Assembly: GCA_049971805.1 (NCBI GenBank)
Contig: JBMFKU010000001.1
Span: 32,001-96,000 of the forward strand
Length of the DNA: 64,000 nucleotides
Reading direction: 5' to 3'
Origin: Caldisphaera sp.
Lineage (GTDB): Archaea > Thermoproteota > Thermoprotei_A > Sulfolobales > Acidilobaceae
In this document: positions 1-64,000 of the stretch, one piece after another
Position numbering within the stretch: the first letter of the stretch is position 1
Layout of the letters: every line of letters starts with the position of its first letter
Made by a program: the position numbers and the translations under genes
The notes under the pieces: model-generated
Databases searched by the model: none
Told to the model about the DNA's origin: nothing
The model's input: the letters and a program-made list of their open reading frames with translations, nothing else

Positions 1-519
1 GAAGATGGCATGTTAGATATATATCAAATTCTGTTATTTGAACTTAGAAAGTATCTAGAAACAAAATATGAATTTTTTAAAAACAATAAATTTTCGTATA
101 CTTTTCATGGTAGAGATGTCTTTGCACCAACAGTTGCATTATTGGCCAATGAAGAAAATATAGAAAGATTTACCAAAAGGATAAATATAAATGATATAGT
201 TAAATTAAGATTAAGAGATTTTTCTAGGGTTGGAAATTTAATAAAATTAAATGTTATTTATATAGATAAGTTTGGAAATGTGGTATTAAGTTCTAAATTT
301 AATGATTTAAAATTAAGATATGGAGAAAACATAATAATAAAAGTTAATGGCTTAGAAAGAAATGCATTAGTTGGTAAAAGATTTGCGGATGTAAAAAAGG
401 GAGAACTCATATTATATGAAAATAGCTTTGGTTTTGCAGAAATAGCAGAAAATCAGGGAAATGCATCTAAAACATTAAACGTAAATTTTGGTCAAAATAT
501 TTCATTCCTAAGCCTTTAA
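1..519 (+). CDS. SAM hydroxide adenosyltransferase / chlorinase-fluorinase family (DUF62), 5' truncated by window edge
   Basis: TFHGRDVFAP, YIDKFGN and NSFGFAEIA motifs; frame is open to position 1. Confidence 0.85.
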   Translation, partial: EDGMLDIYQILLFELRKYLETKYEFFKNNKFSYTFHGRDVFAPTVALLANEENIERFTKRININDIVKLRLRDFSRVGNLIKLNVIYIDKFGNVVLSSKFNDLKLRYGENIIIKVNGLERNALVGKRFADVKKGELILYENSFGFAEIAENQGNASKTLNVNFGQNISFLSL

Positions 520-586
520 TTATAATGTTTAATTAATGTCAATCTATTAAAAAGTTAATATATTGTTGGCATTCAAATTATTGCAA

Positions 587-1258
587 TTAACTTTTGTGAG
601 TTCTTTTTGAGATGCTCCACTTAATTACCTTAATTATCGTAGAAAAATTCATATACTTAATTGTTGGCCTACAGTTTCCTTCTTTTATTGATTTTATGAT
701 GCTTTCTGGATCGCAGTTTTTTGATTCTATAATTGTTGGTGATGTACCAAGTTCTTGAATTATATGAGCATCACTACCACTAGTTTTAGGCTTTTTATAT
801 TTTTCAGCAAAATCTATGGCTGGCTTGTTTAAAAATAGAATACCTCTAGGATTCCAAACCTCTATTGCATCGAAATCACTTGGATTTTTCTTCATATAGA
901 AACCTATGCTTTTCCTTCCTACATGAAATGGATGAGCGGCAATGGTTATACAATTATTATACTTTGCCCACTCATGCAACTCATGAGGATCTCTTGGTGG
1001 TTCTTCATAGGGTAACTTAGCACATAATACTAGCACATCCCCTTTATAAGTTCTTACTTCATTAGCTGGAATCACGCTCAAATTCAAATCCAACTTTTTA
1101 GCTGCTTCAATAGCTATTGCCGATCCTCTAAATGTATTATGATCAGATAAGGCTATTGCCGAAAGACCTAAATAAACAGCTCTTAATAAAATTTCTTCTG
1201 GAGTGGGTTTACCATCACTAATTGAGCTGTGCGAATGAAGCTCAGCAATGCATGGCAA
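587..1258 (-). CDS. PHP-domain metal-dependent phosphoesterase
   Basis: LHSHS..SDG, SDHN, AHPF and GSDAH motifs. Confidence 0.85.
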   Translation of the reverse strand: MPCIAELHSHSSISDGKPTPEEILLRAVYLGLSAIALSDHNTFRGSAIAIEAAKKLDLNLSVIPANEVRTYKGDVLVLCAKLPYEEPPRDPHELHEWAKYNNCITIAAHPFHVGRKSIGFYMKKNPSDFDAIEVWNPRGILFLNKPAIDFAEKYKKPKTSGSDAHIIQELGTSPTIIESKNCDPESIIKSIKEGNCRPTIKYMNFSTIIKVIKWSISKRTHKS

Positions 1259-1340
1259 TTTTATTACCTATTTATTATTACTGAATAAAGTTCTTATTCT
1301 TATTAATATATAACCTTTTTTACTTAATATCTATTCTCTA

Positions 1341-1402
1341 ATATGATGAAGAAATTGCTTTACTGAGCAAAATGCAATGAAGATTGGACTCGATTGCTGA
1401 AA
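1341..1402 (+). ncRNA. box C/D sRNA (2'-O-methylation guide)
   Basis: C box ATGATGA 1343-1349, 13-nt guide, D' CTGA 1363-1366, C' ATGAAGA, 13-nt guide, D CTGA 1397-1400; intergenic with T-rich TATA-like element upstream. Confidence 0.75.
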
Positions 1403-1474
1403 CACAAGTCTATAACATTTAATTTATTTTTTCTCTCGAGGAAACCGGTGAGAATAGGTCTAAGGGTAAATGCT

Positions 1475-2611
1475 ATGGAAATAGTATCAACAATAATAAA
1501 GGCTTTTATAATAATAATTTCATTATCTATAGTAGCAATATTTTTGTATGGAATTAAGAATATAGTTAAAAGCATGAAATCCTTTATTAATATAGAAAAA
1601 TATGATGGTAAGAAAAGTAAGGTTTCTATAGTAATACCAGCTAGGAATGAGGAGAAAAACCTAGAAGATATGTTGTTTAGCATGACAAGAATTAAGAATG
1701 AAATAATAGACAAAATTATTTTAGTAAATGATAGGAGCACTGATCTTACAGAAGAAATAATAAAAAAATATATGAATCTTGATAAAAGAATCGAGTTAAT
1801 TAGCATTTCGAATCTACCCAAATCATGGTTTCCAAAACCATATGCACTATATTTGGCAACTAGGAAAGTACCTATCGGTGATGTCATATTATTTTTAGAT
1901 GCTGATGTTAAAGGGGATTACGATAAAATTGTAGATATTTCTTCAAGAACAAAGGAAGGACAAATAATTTCATTTGTTCCTTATTTTTATTGTAATAAAT
2001 TTTATTGTTATACATCACAATCTCTCTTATCAGCTTTAATGGTTGGTTATTTCGGATACAACAGAACTATAAATAAAAATGATAGGTTTGGCTTATTATT
2101 TGGTTGCTGCTTTTCTATAAGGCCATATACATATAATGAAATAGGTAGTCATGCATCAGTAAAAAAAGAGCTTGTTGAAGATAAACAATTAGCTACTAAT
2201 GCAAAATCTAAGAATGTTAGAATTTTGTATGTAGATAGTAGAAAATTTATATATACAAAATCTTGGGATAATTACTATAGCATAAAAAATTTATTATCTA
2301 GATTATTTTATGACTATGCAAAAAATATCAAATCAATTAGCTTTTATCTATTGTTTATTGGGCTTCTTTTACTATTTTATTTTCCCTATATTTTTATCCC
2401 TCTTTTAATATTTAAGCAATTATTCTTAAGTGTGATTGTTCTAATATCGTTTTTTATAGAGAATATATTTATTTACATAGGAGGGCTAACAAACAATATA
2501 AGAAAACCTTATAGCTTATTATATTTTATCTCGGCTTATATTTTATTGATAGCTCTATTAGAATCTAAGTATAGGGGCGTTGTGTGGAAGGGGACAAGTT
2601 ATAAGCTATAG
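1475..2611 (+). CDS. membrane glycosyltransferase family 2 (CrtQ/HpnB-like)
   Basis: SIVIPARNEE, VNDRSTD, FLDAD, ED motif, N- and C-terminal TM helices; ATG 1475 preferred to TTG 1394, which overlaps the sRNA. Confidence 0.8.
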   Translation: MEIVSTIIKAFIIIISLSIVAIFLYGIKNIVKSMKSFINIEKYDGKKSKVSIVIPARNEEKNLEDMLFSMTRIKNEIIDKIILVNDRSTDLTEEIIKKYMNLDKRIELISISNLPKSWFPKPYALYLATRKVPIGDVILFLDADVKGDYDKIVDISSRTKEGQIISFVPYFYCNKFYCYTSQSLLSALMVGYFGYNRTINKNDRFGLLFGCCFSIRPYTYNEIGSHASVKKELVEDKQLATNAKSKNVRILYVDSRKFIYTKSWDNYYSIKNLLSRLFYDYAKNIKSISFYLLFIGLLLLFYFPYIFIPLLIFKQLFLSVIVLISFFIENIFIYIGGLTNNIRKPYSLLYFISAYILLIALLESKYRGVVWKGTSYKL

Positions 2612-3491
2612 TTCAATAAATTTGATTGAATCTTTATATAATATTAGGCTTCCTGACCTGCCTACGTGATATCTGCTAGAAAATACTGTTATAACGGATC
2701 CTTCCATTGTATCATAATAAAATTCTTTATTATTAGGAACCTTATTTATATATGTACCATCAGCTTTCCATATATGTACTCCATCTACAACTTCATGACC
2801 TCTTATTATTAATTTTAAATTATTTTCTTTTAAAAACTTATTCCATGCATATCTCCCATAATAATAAACACCTTCGCCTCTAACATTGTTGTTTTCAAAC
2901 CATTTTACATATCCGTCTGGATCATTCCATAGCATCTGAAAAATAATTTTATTTTCTAAATTTAGATATTCATTACTTAATTTAATATTTTTCAATGAAT
3001 TTAAATAGTCAATTTTTAAACTTAAGCTCTTATTTTTGCAATCAATGCATGGAATTCCTCCATGAACAAAAAAATATCTTATCGTTATTTACTGAAATGG
3101 AAAGGGATGAGTATATTTGTCTTAAATAATTTATAGATTCCTTTCCAAGCTTTGATAGTATTTCATCATAAAAACCATAGTATTGGTTCATCTCTATGCT
3201 TTCATGATTACCTCTTAAAATAAATATTTTATTCGGTTCTTCGTTATAAAGCCTTAGTATTTCCTCTAATACTTCTAATCCTTCGTATCCTCTATCAACA
3301 TAATCCCCCAAAAGTACCGCTATTTTAATTCCATACTCATCTAAAATTTCTTCAAATCTTTCAACTACATCATAATATCCATGAATATCTCCTATAACTA
3401 ATATAGGGTAATCATCTCTCAAGTTAATGTGAATTGGGCTTTTTGCTTGCTTTTCTATTGCATTTTCTACTATTTTTTTAAATTCCAGCAT
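2606..3491 (-). pseudogene. PPP-family Ser/Thr protein phosphatase, split by a +1 frameshift in a T7 run
   Basis: GDIHG, GDYVDRG and LRGNHE in 3042-3491; VHGGIP continues in the other frame right after the A7 at 3068-3074 and runs in frame into LWNDP, IIRGHE and TVFS of ORF 2606-2995. Confidence 0.85.
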
Positions 3492-3563
3492 TTATTTTCT
3501 CCCCCTTCATTTATTATTTTAAAATAGCAATTTAACTTTATATTTATTTTTAAATTATTAAAT

Positions 3564-5012
3564 TTATAATAAATTTATTGAAATTATTTTAGTTTCTGTC
3601 ATAGTCTCTATTGTTGATCTAATACCTTCTCTCCCTCCTATTCCACTTAGCTTTACTCCTCCAAATGGCAAAGAATCCCATCTTAATCTTGGTGAATCAT
3701 TAATCATAACTCCTCCAACCCTAAGCTTCTCAGCAATTTTTAATGATCTTTTAATATCTTTTGAAAATATGGCCGCTTGCAAACCATAGTTGGTGCTGTT
3801 AGCTATATTTATTGCTTCTTCATCATTGCTAAACGAAATTATAGGCGCTATTGGTCCAAACACCTCTTCTTTCATTATAAAAGAATCAATGCTTGCTTTG
3901 GAAATAACTGTTGGTTCAAAATAATAGCCTGGCAAATTAATTCTTTTACCTCCCGTTTCAAGCTTACCTCCTTTGTTTATAGCATCTAAAACAAATTGTT
4001 CCATTTTATTTAATGCATCATTTGAAATTATGGGACCTAAATCGGTTGATTCGTTTAAAGGATCATCAGTCTTCAATAAAATTGTTTTCTTTACAAAACT
4101 ATTTACAAATTTTTCATATATTCTTTCATGAACAATTATTCTCTTGCCAGCATTGCAATTTTGCCCTGCATATTCAAATCTTGCCCTCACACTAATATTA
4201 ATTGCATTATCGATATCGGCATCGTCCAATACTATAATTGGATCAGAACCACCCATTTCTAGCATCAATTTTTTAGCTTTTCTTATAGCTTTAGCTGCAA
4301 TTGTTATTCCTGTTGTTGTAGAACCTGTAAAAGTAATACCTGAGATATTATCATTATTGATTAGTTGATCTCCTACTTCTGAGTTACCAGGCAAAACACT
4401 TAACGCTTCTTTAGGCAATCCTGCTTTATATAATATTTTACCCATTTCAATGGCAGTTAAAGGCGTGTATGGGGATGGTTTAACAATAACGGAATTTCCT
4501 GCCATTATATTTGGTGCAACCTTATGGGCAAATGAATTTGCAGGAAAATTAAAAGGTAATATTGCAGCAATAATTCCAATGGGTTCTTTTTTCTCTAAAA
4601 CCAATCTATTTTCATTACCTGGTGGATAATCATACGCATCAACCCTATGTATCTTTCCTTCTAAAACAAATCTTGCTTCTTCTGCTGATGCTCTAAATAG
4701 ATAGATAGATCTCATAACTTCAATCCTTGAATCCTTTATAGGTTTTCCGCTCTCCAGTGAGAGTAATTTAGATAAATCTTCCTTTTGTTTTTCTATAAGC
4801 TCAGAAGCGCTATAAATTATTTTAGCTCTATCCTTTAATGGCATTGAGGACAACCTTTCAAAACCTTTTACACCACAAGAAATTGCTTCTTTAACGGTAT
4901 CTTTATTTGCAAAAGAAACCTTATCAATTAATAAATTGAAATTTCCAGGAGATCTTATTTCTTTATAGATGCCCGTATCTATCTCATTTCCTGCAAGAAG
5001 TATCCCTTTCAT
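3564..5012 (-). CDS. NAD(P)-dependent aldehyde dehydrogenase
   Basis: PFNFP, FTGS, LEMGG, GQNC, EEVFGP and PFGGVK motifs. Confidence 0.92.
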   Translation of the reverse strand: MKGILLAGNEIDTGIYKEIRSPGNFNLLIDKVSFANKDTVKEAISCGVKGFERLSSMPLKDRAKIIYSASELIEKQKEDLSKLLSLESGKPIKDSRIEVMRSIYLFRASAEEARFVLEGKIHRVDAYDYPPGNENRLVLEKKEPIGIIAAILPFNFPANSFAHKVAPNIMAGNSVIVKPSPYTPLTAIEMGKILYKAGLPKEALSVLPGNSEVGDQLINNDNISGITFTGSTTTGITIAAKAIRKAKKLMLEMGGSDPIIVLDDADIDNAINISVRARFEYAGQNCNAGKRIIVHERIYEKFVNSFVKKTILLKTDDPLNESTDLGPIISNDALNKMEQFVLDAINKGGKLETGGKRINLPGYYFEPTVISKASIDSFIMKEEVFGPIAPIISFSNDEEAINIANSTNYGLQAAIFSKDIKRSLKIAEKLRVGGVMINDSPRLRWDSLPFGGVKLSGIGGREGIRSTIETMTETKIISINLL

Positions 5013-5099
5013 TTTTCCACCATATTAAATTTCTAAGCTTAAACTTAAATTTTTTAACAATATCAATAAATATTATAATGTAGCTTTGAAAATTTTTCC

Positions 5100-5410
5100 T
5101 ATCAAGGAGGGATAGAAAGTTATCTTGTTAAATATTCATTTGTTTAACTTTATCGGAGAGAACTTTCCCTATGTAAGAGTGAAGCGGTTCATTTCTTTTT
5201 ATTTATCCTAACCTTCAGTTCAATTGAGGGCTTAACAAACTGAGAAGGGCATCAAATTATCAGATATAGAAATGCTCTATTATGAATCTCCATTTAAAGA
5301 GTGGAGGTCATATGTTTCAACCCTAAATGATGCATGTAAATCCTAGCAGATAATGAGACGAAAAACCTAAAGGGATATCTTAAATATTAGAGCTGGAGAA
5401 AATCACTACA
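5100..5410. mobile_element. decayed IS200/IS605/IS607-type (tnpB 3'/right-end) relic(s)
   Basis: Non-coding gap richer in GC than other spacers; GATGCATGTAAATCC...AGAGCTGGAGAAAATCAC resembles crenarchaeal tnpB tails; minus-strand CTTACATAGGGAAAG resembles the repeat at 6883/20664. Confidence 0.4.
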
Positions 5411-5474
5411 TAAAATTCTGTTTATAATTTTATGCTATAAAAACAAGGGCAAATTCTTTTATATGGGCAAAGAA

Positions 5475-6647
5475 TTATTGAGAGGATTTTATAATTTCAT
5501 TAAGATATTTTAATCCATTATCTGGCAATATGCATATATAATCACCCTTTTCTATTAGCCCTTCATTATATGCCTTAATTATACCGGCTAAAACCGCACC
5601 GCTACTTAAACCAGGTATTATCCCGTTATGTTTAGCAACTTTTTTTAAGGCACTTATAGCATCATTTTTTGAAACATCTAAAATTAAGTCTGGCTTTTCT
5701 TTAGTTAACCACCAATCATCAAAGTTCTGCCTTTTTATACCTGGTATAGGACTATTTTCTTTTGGTTGAACACCAAATACCTTTATATTGTTATCCCTAT
5801 TGTGAAAGTAAAATGAAATGCCAGCTATATGCCCTCCTGTACCCATAGAAGCAAAAATTCCTTTGATTTTAATTTTACCATATCTAGCTTGGTATTCTAT
5901 TTCCTTTGAGGTATACCTTATATGAACTAATACATTAAATATATTTTTAAACTGATTAGGTACAAAAGCATTGTCTTTAACAGCTTCATCAATTACTTTT
6001 TTAATCAAGTCATTTGTTGTTTCTCCTTCAACAACTGCTATTGATCCTAAAATTTCCAAAACCTTTAGAGCATATTCTGGAGCTCCTTTTGGAATAAAAA
6101 TCTTGGATTTTTTATTTAATATTGATGATATTGCTGCTAATGCTATGCCTGTATTTGCCGATGTTACTTCATAAATAAACTCTTTGTTTTTAATTTCTTC
6201 TTTGCTATTTTCTATAATGTACCATGCTGTTCTATCCTTTATGCTTTGGCTAAACGGATTATACCACTCAAGCTTAGCCCAAATATTTATATCATTGTTT
6301 TCTATAATATTATTTAGCTTAACAATAGGTGTTGGTTTATCCTTATTTACTAACTCTAATGTATTGTTATAGACCCTAATTCCAGGATCAGAAATTTCAT
6401 CATAATAGCCTAAGAATTCTATTGAAATATTTACTTCTTCTTCTTTGTCAGAAACTAAGATAAGTTTAGCACCTAAAAGTTTAAGAGCCCAAAATGTGTC
6501 TTCATTTTTTATTATCTTGTTGTTTTCATTTATCACAACTGTGTATCTTTGTGTATTTCCTTTTAATATTTCTTTTATTCTATCAATTATTTTATCATAG
6601 TCAGCCATGTTTGCCTTTAGATTGTCGATATTTTCCACCTTAGCCAT
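5475..6647 (-). CDS. PLP-dependent cysteine synthase / O-phosphoserine sulfhydrylase with N-terminal extra domain
   Basis: KLEWYNPFSQSIKDR, TSANTG, NQF, GTGGH and SSGA motifs; GAGGT RBS before ATG 6647. Confidence 0.85.
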   Translation of the reverse strand: MAKVENIDNLKANMADYDKIIDRIKEILKGNTQRYTVVINENNKIIKNEDTFWALKLLGAKLILVSDKEEEVNISIEFLGYYDEISDPGIRVYNNTLELVNKDKPTPIVKLNNIIENNDINIWAKLEWYNPFSQSIKDRTAWYIIENSKEEIKNKEFIYEVTSANTGIALAAISSILNKKSKIFIPKGAPEYALKVLEILGSIAVVEGETTNDLIKKVIDEAVKDNAFVPNQFKNIFNVLVHIRYTSKEIEYQARYGKIKIKGIFASMGTGGHIAGISFYFHNRDNNIKVFGVQPKENSPIPGIKRQNFDDWWLTKEKPDLILDVSKNDAISALKKVAKHNGIIPGLSSGAVLAGIIKAYNEGLIEKGDYICILPDNGLKYLNEIIKSSQ

Positions 6648-6739
6648 ATGTATGACCTCTACTCCGCCATTAACAGTAGATACCAAAGTCTTTTTAAAAT
6701 GATCTTATTAAATAATAATATGAAATAAAAATAGAAAGG

Positions 6740-6835
6740 CTTATGGCAAGGGAAGCCCAGTATCATTATTGAGGTAATACCACTATGACAAAACAAATGA
6801 CAAGCTTCAACCCTTCTAGGGGGCAGGGTAATGAT
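6740..6835 (+). mobile_element. decayed IS605-like right-end fragment
   Basis: AAGCTTCAACCCTTCTAGGGGCAGGGTA resembles the subterminal hairpin of IS200/IS605 right ends. Confidence 0.35.
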
Positions 6836-6882
6836 TTTAAGGTTTGTTTTTTAAATAATTAGATAAACACTAGCCATCAAAT

Positions 6883-7075
6883 GGGTATTCTTCACTATAT
6901 AAGGTAAGCCTCTACTCGTTACAAAATTAAAAAAGGAGGGCGAGATTTCTTCCTTAGGTCAAATAAAGATGAGAGAGTGAGAAACGAATTTACTCACATA
7001 GGAAGGAATCAGAGTAGCCTATAGAAACCCTCAAGACCTCAGGAACTAAAGCTCTTTAGGGCATGGAGAAGTCAG
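6883..7075 (+). mobile_element. orphan IS607-type right end (MITE-like), copy 1 of ~190-bp repeat
   Basis: Colinear with 20664-20856: shared blocks AGGTAAGCCTCTAC, AGGTCAA.TAAAGATGAG, CACATAGG.AGGAATCAGAGTAG and GGAACTAA. Confidence 0.75.
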
Positions 7076-7277
7076 ATTGTTAATGTACACAATGTTGATC
7101 TTAAAAATATTCATTAATGTTATAGATCTATTTTCAAGGAGGTAAACTTTTACTGTAAAAAGGCAAGTTTGTTTATACTTTATCACTCAATTATTTTTTG
7201 TATATTTTGGGTTTTTAAATAACCGATTATATTCTCTATTTAGGAAATGTTTAAAACCTTCCTTATTTAGAGAATTT

Positions 7278-8714
7278 TTGGGGACAAAAATGAGCCCAAA
7301 AGAAGAAATATTAAAAAATGTAAGAAAGAGATTATCTTATTATAGATCTTTAGGAGCAGATCCTCTTTCACTTGCCACCGGATGTGCAGTAAAGGTAGAT
7401 CTATTAAGAGTAGTTTATCCAGCTATGGAAAAAATTAAACCATACCTAACAAACAAAAACATAGAAATTGCTGATAGGGAAGATGCTGATGTATTTTTAG
7501 GGGATCCTGGATCAGTCGAACTTCACAGAAGAATTATGAGATTAGGAGAAAGGAATGAAATGAATTTAAAATTTAGCAATAATATAAGGGCAATAATTTT
7601 AGTTCAGGTATATCAATTAGCAGCTGATGAACCAGAAAAATTCATTAAAAAGATATTGCCAGTATATGAAAGCATATGTAATTGTGCACCATCAATAAAT
7701 ATAGGTAAAGGTCATTCTATTGTAACTCCTTTTAGGGAGGATGAATTTATGCTAATTGATTTGATATCATATGAAAAAGGTGATAAAATAATAGCAGCAA
7801 ATAATGACACTATGCATATAATAGATCCAACTAATAGCCCATCTGATTATAGGCAAGTATCTGGATCCATATCTAATTCATTAAATGATTTATTTGTTAT
7901 AGGGGCATACAAAGATTTGAGAATTTCACCGGTATTAAACGCACCTACAGAAGAACTGAAAGAGAAGTTAATTAAAAACACCAAAAGGTTTGCAAATGAA
8001 ATAGGTGCACAGATGATTGATGTAGAACAGCCAAAAAGGGGAAGACTCTTATTGGGAGCAACTGTATTGGCTAACAGCGATAAGAAACCTCCAATGTTTC
8101 ATAAACATGCAGATAAAGGCATGAGGATTATTGCAACAAGACCATTTGGAGAATTAGCTCCTATAACAACCTTTCTCTCAACAACCGTAGATGAAACAAT
8201 AATAGATGAATTGCAACAAAAAGGAATTGAATTAGATTACTTAGAAAAGATAAAAGAAAATGCAGTAAATATAATATCAGCACCTAATAAAGGAATGGGA
8301 GAAGTTATATCAAAATATCTGCCTGAATTAAATGAAGAATTTAGAAAAGACCAGCATATTGTTGCAACAACAGATGTTACAGGGCCAGGAATTTTTGTTG
8401 TATGGGAAGTATCTAAGCTAACAAACACACATATAAAGTTATATAATTTTCCATTGCTTTTCCCTGAAATATCTGAATTTGCTACAGAAAAATTCTTAAT
8501 GCCGAATGCAACTGCAGGAACAAATGGGGGATTTATAATAGTTTCTCCAGAGGAAATATATGAAGATGTAATCAAAGATCTTAGATACAAAGGATATATG
8601 CCATCAGTTATAGGAGAGATTATAGAAAGGGGTAAACAAGAGGTTGAAGCACCTAAAGAAATAACAAAATACGTACTAGACCAAGAAATATTAAATAAGT
8701 TCAAACTATATTAA
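7278..8714 (+). CDS. SelD-like (AIR synthase superfamily) putative sulfur-metabolism protein
   Basis: GCAVKV, NSLND, TDVTGPG and GTNGG motifs; likely start ATG 7290. Confidence 0.85.
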   Translation: MGTKMSPKEEILKNVRKRLSYYRSLGADPLSLATGCAVKVDLLRVVYPAMEKIKPYLTNKNIEIADREDADVFLGDPGSVELHRRIMRLGERNEMNLKFSNNIRAIILVQVYQLAADEPEKFIKKILPVYESICNCAPSINIGKGHSIVTPFREDEFMLIDLISYEKGDKIIAANNDTMHIIDPTNSPSDYRQVSGSISNSLNDLFVIGAYKDLRISPVLNAPTEELKEKLIKNTKRFANEIGAQMIDVEQPKRGRLLLGATVLANSDKKPPMFHKHADKGMRIIATRPFGELAPITTFLSTTVDETIIDELQQKGIELDYLEKIKENAVNIISAPNKGMGEVISKYLPELNEEFRKDQHIVATTDVTGPGIFVVWEVSKLTNTHIKLYNFPLLFPEISEFATEKFLMPNATAGTNGGFIIVSPEEIYEDVIKDLRYKGYMPSVIGEIIERGKQEVEAPKEITKYVLDQEILNKFKLY

Positions 8715-8723
8715 TTATAATAA

Positions 8724-8999
8724 TTGGGTGAAATTATGGAATCTTGTTTAAAAATAATAGTAAAGGGTAAAGTACAAGGAGTTGGATTTAGACACTTTAT
8801 TTGGTCAAATGCTAACAGGCTTAGTCTTAAAGGTTATGCTAAAAATTTGCCAGATGGGAGCGTCGAGATAGTTGCAAGCGGGTCAAATGATAATTTAAAC
8901 AAATTAATAGATGTAATTAAATCAAGTTTTTTTGAGGTATCAGATATTAACGCTAAGCCAAATGAAAATTGTAATTTTCGCGATTTTAGAAAACTATAG
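8724..8999 (+). CDS. acyP: acylphosphatase
   Basis: GKVQGVGFR and [12 protein letters not shown] motifs. Confidence 0.92.
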
Positions 9000-9260
9000 G
9001 TGGGGATAATGAAGAAAATAGATCTGACCAATTTAGATTGCCCAGAACCAATGGTTTTAGCATATAGAGAATTAAGTAAATTGGATCAAGGAGAAGAGGT
9101 AGAGATAATAATGGATAATGAGGATTGTGCATACAGTTCATATAATTTAATAAAGAACAGCGGTGTTGCTCTAGTAACGATAGTCAATGAAACAAACAAA
9201 TTATATAAGTTGCATGTTATAAAGCTAAGAGATCTTAGAAATTCTATGTTTGCTCTATAA
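9000..9260 (+). CDS. SirA/TusA-like sulfur carrier
   Basis: IDLTNLDCPEP (CPxP) motif; ~85 aa. Confidence 0.85.
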   Translation: MGIMKKIDLTNLDCPEPMVLAYRELSKLDQGEEVEIIMDNEDCAYSSYNLIKNSGVALVTIVNETNKLYKLHVIKLRDLRNSMFAL

Positions 9261-9261
9261 A

Positions 9262-9726
9262 TTAAACAAATTTATTTTTAACTAAATTATTTACTTGACT
9301 TATATAGTTTTTGATATATAATTCTGCATATGGCCTGACCATATCTATAACTTCCTTTGCCTCGTTATCATCTAAATCATGCCTGCTATGTTTTCTGTAA
9401 TTTTCTAGATCCCATCTAGGTATTACGTGTACATGAAAGTGAAAAATAACTTGACCAGCAGCCTCACCACTATTAGTTAAAACGTTAACCCCTAATGCAT
9501 TAAGATTTATCCTATAAATTTTTGCTAATGCGGATGCAGCCAACCATGTTTTTGCTAACACATTAGGAGGGGTATCTTGAATTCCTTCATAATGCTCTCT
9601 AGGAATTACCAATAGATGTCCTTTAGATACAGGTTTTTTATCCAATATGACTAATAAATCTTCATCTTCATATATCTTATAGGCTGGCAGTTTTCCCGAA
9701 GATATTTCGCAAAATATGCAATCCAA
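9262..9726 (-). CDS. HIT-family hydrolase
   Basis: CIFC, GHLLVIP and HFHVHVIPR motifs. Confidence 0.93.
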   Translation of the reverse strand: MDCIFCEISSGKLPAYKIYEDEDLLVILDKKPVSKGHLLVIPREHYEGIQDTPPNVLAKTWLAASALAKIYRINLNALGVNVLTNSGEAAGQVIFHFHVHVIPRWDLENYRKHSRHDLDDNEAKEVIDMVRPYAELYIKNYISQVNNLVKNKFV

Positions 9727-9800
9727 TTTATTCGCCCTAATACTTAAAAATGTATTGAAATATATTAACCTAAACCTTTAATTTTAAATATGTGTTACTT

Positions 9801-10082
9801 ATGAGTAAAAGAAGAGGTGTATTAAAAGATATATTGGGAAAAGCAGTTTATGGTGAAAAAGAAGAATATTTGATAACATACTTAGACAGAAGCTTAGAGC
9901 ATGGTTCTAGGGAGTTAAAAATATCATCAAGCAGAGTAATAGCTGTTAGCAATTGGGCAATAACCCTTGATGATAATGAAACAGTTATACCTTTGCACAG
10001 AATATTAGAAATTAGAGAAAAGAATGGAAAAATTTTGTGGAGAAAAGGTGAAAAATATGAGCTCCACGATAAAAGGAATTGA
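9801..10082 (+). CDS. DUF504 / MJ1316-like RNA-end recognition domain protein
   Basis: ITYLDR and IPLHRILEI...GKILWRK signature. Confidence 0.75.
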   Translation: MSKRRGVLKDILGKAVYGEKEEYLITYLDRSLEHGSRELKISSSRVIAVSNWAITLDDNETVIPLHRILEIREKNGKILWRKGEKYELHDKRN

Positions 10083-11415
10083 TTATGAAATAAAGGTCGT
10101 AGAAGGTTTCAAACTACCTTCTTTTAGCAATCAAAATGAAATTATTGTAGGAAGAAGTATATTGGAATCAGATATTAAGACAGGCACGCTAGGGGATTCA
10201 ATAGCAGGTCTCTTAATTCCTCCAATAGAATATGATAATGATTTAAGGGAACTAATAGAATTCTATAAAGTTAGAGTAACTATTGAGCAAGGATTCGAGA
10301 TTAGACAAAGGTTCGGGAAATTAACTAACGAAATAGACATACCAATAGAGATTATACCTATCTCTAGAATGTCTTTAATTAAAGATTTATATCCTTGCAT
10401 ATTTAATCGTGCTATTGAAAAAGTGGGGCTTGATGGATTAAGAGATGAATACAAAAAATATATTGAAAATATTGGCAATATAAAAGAAAACAATAGTATA
10501 AATTTAAGTAACAAGGTTTTGTTAATGAGTGCAAATAAGCTTCTAGGTACAATAGGTAAAAATGTTATTTTAGGTTTTTTAGCTATAAATTCAAACAAAA
10601 ACATTAATAATGAAGAAAAATGCGTTCCAAATCAATTACTTATGGACCCATACACTCTATTAACAATACCCGAAGGAAATTTAATAACTAATTGCAGCAA
10701 TGTAAACAATTATTTACTTAAACTTCTTGGTAGTGAATACAAATGCAAGAGGCCAAGCATATTGTCAAGTAGCCAGCTTTGCTATGGAAATAAAACTATT
10801 GTAATAAAGAACTACATTTATGGATTATTTAAATGGTTTATGGCTGGCGCCGTTTCCGCTTCTATTTATCCTTTTAAGCAAACACCTCTAGATAGATTAA
10901 GCAATGAATACAAGGCATTAAGAGATATGAGAAAAATAATAATAACTCCTAAGATAATTGTTATATGTCCTGATAAATATGAATCAAGAATGATTAGAGA
11001 ATTCATTGATGGTGAAGTGGTTTTAAAAAGCAAAGATCCTTATGCATGGTCTATATTGGGTGAAAGTTTAGCAAAAATCCATAACAACAATAGGGTTTTA
11101 GGGGATCCAAATCCTGGAAATTTTGTTATAACAGAAAATAATGAAATAGCATTAATAGACTTGGAGCAAGTTAGCAATTATTCACATAAAAAAGCCGCTT
11201 GGGATATAGCAGTTTTCTTTGCTTATGCCAGAACTTTTCAAGCAAACCCAAAATTGGTAAAAGAGGCACTATATGCATATGCAAAGTCGAGATCTAAAGA
11301 AGCTTGGAATTCAGTCCTGGATTATATAAAAGGGCCTCATCTCACAGCTTTAATGACCCCATTACCAAACTTGTTAGCTGAATTGAGATTATCGTTAAAG
11401 GATATAGATATTTGA
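10057..11415 (+). CDS. protein with C-terminal Bud32/RIO/APH-like kinase domain and uncharacterised N-terminal region
   Basis: VIK..Y, E..AL, GDPNPGN, IDLE and WD motifs; GGTGA RBS before ATG 10057. Confidence 0.7.
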   Translation: MSSTIKGIDYEIKVVEGFKLPSFSNQNEIIVGRSILESDIKTGTLGDSIAGLLIPPIEYDNDLRELIEFYKVRVTIEQGFEIRQRFGKLTNEIDIPIEIIPISRMSLIKDLYPCIFNRAIEKVGLDGLRDEYKKYIENIGNIKENNSINLSNKVLLMSANKLLGTIGKNVILGFLAINSNKNINNEEKCVPNQLLMDPYTLLTIPEGNLITNCSNVNNYLLKLLGSEYKCKRPSILSSSQLCYGNKTIVIKNYIYGLFKWFMAGAVSASIYPFKQTPLDRLSNEYKALRDMRKIIITPKIIVICPDKYESRMIREFIDGEVVLKSKDPYAWSILGESLAKIHNNNRVLGDPNPGNFVITENNEIALIDLEQVSNYSHKKAAWDIAVFFAYARTFQANPKLVKEALYAYAKSRSKEAWNSVLDYIKGPHLTALMTPLPNLLAELRLSLKDIDI

Positions 11416-11640
11416 ATAACTTGCTCATAGATAAAATAACGAAAACAGTTTCTTTTATGATTTTTATCTTTCCTCTAAGATATTAGGTTTGTTGTTTCTT
11501 TAGAATATTAAGATAAAATTATTTTAAATTACTTTAATAAAAATTGTTTGTTTATTATTTTAAATTATTTTTGTTTTAATATCTTTAAAGCTATATTAAT
11601 GCCTATAACTTTTGATTTCTAAAAAATAAAGGGGATAAGA

Positions 11641-12048
11641 TTGTCTGTTCACATTAAAAGAAATAATATATCGATTAGCTTAGAAGAATATTTAACAACT
11701 ATATATAAGCAAGGTGGGGAAACGAAGTGGGTAAAAACCGGCGATATTGCCGATTTTTTAGGAATCTCTCCTGCAAGTGTTACTGAAGCAGTTCAAAAAT
11801 TGGCTAAAGAAGGCTATTTGCAGTATTTCTCTTATAGAGGGGTAATGCTTACAAAGAAAGGCGCAGATATAGCGTCAGCAATAGCAAAGAAGGAAAATGA
11901 TATGAAGCAAATTTTAATAATGATTGGAATAAATTATAGAGAAGCCGAAGAAATATCATGCTTATTAGAACATAAAATAAGTGATGATGCGTTGGAAAAA
12001 CTTAAGCGTTTTATAAATGATTGTATCTCTAAAAATAAAAATTATTAA
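11641..12048 (+). CDS. DtxR/MntR-family metal-dependent regulator
   Basis: EEYL..IY, ISPASVTEAV.KL, Y.GV.LT.KG and LEH motifs. Confidence 0.88.
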   Translation: MSVHIKRNNISISLEEYLTTIYKQGGETKWVKTGDIADFLGISPASVTEAVQKLAKEGYLQYFSYRGVMLTKKGADIASAIAKKENDMKQILIMIGINYREAEEISCLLEHKISDDALEKLKRFINDCISKNKNY

Positions 12049-12082
12049 ATTTGGAAAAGCAATATAATGTAGGCGAGGTTCT

Positions 12083-12472
12083 TTGAGCAAGAAAAGATTT
12101 GGGATAAGTCTACCAGAAAACTTATATGAGCAGCTTAACAAGTTATCAAGCAAGCTAGAAACAAATAGAAGTGATCTTGTAGAACAGGCCGTGAGCGTAT
12201 TTATCAATGACTACAAGCACTACTTGATTCCGCATATTTGTACAGGAGTCATGATAGTTTCATGTAAGGATGAAACAATTGCTAAAGAATTAATTGATGA
12301 ATATTCTGATATAGCTAAAACGTATATCCATACACATGAAAATGCTTTGTGCATAGAAATAATATTTGTATCAGGACCATCTGAAAAAATTGCACTCTTT
12401 CAGAAAAAATTGGCGCAAAATGCCAAATGCAATCCAAGGTATATACCCGTTTCTACTATAAATACAAAGTGA
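12083..12472 (+). CDS. NikR-like ribbon-helix-helix regulator
   Basis: RFGISLP...NRS N-terminus; HTH...CIE metal site. Confidence 0.8.
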   Translation: MSKKRFGISLPENLYEQLNKLSSKLETNRSDLVEQAVSVFINDYKHYLIPHICTGVMIVSCKDETIAKELIDEYSDIAKTYIHTHENALCIEIIFVSGPSEKIALFQKKLAQNAKCNPRYIPVSTINTK

Positions 12473-12523
12473 TGAACTACAATAAACAGTATTATTCATG
12501 CTTAGGATCATAAAATTTAATAA

Positions 12524-13651
12524 TTAGAGCTTAGGAATATCAACAAAAGACCACGCAAGATCTTTTGCTTGCTCCAATTTCCTTTGATGATCAGATAAGA
12601 ACCTTTCTAACCTATTAAATCCAAAGAGCTTACATTCTCCACAAAGTAATTTTCCACCTTTACATCTATCATATATGTCCTTTAATTCCATATCATCAGG
12701 TACCAAATGATACAAATAAAAATCAAAAACAGGGCATTTTTCAGGTTCCCCACCCAACTTTTTTTGCTCTTCTGCTGTGTTTCTACCTCCTGTTAATGAA
12801 GCCATAAACTTTCTTTTTGCTACATCTATCGAGTCTGAAAGGAAAATAGTTATATCAGGCTTGCTACTGCTCATTTTTCCACCATCTAAACCCCTAATAA
12901 GCTTATGATATATAGATGCTGGTGGGATAAGTTCTATTTCGTCTTTAAATCTTGTAGTTAAATCTCTTGTAAGTCTTAGATGAGGATCTTGATCTGCGCC
13001 GACAGGAACTAAAACATATTTATATTCTCCATATTCAGGTAGTTGAGGATGCAATATGTCTGCAGCTTGAGTTAATGCTGAAACTATCTTCCCTGGCGAT
13101 ACTTCTCCATAAATTGCCTCTAATTCGTTAAATGTTATTCTAGAACTAAACATCTGTATTAATGAATAATAAGAGCCTTTTCTATTTGTTTGAAAATAAA
13201 AATCTGTTTTCTTTGGGTCTAGTCCTAATGCAATCAAATTTGCAACATATTCTTCGATACCTATTTTTATTAGATCCTTTCTTTGCATGTGCCTAACTGC
13301 ATATGCCTCAGCGTCTGCTAGCCCAACAAATATTTTGAACCCTAGCCTTTGAAAATAAACTAATTGAAGACCTGTGAGCATATGACCGAAATGGAATCTA
13401 CCACTCGGCATAAATCCTGTCATAACAGCAACGGGTTTTTTATCAATGTAAGATTTTAATAATATATCGAAATCTCTATGGCCAAATATTATACCTCTTT
13501 TCATAAATTGATTCGGCTCTATATTTAGTTCCCTCATTTTTTCCAATATTTCATTAAAGGGTCTTATGCCAAAAACTTCATATAATCTTGTGTAGTCTTT
13601 GATGTCAGGTCTACCCCAGGGGTCAAGTCTTATTTCTTCTTTTTCTGCCAA
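12524..13651 (-). CDS. trpS: tryptophanyl-tRNA synthetase
   Basis: GFMPSGRFHFGH, VPVGADQDPH, KMSSS and TGGR motifs. Confidence 0.96.
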   Translation of the reverse strand: MAEKEEIRLDPWGRPDIKDYTRLYEVFGIRPFNEILEKMRELNIEPNQFMKRGIIFGHRDFDILLKSYIDKKPVAVMTGFMPSGRFHFGHMLTGLQLVYFQRLGFKIFVGLADAEAYAVRHMQRKDLIKIGIEEYVANLIALGLDPKKTDFYFQTNRKGSYYSLIQMFSSRITFNELEAIYGEVSPGKIVSALTQAADILHPQLPEYGEYKYVLVPVGADQDPHLRLTRDLTTRFKDEIELIPPASIYHKLIRGLDGGKMSSSKPDITIFLSDSIDVAKRKFMASLTGGRNTAEEQKKLGGEPEKCPVFDFYLYHLVPDDMELKDIYDRCKGGKLLCGECKLFGFNRLERFLSDHQRKLEQAKDLAWSFVDIPKL

Positions 13652-13763
13652 GCTAATCGCCCTTATAAATAATCATTATTGGGCAATAAATTTTTATGCA
13701 GTAGTTTCTTAAGCTATTTTAATAAATTTAAGTTCTAGATTACAAATTTTTTATGGTGAAAGA

Positions 13764-14711
13764 TTGAGTAATTTGGATCAAACAGATTTCGAAATGTTCG
13801 AAAGGCTTAAGGAATATGCACCAATAACTATTTCTGAATTATCAAGAACTTTAGGTTATAGCAAAAGTATGGTTTACAATAGAGTAAAAAAATTGGAAAA
13901 AGAGGGCTTGGTAAAAATTAAAAACCAGGGCGGAGTATCTATAATAGAGATAATTGAAAAAAAGAATCCAATGCTTTATGTTGGTATTTTAAGAGCAAGC
14001 GAGTACCCATATATAATAGACTTTGCCAAAAAGCTAGAAGATAAATATAAATATGTGCAAATAAAGGTTTATGATGATGCATTTAAGGAAACAGTCGATT
14101 TATCGCTAGGTAAAATTCAGCTTGCTATGAGTCCTGCCATTTCCTTGATGTCTATTCATAGAATTAGCAAAGGGGAAGTATTTATAATAGGTGGAGGTAG
14201 CGGGGGAGGTAGCGGAATAATAAATAATCCTAATGGAAATGAGGGGCATACCACATCAATGATGTCATCAATGGAATTATGTGCAGAAATACATAAAGTA
14301 GAAATGCCAAGGTTGTACAGTAGTAGTGGGAAAGAAATATTAGAAAATGTTGAAAAAGGAAGAGTTAGGTATGGAATAGTATGGGAGCCTTATTTAACTC
14401 TTGCTAAAAGGAAACAAATGAAAACCATACCTTGTCAGCTAGATACTTGTTGCCTTTTGGGAGCCCATAAATCTTTATATGATGATTTTGATAAAATCAA
14501 AAAAATGCTTTCAGATTCTATTTCAAGGATTAATAATGCAAACTTGGAAACTTATTCTGATATAATAATGATGCCTAAAGAAATTGTTAAGGATTCTATT
14601 AAAAGTTATTCATTTTTTGAAGAACCTGATAAAAATTATCTGAAAAATATATTGAGTAATATGAGAAATGTTATACTTCCAGAAAACATTGTCAGTCAAG
14701 CTATTATTTAA
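13764..14711 (+). CDS. wHTH transcriptional regulator fused to a periplasmic-binding-protein type II (NMT1/SsuA-like) domain
   Basis: N-terminal ITISELSRTLGYSKSMVYNRVKKLE HTH; VWEPY motif typical of SsuA/NMT1 binders. Confidence 0.65.
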   Translation: MSNLDQTDFEMFERLKEYAPITISELSRTLGYSKSMVYNRVKKLEKEGLVKIKNQGGVSIIEIIEKKNPMLYVGILRASEYPYIIDFAKKLEDKYKYVQIKVYDDAFKETVDLSLGKIQLAMSPAISLMSIHRISKGEVFIIGGGSGGGSGIINNPNGNEGHTTSMMSSMELCAEIHKVEMPRLYSSSGKEILENVEKGRVRYGIVWEPYLTLAKRKQMKTIPCQLDTCCLLGAHKSLYDDFDKIKKMLSDSISRINNANLETYSDIIMMPKEIVKDSIKSYSFFEEPDKNYLKNILSNMRNVILPENIVSQAII

Positions 14712-15041
14712 ATTATAAGACAATTCTCAATATGAAAGATAAATTTTATTTAAAAACATTATCTCCTTATGTATTTGATTAAATATTTATTAGAACTAGA
14801 TCGTATAGCGAAATGTTACTTTAGATTTTATCAAGCAGTTAGAGAAAAAGGTTTTCATATATTCTCCTTTTTGTTAAGGTATTATTTATAAGTGTTTTGA
14901 TCTTAAAATATAAAGTTTGCAATCTATTAAAGCAACTAATGGCACCTTTATGCTATGAGTTATTCAATTCTGAAATGCTTTTTTTATTGTCATAAAATTG
15001 CTTGCTAATCTTTTAACTTAAAAAAATAAATAAAAAATATT

Positions 15042-15587
15042 TTATTCGGGCAGTAAGACCTTTCCTTTAGTTCCATTTAAAACTATAGCCATGGATAAAT
15101 AAACGGCTGATATACCTGTTACTATACCTATAACGCCTGCTATATGCATAACAACTGTGCTGGCAGACCAGTCAGCAGCGGCTAATGTAAAAAATGTTAT
15201 AAATAGCAATGTTAGAACTATACTTAAAACCCTTGCTTTTAAAAATATCGATCCGAAATCCATATATAGTGTAAAAATACCCCATAAGAACATCCATAAT
15301 CCTACTTCTTTACCGCTCGTAGGCAAGCCAAGTATTAAAGCTAGTGCTAGACCAATCCAAAATAATCCATAGCCTGAAAAAGCTATACCACCAAACATAT
15401 CATTCCTTCTAAAAGAGATCCATCCTGCAAAAACCTGAGCCAGACCTCCCCATGAAATAGCATAGCCAAGAGTTAAACCTGTTGTAGGCACTAATCCTGC
15501 ATTGGCAGCACTTAGAACTATTGTGGTTAGGCCAAAACCTACTAAACCTAATGCTGCCGGATTTGCCCATATTTCTTCTTTACTCAT
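15042..15587 (-). CDS. acetate uptake transporter (SatP/GPR1/FUN34/YaaH)
   Basis: ANPAALGL.GF, GG.AQ and YG.FW motifs; 6 TM; downstream of acs. Confidence 0.9.
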   Translation of the reverse strand: MSKEEIWANPAALGLVGFGLTTIVLSAANAGLVPTTGLTLGYAISWGGLAQVFAGWISFRRNDMFGGIAFSGYGLFWIGLALALILGLPTSGKEVGLWMFLWGIFTLYMDFGSIFLKARVLSIVLTLLFITFFTLAAADWSASTVVMHIAGVIGIVTGISAVYLSMAIVLNGTKGKVLLPE

Positions 15588-15635
15588 TTCACACCCCCCT
15601 CATGCATTACTTAAAAAAAACAAATTTTTAAAAAA

Positions 15636-17588
15636 CTACTTCATACTAGATTTAAATTCATCCCAGGCTCTTTTTAGCTCATCAACAGATGTTGGATCTT
15701 CTAAGGTTGATACATCACCAACTGGATTGTTTGTTAATATTGCCTTTAGAACCCTTCTCATTATCTTTCCGCTTCTAGTCTTTGGCAATTTCTTTACGAA
15801 TATTATTGCCTGAGGAGTAGCTATTGGACCTATAACAGTTCTAACAGTTTCTATAAGTTCTTTCCTGAGATCTTCATTGGGATTTAATCCAGATTTTAAG
15901 ACAACAGCGGCTATAGGTACTTCACCTTTTATTGGATCTGAAACTCCTATTACTGCTGATTCCGCAACCGCTGGATGTTTAATTAATGCGTCTTCCATTT
16001 CTATTGTACCTATTCTATGGCCTGCAACCTTTAATACTTCATCAGCTCTACCTAATAGCCAGAAGTAACCCTCTTCGTCTTTTACTGCATAATCTCCTGC
16101 ATAAAATTGGCCTGGGTATTTTCCAAAATACGTCCTAACAAACCTATCTGGATCACCCCATATACCTAAAGGCATACCTGGCCATGGTTTTCTTATAACA
16201 AGGTATCCTTTAACTCCTGGAGGAGTTTCCTTTCCATTATCATCTAATACATCTGGATCAATTCCAGGCAATGGATACGTAGCAGAACCAGGCTTTAACG
16301 GGACTAGGCCAATGTTAGGTGAAGGAGCAATCATTGATGCCGAAGTTTCTGTCATCCACCATGTGTCAACTATTGGGCACTTGCCTCTCCCAACTACATT
16401 AAAATACCATTCCCAAACATCAGGATTTATTGGCTCGCCTACAGTACCTAAGATTCTTAAAGAGGATAGATCATGCTTTTTAATCCAGTCGTCACCGTAT
16501 TGCCTTAAGAGTCTTAACGATGTTGGGGATGTATAAAATATTGTTACCTTATATTTTTCAATTATGCTCCAAGGCCTATCTGGATTTGGATAAACTGGAG
16601 CACCTTCATACATAACTTCTGTTGCTCCATGCATTAATGGGCCATATACTATATATGTATGCCCAGTGACCCATCCAACATCTGCAAAAGTCCAATGTAC
16701 ATCTTCTGGCCTAATATCCCAATTCCATCTGAATGCATGGTAAACGAAGGTCATATACCCTCCTACACTATGCATTATTCCTTTAGGCTTACCTGTTGTC
16801 CCACTAGTATATAATATATATAAAATATCATCACCTTTTCTTGCTACTGGTTTAACATAAGTGCTGTCAGAATATTTATTAATTAATTCATGATACCAAT
16901 AATCTCTTCCTTCTACAAAAGGTATTTCAGTTCCAAGCCTTTTAACAACAACAACTTTTTCTACATTTGTTCCTTGATCTCTTGCGATTTTAATTGCACT
17001 TTCTACATTTTTCTTTAATTCAATTGGCTTTCCGTTTCTTGGATATGAATCGGCTGTAACCAATACCTTAGATTTAGCATCTACAATTCTTGTTGCTAAA
17101 GCTTCTGCACTAAAACCTGAGAAGACAACGCTATGTATTGCCCCCAATCTAGTTGTAGATAACATAGAAATTGGCAATTCAGGAATCATCGGTAAATAAA
17201 TAGTTACAGTATCATTTTCCTTAATCCCTAAATCTTGTAAAGCTTTGGCAAACTTATTTACTTCTCTATAAAGATCTTTATATGTTAAAACCCTTGTTAT
17301 TCCATCTTCACCTTCCCAATAATATGCTACTTTATTAAATACAGATGTATTTTGCCATCTATCCAAGGCATTTAAGTTAATATTTGTCTGTGCTCCAACA
17401 AACCAACGATAAAAAGGTGGATTTGAGGATTCTAAAACTTTGTCCCATGTTTTATACCAAATCAGTTCTCTGGCCATTTTATCCCAGAATTCTTCTATAT
17501 TTTCAACACTCTTCTTCCAAAAATCGAGATACGCATTATGGTAAGGATACCTTTTCTCCTTATAAGGCAAGTTTTCTATTTCGTTCAA
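15636..17588 (-). CDS. acs: AMP-forming acetyl-CoA synthetase
   Basis: YTSGTTGKPKG, VGEPINP, DTWWMTE and PKTRSGKIMRR motifs. Confidence 0.96.
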   Translation of the reverse strand: MNEIENLPYKEKRYPYHNAYLDFWKKSVENIEEFWDKMARELIWYKTWDKVLESSNPPFYRWFVGAQTNINLNALDRWQNTSVFNKVAYYWEGEDGITRVLTYKDLYREVNKFAKALQDLGIKENDTVTIYLPMIPELPISMLSTTRLGAIHSVVFSGFSAEALATRIVDAKSKVLVTADSYPRNGKPIELKKNVESAIKIARDQGTNVEKVVVVKRLGTEIPFVEGRDYWYHELINKYSDSTYVKPVARKGDDILYILYTSGTTGKPKGIMHSVGGYMTFVYHAFRWNWDIRPEDVHWTFADVGWVTGHTYIVYGPLMHGATEVMYEGAPVYPNPDRPWSIIEKYKVTIFYTSPTSLRLLRQYGDDWIKKHDLSSLRILGTVGEPINPDVWEWYFNVVGRGKCPIVDTWWMTETSASMIAPSPNIGLVPLKPGSATYPLPGIDPDVLDDNGKETPPGVKGYLVIRKPWPGMPLGIWGDPDRFVRTYFGKYPGQFYAGDYAVKDEEGYFWLLGRADEVLKVAGHRIGTIEMEDALIKHPAVAESAVIGVSDPIKGEVPIAAVVLKSGLNPNEDLRKELIETVRTVIGPIATPQAIIFVKKLPKTRSGKIMRRVLKAILTNNPVGDVSTLEDPTSVDELKRAWDEFKSSMK

Positions 17589-17726
17589 GAACCTCGCCTG
17601 TATTCATATATATATACTGTAAAGTATATATATATTTCTACAAGATATACAAATAGGAAAATTTTTATAGATCTATTAATTAAAACTCTTGTTTAATTTT
17701 TCATCACAAGAAACTTCCTTAAATAA

Positions 17727-18752
17727 CTATTCTATAAGATCATAATTGTGGGAAATACACTCTATATTAAAAATTAACTCAGCATTTTCATGGGCATATT
17801 TTTCAAGGTTTTTTCTTGATATTCCGTGGCTTAATAATGTCAAAAATACATCTTCCATGTATAGCTTAGGATCAGAATTGCTAACCGCAGGATAATCAGA
17901 ACCGTACATAATTTTATCAATAGGGAAATCCTTCATTACTATCGGTATCAATTGGACAGGTAATGCTGATGTATCAACATAAACATTTTGATATTTTTTG
18001 GATAATTCTAATGTTTCATCCATAAACACCCCAGGAGCTATTGCACTATATCCTCCAGCATGCGCTATTATAATTTTTGCGTCTCTATACTTTCTTAAAA
18101 TAGGATCCAATCTAGATGTATCCCCATACTTACAATATTTTGGTAATTCCCATATACCCGGATCACATCCTCCATGTATCGTTACTGGTAATCCTTTTTC
18201 ATTAGCTACCTCAATGGTTGCTTCTACTGATGGATCGTCTAAGTGCTTAAGGAATATAGTTGAAATTATTTTAAACCCTTTAAATCCCTCATTTATAGAC
18301 TTCTCTAATATTGATGATAAAACGTCAGGTTCTAATGATAAGTTGGCTGGAAACAAAACAGTGAAATTAGATAAAGCAGAAATTTCTTGGTGCTTTTTGA
18401 ATTGGCAAAAGCTTTCAGAGATCTGGTGTGCCATTAAAAATAAATTTTCAGGTGTTAGGAAATCCTTAATTTCTCCAGCAAACTTATCAATTAAATACTT
18501 TGTTCTATCGTATTCTTTTAATACATCATCATATTGTATTTTTACTAGAAGATCCCTAAATGGAGGGATTCCCAATATAACTGCTCCTCCTATTCCTGAG
18601 GCAATTAATTTTCTCAAATATTCGTTAGCTTCTTTCGCGCTTTTCATTACTGGACTGTGCACATGAGCATCTATTATACAGGATACTGGTATGTCAGCCT
18701 TCAAGTATACTACCCAGATTCTATTTGTTAAGAAACATTTTAAGCTTAACAT
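17727..18752 (-). CDS. amidohydrolase family 2 (TIM-barrel metallo-hydrolase)
   Basis: IDAHVH, IHGG, AHAG, YVDTS and YGSDYP motifs; true start probably ~15 codons downstream. Confidence 0.82.
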   Translation of the reverse strand: MLSLKCFLTNRIWVVYLKADIPVSCIIDAHVHSPVMKSAKEANEYLRKLIASGIGGAVILGIPPFRDLLVKIQYDDVLKEYDRTKYLIDKFAGEIKDFLTPENLFLMAHQISESFCQFKKHQEISALSNFTVLFPANLSLEPDVLSSILEKSINEGFKGFKIISTIFLKHLDDPSVEATIEVANEKGLPVTIHGGCDPGIWELPKYCKYGDTSRLDPILRKYRDAKIIIAHAGGYSAIAPGVFMDETLELSKKYQNVYVDTSALPVQLIPIVMKDFPIDKIMYGSDYPAVSNSDPKLYMEDVFLTLLSHGISRKNLEKYAHENAELIFNIECISHNYDLIE

Positions 18753-18824
18753 TTAAAAAATATTGATAAGCATGTTACCTATACTCTCTTTAAGTACTTT
18801 GGTTTATAATAAATTAATAGAGCG

Positions 18825-19985
18825 GTGAAGTTAGTGGAAGAAGAAAAAATACCAGGAAAGATGCTAAATAGGAAAATTATGATGAAATTAATGAATGCAA
18901 TACAAGAAAGTAAGCCGCCTTATAATTTAACGAGAATGGCAGAATTAATGGATATGCCTGATTCAACCTTAGAAAGTTATTTTAGATTGTTGAAAGACAA
19001 CAAATTTGCAACTGTTGCACTAGATTTTTCTAGGAAGTTGCTGAATTTAAAATATGTGATAGCAATAATTAAAGGTAAATGGCTGGACTCTTCACCGTTA
19101 AAGGATTATTGGTTAGTAGGAAGATTTCATACTTCAATAGGTACAATACTAACATATTATTTTCCATCTAACGAAAGTGAATCAATTAACTCTTTAAAAG
19201 AAATAACAAATGCAGATGTCTATCAATTTTATGATGTGTATAACTCTAGACCGGATTGGCTTTATTATTATGATGAGGAAAATGATAAATTATATGATAT
19301 AGATAAAATATATAAAATGATTGATAATCATCCTCCTATAAATTATGAAATACCAGATCCCCATAGAAAGCCAGATGCTTTAGATGTTTTGATTTTGGCA
19401 GCATTAGGAGCAAATGCTTTAGATAACTATCGTCTATTAATAGAGGCATTTAAAGGTCCAAGCCCTATAAGGAAGTTTAAGCCATTCTCATCATTTAATT
19501 ATCACTTAAACCACTCAAAATTATACTCAAGAGGAGGAGCTTTTTTACCAAAAGTTGGTTTGAATTCATTTAATTTAAGGCTAAGCGAACCTATGCCATT
19601 TACATCAGGTTATATCCTATTAAGGGGCACAAATAAAAACATACAATACATATTTAAAAGGCTATTAGCGTTTCCCTTTGTTGGCCAGATATTAGTGGGT
19701 GATAATGTAATATATTTTAACTATGTGATTCATGTTAAATATTTTGATACAACAATAGTAAATGAATATAAGCAATATGATTGGGATGAGGTATTGCAAT
19801 TCAATCTTATGGGCCATGATGTAAAAGAAAGGTATCTGTTACCATTTAGAGAATACAATCCTGTATTAAAAGAATGGATACCAAATAGTAATTTAGAAGA
19901 AATTGCAAGAAGAAAACTAAGACTATCAGAGTTCGAAAATTGGTACAATAAACATTATCTCAAAAATATAGAAAATCAAGAATAA
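18825..19985 (+). CDS. crenarchaeal tandem Lrp/AsnC-like regulator (two wHTH+RAM-like units)
   Basis: HTH NLTRMAELMDMPDSTLESYFRLL followed by Lrp-like linker DFSRKLLNL; second unit starts PDALDVLILAAL...FNYHLNH. Confidence 0.6.
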   Translation: MKLVEEEKIPGKMLNRKIMMKLMNAIQESKPPYNLTRMAELMDMPDSTLESYFRLLKDNKFATVALDFSRKLLNLKYVIAIIKGKWLDSSPLKDYWLVGRFHTSIGTILTYYFPSNESESINSLKEITNADVYQFYDVYNSRPDWLYYYDEENDKLYDIDKIYKMIDNHPPINYEIPDPHRKPDALDVLILAALGANALDNYRLLIEAFKGPSPIRKFKPFSSFNYHLNHSKLYSRGGAFLPKVGLNSFNLRLSEPMPFTSGYILLRGTNKNIQYIFKRLLAFPFVGQILVGDNVIYFNYVIHVKYFDTTIVNEYKQYDWDEVLQFNLMGHDVKERYLLPFREYNPVLKEWIPNSNLEEIARRKLRLSEFENWYNKHYLKNIENQE

Positions 19986-20001
19986 AAACTTTTAATAAAA
20001 A

Positions 20002-20169
20002 TCATAGAAATATATCGTCTTCTCCAGTTACTGGATTAACAGCTTGTAGATGAGCATGTGTTGCCGGTTGGCCTAAATGAAGGCTTAATACTAAGCTTAT
20101 TACAGCTAATATAGCAGGTAATACACTTAAGACCTTTATGCCGTACCTCTTAACTCCTTTTATACTCAT
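20002..20169 (-). CDS. 55-aa small protein with signal-peptide-like N-terminus (MSIKGVKRYGIKVLSVLPAILAVISLVLSLHLGQPATHAHLQAVNPVTGEDDIFL)
   Basis: Hand-translated ATG 20169 to TGA 20002; GGTGA RBS 6 nt upstream; basic n-region, ~18-aa hydrophobic h-region, polar/acidic tail; below ORF-track cutoff. Confidence 0.75.
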   Translation of the reverse strand: MSIKGVKRYGIKVLSVLPAILAVISLVLSLHLGQPATHAHLQAVNPVTGEDDIFL

Positions 20170-20294
20170 ACTCTCTCACCACATCCTAGTAATATTTCAG
20201 TTAATCATAAACTATTATCTTTTTTCCCATAGTGTTAAATCAAATTCCCGGAGAAAAGCTTATATAAAACCTTATAATAAATCAATATTTTAAA

Positions 20295-20856
20295 GATTGT
20301 AACATTTTCTGTGTAACTTTTTAATATTTCTAATAACTTCTAGATACTATGAAGAGAACTCCATGGAGAGATACTTGATCTCCAGCGATGTTGCAGAGAT
20401 ATTTGGCATGAGCAGAATCGGGGTTATGAAATGGATTAGGCAAGGAAAAAATTAGAGCTGCAGAAATTAATGTAAGTAGAGAATTCCTTATAGTGAGGTT
20501 GAAAGACTGCTAAACAGATCTGGAAGAGTTAAACAAATAGCAATTTATGCTAGAGTTTCGTCAAGTTCCCAAAATGATGTTTGGAGAGGCAATTAAACTC
20601 TTTGAGGGAGTTGATTAGGAAAAATTTCGGTGAGGTTGCACTAATTGAAATTAAAGACATAGAGGGTATGCTTCATGATATGAGGTAAGCCTCTACGTAA
20701 CTAAATTAAAATAAGGAGTGTGAGGCTTCTCCTTCAGGTCAAGTAAAGATGAGGAGTAGGAGTAACTTTATTCCCACATAGGGAGGAATCAGAGTAGATC
20801 CTATAGGTAACCTCTAGATCTCGGGAACTAATGCCCTTCATGGCGGGGAAGGCTGA
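20295..20856 (+). mobile_element. internally deleted, decayed IS607-family element (tnpA 5' part joined to right end)
   Basis: tnpA remnant 20363-20662 abuts the ~190-bp repeat 20664-20856, which ends in GCCCTTCATGGCGGGGAAGG; left boundary approximate. Confidence 0.8.
20363..20662 (+). pseudogene. tnpA: IS607 TnpA serine recombinase remnant
   Basis: Across frameshifts reads MERYLISSDVAEIFGMSRIGVMKWIRQGK/IRA...IPYSEVERLL...IAIYARVSSSSQ../LERQLNSLRE...IKDI (MerR-like HTH plus YARVSS catalytic motif at 20546). Confidence 0.88.
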
Positions 20857-20874
20857 ATCCTTTTTCATTTTAGT

Positions 20875-20891
20875 AAAAATCTTTTTATATT
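20875..20891 (+). promoter_or_regulatory. BRE/TATA promoter candidate for the downstream structured RNA
   Basis: AAAAATCTTTTTATATT about 25 nt before the start of the GC-rich block at 20911. Confidence 0.55.
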
Positions 20892-20910
20892 CAAATATGC
20901 TTAGTTTTTA

Positions 20911-21158
20911 CTGGCAAAGGATGACCTCTCACACCGATGTTGGCTATGCCCAAAAGAGTGGGTGTGATTGCAGAGATGTGAGCCCCGCGCCGTTGAGCTC
21001 GAAGGAGTCTCATGACCCGCATGCAGTTAAGCTTGGCAGATGGTTGAGGGCTAAGTCCCTATGCTCGATCATGATTGAAGATAAGATGATTGAAATGAAA
21101 GTGTATGGACAAACGGTCGGACTTAGGTCTAACCAATATTTCTTATATGAGAGGCCGT
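20911..21158 (+). ncRNA. unclassified ~250-nt structured RNA candidate
   Basis: Hand count 120/250 GC (48%) in a ~30% GC genome; stems CCTCTCA/TGAGAGG (5'/3' ends), TGGTTGAGGGCTAAGTCC/GGACTTAGGTCTAACCA, CACACC/GGTGTG and GAGC/GCTC; upstream TATA. Confidence 0.6.
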
Positions 21159-21202
21159 AAAAACATTTAAACACATATTATTTTTGTATAAAAATAATAT
21201 AT

Positions 21203-22114
21203 TTGGAGATTAAAATGAAAGAAAGAGTTATTCTAAGGTTAACTAAAAAGAAGATATTTAATGAAACAACAGAGAAAATTAGCCCTCCAAAAGGTACTTT
21301 ATTTAATATAGGATCGTTTTTAATAAAAAGCTATGAATTAAGTTTAGATTATTTATTGATTCAAAAAATTAATTATTCTGATGTCTATGAATATAATGGT
21401 ATTGTTCAATTATCTCCTCAACCATGGAGTTCTTATTGTGAATGGCACAATGGATCCTTAGAAGAGGCTGATGATCCAACAAAAAGGATTTACTGCCCTT
21501 TAGAAGCTGAAGGCTTTTGTAGTAAACATAAAAGAACTGATAGAGCAATATATGATCTATGCCTTTCGTATAGAGGAGAAATTGCTCTACAAGCATGCAA
21601 GGAAATTGATAAAAAAATTAAGGGGGAATACGTGGTATACTTAATAGACTATGGGGGAGAAAAACCAAAAGTCGGAACTACTAGAAAGTTTAGAATTCTT
21701 GAAAGAATAGCGGAGCAACCTCATATAATAGCAACAGAATTGTTTATTACAGACAGCCTACATAAAGCAAGATTGATGGAAATGAACATATCTAAAGATG
21801 GTTTTGCAAACGAATTATGGAGACATAGATGGATATCTACGGAAAACATTTATAGCTCAATAATTAAATTAAATTCTATATTAAATAATATATCAAAAAA
21901 ATATTCTCTAAACACTGAATTCAGTTTCTTTAGGGTAAAACAGCCAATTAAAATAGCACCTAAATTGTTAGATTATAACTACTTTTATAATAAAGAATTT
22001 AAAATAGATAGCTATTGGGGCGGATATAATATAATTTATCTAAACAATCAACCATTTATTTTGCCAGAGAATCAAATGCTGCATAGAGATAGTCTAATTA
22101 TAGAAAAAATCTAG
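21203..22114 (+). CDS. DUF2797-like protein (Cys/His cluster plus GIY-YIG-like YxVYL...KVGT...R..EQ core)
   Basis: CEWH...CP...FCSKH...C...C and YVVYL...KVGTT....RIAEQ; likely start ATG 21215. Confidence 0.65.
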   Translation: MEIKMKERVILRLTKKKIFNETTEKISPPKGTLFNIGSFLIKSYELSLDYLLIQKINYSDVYEYNGIVQLSPQPWSSYCEWHNGSLEEADDPTKRIYCPLEAEGFCSKHKRTDRAIYDLCLSYRGEIALQACKEIDKKIKGEYVVYLIDYGGEKPKVGTTRKFRILERIAEQPHIIATELFITDSLHKARLMEMNISKDGFANELWRHRWISTENIYSSIIKLNSILNNISKKYSLNTEFSFFRVKQPIKIAPKLLDYNYFYNKEFKIDSYWGGYNIIYLNNQPFILPENQMLHRDSLIIEKI

Positions 22115-22232
22115 GTATAACTTTGAATAAAGTTTATATTGTTTTTATCCTTATGAAAATAATATTTAGCAATATTAACTAAATTTATATATCTCATTAA
22201 TCATTATCTATATGGAAACTTGGTGAACCTAA

Positions 22233-22961
22233 TTGAAATTTACTTCAGTTATACCGGCAGGTGGCGAAGGCTCTAGATTTAAACCATACACAGATATTGT
22301 GCCTAAACCAATGATACCTCTAGGTGAAGAAGAAAAACCAATTTTGGATTATATTGTACAGCATCTATCAAGTAATGGTTCAGATCACATCATATTATTA
22401 GTTAATTATAAATGGAAATATATAAAAAATTATTTTAGAGATGGAGATAAACATAATGTAAAAATAGATTATAGCATAGATGATAATATTTATGGAAATA
22501 CTGGTGGATCTTTATTAAAGGCTTACAAAGAAGGTCTTTTAAATTCGGATATAGCATTAATCTGGTATGGAGATATTATAGCAGGATTAAACCCAAAAGA
22601 AGTAATTGATTATCATATAAAAAACAATACTGATGTCACACTTGTGATAGCAAATAAATATCAAATACCCGTAGGAGTTGCAGAAATAGATGAGAACAAC
22701 AATATAATAAAATTAAATGAAAAACCATGGCTAGATATAAAAGTTACTATAGGAATATTAACATTAAGGACTTCAATCCTAGAAAATATAGAAGAAGTTT
22801 TAGGAACGAAATTTGATATAATGGGTGATTTAATACCATATATGATAAAAAAGAATTTAAAAATTAAAGGCTTTATCTATGATAAGGAATGGTTAGATGT
22901 AGGCAGCCTAGAAAGGTATAAAAAGATAGACTCAAAAATATTAAATAAAATTTTATCTTAA
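22233..22961 (+). CDS. NDP-sugar pyrophosphorylase-family nucleotidyltransferase
   Basis: PAGGEGSRFKPYT...PKPM, YGD, EKP and WLDVG motifs. Confidence 0.9.
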   Translation: MKFTSVIPAGGEGSRFKPYTDIVPKPMIPLGEEEKPILDYIVQHLSSNGSDHIILLVNYKWKYIKNYFRDGDKHNVKIDYSIDDNIYGNTGGSLLKAYKEGLLNSDIALIWYGDIIAGLNPKEVIDYHIKNNTDVTLVIANKYQIPVGVAEIDENNNIIKLNEKPWLDIKVTIGILTLRTSILENIEEVLGTKFDIMGDLIPYMIKKNLKIKGFIYDKEWLDVGSLERYKKIDSKILNKILS

Positions 22962-22980
22962 ATTACAATTTAAATATTCT

Positions 22981-23358
22981 TTATTTTATGACAATTATTT
23001 TATCTCCATTAATAATTATTTTATCTCCATCGTTTATATTTTTAACTAAATCCTTTGGTATATTATCAATTAATGGAATATTTGCCAATACACACCCTGC
23101 AACAATTATGGGCTCTGATTTAACCATTATTATAGCTTTTGGAGAAACGTTGTTTTCTTTAAGTGCATAAATTATATAAGAACCAACGGTACTGCCCCTT
23201 GGTTTAAGGGAAACTACAATTTTGCCTTTTATTGATCTTCCATCTTTAAGCTTTCCTGTTTCTGGATCTACATCACCATAAAAGCTTATTTCATTTATCA
23301 CAACAGCCTCCCCTTCTGCCTTCCCCTTTATTAATGCTCTGCCATTGATTTCAATCAT
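22981..23358 (-). CDS. aconitase X small subunit (DUF126; phosphomevalonate dehydratase small subunit-like)
   Basis: GKAEGEA, ISFYGDVDPETG and RGSTVGSY motifs. Confidence 0.88.
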   Translation of the reverse strand: MIEINGRALIKGKAEGEAVVINEISFYGDVDPETGKLKDGRSIKGKIVVSLKPRGSTVGSYIIYALKENNVSPKAIIMVKSEPIIVAGCVLANIPLIDNIPKDLVKNINDGDKIIINGDKIIVIK

Positions 23359-24553
23359 TGTCTATCACCTTGGGAATATCATTTATTGATATTAAAGATA
23401 CATCAATACCTTTTTTAGATAAATAGAAATAGGCCTTATAGCTATTTGTAGCAACGCTTAATCCCTTATATCCAAATGGGCTTACTATTAAGCAGGTATC
23501 TGCTATTAAATTAACATTGTGATCTTTAAGAATTTTTAAAGCATTGCTTTCTATTTTTTGTATTTCACTCCTGGATAAAGTTACAACAATTTTTACATCA
23601 TATTTTTTATTTGTCTTTTTTAATATATTTGCCAATTTATATAAATCTTCTGCAGACGAATGGGGACATCCTAAATAAATTACTTCTGGTTTTTTGTTTG
23701 GACTTAGTTCCTCTTTCCTCTTTTCTATTTCTTTATAATCTATTTTAACTTCTTTTAAAATTTTTTTTCCGAGCTTTTCAGGGGTAATTTTATCAATATA
23801 AACCATAGCAATATTGCCTGATGCACCTAATGATGCAAAAAATTCTTTCATGGCTAGTTTATCCAATGTTTCATTTATAAATGGAGGCTTATCGCTATCA
23901 TGAATTTTGCTTAAGATTTCGCCAAATACGCCTGCTCTGACTTCATCTATATTGTAATTATAAGGCTTCTCTATAACGTATTTTATTTCAGGTATTCTGT
24001 TTTCATTAATATGAAGGCCATAATAATATATTTTGCCAGTTATTGCTGCCATTAATGAAATTGGACCTCCTTCTCTGTTCGTTCTAAGCCCTAAAATGCT
24101 ATTCGCATATACAACTGCATTAGACTCTCCCCAAGCGACGCTATTACCAATTTTTAAATTTTTAATATTTGGTAAATCATACGGTGTACAAGATAAGGTC
24201 AAATCGGCGCCCATTTTGTGTAATGATTTTAGTATTTCATTTTGATTGTTAATATAGTTCAAATCTATTTTGGTGTAAGGAATAGCCTTATAATCTTCCA
24301 TATCATATCCTATTGGATTAACTGTAGAAGGCACAGAAAATCTAACACCTGAATCTGCAAACATCTTAATCAATTTTCTTCCTGGATCTCCAATGTTGCT
24401 ATAAGAAACACCTGAAATATGAGCATGAGATATATCAATTAATTTTTCTGCTTCTAGAGAATCTCCCACGCTAACAATGACTTGCAAAGCCTTCGCCTTT
24501 GCCCAACCTTCTTCTCCATTTATTATCTTTTCTTCGTCTTTTGTTAGGTACAT
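23351..24553 (-). CDS. aconitase X large subunit (DUF521; phosphomevalonate dehydratase large subunit-like)
   Basis: AHISGVSY, CTPY, ESNAV..ANS, GCPH, DTC and TNS.KA motifs; overlaps small subunit gene. Confidence 0.9.
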   Translation of the reverse strand: MYLTKDEEKIINGEEGWAKAKALQVIVSVGDSLEAEKLIDISHAHISGVSYSNIGDPGRKLIKMFADSGVRFSVPSTVNPIGYDMEDYKAIPYTKIDLNYINNQNEILKSLHKMGADLTLSCTPYDLPNIKNLKIGNSVAWGESNAVVYANSILGLRTNREGGPISLMAAITGKIYYYGLHINENRIPEIKYVIEKPYNYNIDEVRAGVFGEILSKIHDSDKPPFINETLDKLAMKEFFASLGASGNIAMVYIDKITPEKLGKKILKEVKIDYKEIEKRKEELSPNKKPEVIYLGCPHSSAEDLYKLANILKKTNKKYDVKIVVTLSRSEIQKIESNALKILKDHNVNLIADTCLIVSPFGYKGLSVATNSYKAYFYLSKKGIDVSLISINDIPKVIDND

Positions 24554-24565
24554 ATTCTTGTTCCC

Positions 24566-25576
24566 CTAATACCACCATATTGTAGCAAATTTATGCTCTG
24601 GTATCATATAATTTTTATCAGAAAAAGCCTTACATTCTTTTGCTAGTATACAACCATCGATATTACAACCATTAATTTTCCTGCAAAAATCATTACATGT
24701 CTTACAACTAGGATTTTCTTTCGTACAGCAGTTTCTTCCGAAGTTCCAAAGTATATCATCTAATATGAAAGGATCCAATCCAGAGCTTTGAGAAACAATT
24801 CTATATGCTATCCTTGAATTATATCTTAAAATTATGTCTTCTTCGCTTGTAAATTCTAATTGCATAGAAATCTTTTCTCTGGTTTCTTTATCAAGCTCAA
24901 TTATTCCAGTCCTTAAAGCAATTCTTGATAAATGGTTATCAACTGGCAATTCTTTATTATATGGATCGTTAATTTTTAAAATTGATCTTCTTTCTAGAAA
25001 CTTGGCCAACAAAAAGGCTTTTTTCTCGACTGGATCTTGATATGCTTTAAAAATCTTTAATAGATCAATAAAACCATTGTTAACTCCTTTTCTTAGATAT
25101 CCCTGGGATTCAATTATCAAATCGTACGGATCTTTGTAAAATTTTTTTAATTTATTTCCTAAATCTTTTAGTAATTCTGCTCTTACTCTTATATCATCAG
25201 GATATATAATTTTCCCATTTTTATCGGTAATAGAAAGCCATTTCTTTACTTTTTCTTCACTAATCTCTGAAAGGCTTTCTGGATAAAAAAATGATGGATC
25301 TTCGTTAAATTTTAATGACCCAAGCTTATATAATGCGTCTGCCCCACGATAAGACCTGTTATCAATAATACCTTCATATACTTTATTTTTATATCTAAGT
25401 CTATGATCTATAGATACCATTACTAAAAAATAATTAAAAACATCTGACTTTGATGCGTTTAAGGGTGGATAATAATCTATATTATCGTACAGATCTATGT
25501 TTTGTGGAACTAATTTAGATATTAGCAAACCAATATTTTTTGCTTTATCAATATCAATTTCTACTTTCATTTTCAT
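24566..25576 (-). CDS. HhH-GPD/queuosine-salvage (Qng1)-like N-glycosylase with C-terminal Fe-S Cys cluster
   Basis: DPVEKKAFL, LPVDNH..RIALRTG, D..LW..GR.CC....PSC..C motifs. Confidence 0.6.
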   Translation of the reverse strand: MKMKVEIDIDKAKNIGLLISKLVPQNIDLYDNIDYYPPLNASKSDVFNYFLVMVSIDHRLRYKNKVYEGIIDNRSYRGADALYKLGSLKFNEDPSFFYPESLSEISEEKVKKWLSITDKNGKIIYPDDIRVRAELLKDLGNKLKKFYKDPYDLIIESQGYLRKGVNNGFIDLLKIFKAYQDPVEKKAFLLAKFLERRSILKINDPYNKELPVDNHLSRIALRTGIIELDKETREKISMQLEFTSEEDIILRYNSRIAYRIVSQSSGLDPFILDDILWNFGRNCCTKENPSCKTCNDFCRKINGCNIDGCILAKECKAFSDKNYMIPEHKFATIWWY

Positions 25577-25734
25577 TTACCTTCAATTAAATTTTGCCTA
25601 ACTGTATTAAAGCTCTTTCATCTTTTAGTATTTATTTATAGAAATTAAATATCATTTAGCTTGTAAATTTAAAAATAGGCTTTAACAAGTTTTAAATTTA
25701 AGATGTAAAAATAGGCTATAGAATAGGCGAGAAA

Positions 25735-26010
25735 ATGGAAGATTGGCTTATAGAGTCTTCGAAAAAATTTGAGTCTGCTAGGTATTTAAGCAAGGAAGAA
25801 AAAATAGTCCTCAAATATTTTTTAGAAAATGTTTCTGTTGGAGATTTAAGAGCTATAGCGGATTTATCAAAAAAAGGAATCGAAAATCCTGAAAATGTAA
25901 TTGAGTCATTAATAGAAAAGGGTTTTTTAGAAAGAGGTAACGATTGTTTTAACCTATCATATTATTTAAGAATCTTTGTTTCGAGAAGAGGAATGCCAAA
26001 TTTTGATTAA
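25735..26010 (+). CDS. PolB1-binding protein PBP2-like winged-helix protein
   Basis: YF..N.SVG.....DL...GI.NP..VI..LIE.G..E.G..C.NL pattern as recalled for Sulfolobus PBP2. Confidence 0.75.
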   Translation: MEDWLIESSKKFESARYLSKEEKIVLKYFLENVSVGDLRAIADLSKKGIENPENVIESLIEKGFLERGNDCFNLSYYLRIFVSRRGMPNFD

Positions 26011-26062
26011 ATAAAAGAAAAACATTAAAATATGGATAAAATTAAATAAAAAGGGGTTAAGT

Positions 26063-26767
26063 ATGGTAAATACGGTTCATATATTGGCAAATAAAGTTCC
26101 TAAAAAAATGTTGATAACAGGTGATCCCGATAGAATTAAGTTGATAGCAAAGTTGTTAAATGATTTAACTTTGATAAATAGCAACAGGGGTTTCTATACT
26201 TATGCAGGAACTTATAATAAAGAAGAAATTGGATTAGCCTCTCATGGAATTGGAGGCCCAAGTGTTGCAATTGTTTTGGAAGAGCTTATATCATTGGGAG
26301 CAGAGTACATTATTAGATTAGGTACCATAGGTAGCTTATTTGATGAAATAAATGTTGGAGACGTTATTATACCTAATGGCGTAGCATATTTAGGAAACGC
26401 GTCTGCTCTAGGGCTGTATTTTAGTAATATATGCTATCCATCATCCCCAGATGCAAATTTATCTCAAAATTTATTAAAAAATGCTGTAAACAATGGATTT
26501 AAAGTTCATAGAGGTATTATTTTTTCAAGCGATTCATTTTATGCAGAAGTTGAAATTTTAGAAAAATTAAAGAAACTAAATATTATTGGAGTTGAGATGG
26601 AATGTGCTACATTATTAGCCTTGTCAAATTTAAGGGGAATAAAGTCATCTTGTTTTTTAATAGTATCTAATAAAGCTTATGATAAATTTAAAAAAGAATT
26701 TTACATACAGGAAGAAGCTATATTAAATGCTGCTAGAACAATACTAGATGTATTAAGTAAAAATTAA
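26063..26767 (+). CDS. purine nucleoside phosphorylase (DeoD-type / hexameric MTAP)
   Basis: GDPDR, HGIGGPS, IRLGT, SSDSFY and VEME motifs. Confidence 0.9.
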   Translation: MVNTVHILANKVPKKMLITGDPDRIKLIAKLLNDLTLINSNRGFYTYAGTYNKEEIGLASHGIGGPSVAIVLEELISLGAEYIIRLGTIGSLFDEINVGDVIIPNGVAYLGNASALGLYFSNICYPSSPDANLSQNLLKNAVNNGFKVHRGIIFSSDSFYAEVEILEKLKKLNIIGVEMECATLLALSNLRGIKSSCFLIVSNKAYDKFKKEFYIQEEAILNAARTILDVLSKN

Positions 26768-26834
26768 TATGTTTGCAATATATAGATAAGTATTTTAAAT
26801 CTAGCAATAAATTTAATTTAAGGAGGTAATAGAT

Positions 26835-28016
26835 ATGAGCGCAAGATCAAGAGCATTAATATTTACGTCTATAGGACACTTCCTTAATGATAGCTTTCTG
26901 GTTACGTTTTCAATTCTAATAACATATTATCTAGACATGAAAATCTCACCATTATTTTTAGGAACTATGGGATCATTGATTAGTATACTATCAGGTTTAA
27001 CAAGTATATGGGTTGGTAGAGAGGCAGATAAAGAAGGTAATCATAATAGGTTAATGCTTGCAGGCTTCATTCTTATTGGTCTATCAAGTCTTTTATATGC
27101 ATCATCATTTTCTTACCATGAATTTACACTAACTTTAATAGCATTGGCATCTATATCATTAGGCATGGGCCTATCATTTTATCACCCTCTAGGTGGTTCT
27201 ATACTACAACATATATATGATATTAAAGAATCACCAAGAGCCTTAGGTATTAATGGATCCTTTGGTAGTATTGGTAGAGCAATATTTCCTGTAGTTTTAG
27301 TCTTTGTAATACATGCTTTGGGAGCTCCTCTCGGACTCTATTTAATTGGTATATATACTTTCATCTTATCTATAATAATTTATAGCGGATTAAAGCCAAT
27401 TAATATACAAGTTGAAATTAAAAATAATAATAAAGAATCAAACAAGGTTTCTTTATCATCTTTTTACTATGTCTTGATACCTTTAAGCATTGTGGTATTT
27501 TTAAGGGCTATGTTTATTTCAGGGGTTCAAACTTATGCACCTACATATTTAGAATTTCTATATAAATCAAAGTTATTAATGAGCATAATATTAACTGTTT
27601 CCTATGCTACTGCAATATTTGGACAACCTTATTTCGGCCGTTTAACATCAAACATAGGAGGAAGAAGTGTTGTATTTATAACTACAATATTTTCCACTCT
27701 CTTTTATATATTATTTTTATTTATTAAAAATGAAACATTATCTATAATAATGTTTGCAGTCTTTTCGTTTTTCGCTTTTAGTGGTTTCCCAAATTTGTTA
27801 GGTTATGTAGGTCAAATTGTTGATAAAAGTGTTTTTGCCCAAGCCAACTCATTGATTTGGGGGGTAAGTAATACTATAGGAGGGGCTATTGGTATATTTT
27901 TAGGAGGCTATATTTTACAAATAATAGGATTAGAAAATACTATGATAACTTTCATGATATTAGCGTTAATCTCAACTGCGCTATTACCAATAATTCCAAA
28001 AAAAAGGAAGAAATAA
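26835..28016 (+). CDS. MFS transporter
   Basis: ~12 hydrophobic segments; GHFLND and FYHP motifs. Confidence 0.88.
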   Translation: MSARSRALIFTSIGHFLNDSFLVTFSILITYYLDMKISPLFLGTMGSLISILSGLTSIWVGREADKEGNHNRLMLAGFILIGLSSLLYASSFSYHEFTLTLIALASISLGMGLSFYHPLGGSILQHIYDIKESPRALGINGSFGSIGRAIFPVVLVFVIHALGAPLGLYLIGIYTFILSIIIYSGLKPINIQVEIKNNNKESNKVSLSSFYYVLIPLSIVVFLRAMFISGVQTYAPTYLEFLYKSKLLMSIILTVSYATAIFGQPYFGRLTSNIGGRSVVFITTIFSTLFYILFLFIKNETLSIIMFAVFSFFAFSGFPNLLGYVGQIVDKSVFAQANSLIWGVSNTIGGAIGIFLGGYILQIIGLENTMITFMILALISTALLPIIPKKRKK

Positions 28017-28027
28017 AAATAAATAAA

Positions 28028-28465
28028 TTATGGCACAACTAATACATCTGCGCTCATTGACTTCCCTGCTACCTTGTTTGTAACGCTTCCCAATATTAGC
28101 CTTTCGAATCTTGACAATCTTCTTCTACCCAAGACTATCAAATCGCATCCATTTGATTCAGCATAATTTACTATAGTATCACCGGGGTCTCCTGATAAAA
28201 CATCAAACCTTATCTTATATCCTTGGGATTCCAATTTGCTGGCAATTTCTGAAAGCTTTTTTCTCGATGATTCCATTATTGCCGCTGTATTAATCACATC
28301 GGGGCTTACTATTTCTCCTACTATAACAGAGGCAGGAGGAATAACTGTTACAATACATAATTCTGAATTAGACTCTTTAGATATCTCTAATGCCCTACTT
28401 AAAGCCCTTTCTCCACCCTCAGATCCATCATATCCCACTAAAATCTTCTTATACAAAATTTTCAC
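28028..28465 (-). CDS. universal stress protein (UspA)
   Basis: ILVGYDGS, GDP, DLIVLG and LGSV motifs; start near GTG 28465. Confidence 0.92.
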   Translation of the reverse strand: MKILYKKILVGYDGSEGGERALSRALEISKESNSELCIVTVIPPASVIVGEIVSPDVINTAAIMESSRKKLSEIASKLESQGYKIRFDVLSGDPGDTIVNYAESNGCDLIVLGRRRLSRFERLILGSVTNKVAGKSMSADVLVVP

Positions 28466-28519
28466 ACCAATACTATAATAGAAATTCATATATATAAATT
28501 TTCACACCAACAGTATAAT
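28456..28519. repeat. 24-bp imperfect direct repeat x2 (AAATTTTCACACCAA[TC]A[CG]TATAAT), 40-bp period
   Basis: Copies at 28456-28479 and 28496-28519, 22/24 identical. Confidence 0.8.
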
Positions 28520-28520
28520 T

Positions 28521-28578
28521 GCCCAATGAGGACCGCTGCAGGTGCGAATTGATGAGCTTGGCCTGTGTTACTGAGGGC
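28521..28578 (+). ncRNA. box C/D sRNA
   Basis: GCCC/GGGC terminal stem, C ATGAGGA, D' GCGA, C' TTGATGA, D CTGA 28571-28574. Confidence 0.78.
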
Positions 28579-28592
28579 TATTTAATAATTAA

Positions 28593-28653
28593 GCAGCTGT
28601 GATGACGTCGATATCGTCTGAAATAAATGTAGAAAATATCCCCGTCTGAGCTT
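28593..28653 (+). ncRNA. box C/D sRNA
   Basis: C GTGATGA 28599-28605, 12-nt guide, D' CTGA, C' ATGTAGA, 12-nt guide, D CTGA 28646-28649; short terminal stem. Confidence 0.82.
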
Positions 28654-28926
28654 TTATCCTAATTTTTCCACGACTATAGTTAAATAACTGCTTTTTTTCC
28701 CTTTAACTTTTATAGAACCAATATCTGAAGAAACGATCTTTAATGATTCCCCTAGTCTGGCTTTCATTGCTTGGTAAACTTCGGCAACTTTGCAAATGTA
28801 ATCACCAGAACCTGTTAATTCTATTTGTTTAGCTCCTTTATTAAGCTCTAAAATTGCTTGAAGTGCATAATCCTCAACAGGCTCTTTGCTGACTATAATT
28901 CTGGATCTTTCTTCCACAAACTTCAC
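28654..28926 (-). CDS. Alba-like nucleic-acid-binding protein (divergent paralog)
   Basis: I.VSK.P..DY, I.L.G.G..I.K...V and S...I pattern of Alba; 90 aa. Confidence 0.65.
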   Translation of the reverse strand: MKFVEERSRIIVSKEPVEDYALQAILELNKGAKQIELTGSGDYICKVAEVYQAMKARLGESLKIVSSDIGSIKVKGKKSSYLTIVVEKLG

Positions 28927-28972
28927 CTATAATGTTATAATAATAAATAGCTTATTAAACATTGCTATTTAA

Positions 28973-31900
28973 TTAAGAACTCAAACAGCTATTTGTATTT
29001 CCTTTAAGTCTTTCAATAAAAATTTCATTATAAATCTTATTTATAAATTCTATAGGATTTAATCTATTGTTTTCAATTAAGTCAAGTTGCTCCTCTAATA
29101 ATCTGCTACTCTCTTCTGTTAAAAGATCTTTAAATATTGAGCTCATGAGATCATTGTATATTTCTATGCCAGTTTTTGTTGGTATAATATATTTTTTCTT
29201 CTGGCTTTCTATTACATATCCATGTCTTATATTAGATTCTATAACTTTTGCATAAGTGCTTGGCCTTCCTATATTTTTCTTTTTCATAAGCATTACTAAA
29301 TCTCCATTTTTATACAATTCAATTGAACTACTTTTGTAATACAATACATTTTCTAAATCTATCTCATATTCATTATTTAATTCCTTTTTAATCCAGTTTT
29401 CAATCTGAGGTTTAGTTATTAGTGAAAATCCTTCCTTTATTATATTTGTAATAAAATTTAATGACTGTTCAAGTTTTCCTATCTTAATGTTTACTTCTGC
29501 TTTTTCATATACTGAGGGTAACATTTGGCTTGCTATGAACCTTTCAAAGATCAATTGATATAATCTATAATGAAATTGAGATAATTCAACTGGAACCTTT
29601 ATGGATCTATCTAGTATAGCCTTTTCTAGATCTTGAGCTGACAATGGTCTAGTCGGCCTAATAGCTTCGTGAGCCCCCTCATCCCCCCAAGATCTAGGTT
29701 TAAAATATTGAGACAAACCTATATTATCTAAATACATCTTGGCTATTTGTATGCCAATTTGAGAAATTCTAGTTGAATCTGTTCTATGATAAGTTATTAA
29801 GCCCGAATAAAACAAATCTTGTGCGAGTTTCATGGTAAACTGGGCTGTAAATCCAAATTTTAAACTTGCATCATATATAAGAGAATCAGTTGTATATGGA
29901 GGTAAAGGATTGACTTCTTCGTTCCATATCTTGGTTGTTTTTATAATAGCTTTCTTTTCTTTAGATGCATTATCTGCTATCTCTTTATCTTTTGTAAAAT
30001 AATATATATAGCTACCGCTTGGTAATCTAACCTTTAATTTATAGCCCATGCCATTTTTGTATTGGTTGTATCTATCTATAACCCAGCCTAAAACTGGGGT
30101 TTGTACTCTACCTGCACCCAACCACAACTTGCTATATTTTGATTGTAAGTATTTGCTAGTAGAAAAACCTATCCACCTATCATCTATTCTCCTAGAAATT
30201 TGGGCATCAACTAACCCTTTTTGTATATTTCCAGGATTTCTTAGTGCTTCCATAACAGCATTTAAAGTAACTTCATGAAATGCACTTCTAGAAATATTTT
30301 TGTTGTATGGCTTTAAAGCCAAAAATAGATCCCATGAAATCTTTTCACCTTCCCTGTCTGGATCTGTCATTATTAATATTTTGTCAACTTCAGTTGCCAA
30401 TTTTTTTATGGTTTGCAATATTGATTCTGAGGTTACTATAGCATTAGACCCGCACCTAGGGCACTTATCTGTATCTTGGGTAAATTGATATCCACATTTT
30501 AAGCATCTTTTTATTGAAGTATAAATTGGACTTATAGATGAATCAAACATTTTTATCCCATAACATGAGTTATTGTCGTCTACGGCCAGTTCATATACAT
30601 GGCCCTTTGATGCAGTTATTGTTAAAAGAAAAACGGTATTTGTTTGGGGATCTACGGTTGTTGTTTCATATATGTTCAAATTACCCTCCCTTCTTCTCGC
30701 AGGTCTACCCCAAAAATTTGCTATTGTTCTTGCCTTTGTCGGGCTCTCAACAATTATCAATTCGCTTACAATATTTACCATGTTTCCTCCTTCAATTCTC
30801 CTAGTTTCTTCTATTTCTTTTATTACATTGTTTAAATCTAAATCTTTAAAATCTGTAAAATTGCTCATGCTTATCCATTTTAATCTATCTTTGATACCTT
30901 CCACTAGCTCTGGAATATTATCAATTATAACGGACAATCCTTTTGTCATATGACTATAATATAATCTACTCGTCCTCCCGCTTGCTTGCAAATATGTAGG
31001 GGCATCTGGGGAATAAAGATATAGATTTCCGTTTTCATTGCTTATTACAACTGTTCCAATTTTCAGTCTATCTCCATTATTAGGTATCAAATTTAGAACA
31101 GCATTATAGACTCTGTCAATAGAAGAATCGATTAACTCTTTGAGCGTTTTTAATATACCCTTTGCTTCCATCTCTCCTTTTAATACTGCTACAACTATGG
31201 GGGATTGCTCGCTGTACTTAGATACAAAGCTTTCAAGACTTTTTCTTAAGCTATTAAAGCTCTTATCTTTTTCTTCTAAAAACATAACAATTCTGAGTAA
31301 TCTTTGGGGTGAAAGCATTGCTGTCTTTAACTCTAGCTTTCTAGATGGCGTACCAATAAATATTGCATATCTTATTATTTCCGGTAGATCAATTCCCCTA
31401 ACTATAGTCCCATATCTGCTAGCAAGACCAATTACTATATCTGCCTGTCCTTTTTCAAGTTTTTCTATAGCTTTTCTAGAATTTGTTATAGCCTGAACTA
31501 CTTTAATTCCTTTATTATTTAATCTTTCTACCAAAGGCTTTGCTAATTTTTTTCCATAGCTCTGGGAAATAAATATTAATCCTCCCTTACCCAATCTTTC
31601 TATTAAATTTATTGTTTCTTCAATTACATTATTAGTAATCAGATAAGAATCTACTACATTTCGTAAATAATCTGTACCACCGCCTATTTCAAACCCTAGA
31701 AGTTCCCTGAATACCAGGTGTTTTATTCCCTTTGGTCTACCAGTTGCTGATGCTATAACTAGTTGACCCCTTTCTGCTTCTTCATTTGTAGAAGTTATTA
31801 AATTAACCTGCAAATTTGCTATTTCTTCTTCTAATTGCTTTCTTTTTTCTTCTCTTTTATTTGATAATGCTATAGTATAGTCAATTTTTTTCGTAACTAA

Positions 31901-32677
31901 TTTATATGCAGTTTCAACAGAACCTTCATTAAATCCTAATAAAATTAATACTCTATCAATGTTTTTGCTATTCCTTAAAAGGCTATCAACATCATCAACT
32001 ATTATTAATTCATATGGAGAATATCTTTTTAATAGATCAAACTTTTTTATTAAATATCCTGGAGTTATTATTAATATTTTATAATCGCCTTCATTAATTC
32101 TAGATGTCATAAATTCCTTATCACTTTTTTGCATTGAGGAATAATAATAAGCAACTCCATCGTTTAAAAAGCTAGAAAACTTTCTAGCAGTTTGTACAAC
32201 AAGATTCTCTGTTGGAGTTAAATACAAAATCTTTCCTTTGCTATTAATGGCCCTATAGGCGGCGTATGATATGAGGAGAGTTGTTTTTCCAACTCCTGTT
32301 GGAGCTACTATGGAAAAGCTTTCTGGATATAATAATCTCCTAGCCCAGCTTTTTTGCGCACTTGAAAGATTAAAACTAGTTTTATCTTCAAAAAATTTAC
32401 TGAAATCTTTATATGATAATTCTAAATAATAAAGCCATGCATATCCGCTTAACTTATTGTTTTTCTTTAAAATATCACCAATTATAATTGGATCGTTTTC
32501 ATCCACTTCTTTTTCTAGGCAAGTATTGCATGGCAAACCTTTCTCTAATCTATTTGAACTTATTTCTCTGCCGCAATTGGGACACAGATGCCTAAATATT
32601 GGATTAAGAGACACTAGCAACCGCCTGAGGGCCATCCTCGGTTTAAACGCTTTTAAGCATCTAAAGTTATTAAGCAT
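28973..32677 (-). CDS. rgy: reverse gyrase
   Basis: N-terminal CPNC Zn finger, APTGVGKTT, DDVD, QASGRTSR, VESPTKA, DPDREGE and catalytic ITYHRTDS. Confidence 0.97.
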   Translation of the reverse strand: MLNNFRCLKAFKPRMALRRLLVSLNPIFRHLCPNCGREISSNRLEKGLPCNTCLEKEVDENDPIIIGDILKKNNKLSGYAWLYYLELSYKDFSKFFEDKTSFNLSSAQKSWARRLLYPESFSIVAPTGVGKTTLLISYAAYRAINSKGKILYLTPTENLVVQTARKFSSFLNDGVAYYYSSMQKSDKEFMTSRINEGDYKILIITPGYLIKKFDLLKRYSPYELIIVDDVDSLLRNSKNIDRVLILLGFNEGSVETAYKLVTKKIDYTIALSNKREEKRKQLEEEIANLQVNLITSTNEEAERGQLVIASATGRPKGIKHLVFRELLGFEIGGGTDYLRNVVDSYLITNNVIEETINLIERLGKGGLIFISQSYGKKLAKPLVERLNNKGIKVVQAITNSRKAIEKLEKGQADIVIGLASRYGTIVRGIDLPEIIRYAIFIGTPSRKLELKTAMLSPQRLLRIVMFLEEKDKSFNSLRKSLESFVSKYSEQSPIVVAVLKGEMEAKGILKTLKELIDSSIDRVYNAVLNLIPNNGDRLKIGTVVISNENGNLYLYSPDAPTYLQASGRTSRLYYSHMTKGLSVIIDNIPELVEGIKDRLKWISMSNFTDFKDLDLNNVIKEIEETRRIEGGNMVNIVSELIIVESPTKARTIANFWGRPARRREGNLNIYETTTVDPQTNTVFLLTITASKGHVYELAVDDNNSCYGIKMFDSSISPIYTSIKRCLKCGYQFTQDTDKCPRCGSNAIVTSESILQTIKKLATEVDKILIMTDPDREGEKISWDLFLALKPYNKNISRSAFHEVTLNAVMEALRNPGNIQKGLVDAQISRRIDDRWIGFSTSKYLQSKYSKLWLGAGRVQTPVLGWVIDRYNQYKNGMGYKLKVRLPSGSYIYYFTKDKEIADNASKEKKAIIKTTKIWNEEVNPLPPYTTDSLIYDASLKFGFTAQFTMKLAQDLFYSGLITYHRTDSTRISQIGIQIAKMYLDNIGLSQYFKPRSWGDEGAHEAIRPTRPLSAQDLEKAILDRSIKVPVELSQFHYRLYQLIFERFIASQMLPSVYEKAEVNIKIGKLEQSLNFITNIIKEGFSLITKPQIENWIKKELNNEYEIDLENVLYYKSSSIELYKNGDLVMLMKKKNIGRPSTYAKVIESNIRHGYVIESQKKKYIIPTKTGIEIYNDLMSSIFKDLLTEESSRLLEEQLDLIENNRLNPIEFINKIYNEIFIERLKGNTNSCLSS

Positions 32678-32756
32678 TAAAGCTTAAATATGATCATTAT
32701 CTTAAATAATAAAATTAGAATAAGAATTTAAAAATAAAAAATTATTAAGATAGATT

Positions 32757-35615
32757 TTATGGTTTTTCCCACCACCAAAACTCTGATTCTAAACCATTAG
32801 TGAACGATGGATTTGATTGCCAAGTCATGCTATTCTGGAACGAATTCATGTATGATCCTAATATCCATGCTTTGCTTGGAACAACAACATACACCATTAT
32901 GTAAAGGTCTATAGCCTGTTGTTGTGTTTCGCGTATTATACTAGTGGCATTTGCCCATCCTTGTTCATCAGCTAAATCAGCTTCATTTATCATATCATTT
33001 AGTTGCTTGAATTGTTGGGATTCTTGCCAAATTAAAGCACCAACATATTTATTGCCAGTTGAATTAAATTGTGATGAGAGTTGCTCTAAATAGGTAACAT
33101 TCCATCCATCGGGTCCTCCATAAACTCCTCCTTCTTGATACATAAATGGTAGCCAATACCATGCTAATGGTATCCCATTCCAATCAAGATAATAAACTGG
33201 CATGGGATTAGCTCCAGGAACCATATAGCTTATTATTGTTGAAAACGGCATGTATAATGGAATTGCAGTTATATATGGATCCATTTCATGTAAGTTCTGT
33301 GCCCACATTTCTGCTGCTGTGAAATCAACAGTATCACCGCTTGATACAATTATTGGGAAGTTAACGCTTATATTATAGAAGCCTGATTCTTCCATTAATT
33401 GTTTAGCATATGTCAAGTTAAATGTTGGGCAATTATTTAATTCTGATGGCGGAACAGGATAATCCATACCTTGCAATAATATACCGCACCATGGTTGACC
33501 TAAATTCATATGATATTTCGCATTTCCTAGTATATCATTTATATATTCTGTATAGTTAAATGCATATGCAAATGCCTCTCTAACTAATGGATTTGCAAAA
33601 TAATAGCTTGGTATATTATAGCTTGGATTTATCTCTTTCAATAATGTTTCGCTTATATTTAAATTAAATGAAAACCACCATTCATTTAATGACGGTTCAC
33701 TATATATTTTTATTTTTCCTTGGCTTTCTAATTGCTGTAATGTTGGTATATATGGTGAAAATGAGCTTTTTGGAAAAGTAACTATGTCTGCTTCACCGCT
33801 TGCAAGCATATTTAATGCTGTTGTTGGATCTTTAACCCAATCAACAATAACAGTATCGTTAGGTCTTGGGAAATAAGTTATATTATTAGGCCAGTATGGA
33901 TTTGGTTTCAATACGACGCTTTGTCCAGGAGTATATGATGCTATGAAATAAGGACCAGTAAATCCTGCATTTGAAGAAGGCCATTGAACTTGAGTATTAT
34001 AGTTTCCAACAATACATGTTTGCTGATATTGATAAAATGATTGAGCTAGTTGAGTATAGTTGCCATCATACAACCCGGTTAGGTTTAATCCATCATTAAC
34101 CTGATTTAACCATTTGGCATCCATTACGTAATCAAAAGTGGTCATCATGTTAAAGAAAAACTCTGGACTTACAGATTGTATTAAGTTGAAAGTAATTGTG
34201 TTTGTCTGGTTATTATATGATACTGAATTGATTATTTCTTTAGCTCCTAATGAATCATTTGGTGATGTGACAATAAATGAAAACATTGTATAATTAGGTA
34301 CAGTAAATGGAGCCAAGTTGGTTCCACTGCCAGAAGGTACGCCACCAGCACATACTAACATTCTTATCATTGTATACCATACATCATAAGCTGTTATAGG
34401 GTCCCCATTTGATGCTTTTAATCCTGGTCTTATCTTAAATATGTAAATCGTGTAATTTGGTGATATAGCTCCATATTTGTACCTATTAGTAACATTGCTC
34501 CAATTTCCAACTGTTGGTATGTATTCTGCAAGCATAGGTATAAATTGTGTTGTGCTTGATTGATAATACCAAACCAAAGAGCCATATATATTGTTTATAA
34601 TTTCATTACTGACTGTATCTGGGAATAGAGATGGGTCAAATGTAAATGGTCCTCCAGGAACAACTTCAGCATCAACTATTACTCCAGGATTAGGTATGCT
34701 GGATTGTATAGAATATAAATTAAATTGCATGTTTTCTGATGAAACTGCTACTGTATGGTAGACTGTGTAATTATAAGTTTTACCAGATGAAATGTTTTCT
34801 GTAACAATTGTTAAGCTTATTGGATATAATCCTGGTGTGTTAAATGAAACTGTTATTGGATTTTTAACAGGTTCTATATAGCTAATGTTTCCGGATCTAG
34901 TTAAGAAAACCTGCTCAGCATAGCCAGTTGAATTTCTTGCAGGTAAAGTGATTTTTGTGCCATTACCAAATGATATTATGTACTCCTTTATTGTTATGTT
35001 ATTTCCAGAAGGAGGTTGGAGGAAGCCCAAAGACAAATTAAATGGCTGATTAATTGCAATTACAGGACCTTTATTAATTGCAATTACAGGAACAGTTATA
35101 TAATTGGATTCATTGAAGCTTATATATGGTGTTACTACAATTTCTATTAGGTTATTAGATGAAGAACCAATCAAGTTTCCTTGACTATATATGTTATAAT
35201 AGACCAAGTATGAGCCAGGATAATTAAATGTTAAATTAAAATATTGATTTGTTACATTAATTATTTTACCTGATCCATCATATACCAAGGCGTAATATCC
35301 CGGTTTAAAGTTAGGTATTGATACCTCTAATGGTTGACCAGCTAATGCTGAATAACTTTCAGGTATTAGGGGTTGCAAAGATTGCAAGGTTGTTGTAGAA
35401 GTAGTTGTAAATGTAGAAGTAGAAGTAGTTGTAAATGTAGAAGTAGAAGTAGTTGTAGATATACTTTGAGTGCTTGTAGTTGTAGAAGTAGAAGTTTGCG
35501 GCTTCTTTGAATTATAATAGACTAATGAAGCACCTGCAATTACAACTATAACAACAACTATTACAGCCAATACAGATTTAGATAAATTTCTATTTCTAAA
35601 AATTATTCTATCCAT
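32757..35615 (-). CDS. ABC-type peptide substrate-binding protein (family 5) with Thr/Ser linker and PKD-like N-terminal domains
   Basis: N-terminal TM, ST-rich linker, TFDP, NGDPITAYDV, TGPY, NPYW and VREAFAYAFN motifs. Confidence 0.88.
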   Translation of the reverse strand: MDRIIFRNRNLSKSVLAVIVVVIVVIAGASLVYYNSKKPQTSTSTTTSTQSISTTTSTSTFTTTSTSTFTTTSTTTLQSLQPLIPESYSALAGQPLEVSIPNFKPGYYALVYDGSGKIINVTNQYFNLTFNYPGSYLVYYNIYSQGNLIGSSSNNLIEIVVTPYISFNESNYITVPVIAINKGPVIAINQPFNLSLGFLQPPSGNNITIKEYIISFGNGTKITLPARNSTGYAEQVFLTRSGNISYIEPVKNPITVSFNTPGLYPISLTIVTENISSGKTYNYTVYHTVAVSSENMQFNLYSIQSSIPNPGVIVDAEVVPGGPFTFDPSLFPDTVSNEIINNIYGSLVWYYQSSTTQFIPMLAEYIPTVGNWSNVTNRYKYGAISPNYTIYIFKIRPGLKASNGDPITAYDVWYTMIRMLVCAGGVPSGSGTNLAPFTVPNYTMFSFIVTSPNDSLGAKEIINSVSYNNQTNTITFNLIQSVSPEFFFNMMTTFDYVMDAKWLNQVNDGLNLTGLYDGNYTQLAQSFYQYQQTCIVGNYNTQVQWPSSNAGFTGPYFIASYTPGQSVVLKPNPYWPNNITYFPRPNDTVIVDWVKDPTTALNMLASGEADIVTFPKSSFSPYIPTLQQLESQGKIKIYSEPSLNEWWFSFNLNISETLLKEINPSYNIPSYYFANPLVREAFAYAFNYTEYINDILGNAKYHMNLGQPWCGILLQGMDYPVPPSELNNCPTFNLTYAKQLMEESGFYNISVNFPIIVSSGDTVDFTAAEMWAQNLHEMDPYITAIPLYMPFSTIISYMVPGANPMPVYYLDWNGIPLAWYWLPFMYQEGGVYGGPDGWNVTYLEQLSSQFNSTGNKYVGALIWQESQQFKQLNDMINEADLADEQGWANATSIIRETQQQAIDLYIMVYVVVPSKAWILGSYMNSFQNSMTWQSNPSFTNGLESEFWWWEKP
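35395..35457. repeat. 24-bp coding tandem repeat (2.6 copies) in the Thr/Ser linker
   Basis: GTAGAAGTAGTTGTAAATGTAGAA at 35395 and 35419, partial at 35443; encodes TTTSTSTF repeats. Confidence 0.85.
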
Positions 35616-35740
35616 TTTCCCACCATAGGTCTAACAAAAAATAGAATATTTAGTGGTATTTATACTTTTCCTTTTAAATACATATAATTATTAAAATAGT
35701 TTTTTTGGTAGGATTAAAATTATTCATTTAATATTGTATA

Positions 35741-37006
35741 CTATAGTTTATTCTTATATATTTCCCCTTCTTTAATCACTAATTTAACATTTTCAGTATT
35801 TGTTAAAAGATTTATATTGCTTAAAGGATCACCATCTATAACTATTATATCGGCAAAACTTCCCTTCTTTATTTCTCCCACCTTACCTTTTAATCCTGCA
35901 GCTTCAGCAGCATTTACTGTTGCAGCTTTTATCACCTCTAATGGAGACATATTAACTTTTTCATACAATAATTTAAGTTCCATAGAGTTTGTTCCCATTT
36001 TTCCCACACCACCATCAAAATCCGTTCCAGTTGCTATTTTCGCCCCTTGTTTATGAATTGTTTTAACAGCTTCTATGTGTTGATTATAAACTTCAGCTGT
36101 TTTCTTTAATCCCCATTCTGGAACTCCCAATTTTTCTCCTTCATCAATTAGCTTTTGAACTATTGAAAGGGTTGGTACAACAACCGCATCTTTTTCTTTT
36201 GCAAGCTCTGTGGCTTCTTCATCCATATATATTGCATGTGCTATTACCTTAACCCCAGCATTTAAGGAATTCATAATACCCACCTTACCTTGGGCATGTG
36301 CATGAACCCATCTACCAGTTGCATTTGCTTCATCAACTATCGCTTTCAATTCTTCTAATGTAAATTGCCTATGTTCTGGCCTATCTTTTTGAGATAAAAC
36401 ACCTCCAGTTGCCATTACTTTTATAAAATCTGCACCTTCTCTCATAGCATATCTTGCTGCCTTTCTGCACTCATCTTCTCCATCGCATATAAGAGACATA
36501 AATGGAGACAATTTTTTAGAAGTTCTGAAGTCAACGTATTCAACTGGCATATAATGAGTATCTGCATGACCAAAGGTTTGGCTTAAAGGTAGACCAGATG
36601 CAACAATCCTTGGTCCAGGAATTGTTTTTTCTTTAACTGCATCTCTTAAATGTAAGGCTATATAGCTTCCAGCATCTACAACTGTAGTAAATCCTGCATC
36701 TATTAGGGATTCAAGATCTTTTACTGCACGGGCAAAGAAAACACCTATGGGTGTGATAAGTCCTTCTTCTATTTTTCCAGATCTTTGCCCTGTAATATGT
36801 AAGTGGGCATCTATTAGCCCAGGCATAGCGGTTTTACCATTACATTCAATTATTTTGGCAGAATTCGGTATCTCTACATATCCTCTGGAACCATAATCTT
36901 TAATTAATCCATCTTGTATTAATATTACGCCTTTCTCAGAAACAACACCATTTTGAGGATCTAGGATCCTTACGTTACTAAGGGCAAACAAATTTGTTTC
37001 GCTCAT
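35741..37006 (-). CDS. amidohydrolase (Xaa-Pro dipeptidase-like)
   Basis: PGLIDAHLH, GFTTV.D.G, IKVMATGGV, HAHA and GTD motifs. Confidence 0.88.
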   Translation of the reverse strand: MSETNLFALSNVRILDPQNGVVSEKGVILIQDGLIKDYGSRGYVEIPNSAKIIECNGKTAMPGLIDAHLHITGQRSGKIEEGLITPIGVFFARAVKDLESLIDAGFTTVVDAGSYIALHLRDAVKEKTIPGPRIVASGLPLSQTFGHADTHYMPVEYVDFRTSKKLSPFMSLICDGEDECRKAARYAMREGADFIKVMATGGVLSQKDRPEHRQFTLEELKAIVDEANATGRWVHAHAQGKVGIMNSLNAGVKVIAHAIYMDEEATELAKEKDAVVVPTLSIVQKLIDEGEKLGVPEWGLKKTAEVYNQHIEAVKTIHKQGAKIATGTDFDGGVGKMGTNSMELKLLYEKVNMSPLEVIKAATVNAAEAAGLKGKVGEIKKGSFADIIVIDGDPLSNINLLTNTENVKLVIKEGEIYKNKL

Positions 37007-37184
37007 ATTGGGTCACAAAAAGAAAAGTAATTAATCCTACTTTTAAATTTTTCCTTTTTTTCCCACATCAATACTAGTATTTACTTATGTATGCAATATT
37101 AATTAATTTGAATAACTAATATAAACTAATAGGATATTTTATTTTTAAATTAATCAAAAACTAAGCTTTATTTTCTTAAAAAAG

Positions 37185-37955
37185 TCATATTATTTCCTTG
37201 CTATAGTCTTTCCATATAATGTTTAGCCTATCATAGACCTCTCTGGACTCAAGTTCTTCTTGTTGTAAAACACCTATTATACCTTCAGGATTTTTCATAA
37301 CAATAATATAGGCCTTTCTGGAAGAAATTAGATCAAAAAATATTGGTTTATATAACTTCATTTTAATTCCTAAATCATTATTTTCTTTTCTCATATCTTT
37401 GTTGAATTCATTTAATTCTTCCATAATTATTCTTAAATCATTGGTTAAGGGCAAAATAGACTTTACTATAGGTTTTAAAATTTCATTCCAATTTGATAAT
37501 ATTCTGCCAATAGTAATGTAAATCACATCGCTTTCTTTCATTGTTTCTGCAATTAAAGAAATCAGGTTATAATAACCCTTTACAAATAAAATATTTTTTC
37601 CTTTTTCTATCATTGCTATGTTTTCTAAATTATCTGATATATCTAATATCTCCTTGACTTTCTTTTTTGATTCTTCCTCTAGCCTAGCAATCGCTGAAAC
37701 AGCAACAGCCCTTGGATGAACAGCTCTATACCAACCCTTAGGATCTGAAACAGCCATTCCTTTCATTTCCAAAACTTTTATTATATCATAAATTCTTGGC
37801 AGAGGGACCCCACTTTTTGCACTTGCTTCTTTAGGATCCTTAGCACCTTCTAATAAAGCTAAATATAGTTTTGCTTCGTATAAAGTTAGATCTAAACTTT
37901 TTCTTAGCTTCTCAACAAATTCTTCTTTTTTTTCTTCGGACAAACTTTCTCCCAT
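37185..37955 (-). CDS. TrmB-family transcriptional regulator
   Basis: LTLYEAKLYLALL...SGVPLPRIYDI...LE.KG motif. Confidence 0.88.
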   Translation of the reverse strand: MGESLSEEKKEEFVEKLRKSLDLTLYEAKLYLALLEGAKDPKEASAKSGVPLPRIYDIIKVLEMKGMAVSDPKGWYRAVHPRAVAVSAIARLEEESKKKVKEILDISDNLENIAMIEKGKNILFVKGYYNLISLIAETMKESDVIYITIGRILSNWNEILKPIVKSILPLTNDLRIIMEELNEFNKDMRKENNDLGIKMKLYKPIFFDLISSRKAYIIVMKNPEGIIGVLQQEELESREVYDRLNIIWKDYSKEII

Positions 37956-38015
37956 AATTATATATAAAAATTAAAAAGAATAAATTTTTTTAATTTTATT
38001 AGATTAAAAAAAGTT

Positions 38016-38693
38016 TTACTTGCCAGCTCCTGCAGTTGCAGAGCTAGCATTGTTAACTGAAGATGGTATACTCTCTGCTGTAGGTATTTCTGGAAATTCT
38101 TGTTTCATCTTTTGTTCTGCTACTAAGCTTGCATCTTTTAATATCTTCTGTGCCTCTTCCGTTACAAACTCGTTTTCTAGCATTGGTACACTGCCTGAGC
38201 TGTATTGCATCATTGCCATTTGTAATTCCTCGTCTACTCCCATCAATTCTGTAAACACGTCTGGCATCATGCCTTTCAAATATCCAGCTACATTCTTTAA
38301 GGCTACAATTGCTGGAGCTAGGTCGGCATTTACATCTCCAAATATTAATGTGGTGTCTAATCTTAACTTTACTCTTTCCAATGCAAATCTAACTGTCATT
38401 AATACCTTTGCCATCTTTCTTACTTCAGCTACTTCATTTGCGTACATGCCAGCCTTACTCTTGTCGCCTTCTACCAATGCATTAACTGTTTTTTCAAACA
38501 GTTGTTTATCATAAGCCTCTAATTTGCTTAGATTATAGTCTAATTTGTTTATTTGTGTTGCAATTTTATATGTTGCAGATATTATTTGCCCCTTTAATGG
38601 GGGAGGTGGTCTTACTGCAGTTTTAATCTTTTGACCAATAGTTTCCTTCTTTTGTTCATACCATCTCTTATTCCAATCTTCTAAGCTGCTCAA
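38016..38693 (-). CDS. ESCRT-III / Snf7 protein (CdvB1/B2-like)
   Basis: A..YANEVAEVRK, LERVKLRL.T and EAQKIL.DA...AE; no C-terminal wH domain. Confidence 0.9.
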   Translation of the reverse strand: MSSLEDWNKRWYEQKKETIGQKIKTAVRPPPPLKGQIISATYKIATQINKLDYNLSKLEAYDKQLFEKTVNALVEGDKSKAGMYANEVAEVRKMAKVLMTVRFALERVKLRLDTTLIFGDVNADLAPAIVALKNVAGYLKGMMPDVFTELMGVDEELQMAMMQYSSGSVPMLENEFVTEEAQKILKDASLVAEQKMKQEFPEIPTAESIPSSVNNASSATAGAGK

Positions 38694-38807
38694 GCATCTT
38701 TCACCAACTAGTATAGTTTTAAAAAATAGCTAATAAGGAGAAAAACTTAATAAATAGGGGTTTCACATTATATATCCTTCTAGTTAATTAAAGATTTGGT
38801 GTCTTAA

Positions 38808-39524
38808 GTGGTGATCCTAAGAATCGATGAGGTATCAAGATTTACTGGCGATGACATATATGATGAATATGGAAGAAATTTGGGAACAGTAATAAGTATA
38901 TCAAGCTCAGTTGATGGTAAGGTAGAAAACATTTCAATAAAAATTGCTGATAGAAACATTGAATCAATAGATGGAGAAAGATTAAAGCTTCAAGATGGTA
39001 AAATAGTTGTTGTTCCAACCTGGAAGTTTGAGGCCAGTAAACTAATAGAAAATCTCGATAGAGCATATAAAAGAAGGAAAGCGTTAGATACTATATCTGG
39101 TCAAAATGACCTGCCGAGCAGTGTAGTAGACCCAATGAAAAGAAGACTTGATGAAGAAATAAAGGCTTTAAGAATTAAGGCCGATGAGGTTAAAAAAATT
39201 ATAAACGGAAGAGTAAATGAGATCGAAGATGAGGAATTAAAAGTTTCTAGAGCTATAGCAAATATTGAGATATCATATTTTAGTGGAGAAATCAGTGAAA
39301 AAGGCTACACACAAAGCATGAACCATCTAAGAAAACTAAAAGACACAAACTCAGAGGAAAAGAGATCTGCTAAAGAATATTTGGAAAAGCTCGATAAAAC
39401 TGTTCAATTAGCTTTTACAGAAAATAAAGAGGTTGTAAAGCCTAAAGAAATAACTGAACAAAGTAAACAAGTACAAGCTGTACAAGCACAACAGAATTCG
39501 TTGCTTGTTAAAATAGAAAGCTAG
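38808..39524 (+). CDS. cdvA: cell division protein CdvA
   Basis: N-terminal PRC barrel (G..I.DEYGR.LG), P.WK, coiled coil, SYFSGEI.E..Y and C-terminal beta-strand LLVKI; 238 aa. Confidence 0.9.
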   Translation: MVILRIDEVSRFTGDDIYDEYGRNLGTVISISSSVDGKVENISIKIADRNIESIDGERLKLQDGKIVVVPTWKFEASKLIENLDRAYKRRKALDTISGQNDLPSSVVDPMKRRLDEEIKALRIKADEVKKIINGRVNEIEDEELKVSRAIANIEISYFSGEISEKGYTQSMNHLRKLKDTNSEEKRSAKEYLEKLDKTVQLAFTENKEVVKPKEITEQSKQVQAVQAQQNSLLVKIES

Positions 39525-39681
39525 CTATAAAATTAATAGGATTTTTGTGATAAATTTAATGATTTTATTATATGAAATTAACTATAAAATTCTATTTGGT
39601 TATATAATTAAAAATTTTGCTAATCATATTAAATAAAAAGGATAGAAAATATAATCCCTTTTTATCAAACTAAAATAATGA

Positions 39682-39767
39682 GCAGGGGTGCCCGAGCTTG
39701 GTCTAAAGGGGACGGGCTCAAGACCCGTTGGCGTAGGCCTGCGTGGGTTCAAATCCCACCCCCTGCA
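39682..39767 (+). tRNA. tRNA-Leu (CAA), no intron, CCA not encoded
   Basis: GCAGGGG/CCCCTGC acceptor stem, ACGGG-CTCAAGA-CCCGT anticodon arm, long variable arm, GTGGG-TTCAAAT-CCCAC T arm. Confidence 0.97.
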
Positions 39768-39851
39768 TTTTTTAATTTAATGGTAATTGATTTATTAAAT
39801 ATAAATGCAAAATAAACAAAAATTTTTAACTACTATCATACCTTACTATTT

Positions 39852-40379
39852 TTGGTGTTTGCAATGAAAAATCTTAGTAAAGGTATAGTTGCAGGTGTAT
39901 TAATAATTGTTATAGTATTAGCTATTGGTCTATATTATTATGAATCCTATGGATATGCAAGATTTTATATTTCTGATCCTGGAAACAATAGTTATGCTCA
40001 AATATACTTAACGATCTCATCTATAATGATACATTCAACCAACAAAGGGTGGATAACAGTTTCAAATAAAACTCAGACAATAGCGTTATCAAGCACTCCC
40101 CAACTTTTGACTTCAACTACGATACCTAGTGGAAATTATACTGAAGTAAGATTTGTAGTTGAATCTGTCACAATACAGCTATTAAACAACATTAATGTTT
40201 CTGCAAATTTACCAAGTAATGTATTTAAAATAGCAATTCCAGGAGGTCTTTTAATATCTCCAGGAAGAACTACATATGTAACTATTAGCTTGGGATCTCA
40301 TATAACTGAAACTGGAAATGGAGAATACATTTTAAGGCCTCTAATTGCTGTTACTACTTCAAATTCTCCCCCTAGCTAA
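39852..40379 (+). CDS. DUF4382-like membrane-anchored beta-rich protein
   Basis: N-terminal TM, ISDP, PSGNYTEVR and GNGEYILRP motifs. Confidence 0.7.
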   Translation: MVFAMKNLSKGIVAGVLIIVIVLAIGLYYYESYGYARFYISDPGNNSYAQIYLTISSIMIHSTNKGWITVSNKTQTIALSSTPQLLTSTTIPSGNYTEVRFVVESVTIQLLNNINVSANLPSNVFKIAIPGGLLISPGRTTYVTISLGSHITETGNGEYILRPLIAVTTSNSPPS

Positions 40380-40386
40380 TTAAAAA

Positions 40387-41238
40387 TTATTTATTTTGTT
40401 CTTGAGCTCCTTGCTGTGTTTGCTTAGCTTGTGTTTGCATTATTTCTTGCATTTTTTGTATTCCAAACAAGTTAATTGGAGAGCCGGTTAAAGGACCTGC
40501 AGCAGGTAGATTAACAGGTATTAACATTAATGTATTCCTTCCCTCCATACCTAACTCATAAATCATGTTCATCCATCTAAGCATAAATGCTTCATCATGA
40601 TCTTTATAGAGGCCTGCTGCCTCAACCATTTTTTGAGCGGCCTCAAATTCTGCCTCTGCCAAAGTAACTCTAGCCCTTCTTTCTCTTTCTGCTTGAGCTT
40701 GTCTTGACATAGCTTCTACTAAGTCATGAGGAATTTCGACATTTCTTATCTCAACAGCTGTTACTTTAACACCCCATGCTTCAGTTTTACTATCAATTAT
40801 ATTTCTTGCCAACGCCGCAACTTTATCTCTTTCCGCTAAAACTTCATCTAGAACAGTTTGACCAATAACTTCTCTTAAAGTTGTTTCAGCAGCTAACTGT
40901 GTAGCTATATTAAAATTTTCTACTGACAAAACAACTTTTTCTAAGTTTACTGGTTGATAATACATTACTGCATCTACCACAACAGGTACATTATCTTTTG
41001 TCAATGATTGTTCAGTTCTAAATGCTAAGGCCTGCAGCCTTGTAGAGATCCTAAAAGGTATTCTACTTATTATTGGTATCACGTAAACTATACCTGGTCC
41101 TTTTAAGCCTCTAAATCTGCCCAGCACCAATACAGGTAATCTTTCCCATTCGTTAACTATCTTTATACCACTTAATAATATGGCCAACACTATTAATAAT
41201 ATAAAAACTTCGATAGCTAATAGTGCAATATTAATCAA
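40387..41238 (-). CDS. stomatin/SPFH (band 7) protein
   Basis: GPG, TKDNVPV.VDAV, TTLR.VIG, WGVKV..VE and AM.RQA.AERERRA motifs. Confidence 0.94.
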   Translation of the reverse strand: MINIALLAIEVFILLIVLAILLSGIKIVNEWERLPVLVLGRFRGLKGPGIVYVIPIISRIPFRISTRLQALAFRTEQSLTKDNVPVVVDAVMYYQPVNLEKVVLSVENFNIATQLAAETTLREVIGQTVLDEVLAERDKVAALARNIIDSKTEAWGVKVTAVEIRNVEIPHDLVEAMSRQAQAERERRARVTLAEAEFEAAQKMVEAAGLYKDHDEAFMLRWMNMIYELGMEGRNTLMLIPVNLPAAGPLTGSPINLFGIQKMQEIMQTQAKQTQQGAQEQNK

Positions 41239-41554
41239 ATTTTATCCCTCTGTTAGTATTAAATTACAGGCTTAAAAATCTATGTTTTTAAATGAAAATT
41301 CTTTTAATTAAGAGATGCTGAATTCAGAGGCTGTTTTTCTCTTTGTAATAAAGGCGAATCCCCCTTATATTGGAAAAGATTAAAAAATATTAATCTAATT
41401 TTTATATCATCGAATAAAATATGAAAATAGATACACAGGTTTAATAATATAAAACCTAATTAATGTTAAGAAGGATGACCAAAAATAAATTAAGATTTTT
41501 TAAATAATAGTGAATTCATCATTTAGGGTAGATATGTAGCTAAATCTATGTTTT

Positions 41555-41592
41555 TTATAAGATCTCACCTTCATGACAGAGAGGGCAGATTA
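41555..41592 (+). mobile_element. short decayed IS right-end motif
   Basis: CTCACCTTCATGACAGAGAGGGCAG resembles GCCCTTCATGGCGGGGAAGGCTG at the end of the IS607 relic. Confidence 0.3.
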
Positions 41593-41730
41593 TTACGGTA
41601 AAGTGGTTTAAATATCTCATCCCTTGAGTTTACATAAAAATTAGGTATTAACGAACTCATAATAAAGGATGCATATAAAATGAAAAAGTCTGAAATAATT
41701 TCTTAATTTCTCATTAATAGAAGTTGTATC

Positions 41731-43011
41731 TCACTTATTATTTGCTTTAACTATTAGTTTTAATCCTTCTATCCTTATAACTTCTACTTGATCTCCTACA
41801 TTAGCGCTGCAAGACTCGCATTTGGCTTTCCATATAATGCCTTCTATCCTTATCTCCCCTTCAGGATTTAAAGGAGATACAACAATTCCTCTCTTACCTA
41901 TTAATGATTCAGGGCCTGCTAGCTTATTTTTCTTTCTCAAAGGACCTGCCACCCATCTTATGTACAAACCTGCTACTACTCCAACAGCTCCAACACCAGT
42001 AATTTCTAGCTGAGATATATAACTATTAGGAACTCCGCTTGATATCATTGGTATACCTTCTGCCATTAAATAAATACCAACTGCAGCAATTATCATACCT
42101 GCCATAAGAGCAAATCCATGGCCAAGCTTTAATTCTACAAGCATTACTGCTGCCCCTATAGCAATTAAAGAAATTCCTAAAACAGATGCACTAATTATTT
42201 CAGCTCCAACCAAACCCGCAATTATTGCTACTATTCCTATTATAGTTAATATTATAGTTGGATGATATAGATCTAAAAGTATTGCTAAAACACCTAAAGT
42301 CATAAGAATGCCATCTAATGTCGAGTTGCTTAAAGCACTTAAAAATTGTTCATAATAATTTTCGCTAACATTTATTTTAGGGTTGTCAGATAGGTTCCAT
42401 ATTTCCAATGCCTGACTAAAAGAATTCGATATACCGTTTATTAGATGATACTGGTATGCTTGTTGTGAAGTAAAGGCTATATCATATAATACCATATCCT
42501 GAGCAGCAGTAACATTTCTTCCCCATTTTTGGGCTAAACTTTCCATAAAACTAATCATGGCATCTTCTGTGTGATTTTGCTCTAAAGCAGTTCCACCAAC
42601 TACTATTGGGGTTGACGGACCTATTTCTGACCCATCTCCCATAATAATTTGGTTTGTAGCCATAGCAATATAGCTTCCTGCTGAAGCAGCCAAACTATTT
42701 GGTGGAACATATGTGTAAGTTGGTATTCCTGATTTATTTGCTTCTTCTATTGTATTAACTATATTAACCATATCGCTAAGATATCCCCCAGGCGTATTCA
42801 TTACTATCACTATTGCGCTTGCATTGTATGATTGTGCAATAGTTAAAGCTCTGTTTAACATATCTGAAGATCCTATATCAACTGTAGTATCAAAGTTTAC
42901 TATTACTATTGGCTTTTTATTATTGTTCACATTTATTGAGTATGCTCTAATAGATAGGGCTAGAATTAAAATCAATAATATTACTATTACTATTGATTTT
43001 TTTATGTTCAT
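41731..43011 (-). CDS. nfeD: long-form NfeD (ClpP-like membrane protease, stomatin partner)
   Basis: NTPGG, AASAG, IGP..P motifs; TM region; C-terminal OB domain (G..WKA). Confidence 0.9.
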   Translation of the reverse strand: MNIKKSIVIVILLILILALSIRAYSINVNNNKKPIVIVNFDTTVDIGSSDMLNRALTIAQSYNASAIVIVMNTPGGYLSDMVNIVNTIEEANKSGIPTYTYVPPNSLAASAGSYIAMATNQIIMGDGSEIGPSTPIVVGGTALEQNHTEDAMISFMESLAQKWGRNVTAAQDMVLYDIAFTSQQAYQYHLINGISNSFSQALEIWNLSDNPKINVSENYYEQFLSALSNSTLDGILMTLGVLAILLDLYHPTIILTIIGIVAIIAGLVGAEIISASVLGISLIAIGAAVMLVELKLGHGFALMAGMIIAAVGIYLMAEGIPMISSGVPNSYISQLEITGVGAVGVVAGLYIRWVAGPLRKKNKLAGPESLIGKRGIVVSPLNPEGEIRIEGIIWKAKCESCSANVGDQVEVIRIEGLKLIVKANNK

Positions 43012-43115
43012 TCTTATTCCCCGTTATCTGATAACACTTAAAAGCTATAAACTATATTACTAGTATTTGTTTAATAATAATAATTTGTGGCGATTACTAA
43101 ATAAAGGGTGATATA

Positions 43116-43517
43116 ATGCAGTATAATGATAATGTGGGATTTTTTTCCAGAATAAGGTGGGGGCCTGGAAGCTTAACATTGATCTCGATACTAATAATTC
43201 TTTTTATCATATCAATATTTTTATACTTAAAAACAAAGTCCATATATTATTTGTTTATTTTAATTGTTTTAGCCATAGCCATTATTTTAATTGTTTTAGC
43301 CAAATCATTTGAGATAATAACACCAATAAATGTTAATCAATCAACTTTAATAGGATCAAAAGGTGTTGTAATAAAAGCCATAACACCAATAAAGCCTGGA
43401 GTTATTAAAATTAATAATCAGCTTTGGTCTGCAAAGAGCAATGAGAATATAAATAAAGGAGAAAAGATAATAGTAACAAATATAGATGGAATATACCTAG
43501 TTGTTAAAAAAGAATGA
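43116..43517 (+). CDS. short-form NfeD-like protein (TM plus OB fold)
   Basis: LIGSKG.V, G.IKI...LWSA and G..L.V.K motifs. Confidence 0.8.
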   Translation: MQYNDNVGFFSRIRWGPGSLTLISILIILFIISIFLYLKTKSIYYLFILIVLAIAIILIVLAKSFEIITPINVNQSTLIGSKGVVIKAITPIKPGVIKINNQLWSAKSNENINKGEKIIVTNIDGIYLVVKKE

Positions 43518-43635
43518 TTTCAAAGGAAATCATTAATAATTATTATAGTCATGCTTCTTTAAAGCAAAGTTATGTAATAAATATTAATTTAAAATATTTT
43601 TAATTTGAGTTCTCAAGTTATATGATTTGCAATTA

Positions 43636-43665
43636 AACTGATCTCATTATATAATGAGATCAGTT
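43636..43665. repeat. perfect 30-bp palindrome between convergent genes (possible bidirectional terminator or operator)
   Basis: AACTGATCTCATTAT|ATAATGAGATCAGTT equals its own reverse complement. Confidence 0.9.
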
Positions 43666-44107
43666 ATTTATTTTTTTGTTTTATTGACTCCAAAATACGA
43701 TTGTATTTGTTAATCAATTTAGTTAATTCGTTGTATAGTAATTTTTCACCTACATTTCCTTCAATAACCTTTATTATTTTATTATTGTAACAATTCATAA
43801 TTAATAAAGTTACTGGAGAAACATTAATGCTGTATTTTTTAAACGCATTTAATGCACACTCAGACTTACAATCATATATAAACCAGTTGCATGATACTAC
43901 AAAAAAATAAATGAAGTCGATATTCTTGTTTGTTCTTACGAACTTATCTACAAACGGATACCATAATAAATTAAAGAGTTTGCATGCAGCGCAATATCTA
44001 TTACTAAAATATATAACATTTATTCCATTTTCTTTCCTAAATTCGTCACAATTAATTTTCTTCCAGTTAAAAGAAGATTTATCAAAAAAAATAAATCCCA
44101 TTTTCAA
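43664..44107 (-). CDS. thioredoxin-like protein
   Basis: YF...YCAACK..., extra Cys cluster, cis-Pro SP motif. Confidence 0.7.
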   Translation of the reverse strand: MKMGFIFFDKSSFNWKKINCDEFRKENGINVIYFSNRYCAACKLFNLLWYPFVDKFVRTNKNIDFIYFFVVSCNWFIYDCKSECALNAFKKYSINVSPVTLLIMNCYNNKIIKVIEGNVGEKLLYNELTKLINKYNRILESIKQKNK

Positions 44108-44115
44108 TTAAATTA

Positions 44116-44733
44116 TCAGTAAACATTATTGATCATCAGCCATACCCATGGTGTGTATTTCATCCATCCAGCTGTGTGCTCAAATATTGCTTCTAATCCT
44201 ATATAATATGATAATATTCCTGATAAGACAAATGATATCAATGCTGTAAAGCTCCAATATCTTTTTGCCTTTGTTTGTAATAATTGGCTTAAAATTCCAT
44301 AGATTCCTATCAATATATACAATGCAGCAGCTGCTGTTGGCGAACTTGTTAAACTAAAATGTAATATAACGTCTCCATAAACTATTATTGGTATTGAAAT
44401 AAATGCTATACCAAGTAATATGCCAAACAAAGGTGCTTTATTTAAACTAGCAAAACCTAATGCAAGCAGTACTATACCATGCAATACATTAGGGTCTACC
44501 AAAATTAAATTATAGGAGCTTGGCAATGGCCAGGCAAACATTCCCAAAAATCCAAATATTAAAGCAAAGATTCCTAAAAATACAAGAAAATATCCATAGT
44601 CCATGTTTATTTCTGAGAGTTTTTGTTTATCATAGCTAATTGAGAAGTTTAGGAAAACCCAACTTGCTAAAAGTAATAGACCAGCACCTAACAAATCTAA
44701 TTGTATATCAAGTATATCTATAAAATAAGCCAA
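44116..44733 (-). CDS. DUF981-like membrane protein
   Basis: FID.L..QL and WPLPSSYN...DP motifs; multiple TM. Confidence 0.75.
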   Translation of the reverse strand: MAYFIDILDIQLDLLGAGLLLLASWVFLNFSISYDKQKLSEINMDYGYFLVFLGIFALIFGFLGMFAWPLPSSYNLILVDPNVLHGIVLLALGFASLNKAPLFGILLGIAFISIPIIVYGDVILHFSLTSSPTAAAALYILIGIYGILSQLLQTKAKRYWSFTALISFVLSGILSYYIGLEAIFEHTAGWMKYTPWVWLMINNVY

Positions 44734-44825
44734 TTTATCACCCTATAATAATCTCTAAATATAGAATTAAATTGTTTTAATACTGAAAAGTATTTATTCT
44801 CTATATAGATAAATTTAAATATATG

Positions 44826-45707
44826 CTATTTTTCATTATGTAATTCCTTTATTGCATTAACTATATAAGATAATGAATCTTTGCTATAGCCTTCTATTTG
44901 GTCTTGCAATAATGGAAGCTCTATTGAGTAAATATAGTTAGTTAAAGGAATAACTTCTTGTGTTTTAACAGTCCACGGTTTTCCATTTGTTAGTATTAAT
45001 TCTATAGCTTTCCTGAATCTTTTACCATCAATAACTATAGCCGATCCAGGAGTAACTGCTATAACTAAATCGCTGTTAATTGAATTGATAGTTGGAGACG
45101 CGACATTTGAATTAGATTCTATAACTATTGCTTCATGCCTATTTTCTAGATAATTTAAACATTTATCAATCTCATTTATTGCACCGCCACTTATTAAGTT
45201 AAATAAATAATTATCGTCTACTTTTACTAGGTTATCAAGAATAGATACTAGATCTAATATTTCATATCCAATATTTTTAGTGCTTTTATTTATTGCACCC
45301 TCATTTATAAAATGTATATTTTTCATCTTATTATTGCATGAGGTCAGCCTAGAAATTCCCATCCTCATGTTAGGCGAATATAATGTTGCATTAAAAGAAT
45401 TTAATGAATTAAATTTTTCAGGCAAAACAGGTAATAGCAGACCTCCAAACGGATTTAATAGGTTTATTGGTTCTTTTTCTTTCGATGATTTATATAATAT
45501 GATTGAATCCTTAGTTATTACCATTTTTTGCCTTCTGGATTCTTCCAAGACTTCCGGGTGTTCCCAAAGCTCAGTATTACCTAATGGTTTAAAGCCTACA
45601 GAATCGAATCCTTCACTTATTAATGCAGATATCAAGCTAGATGCAAAGGTTGTTTTTCCTGAGTTTTCCTCTAGCAATCCTATTATTAATATTTTCATTT
45701 TATACAC
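44826..45707 (-). CDS. predicted P-loop ATPase (dethiobiotin-synthetase-like)
   Basis: NSGKTT, GFKP.G, NP and VIES motifs. Confidence 0.75.
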   Translation of the reverse strand: MYKMKILIIGLLEENSGKTTFASSLISALISEGFDSVGFKPLGNTELWEHPEVLEESRRQKMVITKDSIILYKSSKEKEPINLLNPFGGLLLPVLPEKFNSLNSFNATLYSPNMRMGISRLTSCNNKMKNIHFINEGAINKSTKNIGYEILDLVSILDNLVKVDDNYLFNLISGGAINEIDKCLNYLENRHEAIVIESNSNVASPTINSINSDLVIAVTPGSAIVIDGKRFRKAIELILTNGKPWTVKTQEVIPLTNYIYSIELPLLQDQIEGYSKDSLSYIVNAIKELHNEK

Positions 45708-45776
45708 CGTTTTCCTCTACAAATTCTTTTTAATTTTTAATAAGAGTTATTATTCTTGTGTCTAATTATGATTATA

Positions 45777-45841
45777 GGCGATGAAGAGAGTTGTGCCCGG
45801 AAGGAGTAAAAAGCGATGACGATCTCTGGGGTATCGGAGCC
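45777..45841 (+). ncRNA. box C/D sRNA with CGGA D/D' boxes
   Basis: GGC/GCC terminal stem, C ATGAAGA, guide GAGTTGTGCC, D' CGGA, C' ATGACGA, guide TCTCTGGGGTAT, D CGGA; GC-rich island. Confidence 0.68.
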
Positions 45842-45859
45842 TTTTCTTTACAGAATAGC

Positions 45860-46330
45860 TTGCCAAATGATAAAGGTCTTTATATAATAGGCTTTCAAAT
45901 AGTAAACAGAATTAAGTTTAACATAAATAAGAAGTTATATAAATTAGACAATGGATTTGTAATATATGTTGGATCTGCAGGCAATGGATTAAGGGATAGA
46001 TTAAAAAGACACCTATTAAAAAATAAAAGAATTAAATGGCACATAGATTACCTTTCATCTAGTATTGATTCACTACCAATATTTATTTTTTATGTTAAAG
46101 GAAACTATGGAGTTATTAAAGAAGACAATTTAGCAAGCTTATTAAAGAAGAGCTTTACAAATATTGGTATGTTAGGATCAACAGATTCTAAAGAGCCACA
46201 TCTGTTTTATTCTGATAATGAACAAAAAATATTAGAATTTTTATTAAAGACAATGGAAAATACGGAAGGGAGTGAAATGTTTATAATGCCTACGTTTTAT
46301 AATAAAAAATTGAGTATATCGTTTATATAG
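45860..46330 (+). CDS. DUF123 / GIY-YIG (Uri superfamily) protein
   Basis: KGLYI, YVGSA, R.KRH, WHIDYL, GSTD and HLF motifs; TTG 45860 preferred because 45791 lies inside the sRNA. Confidence 0.8.
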   Translation: MPNDKGLYIIGFQIVNRIKFNINKKLYKLDNGFVIYVGSAGNGLRDRLKRHLLKNKRIKWHIDYLSSSIDSLPIFIFYVKGNYGVIKEDNLASLLKKSFTNIGMLGSTDSKEPHLFYSDNEQKILEFLLKTMENTEGSEMFIMPTFYNKKLSISFI

Positions 46331-46347
46331 AAGTGTGGTGGTAAAAA

Positions 46348-47004
46348 ATGAACAATATAAAATTAGTAGTTTTTGATGTTGATGGTGTATTGACAAATGT
46401 AAAAAGTAGCTGGGAGTTTTTACACGAGTATTTTGATGTTGCTGACAAGGCAAAAGAATATTATAAAAAATTTGAAAAAGGCGAAATTGATTATATGGAA
46501 TGGATGAGATTAGATACTTCACTATGGATTGATAAAAATAATGGTAAATTAAAAATAGAAGAATTGGTAAAAATTTTATCAAAAATACCTGTAAGAGATG
46601 AAATAAAAGATGTTTCAATATGTTTGCATAAAAATAAAAAAACTATAGCTTTACTCAGCGGTGGTATAGACATATTGGTTAATAGAATAGCCGATATTAT
46701 AGGAGCAGAAATTTGGATGGCAAATGAATTGGAATTCAATAAATTTGGTTACTTAGTTCCAGGAGGTTTACCTATGGTTGGAACTAATAAAGAAAAGGCG
46801 CTTATGAGAATTTTACAATATTTAAATGTAGAGCCACAAGAAACAATGTATGTTGGAGATTCTAAGTGGGACTATAATGCTATGATCAAAGTTGGTTATC
46901 CAGTTTTATTTGGTAATGATGAAAGTCTATTAAATATTTCTAAATATAAAATTAGCAATTTAAATCAAATATGTGATATTATAAAAAAGATTGAAGGAAA
47001 ATAA
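46348..47004 (+). CDS. HAD-superfamily phosphoserine-phosphatase-like hydrolase
   Basis: FDVDGVL, LSGG, K and VGDS..D motifs. Confidence 0.85.
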   Translation: MNNIKLVVFDVDGVLTNVKSSWEFLHEYFDVADKAKEYYKKFEKGEIDYMEWMRLDTSLWIDKNNGKLKIEELVKILSKIPVRDEIKDVSICLHKNKKTIALLSGGIDILVNRIADIIGAEIWMANELEFNKFGYLVPGGLPMVGTNKEKALMRILQYLNVEPQETMYVGDSKWDYNAMIKVGYPVLFGNDESLLNISKYKISNLNQICDIIKKIEGK

Positions 47005-47027
47005 ATTGAAGAAAAATAATAAGGTGT

Positions 47028-48293
47028 TTATGCTTGTTTTATATAATCCACCAGTACATCAGTATATTCACTTGTTGATATAGGTGTAACACCAGGCATT
47101 TCTCTTGCTAGGTCATAAGTGACGTGTTTATTCTTTATTGCTTTAACAATGGCATCTTCAATATATAGTTTAACTTCTCTCCATCCAACGTAATCTCCTA
47201 TCAATACGGCAGCGCTTAATATTTCTGCTGTTGGGTTTGTAACATTTTTGCCAGTATATTTTGGAGCACTTCCATGGACTGGTTCTGCGACTGCAACACC
47301 ATCTCCCATATCTAATCCAGCAGCCATTCCAATACCTCCTACCAACGCATTTGCCTCATCACTGATGTAATCTCCATTTAAGTTTGGAGATACTATGATA
47401 TTGTATTCTCCTGGTCTTGTTATTATTTGTTGTAGCATGTTGTCTGCAATTCTATCATTTACTACTATCTTGTTTTCTGGCGTCTTTCCAGCATACTTTG
47501 TATTAACTTCGTCCTCTGTAACTATATAATCCCTAAATTCGTTTAATGCTACCTCATATGCCCATTCTCTAAAAGCCCCTTCAGTGTATTTCTGTATGTT
47601 TCCTTTATGCTGTATTGTGACACGTTTAATATTATTTCTAACTGCCCATTCCAATGCCCTTCTCATAAGCCTTTGTGTACCAAATTTTGATATTGGTTTG
47701 ATTCCAATTCCAGCATCAGGCCTTAGTTCTATCTTTAATTCCTTTTTGAAGAAATCTCTAATTTTATTGGCTTCTGAGGAATTCCATGGAAATTCTATAC
47801 CCATATAAACGTCTTCAGTATTTTCTCTAAATATAACCCAATTTATTCTGTCTGGATGACAATGAGGAGAGGGTTGACCATACCATTTAACTGGTCTTAT
47901 GTTTGCATATAAATCTAAAATAATTCTTAATGAGACATTTAAGCTTCTAAATCCACTACCAACAGGTGTTGTTAGCGGTCCCTTGAGATTTATTCTTGAT
48001 CTCTTAAATGCCTCTAGAGTTGCTTCAGGCAAAAGATTTCCGCACTCTTTTTGTGCCTCTTCACCAGCTGCTACTTGCCACCAAAAGATTTTTCTATTTG
48101 AGCCATAAGCTTTTTGAACTGCTGCATCAACAACTTTGATTGCACTATTTACAATTTCAGGACCAATACCATCCCCTTTAAAGTAAGCTACTATTGGAGT
48201 ATCAGGTACAATCAATTTACCATTTTCATACTTTGCAAATTTTCCCTCTGATGGAGGTTTTAATTCATCAATTGAACACGGAATTTTTCCCAA
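47028..48293 (-). CDS. icd: NADP-dependent isocitrate dehydrogenase
   Basis: GDGIGPE, KGPLTTPVG.GFRSLN, FRENTED, HKGNI and HGSAPKY motifs. Confidence 0.96.
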   Translation of the reverse strand: MGKIPCSIDELKPPSEGKFAKYENGKLIVPDTPIVAYFKGDGIGPEIVNSAIKVVDAAVQKAYGSNRKIFWWQVAAGEEAQKECGNLLPEATLEAFKRSRINLKGPLTTPVGSGFRSLNVSLRIILDLYANIRPVKWYGQPSPHCHPDRINWVIFRENTEDVYMGIEFPWNSSEANKIRDFFKKELKIELRPDAGIGIKPISKFGTQRLMRRALEWAVRNNIKRVTIQHKGNIQKYTEGAFREWAYEVALNEFRDYIVTEDEVNTKYAGKTPENKIVVNDRIADNMLQQIITRPGEYNIIVSPNLNGDYISDEANALVGGIGMAAGLDMGDGVAVAEPVHGSAPKYTGKNVTNPTAEILSAAVLIGDYVGWREVKLYIEDAIVKAIKNKHVTYDLAREMPGVTPISTSEYTDVLVDYIKQA

Positions 48294-48438
48294 CTACTCT
48301 CACCTATATAAATTTGCATATGTATAGGGTATAAATTCATTATCATTTAGTAAATTATAAAGATGTTATAAATAAATTATAATAAAATATTTTTAATTTG
48401 AATTTAAAAACTGATTGATAAAAAATAACAAATCTTAT

Positions 48439-49551
48439 TTAGTGTGGAGATATTGAAAGAAATGACTTGAAGTTATTTAGATATGGTTTCTTAACAATGC
48501 CTTTTTCTGTCATGATCCCCTCTATTAGTTCTGGCGGAGTTATATCGAATGCAGGATTATATGCTTCAGTTCCTTCAGCTGCTATTCTTAATTGACCCAT
48601 AATATTAGTTACTTCATCATCTGATCTCTCTTCTATAATAATTTCTTCTGGATTTTCTATCGGCTGAACAGTGCTTAATGGAGCTGCAACATAGAATGGT
48701 TTATTGCTATAGTTTGCTGCCAAAGCTAAGTTAAAAGTACCAATTTTATTTGCAACATATCCAGTTAATGTTATCCTATCTGCTCCAACTATTGCCATAT
48801 TTGCCATGTTTTTCTTAAATAATAGACCTGAGGCACCGTCTACTATTAGAGTTGAAGGAATGCCCTCTTTTTTAAGTTCCCAAATGGTTAATCTGGCTCC
48901 TTGTAGCAATGGTCTTGTCTCATCTGCATAAACGTGCACACTTTTACCTTCATAATAAGCATATCTTATTACTCCCAATGCAGTTCCAAAACCAGCTGTT
49001 GCCAAAGCACCAGTATTGCAATGAGTAATTATCTTAGAATTATTATCTATTACTTTGGATCCCAATCTTCCCATCTCTACGTTATTTTTAACATCTTCAA
49101 TATAAATTTTGTGTGCCTCACTCAAAACTGCATTTTTAATCTCTTCTGTGTCATTTTTTTCACTTTCTTTTAATATTACATTCCAAATTCTATTTAAAGC
49201 CCAAAATAAATTATATGCTGTTGGTCTTGTGGAAGAGAGCACATTGTATGCTTCCTTAGAATTTTTTATCAATTCGCTTATATTATTTGATTTGTCATAT
49301 AAAACAGATAATGCCAATCCATAAGCTGCTGAAACTCCTATGGCTGGGGCTCCTCTTATTTCCATTTCTTTGATTGCTATCGCAACTCTTCTATAATCTT
49401 TCGTATTTCTATAAATTTCTTTCCATGGTATTAATCTAGTGTCTATCCAATAAAATTCATTTTTATCAAAGTCCCAATAAAGGGGTTTAATTTTTAGATA
49501 TGGTTTAAGCCTGTCTAACTCCTTTCTTATATCATTCAATGTATTCACCAA
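48439..49551 (-). CDS. mtnA: methylthioribose-1-phosphate isomerase
   Basis: IRGAPAIG, RPTA.NL, THCNTGALAT, ETRPLLQGARLT, ANKIGT and NPAFD.TP motifs. Confidence 0.92.
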   Translation of the reverse strand: MVNTLNDIRKELDRLKPYLKIKPLYWDFDKNEFYWIDTRLIPWKEIYRNTKDYRRVAIAIKEMEIRGAPAIGVSAAYGLALSVLYDKSNNISELIKNSKEAYNVLSSTRPTAYNLFWALNRIWNVILKESEKNDTEEIKNAVLSEAHKIYIEDVKNNVEMGRLGSKVIDNNSKIITHCNTGALATAGFGTALGVIRYAYYEGKSVHVYADETRPLLQGARLTIWELKKEGIPSTLIVDGASGLLFKKNMANMAIVGADRITLTGYVANKIGTFNLALAANYSNKPFYVAAPLSTVQPIENPEEIIIEERSDDEVTNIMGQLRIAAEGTEAYNPAFDITPPELIEGIMTEKGIVKKPYLNNFKSFLSISPH

Positions 49552-49646
49552 ATTCTTAGTTTGGGGATAAAGTAAAATGTGTTTATCTTAGAATTATATT
49601 AAGCGAAAAGAGGAAAAATATTTTAATAAAAAACTGTATTTCTTAA

Positions 49647-50156
49647 TTGGTGCTTAAATTGGGAATAAAAGATGACATAATAAAATGGCTGAAGGAAGAA
49701 GATTTAGATATATCAGAAATTCCAATACCAAAGGAAGCTCCAATAGAATGGGCTATTAATGCTATGAGTAAGATTCCAATGAAGGTTTCGATATCCGTTC
49801 AAAAACCAAAGGGGAGAACAGAAAAATATGCATGTACAATGGGAGTTAAGGTAGCCGATGAACACAAGGAAAAATTATCTCATTTGTCTGAGCAGGATAA
49901 GGCTAATATGATAGGCGAGCTATTAAGGAGCCTATATTATATGTGCTCTTCATGTATTATAATATTTCAGCCTGATTTGTCTATGCCAGATAATATAATT
50001 GTTACTAAAGTTATTTATGGAGAAAAATTGTCTCAAAGTGAATTAACGGATTCCATAAGATTATTAACAAATACGTATACTTTGATAGCAACATATTTTA
50101 ATATTAAGCTAGGCGGATCGTTTAAACAAGGTGGGCAGACTGTAATGCATATGTGA
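49647..50156 (+). CDS. DUF2299-like hypothetical protein
   Basis: I..WL.EE N-terminus, EH...L motif; full-length ORF. Confidence 0.55.
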   Translation: MVLKLGIKDDIIKWLKEEDLDISEIPIPKEAPIEWAINAMSKIPMKVSISVQKPKGRTEKYACTMGVKVADEHKEKLSHLSEQDKANMIGELLRSLYYMCSSCIIIFQPDLSMPDNIIVTKVIYGEKLSQSELTDSIRLLTNTYTLIATYFNIKLGGSFKQGGQTVMHM

Positions 50157-50166
50157 GGTTATAAGG

Positions 50167-50637
50167 TTGGTTGATTTATATCCTGTGGGAATATTAGCGA
50201 AATCTAAGTGTTTTTATATAGCTGGACCAATTATTAATGCTCCTTGGCCACCAGATAATGATGTTAAGTATGTAATAAATGATATAACTGATAGCATGAA
50301 AGAATGGAATCCATCAAATTACAACTTAGATATTATTAAAAAAGTTATTTGGTATTCTACAGTTTATGGAGGTCTAATATTGATGTATTCTTGCGAACCA
50401 TTAATTCCGATGAGTAGGGTTATAATAAATATCGGTTTAGATATAGAAAAGTATGATAAGAAAGAAATTAAGGAATTTGATGATAATATTGTGTTAAAAG
50501 CGTGGGCTTTAATATTAAATGGAAATGAAAAAGAAGGCCTGGAATTAATAAGTGGAAAGATGTTTTTCCCCAATGATTTTGTATGGAAACCTGGAAATAA
50601 CTATAGCATAGCAGTTAGAGGTATTAAGTATTTATAA
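50167..50637 (+). CDS. hypothetical protein
   Basis: 156-aa ORF directly after DUF2299 gene with GAGG RBS. Confidence 0.6.
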   Translation: MVDLYPVGILAKSKCFYIAGPIINAPWPPDNDVKYVINDITDSMKEWNPSNYNLDIIKKVIWYSTVYGGLILMYSCEPLIPMSRVIINIGLDIEKYDKKEIKEFDDNIVLKAWALILNGNEKEGLELISGKMFFPNDFVWKPGNNYSIAVRGIKYL

Positions 50638-50782
50638 AAAATTATCTTATCATATTAATAAAAAATATAGCTTGATAATTTATAGTATTAATAAATGTTA
50701 TTAGTTTTTTCTTAATTTCTTATTTTTATGAGATTAGAAAAACTTATTTTCTTTTCATTTTTTTATTTAATGGGGATAAGTT

Positions 50783-51664
50783 TTGGTGTATGAAAGAGAC
50801 TTTATAGGTTATTCAAATAATTACCCAGACTTTAAATGGCCCAATGGAAAGAGACTAGCGGTTAATCTAGTTTTTAATTATGAATGTGGTTCTGAGCATT
50901 CATACAATGTTGATGGAATAGTTGAATTAATAGGTGAATTTCCGCCAACTGATATTAAGGGTAGAGATATTGGCTTGGAAAGTGTTTATGAATACGGAAC
51001 TAGGGCTGCTATTTGGAGAATATTAAAAGTTTTAAAGGATAATGATGTAAAGGCCTCATTCTTCTCGGTAGCCCATACACTAGAATTAAATCCATTAGCA
51101 GCTAAAGCGATTGTTGACCAAGGTCATGAAATAGTTGATCATGGCTTAAGATGGTTTGAAAATTATAGGTTAAGCTATGATGAAGAAAAAAGGCAAATAG
51201 AAAAATCTATTGAAATAATTAAAAATTTAACTGGTGTGAAGCCTTTAGGTTTCTATGCTAGAGAACCAAGTGAAAATACAATTGATATAATAAAGGAATT
51301 AGGATTTTTATATGATTCAGATGCATATAATGATGATTTGCCATACTATTATAAAAATGGACTTCTAATAATACCGTATACTCCAGATATAAATGACTTT
51401 CATTTTTTGTTTCCCATGAATAGATTTTCTACGGCTGAAGAATTCTTTTCTTATGTGAAGGATTCTTTTGATCAACTATATGAGGAATCAAAATATGAAA
51501 CTAAAATGATGAGTGTTGGTATGCATGTAAGAATTACTGGTAGACCTGGCAGAATTAAGGCACTGCAAGAATTTATAAGATATTTGAAATCTCATGATGT
51601 ATGGATAGCTAAAAGAGAAGAGATAGCCAAATTCTGGATAGAGAACTTTAAGAAAAGTCCATAA
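50783..51664 (+). CDS. polysaccharide-deacetylase-fold protein, PuuE allantoinase-like
   Basis: RDFIGY, WPNG.RLAV, NYE.G, ES.YEYG.R, HGLRW and H.RI.GRPGR motifs. Confidence 0.82.
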   Translation: MVYERDFIGYSNNYPDFKWPNGKRLAVNLVFNYECGSEHSYNVDGIVELIGEFPPTDIKGRDIGLESVYEYGTRAAIWRILKVLKDNDVKASFFSVAHTLELNPLAAKAIVDQGHEIVDHGLRWFENYRLSYDEEKRQIEKSIEIIKNLTGVKPLGFYAREPSENTIDIIKELGFLYDSDAYNDDLPYYYKNGLLIIPYTPDINDFHFLFPMNRFSTAEEFFSYVKDSFDQLYEESKYETKMMSVGMHVRITGRPGRIKALQEFIRYLKSHDVWIAKREEIAKFWIENFKKSP

Positions 51665-51666
51665 TT

Positions 51667-52002
51667 TTAAATTAAGTGGTTTTTAGTATATTCTTTTAAT
51701 TTATTAAAAAATTCTTCTAATGGCATGCTTGTTTTCATTAAAATCTCTTTACCATCGCATAAACTAATAAATAGACTTCCCTTGTTTATGTTCAAACTTA
51801 TGTATAACCCTCCTCTTGGTTTTCGTGACAATTCAACACCCATATCTAGTTCATACATATAATTTTTTAATAAGCTCCACGTGTGGTTATCAATAAATAT
51901 TGGGATATCTTCATTTTCTTTAAACATTATATTTAAAATATTATCATAATCAATCTGTTGAGAATATAAACTTTTATATATTTGATCTATCTCATCCATC
52001 AT
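51667..52002 (-). CDS. hypothetical protein
   Basis: 111-aa ORF filling the gap, with GTGA RBS-like element. Confidence 0.55.
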   Translation of the reverse strand: MMDEIDQIYKSLYSQQIDYDNILNIMFKENEDIPIFIDNHTWSLLKNYMYELDMGVELSRKPRGGLYISLNINKGSLFISLCDGKEILMKTSMPLEEFFNKLKEYTKNHLI

Positions 52003-52241
52003 TTATTCACTTCTTTTATTTTAAACTTTTCCTCCTAAATTTTGTTTAACTTAGTATTACTATGCTTACTAATGTTAAACTAATATAAAAGCTTTTAATT
52101 AACATTTAAACAATATGCATAATATGTTAATTAAATTGCAAAAAAGCATAAAATTTCTTAAATAATATTTATATTTTGTTTATGATTTAAAGTTATACAA
52201 ATCTATAAGGTCGGAAATACAAATTATACAAGGTGTAAGAT

Positions 52242-52562
52242 ATGCCTTGTTCAATTGACGTTGATGATATAAGTGACTTAGATGAAATTTCAAATGAAAT
52301 ATTAGACCTAGAGGATGATTTAGATACTATAACAGATACGCTGGGTGAATATAAGGAAGATTCTTTAGAAAAATTCATTGATGCATTGATGTCAGAAGGT
52401 ATAAACATAGAATGTCTTTCAAATGACGATAATGAGGAAAGAACTTGCAAATATAAGTTTAATAGTGAATTAATAGATGCAGATGTATTAATAACAATTA
52501 TTATTGAGGAAAATAGGATAAAAAGTTATGAAATAGAAAAAATTAAGATAACCCCTAAGTAA
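52242..52562 (+). CDS. highly acidic hypothetical protein
   Basis: 106 aa, 31 Asp/Glu; GGTG RBS. Confidence 0.65.
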   Translation: MPCSIDVDDISDLDEISNEILDLEDDLDTITDTLGEYKEDSLEKFIDALMSEGINIECLSNDDNEERTCKYKFNSELIDADVLITIIIEENRIKSYEIEKIKITPK

Positions 52563-52641
52563 TTTTTTATATATGCTTAGGTTCCCAAAATCTGTATCTT
52601 TATAACTTCTATTTGATACAAAGGAAATGGTGTAAGCATAG

Positions 52642-52968
52642 GTGAATCAATTGAGTTCAAAACGAGATCCCAGATCTTTTGCGTTATTATTGGTTGAGGC
52701 CAGCAGTTTATTAACGCAAGCAGCAAACTATTTAAACGGAATGATAGATAAAGATAACTCCGATAATTTGGTAGTTATTAGGGCATCACTAAAAGGTCTA
52801 TCATTACAAATAAGCAATTTGAGTAAAAGTGGATGTAATATGATAGAGCTGCAAAAAATAATAAATAGGGCTGATAAGTTAATGAATCAGATACCACCTA
52901 TTCCAAGGGTGATGCAAAATGCAATTTTGGCTAAGGAAAACTTGATAAAAGCTATGGCATATTGTTAG
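52642..52968 (+). CDS. hypothetical helical protein
   Basis: 108-aa ORF with GGTG RBS. Confidence 0.55.
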   Translation: MNQLSSKRDPRSFALLLVEASSLLTQAANYLNGMIDKDNSDNLVVIRASLKGLSLQISNLSKSGCNMIELQKIINRADKLMNQIPPIPRVMQNAILAKENLIKAMAYC

Positions 52969-53073
52969 TATTTAATAAAAATGATAAAATATATTATATA
53001 TCTTTAATATAATTTATTATTCTAATATATAGTATGTTTATCAGATAAAATATTTATAACTTAGCTTATCAAT

Positions 53074-54312
53074 ATGCATTGGGGAACGTTAATGTTAATA
53101 GAGAAAGTTATACAAAACATGTTTAATAATTATAATTGGAAATTAAAAGAGGTAGACAGTTTTAATCCTCCTTATTATGATAGGAAATTAGCATTATATA
53201 TACACGTTCCATTTTGTACGTCTCTTTGTCCGTTCTGTATATTTCATAGCATCTTATACAAACCGAGTCTAAAAAAAGGTTATTTTGATGCGCTCAAAAA
53301 AGAATTAGAGAAATATATATCAATGGGCTTTAATTTTTCTACTATATATATTGGTGGAGGTACGCCAACATTAGCTACAGAAGAAGTGTGCGATTTATTG
53401 GATTACATAAAGGAGTACAATAAAATTGATGATATTTCTATCGAGGCTTCACCTTATGATATTAATGATGAAAAAGTTTCGGAGCTTGAAAAAACAGGCA
53501 TAACAAGGTTATCATTAGGTGTTGAATCTTTTGTACCTGTTATACAAAGAAAAATAGGAAGACAACAAGTTAACACTGAGGAATTATTGGAAAAGATAGA
53601 TATAGCTTCAAAGATACCAACGTTAAATGTTGATATTCTTTTCAATATACCAGGTCAAAAAAAAGAAGATTTAGTTAATGAAATTGATATTGTTAAAAAA
53701 AGCAAGGCTAATCAAATAACCTTTTATCCAATTATGCCATCAATAAGACAAGCTCCTAAGGAATTTATGTATCCTGATGAAAAAAATGAAAAAATGTTAT
53801 ATAATGTGTTAACTAATCAATTTTCAGATAGCGATTATTATCAATCTACAGCGTGGACCTTTTCTAAAAATCAAGGCTCAATAGTTGATGAATATATAAT
53901 AGATAACGATGATTTCATAGGAGTTGGCACTGGCGCTATGAGCCATCTATCGCAATACTATTATGCAAATTCATTTAGTTTAGAAAAATATGAAAAAATG
54001 ATTAATAATGGTAAATTTTCCATTTCATTATTAAGAGAATTAAATCTTAAAGATCAAATTTATATATATTTAATTTATAGGTTGTATTCTTTAAAAATTA
54101 ATAAAAAAGAATTTGAAACTAAGTTTAACCATGATATATATCATTATCTTAGAAGTGAAATTAATCTATTAAGCTTCTTAGGTATAATAAAAGATGATGG
54201 TAATTACTTTAAGGTTACAAATAATGGAAAGTACTATTCTAATTTGTTTATGAAATATTTATATATTAATATTTCAAATATAAGAAAGTATGCAATTCAA
54301 AATAAGATATGA
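53074..54312 (+). CDS. HemN/HemW-like radical SAM enzyme
   Basis: YIHVPFCTSLCPFC, YIGGGTP, RLSLGVES and G.G.GA motifs; likely start ATG 53092. Confidence 0.88.
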   Translation: MHWGTLMLIEKVIQNMFNNYNWKLKEVDSFNPPYYDRKLALYIHVPFCTSLCPFCIFHSILYKPSLKKGYFDALKKELEKYISMGFNFSTIYIGGGTPTLATEEVCDLLDYIKEYNKIDDISIEASPYDINDEKVSELEKTGITRLSLGVESFVPVIQRKIGRQQVNTEELLEKIDIASKIPTLNVDILFNIPGQKKEDLVNEIDIVKKSKANQITFYPIMPSIRQAPKEFMYPDEKNEKMLYNVLTNQFSDSDYYQSTAWTFSKNQGSIVDEYIIDNDDFIGVGTGAMSHLSQYYYANSFSLEKYEKMINNGKFSISLLRELNLKDQIYIYLIYRLYSLKINKKEFETKFNHDIYHYLRSEINLLSFLGIIKDDGNYFKVTNNGKYYSNLFMKYLYINISNIRKYAIQNKI

Positions 54313-54481
54313 CATTAAATTTAATTACATTATGTAAATAAAAATTAAAAATTTAACATTTTAGTTAAAATATAAAAATTTATGTAGATGTTTTAGACTA
54401 GGTAAAAAGAAATATTTAAAAGGCAGAAACAATAAAAAAATATTAGTAATTTAGGTGGGGTAGATGCAAAGCCAAATTTAA

Positions 54482-54572
54482 ATTTAGTTGGTCATAATTT
54501 TATCACTCATTTAGTTGGTCATAATTTTATCACTCATTTAGTTGGTCATAATTTTATCACTCATTTAGTTGG
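54482..54572. repeat. 27-bp perfect tandem repeat, 3.4 copies (ATTTAGTTGGTCATAATTTTATCACTC)
   Basis: Units at 54482, 54509 and 54536, partial unit at 54563-54572 running into the ilvB RBS. Confidence 0.95.
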
Positions 54573-54584
54573 GGTGATTTCATT

Positions 54585-56283
54585 ATGACAAATGGATCAT
54601 CATTGGTTGTTCAATCATTAAAAAAAGAAGGAGTAAAAACAATATTTGGAATACCAGGACTGTCAAATATGCCAATATATGATGCGCTCTATGATTATGT
54701 TAATTCTGGCGAAATAAGGCAAATATTAATGAAACATGAGCAGGCAGCAGCACATGCAGCCGATGGTTTTTCAAGAGCATCTGGATTTCCAGGCGTTTGT
54801 ACTGCTACATCAGGTCCAGGCGCAATAAATTTAGCAACAGGACTAATAACTGCATACTGGGATAGCTCTCCTCTAATAGCAATTACTGGGCAGGTCCCTA
54901 GAAACTCTATGGGAAAAATGGCGTTTCAAGAGGCAGATGTTATGGGTGTTATGGAAAATATAACTAAATATATAGTAAAAATCAAAAATATAAAAGAAAT
55001 ACCGATTTGGATTAAAAATTCATTTTATATATCAATGACTGGAAGAAAAGGGCCTGTTGTAATAGATATTCCAAGGGATATATTGCAAGAAAGTATTGAT
55101 GATATAGAATGGCCAGAAAAACCAAGTGTCAAAGGTTATAAAGAATTTATAACAGAAGTTGATTTAGAAAAAATCAAGAAAGTAGCGAAGATGTTGCTTG
55201 AGGCTGAAAGACCAATAATTGTTGTAGGTACTGGGGTTATGTATTCAAACGCCTATAATCAAGTATTAAACTTATCAGAGCAATTACTTGTTCCAATAGT
55301 TTCAACTCTTCCTGGAAAAGCCTCAATACCTAATGATTTTCCACTTTACTTTGGTGTAATAGGCTATTATGGCAGGGCTGAAGCCAATAGGGCTCTGCTC
55401 GAGTCAGACTTTATGTTAATATTAGGCTCCAGAATTAGCGATAGATCATTTACATCACTTGACGAAATTACAGAAACCAAAAAGAAGATAGTTATGGTAA
55501 ACTTAGATCCTGTAGATAATGAAAAATATAACATAGCAAGCTTAACATTAAATGGTGATATAAAAATAATTTTAAATCAAATAATCGATGCCATTAGTAA
55601 AATCAAATTAGAAAAGAAAGATAAGAATTTATGGATTAAAAATATAACTGAATGGAAAGATGAATATTCTAAGTATTATTATATAGAAGATAAGAATTAC
55701 ATGAAACCATGGAAGATATTAAAAACTATAAGAGAAGTCTTGCCTAGGGATGCAATTGTTACAACAGGTGTTGGAGAGCATCAAATGTTTGCAGAAGTCT
55801 TTTGGGATGTACTTGAACCAAGGACATTCTTTACTTCGTCAGGTATGGGTACAATGGGTTTTGGATTTCCAGCAGCTATGGGAGCTAAAGTAGCGAGACC
55901 TGATAAGATAGTCGTCAATCTAGACGGTGATGGCTCTTTTTTAATGACAGGCAATAATTTGGCAACTGCGGTTGATGAAAATATACCTGTTATCTCAGTA
56001 ATATTTGATAATAGAACTCTAGGTTTGGTAAGACAAGTTCAAGATCTATTTTTTGGAAAAAGAATAGTAGGGGTTGATTTCGGTATGTCTCCGGATTTTG
56101 TTAAATATGCAGAGTCTTTTGGGGCTATTGGATATAATGCAGAATCATATGAAGGTTTAGAAAAATCATTAAAAGATGCAATCAAAAGCAATATGCCTTC
56201 AGTAATAAGAGTACCGATTAATAGGGAAGAATTAGCTTTACCAACGTTACCTCCTGGAGGTAAATTAAAGCAGGTGATATTAA

Positions 56284-56297
<14 letters not shown>
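54585..56297 (+). CDS. ilvB: acetolactate synthase large subunit
   Basis: FGIPG, HEQAAAHAADG, TSGPGA.N, FQE.D, SSGMGTMGFG.PAA and GDGSF motifs. Confidence 0.95.
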
Positions 56298-57652
<1,355 letters not shown>

Positions 57653-57695
57653 ATCCAAAAAGGCAAAATTTTTTAAGTCAAATATAATTTATATC

Positions 57696-59573
57696 TTGGT
57701 GTTTAGCATGGTAATAGAAAAGAGAAAATTTTCTGTTGATGATATCATTAATATGTCTACTATAAATGATGTTAGAATATCAAATAATAATGATATAGCC
57801 TTTTCATTTACAAAAGCTGATTTAAACAAAAATAAAAATGTAAGCGAAATACAGGTAATTTTATCCTCTAATAAAATTTATTTCTTGACTGAAAACGATA
57901 GCACTCCAAGGTGGTCCCCTTCAGGAGATAAATTAGCTTTCATAAGTAGGAGAGGAGAAGATGAAAAGACAAGAGGTCAAGCTCTATATATTTATGTAAT
58001 CGGAGGGGAGGTAAAAAGACTTTCTTGGTTCAAATTTGGCGTGCTATACATGGATTGGTTCAATGAAGATAAAATAATAGTGTTAAGTCCAAAACCTGTA
58101 GAGGCTTTTTATGATGAAGACAATGATTACGTTTCAACAGATAGATTGCCTCTTTGGATGGATGAAAGCGACTTTATTGGTAATTTTAACTATGCCATAT
58201 ATTTGGTTGATATAAATTCCGGTTATATTAAGGAAATTGCTAACGAACCTAACTATATTAATAGCATTGTATTTTGTAAAAACTATCTATATTATTCAAC
58301 TATAATTGATTATAAAAATCCCCTTTTATATAAAGTTATTAAGGTAGATATTAATGATATGAAATATGATGAGATTCTTAGCAATTATACAATAGAATCT
58401 CTAAGGTGCTTTAATGATAAGTTATACCTATTGATGCACAAAGGGGAAATAGGTCTAGCGAGTCATTTTAAACTTTATGAAATAGGCTCTGATAATAAAA
58501 TAAATTGTCTGACATGTAAGTTATTGGATAGAAATATAGTAAACATCATAGGAAGCTTTAATGATGGTTTAGCATTAATTATTAATGATTCTGGCTCATC
58601 AAAAGTTATTTTGTATAAAGAAAATTCAATTAAAGATTTATTTGGTGAAAAAGGCTATGTTTATTTAGGTGACGCAAATGGTAAATTATTAGTATATGCT
58701 TATGCCGATCCAATAAAACCTATGGAACTATATTTATATGATGGAAACAAGATTAATAAGTTAACAAAATTAAATGAATTCATATTAAATGAAACAAATT
58801 TAATAAATCCAATTCATGAGACTTTTATGTATAATGGAAGAATACTTGATGGATGGGTGATGTTGCCTAATACTAACAATAAAGTTCCATTAATATTATA
58901 TATTCATGGTGGACCAAAAAGTATGTATGGGTATAACTTTTATCCAGAAATGCAACTGATGGTATCAAATAATTTTGCTGTTGCATTTACTAATCCATTA
59001 GGAAGCGATGGCTATGAAGAAAAATTTGCTGAAATAAGAGGAAAATATGGAGAAGATGATTTTAATCAAATAATAGCATTTCTAGATTATATATTAAATA
59101 AATACAGTAATATAGATAGAGATAGATTGGGTGTTACGGGCATTAGTTATGGAGGATTTATGACAAATGTTATGATTACAAAAACTAATAGATTTAAAGC
59201 AGCAATAAGTGAAAACGGAATAGCAGATTGGATAGCAGATTATTATGCATCAGATATAGGTTATTGGTTTAATCCGGATCAAATTGGTGATACTCCTCAA
59301 GAGAACTTGGATGAATATATTAAGAAAAGTCCTGCATATTTTATCGATAATGTTAAAACACCTGTTTTGTTTATACATAGTATGCAAGATTATAGGTGCT
59401 TTGTTGATCAGTCGTTGGCAATGCACACATCATTAGTTTCCAGAGGTAAGGATTCTAGGATAATAATATTCAATAAAGGTAGCCATGGTCATAGCACAAA
59501 AGCTGAGCCGAGACACAGAAAAAAGAGATATGAAATAAAGTTGAAATATTTTAATGAAAAACTAAAAATATAA
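57696..59573 (+). CDS. S9-family acylaminoacyl peptidase
   Basis: beta-propeller N-terminus, IHGGP, GISYGG, D and H triad. Confidence 0.92.
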   Translation: MVFSMVIEKRKFSVDDIINMSTINDVRISNNNDIAFSFTKADLNKNKNVSEIQVILSSNKIYFLTENDSTPRWSPSGDKLAFISRRGEDEKTRGQALYIYVIGGEVKRLSWFKFGVLYMDWFNEDKIIVLSPKPVEAFYDEDNDYVSTDRLPLWMDESDFIGNFNYAIYLVDINSGYIKEIANEPNYINSIVFCKNYLYYSTIIDYKNPLLYKVIKVDINDMKYDEILSNYTIESLRCFNDKLYLLMHKGEIGLASHFKLYEIGSDNKINCLTCKLLDRNIVNIIGSFNDGLALIINDSGSSKVILYKENSIKDLFGEKGYVYLGDANGKLLVYAYADPIKPMELYLYDGNKINKLTKLNEFILNETNLINPIHETFMYNGRILDGWVMLPNTNNKVPLILYIHGGPKSMYGYNFYPEMQLMVSNNFAVAFTNPLGSDGYEEKFAEIRGKYGEDDFNQIIAFLDYILNKYSNIDRDRLGVTGISYGGFMTNVMITKTNRFKAAISENGIADWIADYYASDIGYWFNPDQIGDTPQENLDEYIKKSPAYFIDNVKTPVLFIHSMQDYRCFVDQSLAMHTSLVSRGKDSRIIIFNKGSHGHSTKAEPRHRKKRYEIKLKYFNEKLKI

Positions 59574-59663
59574 GATTTTAGTTTTTATAGAACTTTACTA
59601 AAAAACAGAATTTATTAGTCATTCAAAAGCTAAAATTTTTTATTTTTGGTTTTAGATTATTGA

Positions 59664-61109
59664 TTGTGGGGTAATATGTTAAGAATAAACCTTCCTAAAA
59701 AAGAAATAAACACATTTTATGCATTTTCAGAAGAAGTTCCATCTGAAGAATATTGTAGAGGATTAGCATGCTATGTAGCTAGAAACCTAAAACCTGAAAT
59801 ATGGAAAAAAGCAGTTTCTCAAAACACTAGGACTTATTGCTTAGGTAAATGCTATTCTTCACCTTCTTCATCGAGTTATGATGAAAAACCAATTATTCAA
59901 AATAAATCAAGAGAATCGATTTTATTGAAATATATGATTAAAGAAAATTCTAATATAAAAGATTATTTAGCTCTCGGAGGATTCAAATCAATGGAATACG
60001 CTCTAACTTCAATGTCTCAAAAAGAAATTATTGATGAAGTTGATAAATCTTTTTTAAGAGGAAGAGGAGGAGCCGGATTTCCAACTGGAAAAAAATGGCT
60101 ATCTGTTTTTAACCAAAAAGAAAAAGAAAGATATCTAATAGTTAATGCAGACGAAGGGGATCCTGGGGCATTCAGTGATAGGTTCTTAATGGAATATTCA
60201 CCTCACTTAGTTATAGAAGGTTCAATCATATCAGCATATGCTATAGGTGCAAAGAAGATTTACTTTTATATAAGAAGAGAATATCCAAAGTCAATATTTA
60301 GGATAAAAAATGCTATATTAGAAATAAAGCATTATTTTGAAGGTAAATTGAAATTACCTGATATCTTAGTTGAAGTTGGGAAAGGAAGTTATGTATCTGG
60401 AGAGGAAACTGCAATGATAAATGCAATAATGGGTAGGAGACCAGAACCCATGCAAAGGCCTCCTTTTCCAACTGAAAGAGGACTTTTTGGGAAGCCAACA
60501 GTTGTAAATAATGTTGAAACCATATCAAACATACCATACATAGTTGAAAATGGTGGTAAGAAATACTATGAACTAGGATTTTCTAAGAGCAGGGGAACCA
60601 AATTAATTTCTTTAAATTCATTATTTAATGAACCAGGATTGTATGAGGTGGAATTCGGTATAACACTTGATGATATAGTTTATAAAATAGGAGGAGGATT
60701 AAAAAAAGGTAAGTTAACTGGTGTCTTAATTGGAGCACCTTTTTCAGGAGTTGTTAAACCAGATGAATTAAATACAAGGCTTGGATACGAAGAATTAAAG
60801 GAGATCAATGCTTCATTGGGTCATGGAAATATAATAGCATTTAATGACGAAACTAAAATTGGTGATCTATTGCATGAAATTCTCCTTTTCTCTTCTTATG
60901 AATCTTGTGGAAAATGTACACCTTGTAGAGTTGGAACAAAGAGACTAGAAGAAATATTTTCTAAAGGATATGTATCATTAAATGAATTAGATGAGGTTAA
61001 CGATATAGTTTATGCGTTAAGAAAATCAAGTTTATGTGGATTAGGTACAGGCACAGGGGAAACAGTAAACACCTTTTTATTAAAATATAGAGATGAGGTG
61101 ATAAAATAA
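59664..61109 (+). CDS. NuoE-NuoF-like fusion (NAD(H)/FMN flavoprotein subunit)
   Basis: N-terminal CRGLAC...CLGKC 2Fe-2S motif; LRGRGGAGFPTG.KW, NADEGDPG, GEETA, NNVET and ESCGKCTPCR...CGLG motifs. Confidence 0.9.
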   Translation: MWGNMLRINLPKKEINTFYAFSEEVPSEEYCRGLACYVARNLKPEIWKKAVSQNTRTYCLGKCYSSPSSSSYDEKPIIQNKSRESILLKYMIKENSNIKDYLALGGFKSMEYALTSMSQKEIIDEVDKSFLRGRGGAGFPTGKKWLSVFNQKEKERYLIVNADEGDPGAFSDRFLMEYSPHLVIEGSIISAYAIGAKKIYFYIRREYPKSIFRIKNAILEIKHYFEGKLKLPDILVEVGKGSYVSGEETAMINAIMGRRPEPMQRPPFPTERGLFGKPTVVNNVETISNIPYIVENGGKKYYELGFSKSRGTKLISLNSLFNEPGLYEVEFGITLDDIVYKIGGGLKKGKLTGVLIGAPFSGVVKPDELNTRLGYEELKEINASLGHGNIIAFNDETKIGDLLHEILLFSSYESCGKCTPCRVGTKRLEEIFSKGYVSLNELDEVNDIVYALRKSSLCGLGTGTGETVNTFLLKYRDEVIK

Positions 61110-63214
61110 TGAAGGTTAAAATCGATGGTAAAGAATTAAATTTTAATAAGAAAATAACGATATTAAATGCAGCGAGAAGCATAGGTATAGATATACCGAG
61201 TTTGTGTTATGATGATCGCTTGTCTCCGTATGGTTCTTGCAGGTTATGCCTAGTTAACATAAAAAGTAAAGGTATTGTAACTTCTTGTAACACGTATATA
61301 GATGATGGTATGGAAATAGAAACAGAAAATGAAGAAATAAATAAATTAAGGGTAGAAAATTTAAAATTATTGTTACACAAATATCCAAAAGGTTATGATA
61401 AAAAATATGCAGATAAGAGATTTCATGAATTAATTAAAAAATATAGGTTAGAGGCAAAGATAGAAAGTGAAGATACAAAATTGATTGATTCTACTCATCC
61501 ATTAATTTATGTTAATATGAATAGATGTATTAATTGCTACAATTGTGTTAGAGCATGCGAAGATATAGTAGGAAAGCTTGTCTGGAGATCTGTTAATAGA
61601 GGTTATAATACGTTAGTAATAGCAGAAGGTAATAAATTAGGTAATAGCTCTTGTATAAGTTGTAGAACGTGCATTGACGTATGTCCGAGCGGAGCTATCG
61701 AGGATTCGATTTTAATTAAAAACGTGTATCCTCAAAGATGGATAGACTCTACATGCTCTACATGCTCTATTGCATGCCCAGTTAAAATTGGCCTATCTAA
61801 CAATGATCCTTCTTTAGTTAAGTTAGATGATAAAAAACTTAAATATGCAACTGATTGCTTGCTTGGAGAATATCATTGGGAAGATACATACTACAGCATA
61901 GAAAGAATATATTATCCTTTAATCAGAGCAGAAAATAACTTTTTAAAAACAAATTATGATCATGCTATAAATTACTTAGCGAGTAACATAAAAGACATAA
62001 TCTCTAAATATGGGCCAGATAAAATAGGTTTTTTAGTTGCAAATAGATTAACTATGGAAGAGTATTATGTGTTGCAAAAACTTGGCAGAGATGTAATAAA
62101 GACAAATAATATAGGTTCTAACTTAGATATTTGTTTTAAAGATGACTTAAATAATTTATTAAATTCTATAGGTTTTGTTCATTCTTCTATAGCTTTAGAT
62201 AAATTAGATGAATCAAAGGTAGTATTTGTAGTAGGAGAGATTGATAGGTATCATCCTGCATTATCTTCTATTATTAGAAAAATATCCTTGCAAGGGAAGA
62301 CAAGTTTGATTGTAATAGACTCATTAAATAGCAACAAACCTATACATAATGCATCCGATATTTATATAAATGTTGATGAAAGCACTATGGCTAGAATTTT
62401 CAAATATATAAATTATTTGCTAATAAAAGAAAATAGATATGATAGAGAATACATAAATAATATAGAAAATTTGAATTCATATTATAAAAAAATTGAGAAT
62501 GAAATTAAGAATAAAGAAGACCTAATTCCACTATATGAAAAACTAGATGCAATATTTAGGCTCATAAGTGAAAATAAACCTATAACTTTTATAGTCGAGT
62601 TAAACAATGATAATGAATTAAGTAAGGAAATAATAAACACGTATTTGCTTTCTAACAATAGCAAATTAAACAATAAAATTATACCTTTGTTTGGTAGCTG
62701 CGATTTAATAGATTCTCTTTATATGGGCGTTTCAAATAAATTTGAACCGGGATTAAAGCCAAGCAATAAAACCGGTTTGGATGGACTATCAATAATAGAA
62801 AAAGCAGAGAAGGGGGAAATAAAGGGTTTAATTGTTATTGGTAATTCACTATTAAATTCAAATTTGTATAGGGAAAAAATACTAAAAGCATTAAAAAGAG
62901 TGGACTTTATAGCGCAAATAACTCCAAAATTTGATATTGTTGCTAAATATTATGCCAAATTAATTATACCATCTCCTACAAGCCTAGAAAAAGATGGCCA
63001 TTATTTAAGCATCGATATGAAGATAAGGAAATCAAATAAAGCAATAGATAATGGGATAAAACAGGAATTTAATATATTTAATGAGATTTCAAAATCGCTT
63101 AATGGCTTTTATTATAAAAGTAATGAAGAAGTCTGGAATGAAATTGGTTCTATTAATGAATACTTAAACAATATCCTAATTAATAAATTTAAGGGAGGAT
63201 ACCTGTTAATATAG
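61109..63214 (+). CDS. NuoG/formate dehydrogenase alpha-like Fe-S subunit, degenerate molybdopterin domain
   Basis: IPSLC..CRLC..C 2Fe-2S, two CxxCxxC 4Fe-4S motifs, CSTCSIAC, LP..SLEKDG; C-terminal domain appears absent. Confidence 0.8.
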   Translation: MKVKIDGKELNFNKKITILNAARSIGIDIPSLCYDDRLSPYGSCRLCLVNIKSKGIVTSCNTYIDDGMEIETENEEINKLRVENLKLLLHKYPKGYDKKYADKRFHELIKKYRLEAKIESEDTKLIDSTHPLIYVNMNRCINCYNCVRACEDIVGKLVWRSVNRGYNTLVIAEGNKLGNSSCISCRTCIDVCPSGAIEDSILIKNVYPQRWIDSTCSTCSIACPVKIGLSNNDPSLVKLDDKKLKYATDCLLGEYHWEDTYYSIERIYYPLIRAENNFLKTNYDHAINYLASNIKDIISKYGPDKIGFLVANRLTMEEYYVLQKLGRDVIKTNNIGSNLDICFKDDLNNLLNSIGFVHSSIALDKLDESKVVFVVGEIDRYHPALSSIIRKISLQGKTSLIVIDSLNSNKPIHNASDIYINVDESTMARIFKYINYLLIKENRYDREYINNIENLNSYYKKIENEIKNKEDLIPLYEKLDAIFRLISENKPITFIVELNNDNELSKEIINTYLLSNNSKLNNKIIPLFGSCDLIDSLYMGVSNKFEPGLKPSNKTGLDGLSIIEKAEKGEIKGLIVIGNSLLNSNLYREKILKALKRVDFIAQITPKFDIVAKYYAKLIIPSPTSLEKDGHYLSIDMKIRKSNKAIDNGIKQEFNIFNEISKSLNGFYYKSNEEVWNEIGSINEYLNNILINKFKGGYLLI

Positions 63215-63309
63215 TTAAAATAAAACATTTTTAATAGATAAGAAGGTATAATGAGATATAATGAAAAGCTTAATTATTCTTTTATGTATAGATACAAGGG
63301 GGGACTTAA

Positions 63310-63822
63310 GTGGTTAAACTATTAATGGCTATTCCTAATAAGTGCACAGGTTGTGGGAGATGTGAAGAAGCTTGTTCATTTCATCATTTTAATATTATTG
63401 ATCCTACCCTTTCTGCAATACATGTAGTAAGGATAGAAAATGAGCCTTTAGATGCTCCAGTATTTTGCATACAATGTGGATTGTGTACTCTTCCAGGAGT
63501 ATGCCCAGAAAATGCTATTTATAGGGATCCAAACACATTTGCAGTTATAATAGATAGAAATAAATGTGATGGCTGTACAAATTGTATTGCAGTTTGCCCA
63601 TATGGTGTTATAACATTAGATCATATTGAGAAGAAAGCTATAAAATGTGATTTATGTGGAGGAGATCCTCAATGTGTAAAGGCATGTCCTGAAGGTGCTT
63701 TGCAATATCTGGAAGCTGACGATTCGGCATATTATAAAAGATATTTCTTTGCTCAAATGCAAAAGAAAGGGCTTATACCAATAGTACCATATCCATCCCC
63801 AGGTACAAGGGAGGCTGTTTAA
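63310..63822 (+). CDS. 4x[4Fe-4S] ferredoxin-like subunit (DmsB/AOR partner)
   Basis: CTGCGRCEEAC, CIQC..C....CP, CDGCTNCIAVCP and CDLC....CVKACP motifs. Confidence 0.92.
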   Translation: MVKLLMAIPNKCTGCGRCEEACSFHHFNIIDPTLSAIHVVRIENEPLDAPVFCIQCGLCTLPGVCPENAIYRDPNTFAVIIDRNKCDGCTNCIAVCPYGVITLDHIEKKAIKCDLCGGDPQCVKACPEGALQYLEADDSAYYKRYFFAQMQKKGLIPIVPYPSPGTREAV

Positions 63823-63823
63823 G

Positions 63824-64000
63824 ATGAAGGAATGGTATGGTTATACAGGTAGAATTTTAAGAGTAGATTTAAGCAAAGGTAAAGTAGTTGTTGATGAGTT
63901 AAAAGATGATTGGCCAAAGCTTTATGTCGGTGGTTTGGGATTTGCTGCAAGGATAATGTGGGATGAGTTTACTCCATTAACTGATCCATTATCTCCAGAA
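63824..64000 (+). CDS. tungsten aldehyde:ferredoxin oxidoreductase (AOR family), N-terminus only
   Basis: Hand translation MKEWYGYTGRILRVDLSKG...YVGGLGFAARIMWDE....DPLSPE; runs off the window. Confidence 0.9.
   Translation, partial: MKEWYGYTGRILRVDLSKGKVVVDELKDDWPKLYVGGLGFAARIMWDEFTPLTDPLSPE

Follow-up and report, generated by a model that had tools for sequence, protein, structure and literature searches.

We describe a conserved two-gene module in which a gene encoding a putative transcriptional regulator adjoins one encoding a small protein, and we consider it somewhat probable (roughly 0.55) that it represents a new type of regulator/peptide module, in which the C-terminal tail of the small protein acts as ligand or co-regulator of its neighbour. 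The locus was characterized in a window of 64,000 nucleotides of the genome of an archaeon of the genus Caldisphaera. According to this model, the first gene would encode a cytoplasmic transcription factor with two fused Lrp/AsnC-like units, each including a winged helix-turn-helix (wHTH) and an α/β ligand-type domain, and the second a pre-peptide of approximately 45-60 residues, whose basic amphipathic N-terminus and Pro-containing hydrophobic helix would carry it into or across the membrane with the N-terminus inside and the C-terminus outside. The functional part would be the short, acidic, Pro/Gly-rich C-terminal tail, with a hydrophobic or aromatic last residue bearing the free carboxylate, and the neighbouring factor would have this tail as its cognate ligand or co-regulator. 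Export of the peptide would come first in most lineages, and it would then be released at a small-residue site located behind the helix, or displayed; the activity of the regulator would then report extracellular peptide or export. In a few lineages the leader would have been lost, and a tail of 15-18 residues would be made directly in the cytoplasm. The model is built on two genuine genes, the fold of the first, their conserved pairing and a conserved tail.

In the window, the regulator is encoded by an ORF of 386 codons on the plus strand (18825-19985, with the stop codon at 19983-19985). Because a conserved GGTGA is found at 18823-18827 and the database form of the protein has 383 residues, translation probably starts at the GTG at 18834 rather than at 18825. 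The small gene is convergent (minus strand, 20002-20169, stop codon at 20002-20004) and encodes 55 residues, in which a basic N-region, MSIKGVKRYGIK (residues 1-12, 20134-20169), is followed by a helix with 18-20 hydrophobic residues (residues 13-32, 20074-20133), the segment G-Q-P-A-T-H-A with small residues at positions -3 and -1 (residues 33-39, 20053-20073), and the acidic tail HLQAVNPVTGEDDIFL (residues 40-55, 20005-20052). A Shine-Dalgarno-like GGTGA (20176-20180, minus strand), which is kept in the orthologues, lies 6 nt before the ATG. The 16-nt spacer between both stop codons (19986-20001) consists of A and T except for one C, and the T-runs at or beside it on both strands are plausible archaeal oligo-T terminators. 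The 55-residue ORF, its GGTGA, the distance of 16 nt between the stops and the 386-residue neighbour had been pointed out in a preliminary description of this DNA, and all of them, coordinates included, are present in the sequence. Gene order within the genus is acetyl-CoA synthetase (ACS), amidohydrolase, regulator, small ORF and a DUF2797-like gene, and in the window the locus has an acetyl-CoA synthetase-like gene and an amidohydrolase as neighbours.

Upstream of the small gene, the alignment of four genomes revealed two conserved elements on the minus strand. The distal one, TTATATAA..CTCCG (20249-20268), is a TATA-like block of invariant columns situated approximately 80-100 nt upstream of the ATG, and we propose it as a candidate promoter. 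Between this block and the Shine-Dalgarno sequence there is a 17-nt box, ACTGAAATATTACTAGG (20185-20201), that reads ACTAGAATATTACTAGG in relatives, is partly palindromic (CTAG-N7-CTAG) and occurs only once in the window, where 0.17 matches would be expected; we regard it as a candidate operator. Rfam scans (gathering and E-value thresholds) and tRNA scans around the locus yielded only a chance-level U6 match (E 0.94), and a scan for sigma-70 promoters and intrinsic terminators gave background counts and is not meaningful for an archaeon.

The 55-residue ORF is a genuine gene under purifying selection. Orthologues with 62-85% identity occupy the same place in six of the seven Caldisphaera genomes, the contig of the seventh stopping short of the site; their differences in length correspond to in-frame indels, the 60 nt upstream of the gene (GGTGAG included) are conserved, and pairwise dN/dS values range from 0.075 to 0.246 for the 13 of 15 pairs with computable dS. 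The gene had been presented as unannotated, which is correct for the ORF track then in use but not for public sources, where orthologues such as Calag_0813 are listed as hypothetical proteins. When 301 genomes of the order were searched with a profile built within the genus, only the six orthologues were recovered; the same profile yielded 11 clusters among 5.8 billion proteins, and gave the first impression of a genus-specific peptide; this was overturned by scanning the flanks of distant regulator homologues.

The 386-residue protein has no family match in Pfam or NCBIfam, with HTH_IclR scoring only E 0.26. Its AlphaFold2 (AF2) model (pLDDT 80.1, pTM 0.83) shows a tandem Lrp/AsnC fold that comprises a first wHTH (residues ~16-83), a β/α domain (97-140), a second wHTH (185-242), a ferredoxin-like RAM-type domain (259-336) and a C-terminal helix (358-385); both wHTHs have the three helices and wing expected of the N-terminal domain of Lrp/AsnC proteins. 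With Foldseek, the best full-length matches were the NirDL structures 4ch7 and 4czc (E 3.6e-9 and 1.1e-8), followed by single Lrp/AsnC regulators with probabilities of 0.85-0.97. A profile of the regulator matched LrpA (1i1g, positions 7-120) weakly in the PDB (E 0.015), seven of the 26 family members scanned carry HTH_24 (best E 4.6e-6), and the nearest language-model clusters contain archaeal HTH_24/AsnC-type proteins. Although a RAM-type domain is recognizable at the level of the fold, the Pfam RAM model PF01037 matched none of the 26 members, and hhalign of the N-terminal against the C-terminal half of the family found no internal repeat (probability 0.2), thus the tandem nature is deduced from the fold only. 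The family was detected in 132 of the 325 genomes surveyed within the order. Its members carry two units in a chain of 350-440 residues, and not the single unit of ~150 residues, assembling into dimers or octamers, characteristic of Lrp/AsnC; they share the C-terminal motif R-Y-x-L-P-F-R-x-Y-x-P...W and a helix. Modelling therefore supports a tandem Lrp/AsnC-fold protein and not a TPR protein, in line with what had been anticipated; the two wHTH and RAM-like domains previously proposed are supported by AF2, Foldseek and the weak Lrp profile match, but are not seen by Pfam, by NCBIfam or as a sequence repeat.

Distant homologues of the regulator (13-25% identity) in other genera and families have an adjoining small ORF of the same design, in several genera preceded by GGTGA or GAGGTGA. 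A partner was found at 51 of 115 regulator loci (local E≤1e-3), and 19 of the 40 loci that had been left out of profile building carry one; in the control, none of 150 random 5.5-kb windows had a partner match. Starting from the small protein, a wider family profile identified 26 true small ORFs in 325 genomes, 23 of them at no more than 1.35 kb from a gene of the regulator family and the remaining three within ~430 nt of a contig end. The module occurs in 9 of the 13 families of the GTDB order that includes Caldisphaera, and in none of 47 genomes of family f13, which the source names suggest to be the Sulfolobus-type family. When the search was extended to 401 genomes of the phylum, of which ~341 fall outside the order, the only three matches beyond the order were inside long ORFs of 222-623 residues, and the small-protein family was not found in the outside genomes covered. 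Related genomes are not independent, so these counts overstate the number of independent observations, which in the tree amounts to roughly 8-10 combinations of clade and arrangement. Given the 64 loci without a detectable partner, the regulator can work alone or partners have diverged beyond the profile; a simple tail-pattern filter misses most distant partners, and a tail-only HMM run on these 64 loci recovered only two micro-ORFs of genus g14 and one weak case. Altogether, the view that regulator and peptide form a functional pair is well supported. The preliminary description had called for a search for small ORFs beside regulator homologues elsewhere, a search capable of refuting the pairing; it turned up similarly built ORFs elsewhere in the order, beside regulators of other genera and families and in three orientations, and the tail types follow the regulator clades. 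Complex prediction with both proteins gave run scores of 0.00, 0.63 and 0.01, and was counted neither for nor against the pair.

In all partners the N-terminus is basic and is followed by a hydrophobic helix that contains Pro, and the protein closes with a short acidic tail. The medians for the 51 partners are a charge of +4 in the N-terminal flank, an uncharged stretch of 17 residues, and a charge of -3 in the C-terminal part; 42 of them end in F, L, I, V, W, M or Y. Where the helix ends there are small residues, as in AEA|D, AQA|D, AAA|K, SAS|V, TYA|D and THA|H. Tails such as ...GDPIDDDPVPF and ...PPDFDPF are frequent and strongly conserved across genera, even families. Features that would fit an export signal or an anchor, namely a basic N-region, a hydrophobic helix and small residues at a possible -3/-1 site, are found at the window locus and in 50 more; the earlier proposal of a secreted pre-peptide is supported in so far as the N-terminus of this gene product is signal-peptide-like or signal-anchor-like. 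A class III (prepilin-type) signal was rejected given that the KG/YG sites are succeeded by charged residues and that other genera have no such site; Sec61-beta, SecE or an ATP-synthase subunit were discarded as identities for the small protein on account of its patchy distribution and of Pfam matches in none of 33 members. The Caldisphaera genome encodes seven Opp/Dpp-type binding proteins (SBP_bac_5), one of them in the window (33285-34541), thus peptide uptake would be possible, although this is only a prerequisite.

In genus g14 and in GC-rich genomes of genus g6, the partner is reduced to a leaderless micro-ORF of 15-18 codons that comprises only the tail, has its own GGTG(A) and start codon, and occupies the same convergent position. 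In two species of g14 this micro-ORF shows four synonymous and two conservative differences. A further case is possible in g8, and the number of lineages with a leaderless version is at least two and possibly four. These versions cannot use Sec, and since they keep only the tail, they suggest that the activity resides in the tail and that its target lies within the cell.

A different explanation for the same gene neighbourhood is that the tandem Lrp-like factor merely controls a nearby gene whose small product, membrane-bound or secreted, has its own role in the envelope, for instance as accessory of a membrane complex or through a cation- or surface-binding tail, and that the two proteins never touch; a local regulator of a small envelope protein would leave the pair just as it is found. 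We consider this unlikely. At E≤0.01 the pairing withstands rearrangement, 20 pairs being convergent, 29 divergent and 4 co-directional depending on the clade, at regulator identities of 13-25%. In favour of a regulator and its target, the commonest adjacent form is divergent with 57-156 nt between the starts, as is typical of such genes; the position of the conserved box between the TATA-like block and the Shine-Dalgarno sequence fits the same idea. In one Caldisphaera genome, the small gene is intact where a 1-nt insertion shifts the frame of the regulator near codon 85, which could reflect a decaying gene, a gene split in two or an error in sequencing. The two genes are not immediate neighbours in family f10, where a NUDIX gene and an ORF of 119 residues lie between them; the small gene is there found directly upstream of an atpD cluster (atpD-DUF61-atpI), so the link could partly be inherited synteny. 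In contrast, the convergent pairs, with 3-60 nt between their stops or overlapping by up to 45 nt, have no common promoter region, and the leaderless variants have lost all the membrane-targeting features and yet stay beside the regulator, which is hard to reconcile with a function in the envelope.

The small protein could otherwise be an uncleaved signal-anchor with the N-terminus inside and the C-terminus outside, in which the regulator is retained or modulated at the membrane by an amphipathic basic helix on the cytoplasmic side, and the acidic tail on the outside responds to an external cue, for example pH, cations or the cell surface. We regard this as quite improbable. The uncharged stretch, often of 17-24 residues, reaches 38 among the partners (36-38 in Caldisphaera), and would often be long enough for a permanent anchor; the AF2 model of the small protein has one continuous helix (residues 6-32) followed by an unstructured tail, and the conservation of the basic helix (the pattern LIKxLKxAK and the residues M1 S2 I3 G5 R8 Y9 G10 K12) is unusual for a mere n-region of a signal peptide. 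However, in one clade a Lys breaks the hydrophobic stretch (..PLIVKIVVIGLAAAK..) and leaves a core of only 9-11 residues, more signal-peptide-like than anchor-like, and the leaderless variants keep the tail and drop the N-terminal helix. It is very improbable that the two genes are chance neighbours, or that the 386-residue protein is an enzyme similar to siroheme decarboxylase (NirDL/AhbAB): NirDL is the best structural match and adjacency inside the genus is ordinary conserved synteny, but the adjacency recurs across families and orientations and not in the random windows, PF17805 matches neither the regulator nor its 25 relatives while a genuine protein with two PF17805 domains (329 residues) is encoded elsewhere in the genome, on contig C10, no genes of the haem pathway are near the locus, and the identity to NirDL is 10%.

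For the preferred reading, a module with the tail as ligand or co-regulator, we propose export, cleavage, binding, a DNA target and a physiological output as its inferred properties, and quorum sensing is one of several possible mechanisms and unproven. In its most specific and rather doubtful form, this would be the first ribosomal-peptide system of cell-cell (or autocrine) signalling in Archaea: the pre-peptide would be exported by Sec and cut behind the helix, a 12-22-residue acidic tail would be left outside and taken up by oligopeptide ABC transport, and its C-terminal hydrophobic residue and free carboxylate would mediate binding at a RAM-type interface of the single-chain double Lrp regulator, switching transcription. 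If so, archaeal signalling would have a receptor class unrelated to the bacterial TPR receptors, and the leaderless lineages would have turned the circuit cell-autonomous. Even without quorum sensing, a gene-encoded peptide as effector of an Lrp-type protein would be a new regulatory principle. With the module, an uncharacterised archaeal transcription factor family gains a concrete candidate ligand that can be synthesised; the module also brings to light a conserved family of 45-60-residue small proteins, with micro-ORF variants of 15-18 residues, often missed by gene callers or labelled hypothetical; leader-bearing and leaderless versions constitute a natural experiment that could separate extracellular from intracellular action.

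RAM domains bind small ligands at subunit interfaces. Each half of the regulator superposes, as a wHTH plus an α/β RAM-type domain, on Lrp/AsnC proteins (Pyrococcus LrpA 1i1g, FL11/PH1519 2cyy, ST1022 2efo, E. coli AsnC 2cg4), and the profile match spans the whole Lrp chain; unlike them, it has two units fused in one chain and an extra C-terminal motif and helix, and the ligand proposed here is a gene-encoded peptide instead of a free amino acid. Among the matches, NirDL/AhbA-AhbB (4ch7, 4czc, 4czd; TM 0.42-0.51) are the sole Lrp/AsnC-fold proteins with a solved structure that are tandem or hetero-paired, and differ from the regulator in the low identity, in PF17805 and in the haem/d1 pathway context. 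Among bacterial small membrane-protein modulators of regulators, those of the MgrB-PhoQ type offer a parallel, given that a signalling protein could be modulated by a single-span protein of ~50 residues; the sequences are unrelated, however, a DNA-binding protein of the cytoplasm would be the target in our case, and the leaderless variants speak for the tail as the essential element rather than the membrane span.

Archaeal cell-cell signalling is described in one source (PMC5413776) as resting on AHL-like molecules and diketopiperazines, and our literature search, supplements aside, retrieved no report of a regulator/pro-peptide cassette in archaea. In RRNPP cassettes, as outlined in PMC10075063, the gene for an intracellular receptor or regulator adjoins a small pro-peptide gene; such systems have been reported from Bacillota and their mobile elements. 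The module resembles the RRNPP/RRNPPA systems of Bacillota (Rap-Phr, NprR-NprX, PlcR-PapR, PrgX, AimR-AimP) in its two adjacent genes and their variable orientation, and may also resemble them in a putative N-terminal export signal and a putatively active C-terminal end. It differs in being archaeal, in a tandem Lrp/AsnC regulator instead of a TPR receptor (no TPR in Pfam or in the top Foldseek matches), in the conservation of the leader itself and in the existence of leaderless versions. The suggestion of a peptide quorum-sensing pair holds for the pairing of regulator and peptide, but the tails are conserved across genera whereas RRNPP pherotypes diversify rapidly. The recurrence of regulator and small peptide in many related archaea of hot springs makes the module a credible, though unproven, candidate for regulation by peptides in this domain of life.

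In the source genome, archaeal, of 1.52 Mb and about 30% G+C (the proteins of the window are named Caldisphaera in the database sources), a 386-aa ORF on the plus strand (18825-19985), the regulator, faces a 55-aa ORF on the minus strand (20002-20169) that is preceded by GGTGA. The two stop codons are separated by 16 nt, with T-runs on both strands. Every feature named in the preliminary description is present in the sequence. The regulator likely starts, to judge from sequence conservation, at GTG 18834, 7 nt past a conserved GGTGA. The small protein reads MSIKGVKRYGIK, a hydrophobic stretch, ...PATHA and HLQAVNPVTGEDDIFL. Its conservation pattern marks the small ORF as a true gene: using tblastn it was detected at the equivalent site in six of the seven genomes of the genus (62-85% identity), and in the seventh the contig breaks off within the regulator, short of this site. 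Orthologues differ in length by whole codons (+1 and +6), dN/dS is 0.075-0.246 (in the 13 of 15 pairs for which dS could be computed) at dS of about 0.3-2.6, and the 60 nt upstream, GGTGAG included, are nearly invariant in four closer species. The gene had been presented as unannotated, which needs amending given that the databases already hold the protein (e.g. Calag_0813) as hypothetical, in 11 clusters, every one from the genus or family. The gene order acetyl-CoA-synthetase-like gene, amidohydrolase, regulator, small ORF, variable insert and DUF2797-like gene is kept throughout the genus; since the whole neighbourhood is syntenic, adjacency within the genus is no proof by itself.

Upstream of the small gene, the region 20330-21170 is gene-free, G+C-richer (up to 48%) and a mosaic of repeated elements, for which Rfam matched no family. 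Its first part carries MerR-type HTH fragments (HTH_17, E 0.0016) and the motif ..IAIYARVSSSSQ.., which we take to be serine-recombinase-like, and resembles a decayed IS607-type orfA. The segment 20642-20851 is MITE-like, with about 25 genome copies (73-83% identity), and copies of 20851-21116 (87-92% identity) occur at several contig ends as well as on contigs C4, C5 and C6. A 222-aa ORF (17998-18666, plus strand) was rejected as an antisense shadow of the amidohydrolase gene (17727-18752, minus strand), whose conservation explains its apparent 72-77% conservation in relatives.

The regulator gave no match above noise with Pfam or NCBIfam, no internal sequence repeat was detectable, and an exhaustive search of 1.84 billion representatives found only 10 relatives. 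A profile of 17 relatives showed weak but consistent matches of its second half to whole archaeal Lrp/AsnC chains (LrpA 1i1g at E 0.015, also PH0140 and ST1022), HTH_24 was found in 7 of 26 family members, and the nearest protein-language-model clusters, useful as a lead only, are archaeal proteins of 300-440 aa of HTH_24/AsnC type. The AlphaFold2 model is confident (pLDDT 80.1, pTM 0.83) and predicts two successive units, each a winged helix-turn-helix plus alpha/beta domain, with a long helix at the C-terminus. With Foldseek against the PDB, the top match over the full length was the tandem Lrp-fold fusion NirDL (4ch7, E 3.6e-9; 4czc, 1.1e-8), followed by about 30 single Lrp/AsnC regulators matching one half (probability 0.85-0.97). 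At the level of the fold, the proposal of a tandem Lrp-like regulator therefore holds, and the protein would be expected to bind DNA. A role as siroheme decarboxylase was ruled out, as PF17805 has no match and a genuine two-PF17805 protein is encoded elsewhere in the genome. The latter, a 329-aa open frame on contig C10 (33762-34514, outside the window), is a NirDL/AhbAB-type siroheme decarboxylase fusion, which shows that this enzyme of the alternative haem pathway has its own gene apart from the regulator locus.

The pair is not confined to one genus. A profile of the regulator family matched 132 of 325 genomes of the order; by numbered family, f1 31/66, f3 47/52, f10 21/63, f11 8/8, f8 7/8, f5 8/26, f7 4/14, f12 3/3, f4 1/1 and f6 1/1, with none in f13 (0/47), f2 (0/29) or f9 (0/6). 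The expectation that small signal-peptide-like ORFs lie beside regulator homologues was borne out by scanning 3' flanks: distant homologues (13-25% identity) have convergent partners just past their stop codon, such as MKLTLYRLTPIALRLLPIILALILLTLGAAEADGPKGPPDFDPF and MKVDGKKAYTLYKIMRYAKYAIPIAVAVIALSASVQPTSGDPKDDPFTF, or, for the C-terminal parts, ...GIIGVADPGFFPGIPKPPESPDPF and ...DTEPYNDPKPPDFDAW, several preceded by GAGGTGA. When a profile of 15 partner proteins was run over all 325 genomes ignoring regulator position, 33 places were found at E<=0.01, 26 of them small stand-alone ORFs and 7 broken or within long frames; 23 of the 26 lie <=1.35 kb from a regulator-family gene, and the other three have a contig end within about 430 nt. 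A uniform scan of 115 regulator loci within 1.5 kb, using a profile of 33 sequences, detected partners at 53 loci at local E<=0.01, 51 of them reaching E<=1e-3 (none detectable at 64), including 19 of 40 loci without part in building the profile (E<=1e-3); 150 random 5.5-kb windows of the source genome gave 12 matches (E 0.002-0.01), not one of them at E<=1e-3. The pairing is kept through rearrangement: orientation varies by clade (29 divergent, 20 convergent, 4 co-directional), and two genes intervene in 13 divergent pairs, mostly of f10. In two f10 loci (one at 2070-6500 of G254:C16) a NUDIX gene and a 119-aa ORF lie between the small gene and the divergent regulator, and the small gene immediately precedes, in the same orientation, A-type ATP synthase genes (atpD, DUF61, H/G-like subunit, subunit I).

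In a tree of 111 regulators most major clades include partner-bearing genes. Whether tails co-vary with regulator clades had been proposed as a test, and the tail type (EDDIFL, PPDFDPF, GDPIDDDPVPF, GDENPDDWSLL, RGDPYNSDSF, EDGEDTPFGF) does follow the clade; this is compatible with co-evolution but no demonstration of it, because relatives inherit common tails by descent. The partner proteins are called hypothetical in the sources, Pfam matched 0 of 33, and a search of about 341 genomes from elsewhere in the phylum, outside the order, found no member of the family. A regulator paralogue of genus g17 with no detectable peptide partner (six loci) has downstream of it a co-directional gene for a 191-aa protein whose N-terminus carries a membrane anchor, and upstream of it an ABC ATPase gene that by eye looks OppD/DppD-type; other paralogues may pair with other membrane or secreted partners.

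The small proteins (median 52 aa) have an N-terminal flank of median net charge +4, commonly with an amphipathic pattern (LIKxLKxAK), and a hydrophobic helix that opens with a nearly invariant Pro, with a median uncharged stretch of 17 residues. The helix ends in small residues (AEA|D, AQA|D, AAA|K, SAS|V, TYA|D, GVA|D; T-H-A|H in the window). The tail is Gly/Pro-rich and acidic (median charge -3, Asp nearly invariant), and 42 of 51 partners end in a hydrophobic or aromatic residue (F 21, L 8, I 6, V 3, W 2, M 1, Y 1). The positive-inside rule would place the N-terminus in the cytoplasm and the tail on the outside. In two species of genus g14 and GC-rich members of g6, there is no long ORF at the site behind the regulator stop; it holds instead a tail-only micro-ORF equipped with a separate GGTG(A) and start codon: MSPGGAP[RK]PPD[FL]DPF (15 aa), MRGGPRARPGVPFPDPV (17 aa) and (M)RGGPKAKPGVPFPDPAL (18 aa), with a possible further case of 20 aa in g8. 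The two g14 species differ by 4 synonymous and 2 conservative changes. Leaderless lineages are nested among leader-bearing relatives in the regulator tree, which suggests repeated loss of the leader with retention of the tail and of its position. These leaderless forms are the strongest hint about mechanism: the tail would be the active part, able to function intracellularly, in the regulator's own compartment.

We favour, with a probability of about 0.55, a module whose two genes are functionally coupled, the tail peptide probably serving as ligand or co-regulator of the adjacent regulator; export, cleavage, binding, an operator and an output are parts of it that we infer. Within this reading, true extracellular signalling with re-import of the tail is doubtful overall. 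The genome encodes seven Opp/Dpp-type binding proteins, one in the window 13 kb from the cassette (SBP_bac_5, oligopeptide/dipeptide type, 32757-35615, minus strand, 952 aa, N-terminal anchor). Against quorum sensing stand, from the sequence comparisons, the conservation of tails across genera and families, the conserved leader and the leaderless forms, as well as the lack of a dedicated transporter or protease in the cassette. A further point against it is a complete genome of the genus (G005:C1, about 7520-8642) with an intact small gene beside a regulator carrying a 1-nt insertion near codon 85, which leaves open frames of 111 and 318 aa (the sources list the 287-aa Calag_0812) and could be decay, a split gene or a sequencing error.

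Ahead of the small gene, a TATA-like block and the SD enclose a box that is conserved and in part palindromic (ACTAGAATATTACTAGG in relatives), a candidate operator. That the small gene is a mere target of the regulator is unlikely, the tail being conserved even in leaderless forms. An uncleaved membrane partner acting via its cytoplasmic helix is quite improbable. Both a cleaved signal peptide and a permanent anchor have support: the hydrophobic stretch of the Caldisphaera protein is long (AlphaFold2 helix at 6-32), and in one other clade a Lys cuts the core to 9-11 residues. Chance neighbours, or an enzyme, can be given hardly any weight, with the pair recurring in several orientations.

The finding is real and was strengthened by the tests: this is a widespread, unannotated regulator/peptide module with a new receptor type, of which we found no description for archaea in the literature searched. 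Peptide quorum sensing by it is a hypothesis, and one that can now be tested concretely and at low cost. The module resembles RRNPP cassettes in genetic logic, with a receptor next to a pro-peptide whose active part is C-terminal, but it lacks the TPR receptor that defines RRNPP systems and is not one of them. The regulator shares the fold class of Lrp/AsnC proteins and differs from them as a fused double unit missed by Pfam's RAM model; its only solved architectural analogue is the otherwise unrelated enzyme NirDL.

What the first reader, a model, noticed from the sequence alone, without database searches (positions are those of the whole stretch)
20911..21158. ~250-nt GC-rich structured RNA candidate of no recognisable class
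Seen: a 48% GC island in a ~30% GC thermophile, starting ~25 nt after a BRE/TATA and ending at the next gene's promoter. The ends can pair (CCTCTCA 20925 with TGAGAGG 21148). A 3' domain is closed by a ~16-bp imperfect stem (21041-21058 with 21119-21135) around a purine-rich interior carrying repeated ATGATTGAA. A 5' domain has nested stems (CACACC/GGTGTG, TTGG/CCAA, TGCA/TGCA, GAGA/TCTC, GAGC/GCTC). It lacks the RNase P GAGGAAAGUCC motif, the SRP helix-8 motif, a tRNA cloverleaf and regular C/D spacing. Known: GC islands in AT-rich thermophiles mark structured RNAs. Inference: a novel ncRNA, or an atypical multi-hairpin H/ACA or K-turn RNA (the 3' stem is followed by ATA).
Basis: partly seen in the sequence, partly recalled or inferred. 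Interest (0 to 1): 0.8.

Follow-up and report, generated by a model that had tools for sequence, protein, structure and literature searches.

The report
Guide-RNA-carrying miniature transposon (SMN2 type)
The GC-rich "mystery RNA" is one copy of a known 264-bp archaeal miniature transposon (SMN2 type) that has lost its IS607 transposase and TnpB nuclease genes but keeps a promoter and the folded guide-RNA scaffold that TnpB uses, so it is a structured RNA of a recognisable class.

Summary
The GC island is real: 48.4% GC against 30.7% for the window. It is not a unique gene. Window 20853-21116 is one of 4 full copies, plus fragments at contig ends, of a 264-bp repeat in this genome. It matches 79.6% over its full length the feature annotated "MITE-SMN2" in Sulfolobus virus SMV1, and it matches plasmid pMGB1.

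Its first 42 nt and last 144 nt are the left end and right end of a 1.9-kb IS607-family element encoding a serine transposase and the RNA-guided nuclease TnpB. The right part is where TnpB guide (omega) RNA scaffolds are encoded.

Across 26 copies from 20 genomes, six helices are 92.5% paired. Of 42 pairs, 16 show compensatory changes, against 7.4±1.9 in shuffles. No codon-position bias was seen. Flanks differ after the terminal GG, as expected for guides.

No Rfam hit was found. No cognate TnpB was found in this genome, and no RNA data exist.

Verdict: a new copy of a known element. The omega-RNA reading is well supported. Activity here is unproven.

The parts
20853..21116 (+). SMN2-type miniature non-inverted-repeat element, a non-autonomous IS607-family derivative. 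The boundaries are [R-GG]CTGAATCC...CAAAC-GG. Because the GG crossover is ambiguous, the coordinates could be shifted by 2.
   Evidence: There are 4 full copies in the own genome with unrelated flanks. 26 copies from 20 genomes were aligned. Of 23 recognisable left junctions, 21 are preceded by GG; 25 of 26 right ends finish in GG. Loose ends of other contigs fall at 20852-4 and 21116. Identity is 79.6% over 1-265 to 'transposon:MITE-SMN2' of SMV1.
20853..20894 (+). Left end shared with the full-length IS. It carries the subterminal TTTCATTT (20863-20870) and the promoter.
   Evidence: Element positions 1-42 match L054 1150-1191 at 88%. That lies 30 nt upstream of tnpA in relative G003. An inverted 8-mer pairs 20863-70 with 21093-21100.
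20883..20891 (+). TATA-like box (TTTTTATAT). In the full IS it stands before tnpA; here it stands before the RNA scaffold. The inferred transcription start is about 20913-20916.
   Evidence: Read from the sequence. The motif or a close variant is present in 23 of 26 aligned copies. The start site is inferred from usual archaeal TATA-to-start spacing (my knowledge, not measured).
20926..20964 (+). 5' domain of the scaffold: helix H1 (20926-32 with 20958-64) enclosing hairpin H2 (20940-44 with 20948-52).
   Evidence: H1 has 3 of 7 pairs with compensatory changes and H2 has 1 of 5. In full-length ISs the same two helices exist with different sequences, such as ATCAACC/GGTTGGT and GGCGGC/GCCGCC (read by eye).
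20980..21000 (+). Hairpin H3 (20980-85 with 20995-21000).
   Evidence: 4 of 6 pairs are compensatory in 26 short copies, and 5 of 6 when full-length ISs are added.
21017..21043 (+). Hairpin H4 (21017-25 with 21035-43). It is weakened in this copy, with 6 of 9 pairs.
   Evidence: 5 of 9 pairs are compensatory, and 6 of 9 with ISs added.
21055..21110 (+). Terminal long hairpin H5/H6 (21055-65 with 21100-10; 21069-72 with 21095-98). Its loop holds the two ATGATTGAA direct repeats, which are candidate TnpA-binding motifs.
   Evidence: Pairing is 95-97% and 3 of 11 pairs are compensatory. Short direct motifs at IS607 ends bind TnpA (PMC6188088, passages read). Assigning that role here is inference.
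21117..21136 (+). Candidate guide segment: copy-specific flank directly 3' of the scaffold end ...ACGG. A T-rich TATTTCTT at 21137-21144 is a possible terminator.
   Evidence: Flanks are unrelated among 26 copies. The stretch 21117-21202 is unique in the genome. The guide position follows IS607 TnpB systems, whose scaffold ends ...UCGG (10.1101/2023.11.20.567912, passages read). Guide length and terminator are inferred.

Best explanation
Window 20853-21116 is a copy of the SMN2 family of miniature non-inverted-repeat elements. It is an internal-deletion derivative of an IS607-family insertion sequence (serine-recombinase tnpA plus RNA-guided nuclease tnpB).

What it keeps:
- the 42-nt left end with its TATA box;
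- about 200 nt that in the parent IS overlap the 3' part of tnpB and encode the omega (right-end) RNA scaffold.

The protein-only stretch between the 5' domain (H1/H2) and the 3' domain (H3-H6), which includes the RuvC-III region, has been removed in frame.

Proposed mechanism, inferred by homology:
1. The left-end promoter transcribes a roughly 220-nt RNA from about 20914.
2. The scaffold ends at ...ACGG (21116) and the next ~20 nt of flank serve as guide.
3. A TnpB supplied in trans would use this RNA to cut the empty site (GGG-type motif plus flank) left after excision, so the element is restored by recombination.
4. An IS607 TnpA supplied in trans would move the element between GG dinucleotides.

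Shown here: repeat status, boundaries, homology to IS ends, conserved covarying structure, and variable flanks.

Not shown: transcription, TnpB binding, or activity in this genome. No close TnpB was found here, and this copy has 7 of 42 pairs broken. I put the identity at about 0.9. I put the chance that this particular copy is currently functional as a guide RNA at about 0.25.
For: Repeat status.
- There are 15 matches in the own genome, of which 4 are full length at 87-100%.
- Boundaries are sharp and flanks unrelated.

Parent element.
- In relative G003 the element's positions 1-42 and 122-265 bracket tnpA and tnpB (L054 1150-3077).
- tnpA matches NF033518, IS607 family transposase, at 240.6 bits (cut-off 110).
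- tnpB matches NF040570, RNA-guided endonuclease TnpB, at 103.8 bits (cut-off 100), and PF07282.

GG rule.
- 21 of 23 left junctions follow GG, and 18 of those 23 follow GGG.
- 25 of 26 right ends finish in GG.
- This matches IS607 (PMC6188088) and its G-rich TAM with scaffold end UCGG.

Structure.
- 92.5% of cells are paired and 16 of 42 pairs are compensatory, against 7.4±1.9 in shuffles (0 of 500 shuffles reach it). Slid controls give 3-9.
- With full-length ISs added, H3-H6 are 95.4% paired and 14 of 30 pairs are compensatory, against 5.4±1.6.

Not a peptide.
- Variability by codon position is 0.115, 0.103 and 0.111 (p=0.45).
- 11 of 26 copies have a broken or start-less small ORF.

Known name.
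- SMV1 HG322870.1 33927-34177 is annotated 'MITE-SMN2', at 79.6% over 1-265.
- SMN2 is described in PMC3839810 (passages read).
Against: - No RNA data: no listed sequencing run is RNA, so transcription is unproven.
- No cognate TnpB was found in the assembled own genome (96.6% complete, 66 contigs). The best hit is 32% identical and appears frameshifted (C27), there is a 144-residue fragment with stops (C49), and two TNB-domain hits are unrelated at BLAST level.
- Of 21 genomes with SMN2-like copies, only 7 showed an intact close TnpB (at most 5 candidates were scored per genome).
- The window copy is among the less well paired, at 35 of 42 pairs against 38-42 for most copies, and H4 has only 6 of 9.
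- The single-sequence fold is not better than shuffles.
- No Rfam omega-RNA-like family (for example RAGATH-18, named in PMC13565253) appeared among hits at E<=10.
- Shuffle controls ignore relatedness, so the covariation statistics are supportive, not proof.
- Erdmann et al. proposed mobilisation by an IS200 transposase rather than by an IS607 TnpA.
Confidence: 0.85

Rival explanations
1. The conservation acts only at the DNA level. The retained sequences would be binding and synapsis sites for the IS607 transposase, and the RNA has no role. The element would then be a plain MITE.
For: IS607 ends carry short repeated motifs bound by TnpA up to about 60-85 bp from the end (PMC6188088). The element has ATGATTGAA twice and an inverted subterminal 8-mer. 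Many host genomes lack a close TnpB.
Against: Compensatory changes keep six helices spread over about 190 nt, well beyond the terminal motifs. IS607 moves as double-stranded DNA, so hairpins in DNA are not expected to be selected. The internal deletion retains the distant H1/H2 module, about 255 nt from the right end in the parent IS, while removing the spacer.
Confidence: 0.07
2. A host-exapted or independent small RNA gene family with a cellular role, for example regulating the downstream gene at 21203-22114, rather than a transposon guide RNA.
For: It has its own promoter, the same orientation as the downstream gene, and it persists without a cognate TnpB.
Against: The other three full copies have unrelated neighbours. 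One copy sits inside a viral genome and one inside a plasmid gene. The boundaries behave like transposon ends.
Confidence: 0.04
3. The element encodes a roughly 60-residue peptide, a mini-TnpB C-terminal tail, and the sequence is conserved for that reason.
For: 15 of 26 copies keep an open frame from a conserved ATG to ...MIEMKV. Erdmann et al. noted 'small putative ORFs'.
Against: There is no third-position excess (0.115/0.103/0.111, p=0.45). 11 of 26 copies are broken or lack the ATG. The window peptide has no NCBIfam hit. The frame is simply inherited from tnpB.
Confidence: 0.03

Closest known systems
SMN2 (Sulfolobus miniature non-inverted repeat transposable element), annotated in virus SMV1 (HG322870.1 33927-34177) and present on plasmid pMGB1; Erdmann et al. 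2013, PMC3839810
   Same: Identity is 79.6-79.7% over all 265 nt, the size is the same (251-253 nt matched), there is no long ORF, and the element is multi-copy.
   Different: The window copy sits in a small (1.5 Mb), 31% GC hot-spring genome that the genome handles place in a different family from most other carriers. The publication does not mention TnpB guide RNA and suggested an IS200 transposase as mobiliser. Here the ends are IS607-like.
SMN1, active non-autonomous element of S. islandicus (Berkner & Lipps 2007; cited in PMC3718332 and PMC3839810)
   Same: Erdmann et al. state it is related to SMN2. It is a non-inverted-repeat MITE said to depend on the ISC1733 transposase.
   Different: It is 320 bp. 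I could not compare sequences or read the paper, which is not held.
Full-length IS607-family elements with tnpA and tnpB (for example the 1.9-kb copy in relative G003, L054 1150-3077; ISC1926 of S. islandicus is the studied archaeal example, PMC6188088)
   Same: The left end (42 nt at 88%), the right end (144 nt at 84%), the GG termini and insertion next to GG are shared.
   Different: The window element lacks both genes and has an in-frame internal deletion that removes the RuvC-III coding stretch.
TnpB omega RNA / reRNA (ISDra2; IS607 CboIStron omega RNA; SisTnpB1 of S. islandicus, PMC10640517)
   Same: It is encoded over the 3' end of tnpB up to the transposon right boundary. The scaffold is followed by a flank-derived guide. 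The target motif is G-rich, and the scaffold ends NCGG as in IS607 systems.
   Different: There is no Rfam match. Here the RNA stands alone behind the element's own left-end promoter. RNA-protein binding is untested.
PATE-like protein-less IS200/IS605 derivatives that carry omega RNAs (Meers et al., 10.1101/2023.03.14.532601)
   Same: The concept is the same: a non-autonomous element that keeps the ends and a guide RNA and depends on TnpA and TnpB in trans.
   Different: Those are IS605-type, with a Y1 transposase, single-stranded DNA hairpin ends and AT-rich TAMs. This one is IS607-type, with a serine recombinase and a GG crossover.

Membership tests
SMN2 MITE | Full-length sequence similarity to an annotated SMN2 copy | tested here: met
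   79.6% over query 1-265 to SMV1 'transposon:MITE-SMN2'; 79.7% to pMGB1
SMN2 MITE | Short (about 250-265 bp), multi-copy, no terminal inverted repeats, no target-site duplication | tested here: met
   264 bp with 4 full copies plus fragments. The ends are not inverted repeats; there is only an 8-nt subterminal inverted match. Flanks show no duplication beyond the shared GG.
IS607-family (non-autonomous derivative) | Ends homologous to those of an element encoding a serine-recombinase TnpA (and TnpB) | tested here: met
   Left-end positions 1-42 and right-end positions 122-265 bracket tnpA (NF033518, 240.6 bits) and tnpB (NF040570, 103.8 bits) in L054
IS607-family (non-autonomous derivative) | Termini and target share a GG crossover dinucleotide | tested here: met
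   21 of 23 left junctions are preceded by GG; 25 of 26 right ends finish in GG. The rule is from PMC6188088.
IS607-family (non-autonomous derivative) | Mobilised by TnpA in trans | not testable with these tools
   One apparently intact IS607-type tnpA is present in the own genome (C44:41-622, 45% identity to the G003 TnpA). No empty-site joint was seen in DNA contigs.
TnpB omega RNA | Encoded over the 3' end of tnpB and ending at the transposon right boundary, followed by variable flank (guide) | tested here: met
   Homology to tnpB 3' ends; flanks are unrelated directly after ...ACGG
TnpB omega RNA | Conserved secondary structure supported by covariation | tested here: met
   16 of 42 compensatory pairs against 7.4±1.9; 14 of 30 against 5.4±1.6 with full-length ISs. 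Caveat: the shuffles ignore phylogeny.
TnpB omega RNA | Transcribed, bound by TnpB, and guides TAM-dependent DNA cleavage | not testable with these tools
   No RNA run is listed and no biochemical data exist. A cognate TnpB was not found in the own genome.
Rfam families (RNase P, SRP, C/D and H/ACA sRNA, RAGATH-18 and others) | Score at or above the family's gathering threshold | tested here: not met
   Only a tRNA at 39682-39767 passes. Within the finding the best hit is sR32, at 10.5 bits against 40.

The most novel reading that the evidence does not exclude
SMN2 elements are self-promoted, protein-free 'guide-RNA transposons'. Selection has pared an IS607 element down to its left-end promoter plus a minimal two-domain omega RNA by excising the protein-only spacer in frame. 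These elements would spread between archaeal families on viruses and plasmids and hijack TnpB and TnpA made by other elements. They would persist, or be exapted, in genomes such as this one that lack a close TnpB.
Probability: 0.3. Interest if true: 0.55.

Novelty: new member of a known kind. Interest (0 to 1): 0.3.

Why it matters
It removes a false lead. This is not a new RNA class.

It also gives a mechanistic reading to an archaeal MITE family (SMN1/SMN2) that the one held description treats only as a mobile element with small ORFs. In this reading the family is essentially a mobile TnpB guide-RNA gene of IS607 type.

The 26-copy alignment gives a covariation-supported structure for an archaeal IS607 omega RNA that Rfam does not hold. 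It also shows which parts of the tnpB 3' region are kept for the RNA rather than for the protein. That could help design minimal thermostable TnpB guides.

The element is closer to copies in a different family of the order (up to 88%) than to copies in the same genus (79%). It also occurs on a virus and a plasmid. Both points suggest horizontal spread.

Tried and rejected
Rfam. At gathering thresholds only a tRNA elsewhere passed. At E<=10 on 20300-21400 only chance-level hits appeared.

tRNA and tmRNA scan. Nothing was found in the region.

Single-sequence folding. Neither strand folds better than shuffles, so fold energy was not used as evidence.

RNAalifold on the whole element plus flanks. 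It proposed a pairing between the left end and cols 183-189, and a long-range alternative to H3. I preferred the local hairpin H3 because two divergent copies change both sides of it. The long-range alternative also has one compensatory case and is not excluded.

Expression. No RNA holder is listed. The three runs are DNA contigs. Laying them showed multi-copy depth and loose ends at the element borders, but no joint skipping the element, so no empty site was seen.

Cognate TnpB in the own genome. None was found with the G003 protein or with PF07282. The hits are a 32%-identity, apparently frameshifted gene (C27), a fragment (C49), and two unrelated TNB-domain hits at contig ends. Contig ends inside repeats mean an unassembled full IS cannot be excluded.

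Small-peptide reading. Rejected.

It is unusual only in this copy. I considered a relic of an inverted copy and a self-targeting guide. The register is 3 nt off from a GG-adjacent site, and I found no further homology, so I leave it as probable chance.

Papers not held. Berkner & Lipps 2007 and Filee et al. 2007. What I say about SMN1 therefore comes from citing papers only. Supplements were not consulted; the supplementary tables of PMC3718332 on MITEs may list SMN copies.

Search for prior linkage. A literature search for SMN2 with Sulfolobus gave 7 papers, of which only PMC3839810 concerns this element. A search for TnpB with MITE and non-autonomous terms gave no paper linking SMN elements to omega RNA in the held library.

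Full report
1. The observation

The window is 30.7% GC. A TATA-like TTTTTATAT lies at 20883-20891, about 23 nt upstream of the span.

Rfam gives nothing. At gathering thresholds the only hit in the whole window is a tRNA at 39682-39767. At E<=10 the only hit inside the span is sR32, at 10.5 bits against a threshold of 40. ARAGORN finds no tRNA or tmRNA here. The minimum-free-energy fold of the single sequence is not better than shuffles: z -1.48 on the + strand and -2.11 on the - strand. The GC island and the promoter are therefore real, but a single-sequence fold proves nothing.

2. It is a repeat with sharp ends

A search of the window's own genome gave 15 matches to 20880-21180. Four are full length, in contigs C1 (this copy), C4, C5 and C6, at 87-100% identity. 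Several others are cut by contig ends, which is the usual sign of a dispersed repeat that breaks an assembly.

Aligning the four copies shows identity starting at ...GG|CTGAATCC (20853) and stopping at ...CAAACGG| (21116). The flanks and neighbouring genes are unrelated. DNA contigs of the one holder run show the same borders as loose ends at 20852-4 and 21116, and the summed depth inside the element is several-fold higher.

Both therefore pair the element with copy-specific flank. The complementarity between flank and scaffold is unusual in this copy (z -3.4; 1 of 200 shuffles as good). It is not unusual in the other 25 copies tested (z -1.8 to +1.2). I treat it as a peculiarity of this insertion, probably chance.

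3. What it derives from

In relatives G003 and G027 the last ~144 nt match the 3' end of a 410-441-residue ORF that is preceded by a resolvase-type ORF.

- The two proteins are an IS607 family transposase (NF033518, 240.6 bits, cut-off 110) and an RNA-guided endonuclease TnpB family protein (NF040570, 103.8 bits, cut-off 100; PF07282).
- In G003 the element's positions 1-42 match at 88% a site 30 nt upstream of tnpA. Positions 122-265 match at 84% the end of tnpB plus 10 nt. This delimits a 1,928-bp IS (L054 1150-3077).
- The window element is therefore left end plus right part of an IS607-family element, with both genes gone.
- G003 also has its own ~305-bp short forms: left end plus the last ~258 nt with a ~41-nt internal deletion.

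4. It is a named family

BLAST against phage and plasmid records found the whole 265 nt at 79.6% in Sulfolobus monocaudavirus SMV1. There the feature is annotated 'transposon:MITE-SMN2, Sulfolobus miniature noninverted repeat transposable element'. It also matched at 79.7% in plasmid pMGB1 of Saccharolobus solfataricus P2.

Erdmann et al. 2013 (PMC3839810; passages read) describe SMN2 as follows:
- it is related to SMN1;
- it carries small putative ORFs;
- one copy interrupts plrA;

I found no paper in the held library that links SMN elements to TnpB guide RNAs. The original SMN1 paper is not held.

5. Distribution

Across the order, 64 of 325 genomes match 20915-21116 at E<=1e-5. That is 28 of 47 genomes in family handle f13 and 10 of 66 in the window's own family f1. 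The best foreign matches (G295 88%, G284 86%) are closer than the same-genus ones (G002 79%).

Short copies covering all or nearly all of positions 1-265 occur in 18 genomes, and 5'-truncated ones in 3 more. Together with the virus and plasmid copies, this pattern suggests horizontal spread. That is an inference.

6. Ends and target

In the 26-copy alignment (20 genomes):
- 23 left junctions are recognisable;
- 21 of those 23 are preceded by GG, and 18 by GGG;
- 25 of 26 right ends finish in GG.

This matches what is reported for IS607. Elements end in GG, insert at GG and make no target duplication (PMC6188088). Their TnpBs read G-rich TAMs, TGGG for CboTnpB, and that omega-RNA scaffold ends ...UCGG (10.1101/2023.11.20.567912, passages read; review PMC13565253). 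The scaffold here ends ...ACGG.

Short repeated motifs at IS607 ends are TnpA binding sites. Assigning that role here is inference.

7. Is there a conserved RNA structure?

On 26 short copies (alignment A4) I tested six helices, in window coordinates:
- H1: 20926-32 with 20958-64
- H2: 20940-44 with 20948-52
- H3: 20980-85 with 20995-21000
- H4: 21017-25 with 21035-43
- H5: 21055-65 with 21100-10
- H6: 21069-72 with 21095-98

Results:
- 92.5% of cells are paired.
- 16 of 42 pairs carry changes on both sides, against 7.4±1.9 in column shuffles (0 of 500 reach it).
- Controls with the partner slid by 1-3 columns give 3-9 such pairs.

Adding eight full-length IS right ends and one G003 short form, H3-H6 are 95.4% paired, with 14 of 30 compensatory pairs against 5.4±1.6 (0 of 500) and 1-6 in slid controls.

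H1 and H2 exist in the full-length ISs about 65 nt further upstream. They keep their pairing with different sequences, such as ATCAACC/GGTTGGT, CCGACC/GGTCGG and GGCGGC/GCCGCC (read by eye). The short element has lost exactly the intervening stretch, which in TnpB codes for the region around ...WHRDVVALYNL....

The shuffles ignore relatedness and I chose the structure on these sequences, so the numbers are supportive rather than a formal test. RNAalifold also proposed a long-range alternative to H3 that I cannot exclude.

8. RNA or peptide?

15 of 26 copies keep an open frame of about 60-65 codons inherited from tnpB. The other 11 are broken or lack the ATG. Column variability is the same at the three codon positions (0.115, 0.103, 0.111; permutation p=0.45). 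The window peptide hits no NCBIfam model. I conclude that the constraint is not on a protein.

9. This copy and this genome

The window copy keeps 35 of 42 pairs, with H4 at 6 of 9. Most copies keep 38-42. The stop codon of the relic frame is mutated, which also breaks one H5 pair.

In the own genome (96.6% complete, 66 contigs) I found:
- no TnpB close to the parent type. The best is 32% identical and looks frameshifted (C27). One 144-residue fragment with stops sits in a ~570-bp deletion derivative (C49). Two TNB-domain hits are unrelated by BLAST;
- one apparently intact IS607-type tnpA at C44:41-622, 45% identical to the G003 TnpA.

Among the 21 genomes with SMN2-like copies:
- 7 had an intact close TnpB (74-85% identity, no stops);
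- 4 had only fragments or stop-containing copies;
- 10 had none at 65% identity or more.

Limits of that call: at most 5 candidates were scored per genome, the cut-off was E<=1e-40, and some genomes are incomplete or have withheld bases. Many carriers therefore look like orphans. No RNA run is available.

10. Mechanism

Shown: identity as a transposon derivative, its borders, the conserved structure, and the variable 3' flank.

Inferred from characterised IS605 and IS607 systems:
- The left-end promoter, which drives tnpA in the parent IS, here transcribes the scaffold directly from about 20914.
- The transcript runs through ...ACGG into about 20 nt of flank (21117-~21136), possibly ending at the T-rich 21137-44.
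- A TnpB made elsewhere loads this RNA and cuts the GGG-plus-flank empty site after excision. This triggers recombination that restores the element.
- An IS607 TnpA made elsewhere moves the element.

Meers et al. already note that protein-less PATE elements of IS605 type 'often encode omega RNAs' that need TnpB in trans. SMN2 would be the IS607-type, archaeal counterpart.

11. Verdict

The class is recognisable and the element is already named. I file it as a new member (a new copy in a new host lineage) of a known kind.

The modestly new points are:
- the omega-RNA reading of SMN2;
- its IS607 (GG) ends, as opposed to the published IS200 suggestion;
- the in-frame removal of the protein-only spacer.

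All three await experimental test.

Noticed in passing
window 20664-20851 (another copy at window 6883-7062): A second dispersed repeat ('family B', about 190 nt) lies directly upstream. It has 20 matches in the own genome at 73-82% identity and none at E<=1e-8 in 40 relatives. RNAalifold on 10 copies gives several stems with 5 of 45 compensatory pairs. The SMN2 copy is inserted at a GG about 4 nt before family B's right end: the other copies continue ...GG-TCAG, and the window resumes with TCGG at 21117. It may be another right-end or guide-RNA module.
   Followed up: partly
window 20363-20578: A decayed IS607-type tnpA remnant. It matches TnpA residues 1-72 at 41% with 3 stops. It includes an HTH-like start (ORF 20363-20455) and a YARVSS-like serine-recombinase motif that I read by eye. 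The surrounding 20302-20613 is itself a repeat with copies in C36, C11, C31, C40 and C33.
   Followed up: partly
G000 contig C49:5578-6150 (L057 282-851): A different deletion derivative of the same IS family, about 570 bp. It consists of the left end, the first ~144 codons of tnpB with two stops, and the last 62 nt of the right end, with no tnpA.
   Followed up: partly
G000 contig C27:5538-6900 (L056 192-2095): A similar left end (85% over 40 nt) lies upstream of a distant tnpB (32% identity). This tnpB is split into 361-aa and 95-aa ORFs in different frames, which suggests a frameshifted or degenerate solo-tnpB element. A tnpA C-terminal fragment lies at C27:5450-5626.
   Followed up: no
window 21175-21200: A 26-nt AT-rich near-palindrome lies just upstream of the next gene's start. 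It appears as a self-inverted match at 92%.
   Followed up: no
L012 1693-3010 (G000 C4): The C4 copy of the element abuts the 3' end of a chain of three consecutive ORFs (188, 65 and 167 aa). They read like one split FAD-dependent oxidoreductase-type gene, a guess from the GAGWAGL motif. The gene may therefore be disrupted, and the last ORF runs into the element.
   Followed up: no
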